From: Fidelibacterota bacterium
GTDB taxonomy: Bacteria; Fidelibacterota; Marinisomatia; Marinisomatales; JABMOV01
Length of the DNA stretch: 15,499 bases
Direction of reading: 5' to 3'
Assembly (NCBI GenBank): GCA_046861395.1
Contig: JBHHUC010000055.1
Location: forward strand, 1 to 15,499
Positions 1-15,499 of this stretch are shown piece by piece. Position 1 is the first letter of the stretch; every line of letters begins with the position of its first letter. A program made the position numbers and the translations under genes. The notes under the pieces were generated by a model. It was not told the origin of the DNA, ran no database searches, and was given only the letters and a program-made list of their open reading frames with translations.

Positions 1-32
1 AGGAGCCGACAGTTTGAATCTGCCCGGGGTCA
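1..32 (+). pseudogene. 3' part of a tRNA-like copy (variable region, T arm, acceptor 3' strand), cut by the window edge
   Basis: Identical to 145-176, the 3' end of the tRNA-like copy at 64-176. Confidence 0.75.
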
Positions 33-63
33 TATACCTGCTACTTTGAAAAATTGTTATACT

Positions 64-176
64 GACTCCGTAGCTTCCCGATGGGTCGGGAGTAGAGCAG
101 TGGCCTTTTCCCGCCTGCGTTATTACTTCGGCAGGTAAAAAGCCAGGAGCCGACAGTTTGAATCTGCCCGGGGTCA
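64..176 (+). pseudogene. tRNA-Lys-derived copy with two hairpin insertions (D-loop 76-91, anticodon loop 110-139)
   Basis: GACTCCG-TA-GCT[TCCCGATGGGTCGGGA]GTAGAGC-A-GTGGC-CTTTT[30 nt]AA-GCCAG-GAGCC-GACAG-TTTGAAT-CTGCC-CGGGGTC-A. The acceptor stem still pairs (one G-U). The T-loop reads TTT instead of TTC and the T stem has one mismatch. Confidence 0.85.
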
Positions 177-207
177 TATACCTGCTACTTTGAAAAATTA
201 TTATGCT

Positions 208-280
208 GACTCCGTAGCTCAGCTGGTAGAGCAGTGGCCTTTTAAGCCATTGGCCGTGCGTTCGAGTCGCACCGGAGTCA
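208..280 (+). tRNA. trnK: tRNA-Lys (anticodon UUU), 73 nt, CCA not encoded
   Basis: Full cloverleaf: acceptor GACTCCG/CGGAGTC, D stem GCTC/GAGC, anticodon stem GTGGC/GCCAT with loop CTTTTAA, T stem GTGCG/CGCAC with loop TTCGAGT, discriminator A280 followed by CCG. Confidence 0.97.
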
Positions 281-288
281 CCGACGAC

Positions 289-323
289 AAACCCCTTTTC
301 TCGACGAGAAATAGGGGTTTTTT
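289..323 (+). terminator. Rho-independent terminator after tRNA-Lys
   Basis: AAACCCCT-TTTCTC...GAGAAA-T-AGGGGTTT hairpin followed by a T run. Confidence 0.8.
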
Positions 324-436
324 CTTTACATTTCAACTTCGCCAGAAAATGCCAAAAAAGGCAGAAAAAACACAAATTGACAAAACACAGCACAATTAGT
401 GCACACTTTTCCCGGAGATCGTCGAGAACCCACTGT

Positions 437-518
437 CCTTTTCCCACCTGCGTTACCACTTCGGCGGGTAAAAAGCTGTTGGTCGTGCGCTTCCCGATAA
501 GCGGGACTGAAGTTGCAC
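437..518 (+). pseudogene. Degenerate 3'-half copy of tRNA-Lys (anticodon loop to T arm) with two hairpin insertions; possible att-site remnant
   Basis: CCTTTT[30 nt, 443-472]AAGCTGTTGGTCGTGCG-CT[TCCCGATAAGCGGGA]CTGAAGT-TGCAC versus intact CCTTTTAAGCCATTGGCCGTGCG-TTCGAGT-CGCAC. Confidence 0.75.
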
Positions 519-562
519 GTTAAAACCGAACCCTTATTACCATTACTTTGAGGGTCGGAACT

Positions 563-1264
563 CTAACCAAGCGTTTTCCCGTTTTTCAGCAGGGAAGCAC
601 TGATGATGATATCCACCCGCCGATTCAGTAGACGGTTACGGATCGACGTATTGGGTACCAGCGGTTTGAATTCCCCATAGCCTTTTATGGCAAACTGCCG
701 GGCCGGAAGGGATAAATCATTCTGCAGGATGCGCATTACACTCTGGGCACGGGCCGCGCTCAATTCCCAGTTATTCTCAAATTTGGAACCGCGAATCAAC
801 GGTGTATTATCGGTGTGACCTTCAATCAATATTTTCACCGACCATTCCAATCCCAGATTATTGAAAAATTGTATATCCCGTTCAAATTGATGCGACTGGT
901 TCGCATTCAGGATATTTAAATGTTTCAGGGCGCGGGAAATTTCCTTCAACTGGGATATCAGTGCTACACTCGGTTCCGCTTCGCCGGGCGGAAACATACC
1001 TTCACTCTGAATGGATATGTGCACTCCTTTTGTATCATGCCGCACGTCGATTCCGCGGATATTCTTTTCCGAAATTGACTGTTCCAGTTCCAGGGCGGAT
1101 TGCAGGAGTTGACTGTTGACCCATTTATGAATATTGGAAATCTTTCCACTTTCAGCAGACAGCATCATGATAAAGAATGTAATCAACAACGTTATCAGGT
1201 CACCGTAACTGATGAGCCAGTTGTTTTTCCGTTTCTCAGCCAGCGGGTTGATTAATTCCGGCAT
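563..1264 (-). CDS. motB: MotB/PomB-family stator subunit with OmpA-like peptidoglycan-binding domain (Asp-containing copy)
   Basis: N-terminal WLISYGDLITLLITFFIMM transmembrane motif; C-terminal GHTD, NWELSAARA, GYG and NRRVDI motifs. Confidence 0.9.
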   Translation of the reverse strand: MPELINPLAEKRKNNWLISYGDLITLLITFFIMMLSAESGKISNIHKWVNSQLLQSALELEQSISEKNIRGIDVRHDTKGVHISIQSEGMFPPGEAEPSVALISQLKEISRALKHLNILNANQSHQFERDIQFFNNLGLEWSVKILIEGHTDNTPLIRGSKFENNWELSAARAQSVMRILQNDLSLPARQFAIKGYGEFKPLVPNTSIRNRLLNRRVDIIISASLLKNGKTLG

Positions 1265-1952
1265 AGTCCTGTTGTGTTTCTAGTTGAAATTTGATATAGA
1301 TCTCCACCCGGCGGTTTTCCGAATAATTCTGCTCATCACGTTTGGGCAGAAATGGCCCGTAGCCGGCAATGGAAAAATTATCCTCCGGCAATCCTGTCTC
1401 GGCCTGAAATACGTTCATAAAGCTGTAGGACCGCGCCGTGCTCAGGTCCCAGTTGTCCTTGAATTTCCCGTCACGAACGGGCAAAATATCCGTGTGCCCC
1501 TGGATCAGTATTTCCAGTCGCAGGTTTTTATGCTGTTTCGCCAGGTTTTGTATGATCGCTTTATTGGCTTGCTGCAATGCTTCCAGGTCAAGATCTCTGA
1601 TGATGGCGGACAAGGTGCGGATATAGGGATAAAAATGGTTGGTGATATCACAGGAATTGGACATGAACATGGATTCACCACCGATGATGGAAGGTATGAT
1701 GATACGTACACCCAGCGATCCAGTATTTTCAACCTCCAGCCATTCAAGCCCATGGTCCGCTTTTTCCGCCAGTATGCGCTGGTACACAGTGGTGGTCAAA
1801 TTATCGGCAAATTCAAAAGTGGAACGCGCTTCATTTTCCTGCATTGTCACGATCAGAATGAAGAATGCCAGCACCGCCGTGAGTAATGAAGCGTAGGTGA
1901 TCATCCAGTTGTGATCACCATTTGAATGTGTGCTGGTCTTAATGATTCCCAT
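1236..1952 (-). CDS. motB: MotB-family paralog lacking the conserved transmembrane Asp
   Basis: WMITYASLLTAVLAFFILI transmembrane segment; GHTD, NWDLSTARS, GYG and NRRVEI motifs. I chose the ATG at 1952 (overlapping the motA end) rather than 2009, which would overlap motA by 71 nt. Confidence 0.85.
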   Translation of the reverse strand: MGIIKTSTHSNGDHNWMITYASLLTAVLAFFILIVTMQENEARSTFEFADNLTTTVYQRILAEKADHGLEWLEVENTGSLGVRIIIPSIIGGESMFMSNSCDITNHFYPYIRTLSAIIRDLDLEALQQANKAIIQNLAKQHKNLRLEILIQGHTDILPVRDGKFKDNWDLSTARSYSFMNVFQAETGLPEDNFSIAGYGPFLPKRDEQNYSENRRVEIYIKFQLETQQDYAGINQPAG

Positions 1953-2772
1953 TTTCCATTCGGTGCATTTCCTTGGCATTCTTATCCAGGAATGTGAGCA
2001 ATTTTTCACTCATTTTTACATGGTGTTCCTTCAGATGGATGCTTTGAATGCCCATGATCATCATTTCGTTTTGATATATTTCTTCCTCCGTTCTGATTTT
2101 CAATTTCCCGGCAATGGGATTAAAGACCAGATTGGATAACAAAACGCCGTAAAAGGTCGTAACCAGTGAAACACCCATCCCCGCCAGGAGGTGATTCATG
2201 GAATTCTGCATTTGCATGGAATACCCGTTTGCCGGTCCGCCATTCGATTGTGAGGTCATCATGAGGATGAGTCCCATGACTGTACCCAGGAGACCAAAGG
2301 CCGGTGCATACGTTCCCATATTTTCAAACATTTTCTGTCCCACCGCATGACGCCGCGTCATGTGATTGATTTCATTCTGGAGATATTGGTACAATTTTGC
2401 CCCGTCCTTTTCAATGATCATGTATTGCAACCCGTTCCGCAGGAATTTATTGTCGAGGGTGGGAATTATTTTTTCCAGCTCCATGACACCTTTCTTGCGA
2501 TAGGCGATATTGATATCAATCAATTTGTTTATAATATCTTTTTCGTTTACGTCAACCTGTCGCCGGAAGGTCTTTCCAGCCACGTGCAGAAGCCGAAATA
2601 TTTGTTTCAGCGGATAGTTGATGAGGGTTGCCGCGATGGTGCCGCCCAGCACGATGGCAATCCCCTGATAATTTAAAAATGTTTTCGGTATGGTGTGGGT
2701 CACCCCATCCACCATGCCATACATGATCAAACCCAATCCAACAATGAAACCAATTATTGTTGCTGCATCCAT
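1939..2772 (-). CDS. motA: MotA/PomA-family stator subunit
   Basis: Motifs MDxATIIG, IVLGGT, RKKGVMELE, YAPAFGLLGTVMGLI and LVTTFYG...NPIAGKL; four hydrophobic segments. Confidence 0.93.
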   Translation of the reverse strand: MDAATIIGFIVGLGLIMYGMVDGVTHTIPKTFLNYQGIAIVLGGTIAATLINYPLKQIFRLLHVAGKTFRRQVDVNEKDIINKLIDINIAYRKKGVMELEKIIPTLDNKFLRNGLQYMIIEKDGAKLYQYLQNEINHMTRRHAVGQKMFENMGTYAPAFGLLGTVMGLILMMTSQSNGGPANGYSMQMQNSMNHLLAGMGVSLVTTFYGVLLSNLVFNPIAGKLKIRTEEEIYQNEMMIMGIQSIHLKEHHVKMSEKLLTFLDKNAKEMHRMENGNH

Positions 2773-3104
2773 ACCATTGTTCCTAGTTAATTACCTTCGT
2801 TATACGGTGTGTGAATCTTGACGGGAGAAGCCCGCGTTTATCATACTGGTGCCTTCACAGTCTTTCATCGTCTGCTAGTGTTCTCAACAATTCCCTGTCA
2901 TAGGGTCAATTGAGCATAATTCGGAAAATATTATGTAATGAATTGATCAGATGGGGTAGTCGCGGTAAGGCCTTAAACACATGGGATCATCCCCAAAACG
3001 ACCTTCAAGATCTCCCGCAGCGGAACTGAATTCGCAGGTGAAAATCAAACCATTGTCGCGATGACCTTGGGGTATTTGTGACCGATGGAACTATACTTTT
3101 TTTA

Positions 3105-3314
3105 ACCTGTTGTGCAGATTCATTGATTTTGGGCAAGTATTATCAAATTAACAAGGAAGACTATTTTTGGAATACATCAACACGGTTGATGCATGGATTG
3201 AGACGCTCAATCCACTCCATATAAGGTAATTTGAAGTAAAATAAGGATTACTCTTTATCATTAGCCGCCTGATAACTGTTTTATCCTAAAACTTTTCTAA
3301 TGTGCACAATGGGG
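3105..3314. mobile_element. MITE copy A (210 bp, non-coding, IS982-like ends)
   Basis: Imperfect terminal inverted repeats ACCTGTTGTGCA / TGCACAATGGGG; flanked by TTTTTA on both sides (3099-3104, 3315-3320); aligns over its whole length with the reverse complement of 12739-12941. Confidence 0.85.
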
Positions 3315-3370
3315 TTTTTATAATATTACAGAATGGTCGGGTAGATACTATTTTGCCATCAGAATCAGTT

Positions 3371-6300
3371 TTACACAAATTGCCTTATCTTTGTTAGCAG
3401 TTTTTCCCGGCTGATGGGTTTGGACAGGTAATCATTACAGCCGGCAGCCAGGCAATTATCCCGGTCGGTGGTGAGGGCATGGGCCGTGGTGGCAATGACG
3501 GGGATTTTACCCCATGTTTTTGTCTTCCGCATCCAGCGCACCAGGTCCAATCCATCTTCCTTTCCGATGAGGGACAAGTCCAACAAGATTAAATCGATGG
3601 TATTTGATTTCAAAGTCTGCTTGGCTCCCGCCACTGATTCGGCAAAGAAATTTTCACACTGGCCACGGAGAAAGAACTTGATTAAATCCTGGGAATGCGG
3701 ATCATCTTCCACTACTAGCAACCTGGCCATTTTTTCGGTTTTTTCTGTTGCGTCCACAGTTACAGATTGCTTCGCAACTTTCACACGGCTTGGTGCCCGA
3801 TTCGCACGAAATGTAAGTGTGAAAGTCGTGCCGACACCCTTGGTGCTGGCCACCTCAATCTTTACCCGGTTCAGGTCCAGGTGACGCTTGGTAATGGCCA
3901 TTCCCAGTCCGATGCCCTGGAATTTCTTGGTGTATCCTTCGCTTTCCTGTGTGAAGGCCTCAAATAAGACATGAATATATTTATTATCAATCCCAATACC
4001 CGTGTCGCTTATGGTCAGGACATACTGTTTCCCTTTTTCTGTAAGTCCAACGTCAATATGTCCCCGGTGCGTATATTTGATAGCATTATCGAGAATATTA
4101 CTGATGGCCTGTGTAATGCTGTACTTATCGGCATGGATAAAGGCTGTTTCAAGATCCGACTCATAGGTGAGAGCCAGGTTTTTGTTCCGGGCGGCAAGCT
4201 GGTGATCGAACACCAACCCCTTGGCCAGAGTGGTCAAATCCAGCGTTTCCTTTTGAATGGCGTAGGCCCCGGCTTCAATCTGGGAAATATCCAGAATCTC
4301 ATGCACGGTACGCATGAGACGCTTACTGCCGCTATCAATGGCGGTAAAGAATTGTTCTTCATCTTCGCTGATGAGGTGACGGAACTTTTCCTTCAATAAT
4401 GCCGAAAATCCCAGAATTGCATTCAGAGGGGTCCGTATTTCATGGGACATGTTTGCGATAAAGAGATTTTTAACCCTTTCCCCCTGTTTGGCTTTTTTCA
4501 ACGCACGTTCCAGTCTGTGCTGTGTTTGCACCCGCTCGGTTACATCGTGCAGGATACCGAGGGTGGCCGGACTTCCCTGCCATTCGATGTCGGTAACACT
4601 GGCTTCCATATCCCGCTTTTCGCCGTCCTTCCGGAGAATGGTGAACACAAAGCGGTTAGGCGGTTCTGCCCCCCGGGAGCGAATGGCCTCCCGTTCCCGG
4701 AAAATATCCAATCCTTCTTCCGCCACCAGCTCCATGAAATCAAAATCCTCACCACTGATCTCGCCTAACTGATAGCCCGTGATTTCGGTAAAACGGGGAT
4801 TGATAAAGACGAAGCGGTGATCCAGAAGAATATAAATTCCGTCGTTCGATTGTTCGATTAATTCCCGGAATTTCCGCTCACTCTCCAGGAGTTCCTGCTC
4901 GGCTTTTTTCCGGTCGGTAATATCGCGCCAGACCGTATGAATAATCTGGTTTCCCGGTTCATTGGAAATAGTCGTGAGTAGAACTTCCACCGGGAACACT
5001 TCACCGTTGGCGCGCTTATGATCCCACTCGAACCGATGACTGCCTTTTTCCAGAGCCATTCTCATCATTTCATCAGCTTTTTCCACTGAATCCCGTCCGT
5101 CAGGTTGTGTCGGTGGTGATAGTACCGACGGATGCGTCTGTAACAATTCGTCCTTTGTGTTATACCCCAGCATGTCCACCGTCGCCTGGTTACATTCCAC
5201 AAAAGTACCGTTTTCAATAATGAGGATGGCATCACCGGATTTTTCGAACAGCGTCCGGTATTTCTCCTCGCTGGCGATGAGGGCTTCCTCGATATGCCGT
5301 CGATCGGTAATATCGGAAGCAAAATTGAGGGTGGCCGGTTTTCCTTCCCACTCGATGTAGATGGATCGGTTTGACAACCACCTGACGTGGTTGTCTTTAT
5401 CAATGATCCGTACAATGAAATTACCCGACGCATTTTCTCCCGCCAATTGTTTGACATAATTGGCGTAAATGCCGTCCCGGTCTTCGGGGTGTACGAAATC
5501 AAAGAAGGGGCGTCGGAATAATTCCTCATTGCTGTAACCACTGATTTGATTCGTCATGGGATTGGCAAAAACCAGTTTCTCATTTTGAACAATAAAAATG
5601 GCCTCATTGGCATTTTCAATCAATTGGCGGTATTTTTCTTCGCTGCGTACCAATTCCTGTTCGGCGATTTTCCGTTTCGTAATATCTTGAACCAGAACGA
5701 CAACACCGTCAATTCTGCCGGCCAGGTTCCGGTGCGGAGCATAGGTGGAAACGAACCATCCCTCCTTTTTTGTCTGTCGAATCTTGAAGTACCGGTCAGG
5801 ACCGATAATGGTTTCACCTTTCAAGGCCCGCTTCAGGAAATTCTCAACGCCCAGTTTTTTCAGGAAAGGTAATACATCAAATACATATTGTCCCAGGATT
5901 GATTCGGCCTTGAGGCCGCTCAAGGATTCCATGTAGGAATTCCAGGTTACATAACGGAGATCCTGATTGAACACGACAATTCCTTCACCCACACTTTTCA
6001 ACACGGCCCGGTTAAACGCTTCGGCTTCCCGCCGCCGTTCTTCCTGTTCAATGCTGAACAGGGCAAAGGCCAATGATTGACAGACCTCCATCAGCAACTT
6101 TATTGCATCTTCGTTTAATACATCTGAGCGGGTGGCGTAGACATTCAACGCACCGCGGGCCTGGCCCTCATGCATCAACGGTACAGCCACGGAGGAGGAA
6201 TAGCCACGTTTCTGGGCTTCCTGGCGCCAGGGACGGTAACTGGGGTCGTTGGCAATATCCTGCATTAGAACCGGTTTCCCGGTCCGAATTGCCGTTCCCG

Positions 6301-7012
6301 TGGGTCCCCGTCCCGTGTCCGTATCATCCCACGTAATAATAATGGATTGTAAATACCCATCTTCATTGCCGGCCCAGGCGATTGGTTCTACTCGCGGATT
6401 ATCATCACGAATCAACCCGATCCAGGCAAAATGGTATTGCTCATTCTTTACCAACAATTTGCAGATCTTCTGAAACAGGGTTTTCCGATCCTTTTCGCTG
6501 GCGATTAGTTGGTGAATATCCTTGATAGTCAGTAAAATATTCTGAAGATTGCGTAGCCGGAATTCAATCTGCTTGTAGGCGCTGATATCCCTCAGCACCG
6601 ACCGACTGTACAGGATGTTTCCACTCTCGTCCCGTACGGCGGAAACATTAATACTGACAGGAATTTTTTCTCCGTCCCTGGTAGCCAGAACCAGTTCGGC
6701 ATCCCGAATTTCTCCCGAAGATTCAAAGGTCTGAAAATGGCGCCGTGCCGAGGAGTGAGAATCGGGATGATAAAGCGTAAAGACCGACTGACCGATAATA
6801 TTTTCCCTGGAATATCCCAGCCGTCGGGCCAGTGTTTTATTGCAATGAATGATGGTTCCCGTCTCAGCTTCCACGGATACAAACATGTCGGGCGCATTAT
6901 CGTACCACTGGACATAATTAGGTTTTATTTTCTCATGACGGTCCGGGTGCGGCTTGGGCATTTTCGGGCTCGATTCTGCTCCCTGATCCGGCTTGTCTGC
7001 GGGATCATTCAT
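3371..7012 (-). CDS. Soluble hybrid sensor histidine kinase (PAS-GAF-4xPAS-HisKA-HATPase-receiver)
   Basis: Five PAS/PAC units ending RDIS, QDIT, SDIT, RDIT and HDVT; GAF region (GRGPTGTAIRTGKP...VAVPL); H box NMSHEIRTPLNAI; N box NILDNAIKY; G boxes DTGIG and GIGLG; receiver motifs VVEDD, LLDLSL and SKP. Confidence 0.96.
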   Translation of the reverse strand: MNDPADKPDQGAESSPKMPKPHPDRHEKIKPNYVQWYDNAPDMFVSVEAETGTIIHCNKTLARRLGYSRENIIGQSVFTLYHPDSHSSARRHFQTFESSGEIRDAELVLATRDGEKIPVSINVSAVRDESGNILYSRSVLRDISAYKQIEFRLRNLQNILLTIKDIHQLIASEKDRKTLFQKICKLLVKNEQYHFAWIGLIRDDNPRVEPIAWAGNEDGYLQSIIITWDDTDTGRGPTGTAIRTGKPVLMQDIANDPSYRPWRQEAQKRGYSSSVAVPLMHEGQARGALNVYATRSDVLNEDAIKLLMEVCQSLAFALFSIEQEERRREAEAFNRAVLKSVGEGIVVFNQDLRYVTWNSYMESLSGLKAESILGQYVFDVLPFLKKLGVENFLKRALKGETIIGPDRYFKIRQTKKEGWFVSTYAPHRNLAGRIDGVVVLVQDITKRKIAEQELVRSEEKYRQLIENANEAIFIVQNEKLVFANPMTNQISGYSNEELFRRPFFDFVHPEDRDGIYANYVKQLAGENASGNFIVRIIDKDNHVRWLSNRSIYIEWEGKPATLNFASDITDRRHIEEALIASEEKYRTLFEKSGDAILIIENGTFVECNQATVDMLGYNTKDELLQTHPSVLSPPTQPDGRDSVEKADEMMRMALEKGSHRFEWDHKRANGEVFPVEVLLTTISNEPGNQIIHTVWRDITDRKKAEQELLESERKFRELIEQSNDGIYILLDHRFVFINPRFTEITGYQLGEISGEDFDFMELVAEEGLDIFREREAIRSRGAEPPNRFVFTILRKDGEKRDMEASVTDIEWQGSPATLGILHDVTERVQTQHRLERALKKAKQGERVKNLFIANMSHEIRTPLNAILGFSALLKEKFRHLISEDEEQFFTAIDSGSKRLMRTVHEILDISQIEAGAYAIQKETLDLTTLAKGLVFDHQLAARNKNLALTYESDLETAFIHADKYSITQAISNILDNAIKYTHRGHIDVGLTEKGKQYVLTISDTGIGIDNKYIHVLFEAFTQESEGYTKKFQGIGLGMAITKRHLDLNRVKIEVASTKGVGTTFTLTFRANRAPSRVKVAKQSVTVDATEKTEKMARLLVVEDDPHSQDLIKFFLRGQCENFFAESVAGAKQTLKSNTIDLILLDLSLIGKEDGLDLVRWMRKTKTWGKIPVIATTAHALTTDRDNCLAAGCNDYLSKPISREKLLTKIRQFV

Positions 7013-7271
7013 ACGTTAGGAATGTGGTCTTACCTCCGGTTTTGTCCGGCTGTCTTCCGGACTGTAAAAGAATCTTGTGAATTTCAGTTTCCAGTAATTT
7101 AAAACTTTTTTTCCTGCAGAACGACAGTTTTAACGAATGTGAAAATTGTGGTCGGCTATCCATAACAACCAGATTGATCCGGATTTCAATCATAACGCGA
7201 ATATGTGTCGTCCTGGCGATATTTTATGAATTCGGTATGTCCTAAAATTGCCCTTAGCTTGGGAGGGTTTC

Positions 7272-7655
7272 ATGGATCGACGCACATTTCTGGGGAAAAT
7301 CCCGGGTCTGACGGTCTTGCCTTTGGTCATATACAGCGTAGGCTGTGAGGATACGGCGGATTCATACGCGGCGGGAGACACGGATTCCGGTACCACCGAC
7401 TCGTTCCGCATAATATCGTCCACCGACAGCGGCCATTACCATTCCGTAGCAATTCAATATGCCCACATTACCACCGTCCCGTCTTCCAACCAGACCCTGA
7501 CCACCTCATCCGCGAACAGCCATTCCCATACCTTGACCCTAACTCCTGCCGATTACACGGCATTGCAAAACGGTGAAACCATCCTGAAAACATCATCAAC
7601 GGATGGCGGCCATACGCATTCTTTTCGTATCATGGTCCCCGATGGCTCCATGTAG
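7272..7655 (+). CDS. Putative Tat-exported lipoprotein with three HxH motifs (possible metal-binding protein)
   Basis: GGGAGG ribosome-binding site before ATG 7272; MDRRTFL twin-arginine motif; hydrophobic stretch ending in SVGC lipobox-like motif; GHYHS, SHSHT and GHTHS repeats. Confidence 0.8.
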   Translation: MDRRTFLGKIPGLTVLPLVIYSVGCEDTADSYAAGDTDSGTTDSFRIISSTDSGHYHSVAIQYAHITTVPSSNQTLTTSSANSHSHTLTLTPADYTALQNGETILKTSSTDGGHTHSFRIMVPDGSM

Positions 7656-7790
7656 TGGCGGCGGAGTTTTTTTGCTCTATTCAGATAATACCACCCGAAT
7701 ATATTTAATGTCGGGTCTTGTAAACTACTATAGCTATTTAAGATTATGATGTCGTAGATAGATCAACATCCAACAATCAGCGGAGGAAAT

Positions 7791-9062
7791 ATGTCCAAAT
7801 ACATGTTTACACTTACAGTCCTGGTTCTTATTAGTGTGGCCCCGGCTCAGGATTGTATCACCTGTCACCGGGATATCACACCCGGAGTTGTCACCGACTG
7901 GGAAATCAGTCGCCATTCCGAAGAAGATGTGACCTGTGATGCTTGCCATGGCAGCAACCATCTTTCGGCAGCGGACGTGGATAAAGTTGAATTACCCACA
8001 CCGGAGACCTGTGCTTCCTGCCACGATCAACAGGTGGAACAATTCATGGCCGGGAAACATGCCCTGGCTTGGGCCGCCCTTAAAGCGATGCCCACTACCC
8101 ACTGGGCCCCCATGGAACTAGTCGACGGCCAGAAAGGCTGTGGCGGTTGTCATAAGGTGGGAATTAAGTCTGAAGCAGAAATCACTACGTTAAAGAACGA
8201 CGGTCACAAATTCGGGAATGCATCCTGCGATGCCTGCCATACCCGTCATACTTTTTCCAAGCAAGAAGCACAGCAGCCACAGGCCTGTCAAACCTGTCAC
8301 ATGGGATTTGATCATCCCCAATGGGAAATGTGGTCTGCATCCAAACACGGCGTGCGTTACCTGCTGAAACAGACCGGTGTTTTACCGGAAAACACCACCG
8401 CTCCCTCTTGCCAGACCTGTCATATGCCCGACGGGAATCATGAAGTGCGCACAGCCTGGGGCTTCCTGGCGGTGCGGACCAATGGCCTGGCACCCTATCC
8501 CGGCGAAGATGAGGAATGGTGGGCCGACCGTGTCGCCATCCTGCAGGCCCTGGGTGTATTGGATCCGGAAGGAAATCCAACTCCCCGGCTCGATGTTGTC
8601 GCACAGGCCGATGTCGCCCGCTTATCGGCTGAAGCGTTTGATAAGGAGCGGAATAAGATGATCGCAGTCTGCAGTGATTGCCATTCGGAAAATTTCGCTA
8701 AAGGTGAACTGGAAAAAGTGGATAACTTGATTCGGGAAGGCGATGCGCTACTGGCGGAAGCCATTCGTGTGGTGGCTGGATTGTATGAAGACGGGATCCT
8801 GGAAAAACCGGAAAGTTATGTCAGTAATTTCCCCGACCTCCTCACCTTCCACGATGCCCCCACACCCATCGAACAACAACTGTTCGTCATGCATCTGAAA
8901 CATCGCATGCGTCTCTTCCAAGGTGCGTTCCACGCCAATCCCGATTATGCCCTTTGGTACGGCTGGAGTGAAATGATACAGGATTTGGCAGAAATCAAAG
9001 AAAAAGCCGAAGACCTGAGAGAAAAACACAAACCCCAGAAGAGAGGATTCTTCCGGAATTAA
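7791..9062 (+). CDS. Octaheme cytochrome c, hydroxylamine oxidoreductase (HAO)-like family
   Basis: GGAGG ribosome-binding site; Sec signal peptide; 8 CxxCH motifs (CITCH, CDACH, CASCH, CGGCH, CDACH, CQTCH, CQTCH, CSDCH); family-type motifs CHTRHTFS, CHMGFDHPQWE, SKHG and FHANPDY. Confidence 0.92.
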   Translation: MSKYMFTLTVLVLISVAPAQDCITCHRDITPGVVTDWEISRHSEEDVTCDACHGSNHLSAADVDKVELPTPETCASCHDQQVEQFMAGKHALAWAALKAMPTTHWAPMELVDGQKGCGGCHKVGIKSEAEITTLKNDGHKFGNASCDACHTRHTFSKQEAQQPQACQTCHMGFDHPQWEMWSASKHGVRYLLKQTGVLPENTTAPSCQTCHMPDGNHEVRTAWGFLAVRTNGLAPYPGEDEEWWADRVAILQALGVLDPEGNPTPRLDVVAQADVARLSAEAFDKERNKMIAVCSDCHSENFAKGELEKVDNLIREGDALLAEAIRVVAGLYEDGILEKPESYVSNFPDLLTFHDAPTPIEQQLFVMHLKHRMRLFQGAFHANPDYALWYGWSEMIQDLAEIKEKAEDLREKHKPQKRGFFRN

Positions 9063-9067
9063 TACCG

Positions 9068-9104
9068 AAAAGCCTCCTCCCCTGTATAGGGAGGAGGCTT
9101 TTTT
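9068..9104 (+). terminator. Rho-independent terminator
   Basis: AAAAGCCTCCTCCC-CTGTATA-GGGAGGAGGCTTTTTT, perfect stem just after the stop codon. Confidence 0.92.
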
Positions 9105-9280
9105 ATCTCCTCTTTCCCACAATGGGAATGTTATACTGTTTCTACGGTTACATTATTTAATCGTCAATGCGTGCGATCCCCCATGAAATAAACCATTTTG
9201 ATTATATCATATTTACGGCTAACTTTCGTCGAATCAGTTAGTATCCGTTATCAATCACCAATAAATAAATGGAGACGATT

Positions 9281-9697
9281 ATGAGATATATTTTAATAGT
9301 GCTTCTTCTCCTTTCCTCTGTCCTGCCCCAAGGCAAGAAAGATGTCCAGCAGGATCGCAGAAAAGCAGAATCACGCGTCATCGAATATGATGTCGTCCCG
9401 GTTCCTCTGGCACCCATCAAACCCAACTACCCTGAAAAGGACCGAATGGCCCGCCGACAAGGCACCGTAATGGTAAAAGTATTAGTTGACAGAACTGGTC
9501 GCGTTGCCGAAACCCGCGTTGTTCAGGGCATTCCCGGCTCCGGCTTTGACCGCGCTGCAGAAGACGCCATCAAGGGAATCCGTTTTTCACCAGCCCAACA
9601 GAGCGGAAAAGCCGTTGATGCCTGGGTCACGATCCCCGTCGAATTCAAGTTGGATAATCCCGATAAAAACGATATACGAAAGCCGAAAAACCCCTAA
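9281..9697 (+). CDS. tonB: Short TonB C-terminal-domain protein (energy transducer TonB family)
   Basis: PNYPEKDRMARRQGTVMVKVLVDRTGRV...FDRAAEDAI...FSPA...GKAV...IPVEF signature; N-terminal hydrophobic helix. GGAG before ATG 9281 favours that start over 9269. Confidence 0.85.
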   Translation: MRYILIVLLLLSSVLPQGKKDVQQDRRKAESRVIEYDVVPVPLAPIKPNYPEKDRMARRQGTVMVKVLVDRTGRVAETRVVQGIPGSGFDRAAEDAIKGIRFSPAQQSGKAVDAWVTIPVEFKLDNPDKNDIRKPKNP

Positions 9698-9719
9698 ACG
9701 CTACACAGTACTCATAAAG

Positions 9720-9750
9720 AAAAAAGCCTCCTGGAATCCAGGAGGCTTTT
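9720..9750. terminator. Bidirectional intrinsic terminator between convergent genes
   Basis: AAAAAAGCCTCCTGGA-A-TCCAGGAGGCTTTT: stem flanked by A and T tracts. Confidence 0.9.
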
Positions 9751-9758
9751 CATATACA

Positions 9759-9977
9759 CTACTGTTTCTTTTGATACCACATGACTATGAGTATCAAGGC
9801 CAGAAGGCCGGCCAGTCCGTTCTCGCCGAACTGACTCATGAGATTGCCGATGCCGGCAATAACCCCGAACATATCGTCAAATAAGATCCCGGCAACAATG
9901 CCCAGACCGATTAACGATAGCAGGAGATCCGTCAGACCCTTCAGCCACTCGGATATAGTTTGAAATGCATCTTTCAT
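9759..9977 (-). CDS. Small membrane protein of unknown function, 72 aa (paralog 2)
   Basis: Strong Shine-Dalgarno AAGGAGG; two hydrophobic segments; ungapped similarity to 10026-10238. Confidence 0.85.
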   Translation of the reverse strand: MKDAFQTISEWLKGLTDLLLSLIGLGIVAGILFDDMFGVIAGIGNLMSQFGENGLAGLLALILIVMWYQKKQ

Positions 9978-10025
9978 GCGTCCCTCCTTATTGGGTCGGA
10001 TTGCGATAGGAGGATCCTATCCGAG

Positions 10026-10238
10026 TTAGTCATTTAAAAACCAGACGAACACCACCAATGCTAACAGGCCGGCAAAACCATTGTTCAGGAATGAACCGAC
10101 CAGCATGACGATACCCCCAATGGGATCAAATCCCGTATCGAATACGATGTTCGCAAAAACTAGTAAAACGGCGAATGAAATCAAGATTCCTACCAATCCG
10201 GTAATGAAATCTTTTACCTTATTCAGGACATCTGCCAT
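10026..10238 (-). CDS. Small membrane protein of unknown function, 70 aa (paralog 1)
   Basis: Strong Shine-Dalgarno AAGGAGGT; shares NGxAGLLAL with the neighbouring gene. Confidence 0.85.
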   Translation of the reverse strand: MADVLNKVKDFITGLVGILISFAVLLVFANIVFDTGFDPIGGIVMLVGSFLNNGFAGLLALVVFVWFLND

Positions 10239-10467
10239 AGTGTACCTCCTTGGTTTGGTTTATATCTCAGGGATCGCGTCAGGTATTCGTTGTCTTCATC
10301 TTCATCATCGTCATTGGGAAGCGGAAAACCCTGGTTATTTAGCTTCTAAATTTAACCTGAATTGAGATAATATCAATTCATTAATTGTGAGGCTTCCAGC
10401 CCTTTATCTTACCTGCCAGACGTCTTAAATTGTTCCCGGGGATATGCTTATTCATACAGGAGAAGAT

Positions 10468-12060
10468 ATGATACGGTCTGTACGACAACTTTTTATTACC
10501 CTTTCTACGCTCATCATTCTGGCCATGATCTGGTTGTGGTTCACTGTATCCTGGTCCTGGATCGTGGTCATTATCATTGCACCTTTCATTTTACTGGGAT
10601 ACTGGGATATGGTCCAGCAGAAACATGCCCTGCTCCGGATTTATCCTGTCATTGGTCATCTACGTTTTCTCTTCGAATCCATTCGTCCGGAAATCCAGCA
10701 ATATTTCGTGGAATCCAATATTGACGGGCGGCCGGTCAGCCGTGAATTTCGCGATCTGGTCTATCAGCGTGCGAAAGGTGATCGGGACACTCGACCCTTT
10801 GGCACCCAATTCGAAGTATACCGTAACGGATACCAGTGGTTGAATCATTCCTTATCCCCGCAACCAATTCTAACAGAAGAGCCCCGGGTAACATTCGGCG
10901 GCTCTGCCTGCAATCAACCATATTCTGCGTCCCATTTAAACATATCGGCCATGAGTTACGGCTCACTCAGTAAAAATGCGATTCTGGCCCTGAATACGGG
11001 AGCCAGGATAGGACATTTTTATCACAATACAGGCGAAGGAGGCATCAGTCCTTATCATACCGAACCCGGTGGAGACCTGGTCTGGCAAATTGGAACAGGT
11101 TACTTCGGCTGTCGCACCGCTGACGGTCGTTTTGATTCCCAATTATTCACCGAAAAGACCGGGAATCCGCATATAAAGATGATTGAAATCAAACTTTCCC
11201 AGGGAGCCAAACCGGGCCATGGTGGCATCTTGCCGGCCGCGAAACTGACACCGGAAATTGCAGCCATCCGCCAAGTGCCGCTGGGACGGGATGTGTTGTC
11301 ACCGTCTTACCATGCGGCATTTTCCACTCCCTTGGAATTACTGGATTTCATCGCATCCCTCCGGGAATTGTCCGGCGGAAAACCGGTGGGATTCAAATTA
11401 TGTCTGGGCCATAAATCTGAATTCCTGGCCATCTGCAAGGCCATGATGGAAAAAGAAATCTTTCCTGATTTCATTACCGTGGATGGCGGCGAAGGGGGAA
11501 CCGGAGCGGCCCCCATCGAATTGACAAATTCAGTCGGGACACCGCTGCGCGACGGATTATCCTTCGTGCATAATGCCCTGCGAGGTTGTGGCTTGCGGGA
11601 CCAGATTCGGCTTATTGCTTCCGGGAAAATAATTTCCGCCTTTGACATTATCCGGGCTCTGGCCCTGGGAGCCGATACGGTGAACAGTGCCCGTGCCATG
11701 ATGTTTGCCCTGGGATGCATCCAGGCCCGACGGTGTAATTCCGGTGATTGTCCCACCGGAATTGCGACCCAGGATCCTACTCGTACCCGTGCTCTGGATG
11801 TGGACCATAAAGCACAGCGTGTTGCCCGTTACCAGCAGGCCATGATTCATCAAATGCTGGAATTAATCGCTGCCGCCGGATTGAAGAGTCCCGCAGAAAT
11901 ACGGCCCCAACATATCAATCATCGGGTGGCCGGAGCTACAGTAAAAACCTATGCTGATATGTATCCTCCGATTCCGGAGAATTGTTTGCGGGAGGACCAT
12001 CAAATTCCCGAAGATTGGCTGCCCCACTGGTCCCTGGCTAAATCGGATTGCTGGGGATAA
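10468..12060 (+). CDS. FMN-binding glutamate synthase family protein (stand-alone, YerD-like, N-terminal membrane anchor)
   Basis: Motifs SAMSYGSLS, NTGEGG, EIKLSQGAKPGHGG, DGGEGGTGAAP and CIQARRCNSGDCPTG ([3Fe-4S]-type cysteines). AGGAG before ATG 10468 (ORF track start is 10444). Confidence 0.93.
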   Translation: MIRSVRQLFITLSTLIILAMIWLWFTVSWSWIVVIIIAPFILLGYWDMVQQKHALLRIYPVIGHLRFLFESIRPEIQQYFVESNIDGRPVSREFRDLVYQRAKGDRDTRPFGTQFEVYRNGYQWLNHSLSPQPILTEEPRVTFGGSACNQPYSASHLNISAMSYGSLSKNAILALNTGARIGHFYHNTGEGGISPYHTEPGGDLVWQIGTGYFGCRTADGRFDSQLFTEKTGNPHIKMIEIKLSQGAKPGHGGILPAAKLTPEIAAIRQVPLGRDVLSPSYHAAFSTPLELLDFIASLRELSGGKPVGFKLCLGHKSEFLAICKAMMEKEIFPDFITVDGGEGGTGAAPIELTNSVGTPLRDGLSFVHNALRGCGLRDQIRLIASGKIISAFDIIRALALGADTVNSARAMMFALGCIQARRCNSGDCPTGIATQDPTRTRALDVDHKAQRVARYQQAMIHQMLELIAAAGLKSPAEIRPQHINHRVAGATVKTYADMYPPIPENCLREDHQIPEDWLPHWSLAKSDCWG

Positions 12061-12074
12061 TCCCGCCGGGAAAG

Positions 12075-12710
12075 TTATTCCTTACCGGCCGACAGGGCGA
12101 TGAATACCTGAGCCGGGAAATAGGTCCCCAGAACGATCAATCGGGACAGATCAAAGGGAGCATAAAAGCGGTTAAAAGCCAGCGACGTATCGGACAGGAT
12201 AAACAGCAGGGAACCTACCACTGCCAGGATCCCGGCGGTAGCACCGCGACGATAACGTAACAGGGCCGAATATCCCATGACCAGAATCACAGTAATATAG
12301 ACCAGGACCGGAAGAGCCAGATCGCCCAGTCCGGGATATAAAACGGTATATACAATAATACCAAACAAAAGATACAGCAGGAAGGTTCGGTCCCAGCTCC
12401 AGCCCGTCTGTCGTGTGAAGGCCACAATATAGCTGATCTGTGCCAGAAGAAAGGCAATCAGTCCGAACAGGAACAGGGTGTTGGGCCACATGAGAAAGGT
12501 ATCGCCGACCAGGGAAAAGATCAGACCGATCACGATCCAACGACGGTAACAATGCGACACGGGGGATCGGAAGAACGGCAACATTATGATAAGCAACGTC
12601 GTCACCGGCTTCGTGGCATAAACCAGGAGGCGATTCGTCCCGTATTCCGCCACGATGGTCGCCACCGCGAACAGCCCGATTAACCCCAGGAGCATCGTTG
12701 TTTTCTTCAT
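12075..12710 (-). CDS. yhhN: YhhN/TMEM86-family (lysoplasmalogenase-like) membrane protein
   Basis: Motifs KP, GLIFSLVGDTFL, AFLLAQISY, LFILSD and TYFPAQ; about 8 hydrophobic segments; GGGAGA upstream. Confidence 0.9.
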   Translation of the reverse strand: MKKTTMLLGLIGLFAVATIVAEYGTNRLLVYATKPVTTLLIIMLPFFRSPVSHCYRRWIVIGLIFSLVGDTFLMWPNTLFLFGLIAFLLAQISYIVAFTRQTGWSWDRTFLLYLLFGIIVYTVLYPGLGDLALPVLVYITVILVMGYSALLRYRRGATAGILAVVGSLLFILSDTSLAFNRFYAPFDLSRLIVLGTYFPAQVFIALSAGKE

Positions 12711-12738
12711 GATATTTTCTCCCGAATGTCAGAATATA

Positions 12739-12941
12739 CCCCGTTGTGCACCTTAGAAAAAGTTTTAGGATAAAACAGTTATAAGACGGTTAATGAGAAA
12801 GAGTTAACCCTGTTTTACTTCAAATTGCCTTATATGGAGTGGATTGAGCGTCTCAATCCATGCATCAACACGGTTGATGCATTCCAAAAATAGTTAATCT
12901 TGATAATACTTACCCAAAAACAATGAATATGCACAACGGGT
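12739..12941. mobile_element. MITE copy B (203 bp), inverted relative to copy A
   Basis: Terminal inverted repeats CCCCGTTGTGCA / TGCACAACGGGT; exact 7-bp flanking direct repeat GAATATA (12732-12738, 12942-12948). Confidence 0.9.
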
Positions 12942-12956
12942 GAATATAATAAGAAA

Positions 12957-13621
12957 TTAGTCCCCGGCCTCATCCCGGTTTCCCGGTTCGGTATATACGG
13001 AACAGGCTATCAGCAACTGGGCTGGAAAATAGGTACTTACCATGATGATATGCGAAAAATGGAAGGGAATGAAAAAACGATTGATTATGAATAGAAAAAT
13101 GGCCACAGTAAACAATACGGTACCGTAAACGGCGAGGATATTCCCCTCCCTGACGGCCAGAAAACGATCCAGGGCCAGCCATCTCATGGTGAGTACGAGT
13201 AAAAAATATAGCAGAATCGGCCAGCGCTGCCACCCGTAACCAGGGATCAGGAAGGTATAAATCACCGCACCATATATAATGTAAGAATATGAGAAGATGA
13301 ACCAGCCCGGCCGTACTTTGCGACCAGCAAGAAAGGCAATCATATAGCAGAGAAATGTCCCCAGAAAACCGCCGCCGTCATAAATAAGTTATGAGACAAG
13401 AGAAAAATAATATCGCCCAACATGGCAAAGACCAGTCCCAGCGTGATCCATGTTTGATATACATTCTTCCCGCTGGCCAGCCATGCCACGGCAGCGATGA
13501 AAAAAGATAAAACCGGTCGAAGAAGGAAGGAAGCGTAGTGCCAGTGATTGTAATCGGAAATGATGGTGGCACAGATCAAACAAGTAATGATAATGAGTAA
13601 TGGTCTGGGCGGATGGATCAT
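12957..13621 (-). pseudogene. Frameshifted YhhN-family paralog (ORFs 13340-13621 and 12957-13343)
   Basis: N-half has GLVFAMLGDIIF and C-half has TYFPAQ. Adding one T to the T4 run at 13365-13368 (minus strand) gives VFLGTFLCYMIAF, matching AFLLAQISYIVAF of the neighbouring gene, and a 221-aa product. Confidence 0.8.
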
Positions 13622-13654
13622 GATGGGATCGTCCTATTCCGGTTACTGGAGAAC

Positions 13655-13684
13655 AAAAGAGGGGAGCATGGTGGGCTCCCCTCT
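13655..13684 (-). terminator. Intrinsic terminator downstream of the cytochrome c gene
   Basis: AGAGGGGAGC-7 nt-GCTCCCCTCT perfect 10-bp stem with a short T tract on the minus strand. Confidence 0.75.
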
Positions 13685-13739
13685 CTGGTATGGACCATAC
13701 AGTTCAGTCTGTATTGATTAACCTGCCTGGAGCTCCCTG

Positions 13740-15203
13740 TTAATGAATTGAAAGGAGGTAATCATTCAACTCACCAAGTGTTTTTGCAGGAGCCACTGTC
13801 CCACCGCCCCCGTTTGCATCGGCATGACAGCCGTAACAGACATTGGCAACGGACAGCTTTGTATGGTCATTATCGTCCAGCCGCATTGTTTTTCCATCAT
13901 CGGAATACATGTTCCAGGATGTATCCGCCGCAATGGCAAAGGTATGGCTGTGAATATCGCCCTGATATCCAGCCACGGTCTGAACTGCAGATTTCGCTGT
14001 TTTCGCCATGTGACAGCTGGTGCAGGATACCGCATCATGGGGTGTATTGATCGATACTCCACCGTGACAGGTCGTACATTCTTCAATTATACCGTCGCCG
14101 TCCCAGATGACCCGTTTGTGTGGGTCATGGCACGTGGAACAATTCATACCGGCATTTTCATAATGATTGGTATGAATGAATTCATCATATTGTTCATGGT
14201 GTTTGGTGAATCCGCTGCTAACAGCCACAGAATGATCTGAATTGCGGTAATGGCATTGACCACATAATTCCGTTACTTCATCCCCGGCCGGCAGATCAAT
14301 ATACCCCGCACCCATGCTTTCCACATGTTTACTGCCTTGACCATGGCACCGTTCACATTGGACACCACCATAAGCAAAGGTTCCATAGACATCGGGTAGC
14401 CATTCTCCGGTTTCAGTAGCACCGGTCGTATGGCAACGGAAACAACCGTAGTTGTATTCTTTTACATCGGTGGTATGATAATCGACCCAACCCCAGTCTG
14501 TTCCACTAAAGAAGTTGTACTGGTTCTGCCCCCCACCGGTATTGATAACACTGTTGGCAGTCCCAACAATATTTCCAGTGTTATCCACAAAGCGGGCTTT
14601 CCAGCCGAAACCGCCGATTACACCCAAAATGTCATTCCAGCTTGATGCTCCAGTAGGAAGATTCAACACGCGGCTTTCCTCAACGAAGTTGGGGTAAGAA
14701 GGCGCTTCATTTCCGTCGGAGAAGTTGAATTTGTATGGATGACCGGATTCGATAAATTCGGCATATTGTTCAGCGTGGCACTGTTTGCAGGTAGACGAAC
14801 CAACGAAATGAAATTCCGGTTGATCAGCGGAACTGATGGTCACTCCATCGCTGGCTGATGTTGACAAATCGCCGTCGCTGACACTTACTTTGAAGATGGC
14901 AGAGGCCGCCACGGCAAAATTTGCCACCCATTGGACCGAAGCTTCGCTCGTGGACAGAAATTGTCCCAGATCGTTGTTTTCCGACCAGCTGTAAATCAGT
15001 AAATCATCATCCGGATCTTCTGCGACAACCGTGAGTGTTAACGTATCACCAAAATTGAAGCTGTTGCCATCAATCATGAGTGATGTAATCACCGGGCTGG
15101 TGTTACTGTCACTGGTTGTATTGTCGCATCCCCCGCACAGGATGATGATTATACCAAGCAATAAGTAGGCACTTGTTTTATATGCTTTCATCATAATCTC
15201 CAT
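13740..15203 (-). CDS. Octaheme cytochrome c lipoprotein with N-terminal Ig/PKD-like region
   Basis: LCGGC lipobox-like motif; NTSPVI...AEDPDDDLLIYSW...VSVSDG beta-rich region; 8 CxxCH motifs (CKQCH, CFRCH, CERCH, CGQCH, CSTCH, CTTCH, CTSCH, CYGCH). The true start may be ATG 15191 (GGAG upstream). Confidence 0.92.
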   Translation of the reverse strand: MEIMMKAYKTSAYLLLGIIIILCGGCDNTTSDSNTSPVITSLMIDGNSFNFGDTLTLTVVAEDPDDDLLIYSWSENNDLGQFLSTSEASVQWVANFAVAASAIFKVSVSDGDLSTSASDGVTISSADQPEFHFVGSSTCKQCHAEQYAEFIESGHPYKFNFSDGNEAPSYPNFVEESRVLNLPTGASSWNDILGVIGGFGWKARFVDNTGNIVGTANSVINTGGGQNQYNFFSGTDWGWVDYHTTDVKEYNYGCFRCHTTGATETGEWLPDVYGTFAYGGVQCERCHGQGSKHVESMGAGYIDLPAGDEVTELCGQCHYRNSDHSVAVSSGFTKHHEQYDEFIHTNHYENAGMNCSTCHDPHKRVIWDGDGIIEECTTCHGGVSINTPHDAVSCTSCHMAKTAKSAVQTVAGYQGDIHSHTFAIAADTSWNMYSDDGKTMRLDDNDHTKLSVANVCYGCHADANGGGGTVAPAKTLGELNDYLLSIH

Positions 15204-15207
15204 ATGG

Positions 15208-15223
15208 TTAAAAGATCTTTTAA
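15208..15223. promoter_or_regulatory. Perfect 16-bp palindrome, candidate operator
   Basis: TTAAAAGATCTTTTAA in a divergent intergenic region; TTAAAAGATC recurs at 15277-15286. Confidence 0.45.
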
Positions 15224-15342
15224 ACCATTTCTCATAAAATGGCGCATGAGTTTACAAGATGAAGATTAAATGCAGTTTAAAAGATCATTAGAGAATTCTA
15301 ATGGCAGATGTAAGTTTTCCCTGTTCTTTTTCTGCCGGAATC

Positions 15343-15499
15343 ATGAAGATCTTAATAGTCGAGGACGAACGGGCGATTGCAGAGCGAATTCAGACCGGAT
15401 TCGAACGCCACGGTTATTCCACGACCCGGGTCACAACCTGTGCCGCGGCCATCAACAGTGTCATTGTCGATGAATTCGATTGTATTGTTCTGGACCGTC
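15343..15499 (+). CDS. Response regulator, N-terminal receiver domain (partial, runs off the window; OmpR/PhoB-like start)
   Basis: Manual translation MKILIVEDERAIAERIQTGFERHGYSTTRVTTCAAAINSVIVDEFDCIVLDR shows the acidic pocket (ED) and the phospho-Asp context (IVLD). Absent from the ORF track. Confidence 0.9.
   Translation, partial: MKILIVEDERAIAERIQTGFERHGYSTTRVTTCAAAINSVIVDEFDCIVLDR

Follow-up and report, generated by a model that had tools for sequence, protein, structure and literature searches.

A 30-nucleotide hairpin repeat, probably mobile DNA, in two defective tRNA-Lys copies of a Fidelibacterota genome

At the start of contig C109 of a Fidelibacterota genome (2.37 Mb, 94% complete), an intact tRNA-Lys gene stands between two decayed pieces of tRNA-Lys, each of which is interrupted in its anticodon loop by nearly the same 30-nt hairpin. 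What are these inserts, by what route did two of them come to occupy one position in two different hosts, and does the interrupted arrangement serve any function of its own? A preliminary description had offered two answers, namely, a tiny site-preferring mobile hairpin, possibly moved by an HUH/RAYT-type transposase, or an element resembling a mini-intron. Here, these answers and several others are weighed against the locus, the rest of the genome, related genomes, and metagenome and viral sequences. The window denotes the whole 15,499-nt stretch that was analyzed, and positions are counted from its first letter.

Two defective hosts around an intact tRNA-Lys gene

The locus is made up of the following features.

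1-63, plus strand: 3′ portion of another dead tandem unit with its spacer, continuing the end of contig C7; 97% identical to 145-207
64-176, plus strand: host 1, a full-length decayed tRNA-Lys copy, by alignment to 208-280
76-91, no strand assigned: 16-nt palindrome TCCCGA-N-TCGGGA in place of the host 1 D-loop, of a second hairpin family
110-139, plus strand: hairpin element copy 1, with a 6-bp stem, a 3x3 internal loop, a short inner stem-loop, and a TAAA tail
177-207, plus strand: 31-nt spacer of the tandem unit, doubling as the leader of the intact gene
208-282, plus strand: intact, insert-free tRNA-Lys(TTT) between the hosts (ARAGORN; Rfam, 72.5 bits)
283-442, plus strand: non-coding stretch resembling an island arm, apparently part of an att-type junction with both arms and no cargo
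443-472, plus strand: hairpin element copy 2, within the anticodon-loop core of the att-type junction
473-525, plus strand: host 2, a decayed tRNA-Lys 3′ fragment lacking the 5′ half
492-506, no strand assigned: TCCCGA-type palindrome where host 2 would have its T-loop

Alignment with the intact gene at 208-282 places the 30-nt insert of both hosts at exactly the same point, CTTTT^AAGC, between positions 36 and 37 in the anticodon loop of tRNA-Lys(TTT), as the preliminary description had claimed. The two copies agree at 26 of 30 positions, and all four differences are transitions; under uniform base composition, such a match would arise by chance with a probability of 2e-12 per pair and 5e-4 for all pairs in the window. 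The CCCGCC/GGCGGG stem that had been described is perfect in their consensus, whereas each actual copy contains one mismatch. Folded alone, neither copy is better than its shuffles (DNA z −1.08 and +0.10).

The 5′ half of host 1 is that of the intact gene, except for the palindrome that has replaced its D-loop, while its 3′ half has diverged, with a G27-G43 mismatch, a mismatch in the T-stem, and an altered T-loop. The T-arm and acceptor strand at 145-176 are unlike those of the intact gene, and a search of relatives, viral contigs, and phages returned no match that could be the source of this half. The last 55 nt of contig C7 are the first 55 nt of the window, and host 1 is therefore one unit of a tandem array of dead 144-nt units, at least two of which stand before the intact tRNA-Lys. 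At the C7 end, the host 1 unit sits behind the native upstream region, and a third copy of the element is found there, identical to 110-139 at 30 of 30 positions. The intact gene is the sole tRNA-Lys(TTT) detected by ARAGORN in the genome.

Host 2 is of another kind, and the earlier claim that the two hosts have different 3′ halves is upheld by alignment to the intact gene. The stretch at 283-442 resembles DNA that follows tRNA genes in relatives, as well as both sides of another Lys att remnant on contig C83. Its last part, the left flank of host 2 at 415-442, is identical at 27 of 28 nt to a junction in a relative (G028, L208), which is empty and runs straight into the anticodon-loop bases without an insert. 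The anticodon loop is one of three crossover subsites used by tyrosine-integrase islands, as described for Islander (PMC4383910), and host 2, a displaced tRNA 3′ fragment that starts at the anticodon loop, has the form of the att remnants such islands leave. It would represent a cargo-less island junction of this anticodon-loop type, differing from island remnants in that its arms hold neither integrase nor cargo and in that hairpins occupy its crossover core and T-loop. No integrase gene was found on C109, and C83 has a weak match close to its own Lys remnant. Because the flanks of host 1 are those of the intact gene and the left flank of host 2 is an island arm, the two hosts differ in origin.

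Both hosts are defective as genes. Host 1 receives no call from ARAGORN or Rfam and, once the insert is removed, is called as a pseudogene at the relaxed threshold only; host 2 receives no tRNA call after the same removal. Both also hold a second, different palindrome (76-91 and 492-506), absent from the preliminary description. The same palindrome replaces the D-loop in dead tRNA arrays of relatives and the T-loop in their att remnants.

Could the arrangement be an artefact of assembly at a contig end? It falls within the first 500 nt of the contig, 55 nt overlap with another contig, and the tandem units can be counted only as at least two. Copy 2, however, lies in unique sequence, the copies differ at four positions, and the same architecture is found mid-contig in relatives, which together make an artefact very improbable.

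That the insert is a mini-intron, spliced out to yield a second working tRNA-Lys, accounts for its placement. Precise removal does restore a 7-nt Lys anticodon loop, as had been foreseen, and the anticodon loop is a favored site of tRNA introns, both the self-splicing ribozymes that form the bacterial class and the archaeal and eukaryotic BHB introns (PMC4390854). The splicing machinery and the hosts speak against it. In the genome, neither the tRNA intron endonuclease (PF01974) nor RtcB (PF01139) has a match, whereas the controls were detected; Rfam matches nothing at the locus but the intact tRNA, and no intron model. A length of 30 nt is too short for a group I or II ribozyme core. After removal, host 1 stays below the default threshold and keeps its D-loop palindrome, host 2 still has no 5′ half, an intact tRNA-Lys adjoins both, and the same element is found in 5S copies, antisense T-arms, and ORFs. 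We regard splicing as extremely improbable, and this earlier proposal is not supported.

A different role has been considered, in which the dead copies would be retained because their transcripts, with the anticodon masked by the insert, act as decoys or regulators. Pairing between the A-run of the insert and the UUUU of the anticodon loop, suggested in the preliminary description, is indeed predicted by folding, and the dead units probably share a transcript with the intact gene, since the native upstream region precedes the first unit on C7. The hosts, however, are non-viable, decaying tRNAs. The pairing of the TAAA tail with the U-run is incidental, because TAAA is the standard tail of the family at all sites. 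By pattern, the Lys-loop placement is absent from 400 other genomes of the phylum and, in a further search, from 61, and a search of 120 genomes gave one match (G007:C15) whose 3′ arm is not visible in the matched string, although these patterns are insensitive, since they missed a real case in the relative G002. A retained regulatory function thus appears highly improbable. No sigma-70-type promoter was found in 1-700 of the window. This locus is a relic, and nothing suggests that it has any function in itself.

Elsewhere, the window carries a motA-like gene and, after it, two motB-like ones (563-2772, minus strand) and two multi-heme cytochrome c genes (7791-9062, plus strand; 13740-15203, minus strand), one of which has a weak MtrC/MtrF domain match. 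A 135-aa ORF (7248-7655, plus strand), which begins in a twin-arginine-like manner and contains repeated His-x-His motifs, has no Pfam match.

A dispersed family of 30-nt hairpins

A genome scan allowing up to six mismatches returned three matches to the variant, all at the tRNA-Lys locus; the genome has no copy of this exact variant elsewhere. Copies are few by any measure, with three of the variant and about 12 related ones by a looser rule. Beyond the genome, the picture is that of a family, with the consensus CCYRCC-TRCG-N6-CTTCG-GYRGG-TAAA, folding as described for copy 1. With a relaxed pattern, 10 of the 200 other genomes searched in the order have the unit, 16 times in all, against none in the reversed control, and the full unit with its TAAA tail is present in at least 121 metagenome stretches and one viral stretch; the strict family rule alone is not specific (six matches in the genome against three in its reverse). 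In related copies the tail is CAGG. The exact variant has no match in viral contigs. Of 31 matches to a 19-nt core in a scan of GTDB, 30 have no outer stem and were dismissed as chance; an Omnitrophota MAG has, between two genes, a near-identical variant that shares the inner loop of copy 1 (L031).

The sample on which the family is characterized comprises, among the matches listed, 114 unique flank pairs, 43 distinct elements, and 71 site families. Exact gains of 30 nt relative to an empty copy within one locus are seen in a spare 5S rRNA piece (L125), a dead tRNA-Cys copy (L183), and the antisense T-arms of dead tRNA-Asn copies (L062, L070); these clear filled and empty pairs were read by eye, automatic alignment being without success at most of 15 loci. 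A target duplication of 2 nt or more is absent at 105 of the 114 sites listed, which sets the element apart from MITEs and classical transposons. The stem is supported by covariation. At the outer pair 3/24, the 43 elements listed have C-G in 31, T-A in eight, and other combinations in four (p 1e-5), and the first and last bases of the N6 stretch, unconstrained by the pattern, pair in 19 of 25 distinct loops among the listed matches against 12.7 when shuffled (p 0.00075); at pair 4/23, covariation among the distinct elements listed is weak (p 0.10).

A family with fixed ends, no target duplication, and a covarying stem, sitting here in defective hosts, bears out the earlier proposal of a tiny, mobile, REP-like hairpin, given the same ends at many unrelated sites and the clean filled and empty pairs. 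The inserts are most probably copies of a widespread 30-nt hairpin repeat, likely a non-autonomous form of mobile DNA, in two dead pieces of tRNA-Lys(TTT). As a dispersed, imperfect palindrome of 20-40 nt with a covarying stem, the element answers to a broad definition of REP-like repeats in all but high copy number.

How the locus came to hold two copies is a separate matter. There may have been one old insertion, from which gene conversion or a duplication supplied the second host, whether or not the family still moves elsewhere. The copies lie 333 nt apart and share CCTTTT/AAGC flanks, no other copy of the variant exists in the genome, and the C7 copy is a plain tandem duplicate. Both copies have the inner loop TTAYYA, and because this loop is absent among the 25 distinct metagenome loops listed, one copy probably derives from the other. 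The hosts, however, share no derived flank changes, which excludes duplication of a whole host and leaves short-tract copying alone; moreover, the island arm that flanks host 2 is empty in G028, and the same position has been taken by another sub-type in G002. We consider a single insertion less likely than not; the likelihoods attached here to the alternatives and to the mobile-repeat explanation are not mutually exclusive. With a rare inner loop shared between hosts of different origin, it is likely that the element hopped, or was copied as a short tract, between the two hosts of this locus; these two routes are indistinguishable here.

As to where the elements land, the preliminary description had called them site-preferring, and this holds in a modified sense. 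The preference is for loops and stem-loop junctions of spare tRNA and 5S copies, some sites being reused, rather than for position 36/37 of tRNA-Lys. The G002 case, an att position at Lys 36/37 filled by the other sub-type (L203), is one such reuse. In L183, two dead tRNA-Cys copies that precede an intact gene have different variants at the same site, a close parallel to the tRNA-Lys locus here. Heptamer-repeat tracts account for 34 of the 114 sites listed, and at 12 loci listed the element lies within a long open frame, one of them a class I tRNA-synthetase frame; members occur in frame in ORFs as well as in 5S rRNA copies and antisense to T-arms. An intact tRNA is near the element at nine of 122 metagenome or viral loci among the matches listed. 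In the genome, none of 39 intact tRNA and tmRNA genes contains either hairpin motif, and of 29 TCCCGA-type palindromes, 10 have such a gene no more than 600 nt away, although the DNA that close to these genes makes up 1.5% of the genome. In the dead tRNA arrays of relatives, palindromes stand in place of D-, anticodon-, and T-loops.

These distributions point to a mechanism in which the element would insert into single-stranded DNA hairpins such as those formed by the loops of tRNA genes, and inserts would persist only in dispensable host copies or in tolerant loops or helices; taken jointly, we judge these two steps to be probable. At host 2, the insert would also interrupt the att junction within its 7-nt crossover core.

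Several further occurrences were observed. Relatives carry up to about 10 dead tRNA fragments with the same loop palindrome beside an intact gene (L010, L210, L211, L216, L217, L218). The sole RNase P RNA gene (G000:C60:21982-22523; L401:1501-2042, minus strand) measures 542 nt against a 367-position model, with about 55 extra nt containing two related hairpins in helix P12 and a 109-nt unmodeled stretch downstream. The 16-nt palindrome of 76-91 recurs at G000:C25:35269-35284, in frame and after AGCT as in the tRNA D-arm, within an ORF which we take to be IS-transposase-like and which holds another family hairpin further upstream. A recurrent host sequence carries the element at one position in nine loci (L084, L087, L088, L089, L093, L124, L135, L186, L187), with an empty copy in L135; eight of the nine were scanned with Rfam, which matched nothing at the site. 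Finally, at two tRNA 3′ ends (L102:601-630 and G000:C68:3300-3360), the 5′ arm of the element is identical to the last tRNA bases and is repeated after the tail, suggesting that its arms may be templated from the target.

Candidate enzymes for movement

If the hairpin moves, what moves it? A REP mobilized by an HUH transposase of the RAYT or IS200 type, now lost from the genome or unassembled, would have much in common with it: an imperfect hairpin with a 4-nt tail and no target duplication resembles the tagged REPs (PMC3733652), Y1_Tnp matches occur in 30 of 60 relatives, including all three of the same family, and the assembly is 94% complete. The genome itself, however, has no Y1_Tnp match, and hence no gene of the kind, flanked by the motif, that the preliminary description had suggested looking for. 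Hairpins of either family lie near just two of 20 Y1 genes in relatives, seven genomes with at least five TCCCGA palindromes have no Y1 match, and the tails are TAAA or CAGG, not GTAG or CGTC. Movement by such an enzyme is, in our assessment, unlikely.

Another class of small enzymes stands closer to the hairpins. Of eight GIY-YIG matches in the genome, seven are in small frames, all beside tRNA or tmRNA genes or their dead copies; none lies on C109 or C7, and six of the small proteins were compared with NCBIfam, where no family scored above its cut-off. On contigs C1, C4, C31, C66, C68, and C77, tandem cassettes join a tRNA or tmRNA 3′ fragment to an 80-88-aa GIY-YIG gene; the cassettes are mostly collapsed at contig ends, and hairpin inserts are present in their duplicated fragments.

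In relatives, a hairpin of either family is found 500 nt or less from 10 of 20 GIY-YIG genes, compared with two of 20 Y1 genes (p 0.014), and tRNAs are near 15 of 20 against one of 20, both sets of 20 being hand-picked from the top of the match lists. Across 61 genomes, the TCCCGA-palindrome count correlates with that of GIY-YIG genes (rho 0.80) and of Y1 genes (0.68), with partial correlations of 0.56 and 0.21 and correlations over 16 family means of 0.77 and 0.69, respectively. This strong correlation with GIY-YIG genes, obtained from genomes that are non-independent kin, belongs to the TCCCGA palindrome and not to the 30-nt family, which taken alone is beside three of 20 GIY-YIG and one of 20 Y1 genes (p 0.6) and has a GIY-YIG gene within 300-600 nt at two of 122 loci among the matches listed. 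No single partner family emerged by Pfam near the metagenome copies (138 of 143 long frames at loci L079-L159, the remaining five being near-duplicates). Their neighbors are mixed housekeeping, toxin–antitoxin, and ORF6N genes, with one GIY-YIG.

On this correlative evidence, the seven small GIY-YIG genes are a likelier partner than an HUH/RAYT enzyme. In the mechanism we propose, small single-domain GIY-YIG nucleases flanking tRNA genes in this lineage would recognize or cut at the hairpin, and host repair would paste in a copy; to this step we give roughly even chances. A broader reading, which we advance only tentatively and regard as rather doubtful, is that hairpins of 16-40 nt with a 4-nt tail constitute an undescribed, cross-phylum, minimal form of mobile DNA, pasted by GIY-YIG nucleases of 80-90 residues with no transposase. 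Such hairpins would have exact ends and produce no duplication, would target the single-stranded stem-loops of tRNA, 5S, RNase P, and att cores, and would thereby kill spare tRNA copies and lock the att sites of islands.

Relation to known repeats and implications

A protein–repeat pairing of this general kind is available for comparison. Ssn is a single-domain GIY-YIG nuclease that cuts single-stranded DNA beside its NTS/SRM hairpin, and a mobile-element origin of the repeats is raised in the same paper (Chenal et al., 2025, PMC11893778), which likewise does not demonstrate movement by the nuclease. Like the SRM, the element is an oriented imperfect hairpin of about 30 nt with a non-palindromic tail, and small single-domain GIY-YIG proteins are encoded in the same genomes; unlike it, neither copy matches the degenerate SRM motif of PMC11893778 on either strand. 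The GIY-YIG proteins of the genome share 29-38% identity with three NTS-flanked proteins that group on a separate branch (support 100/99, in a midpoint-rooted tree with these three as the only proxies for the cd10448 clade), and, unlike Ssn, the small ones match UPF0213 structures and sit at tRNA genes.

The GTAG- and CGTC-tagged REPs are imperfect palindromes of 20-40 nt with an unpaired 4-nt tag, and the likeness extends to complementary stem variants, some in-frame copies, and some families inserted into palindromes (Di Nocera et al., 2013, PMC3733652). The element differs in its 3′ tag of TAAA or CAGG, its low copy number, its concentration in spare copies of structural RNAs, and the lack of a RAYT/Y1 gene in the genome and, mostly, beside it (one of 20 Y1 genes). 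The element works like the Ssn/SRM or the REP pairing, yet is a member of neither. The Rickettsia palindromic elements are likewise small palindromic inserts that keep the reading frame of protein genes, also occur in structural RNAs, and have no known dedicated transposase (PMC3733652).

From these and from the cyanobacterial repeats the element differs in its sequence, its presence in several phyla, and its link to GIY-YIG genes beside tRNAs. The very small dispersed repeats of cyanobacteria, a subject attributed to Elhai and colleagues in 2008, are reportedly palindromic and tolerated both within structural RNAs and, in frame, within protein genes; to our knowledge, they have no dedicated transposase. 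The literature covered, which was limited to open papers, yielded no description of the 30-nt family, which is likely an undescribed variant of the REP-like mobile hairpins with a candidate enzyme.

Among the smallest repeats of bacteria (REP-like, RPE, SRM), the origin and spread of all families without a RAYT still call for an explanation. With its exact filled and empty sites, defined ends, covarying structure, and few candidate enzymes within a single genome, the present family makes mobilization testable in vitro. It also carries a warning for annotators, as bacterial tRNAs labeled "intron-containing" or "split" in such genomes are often dead copies.
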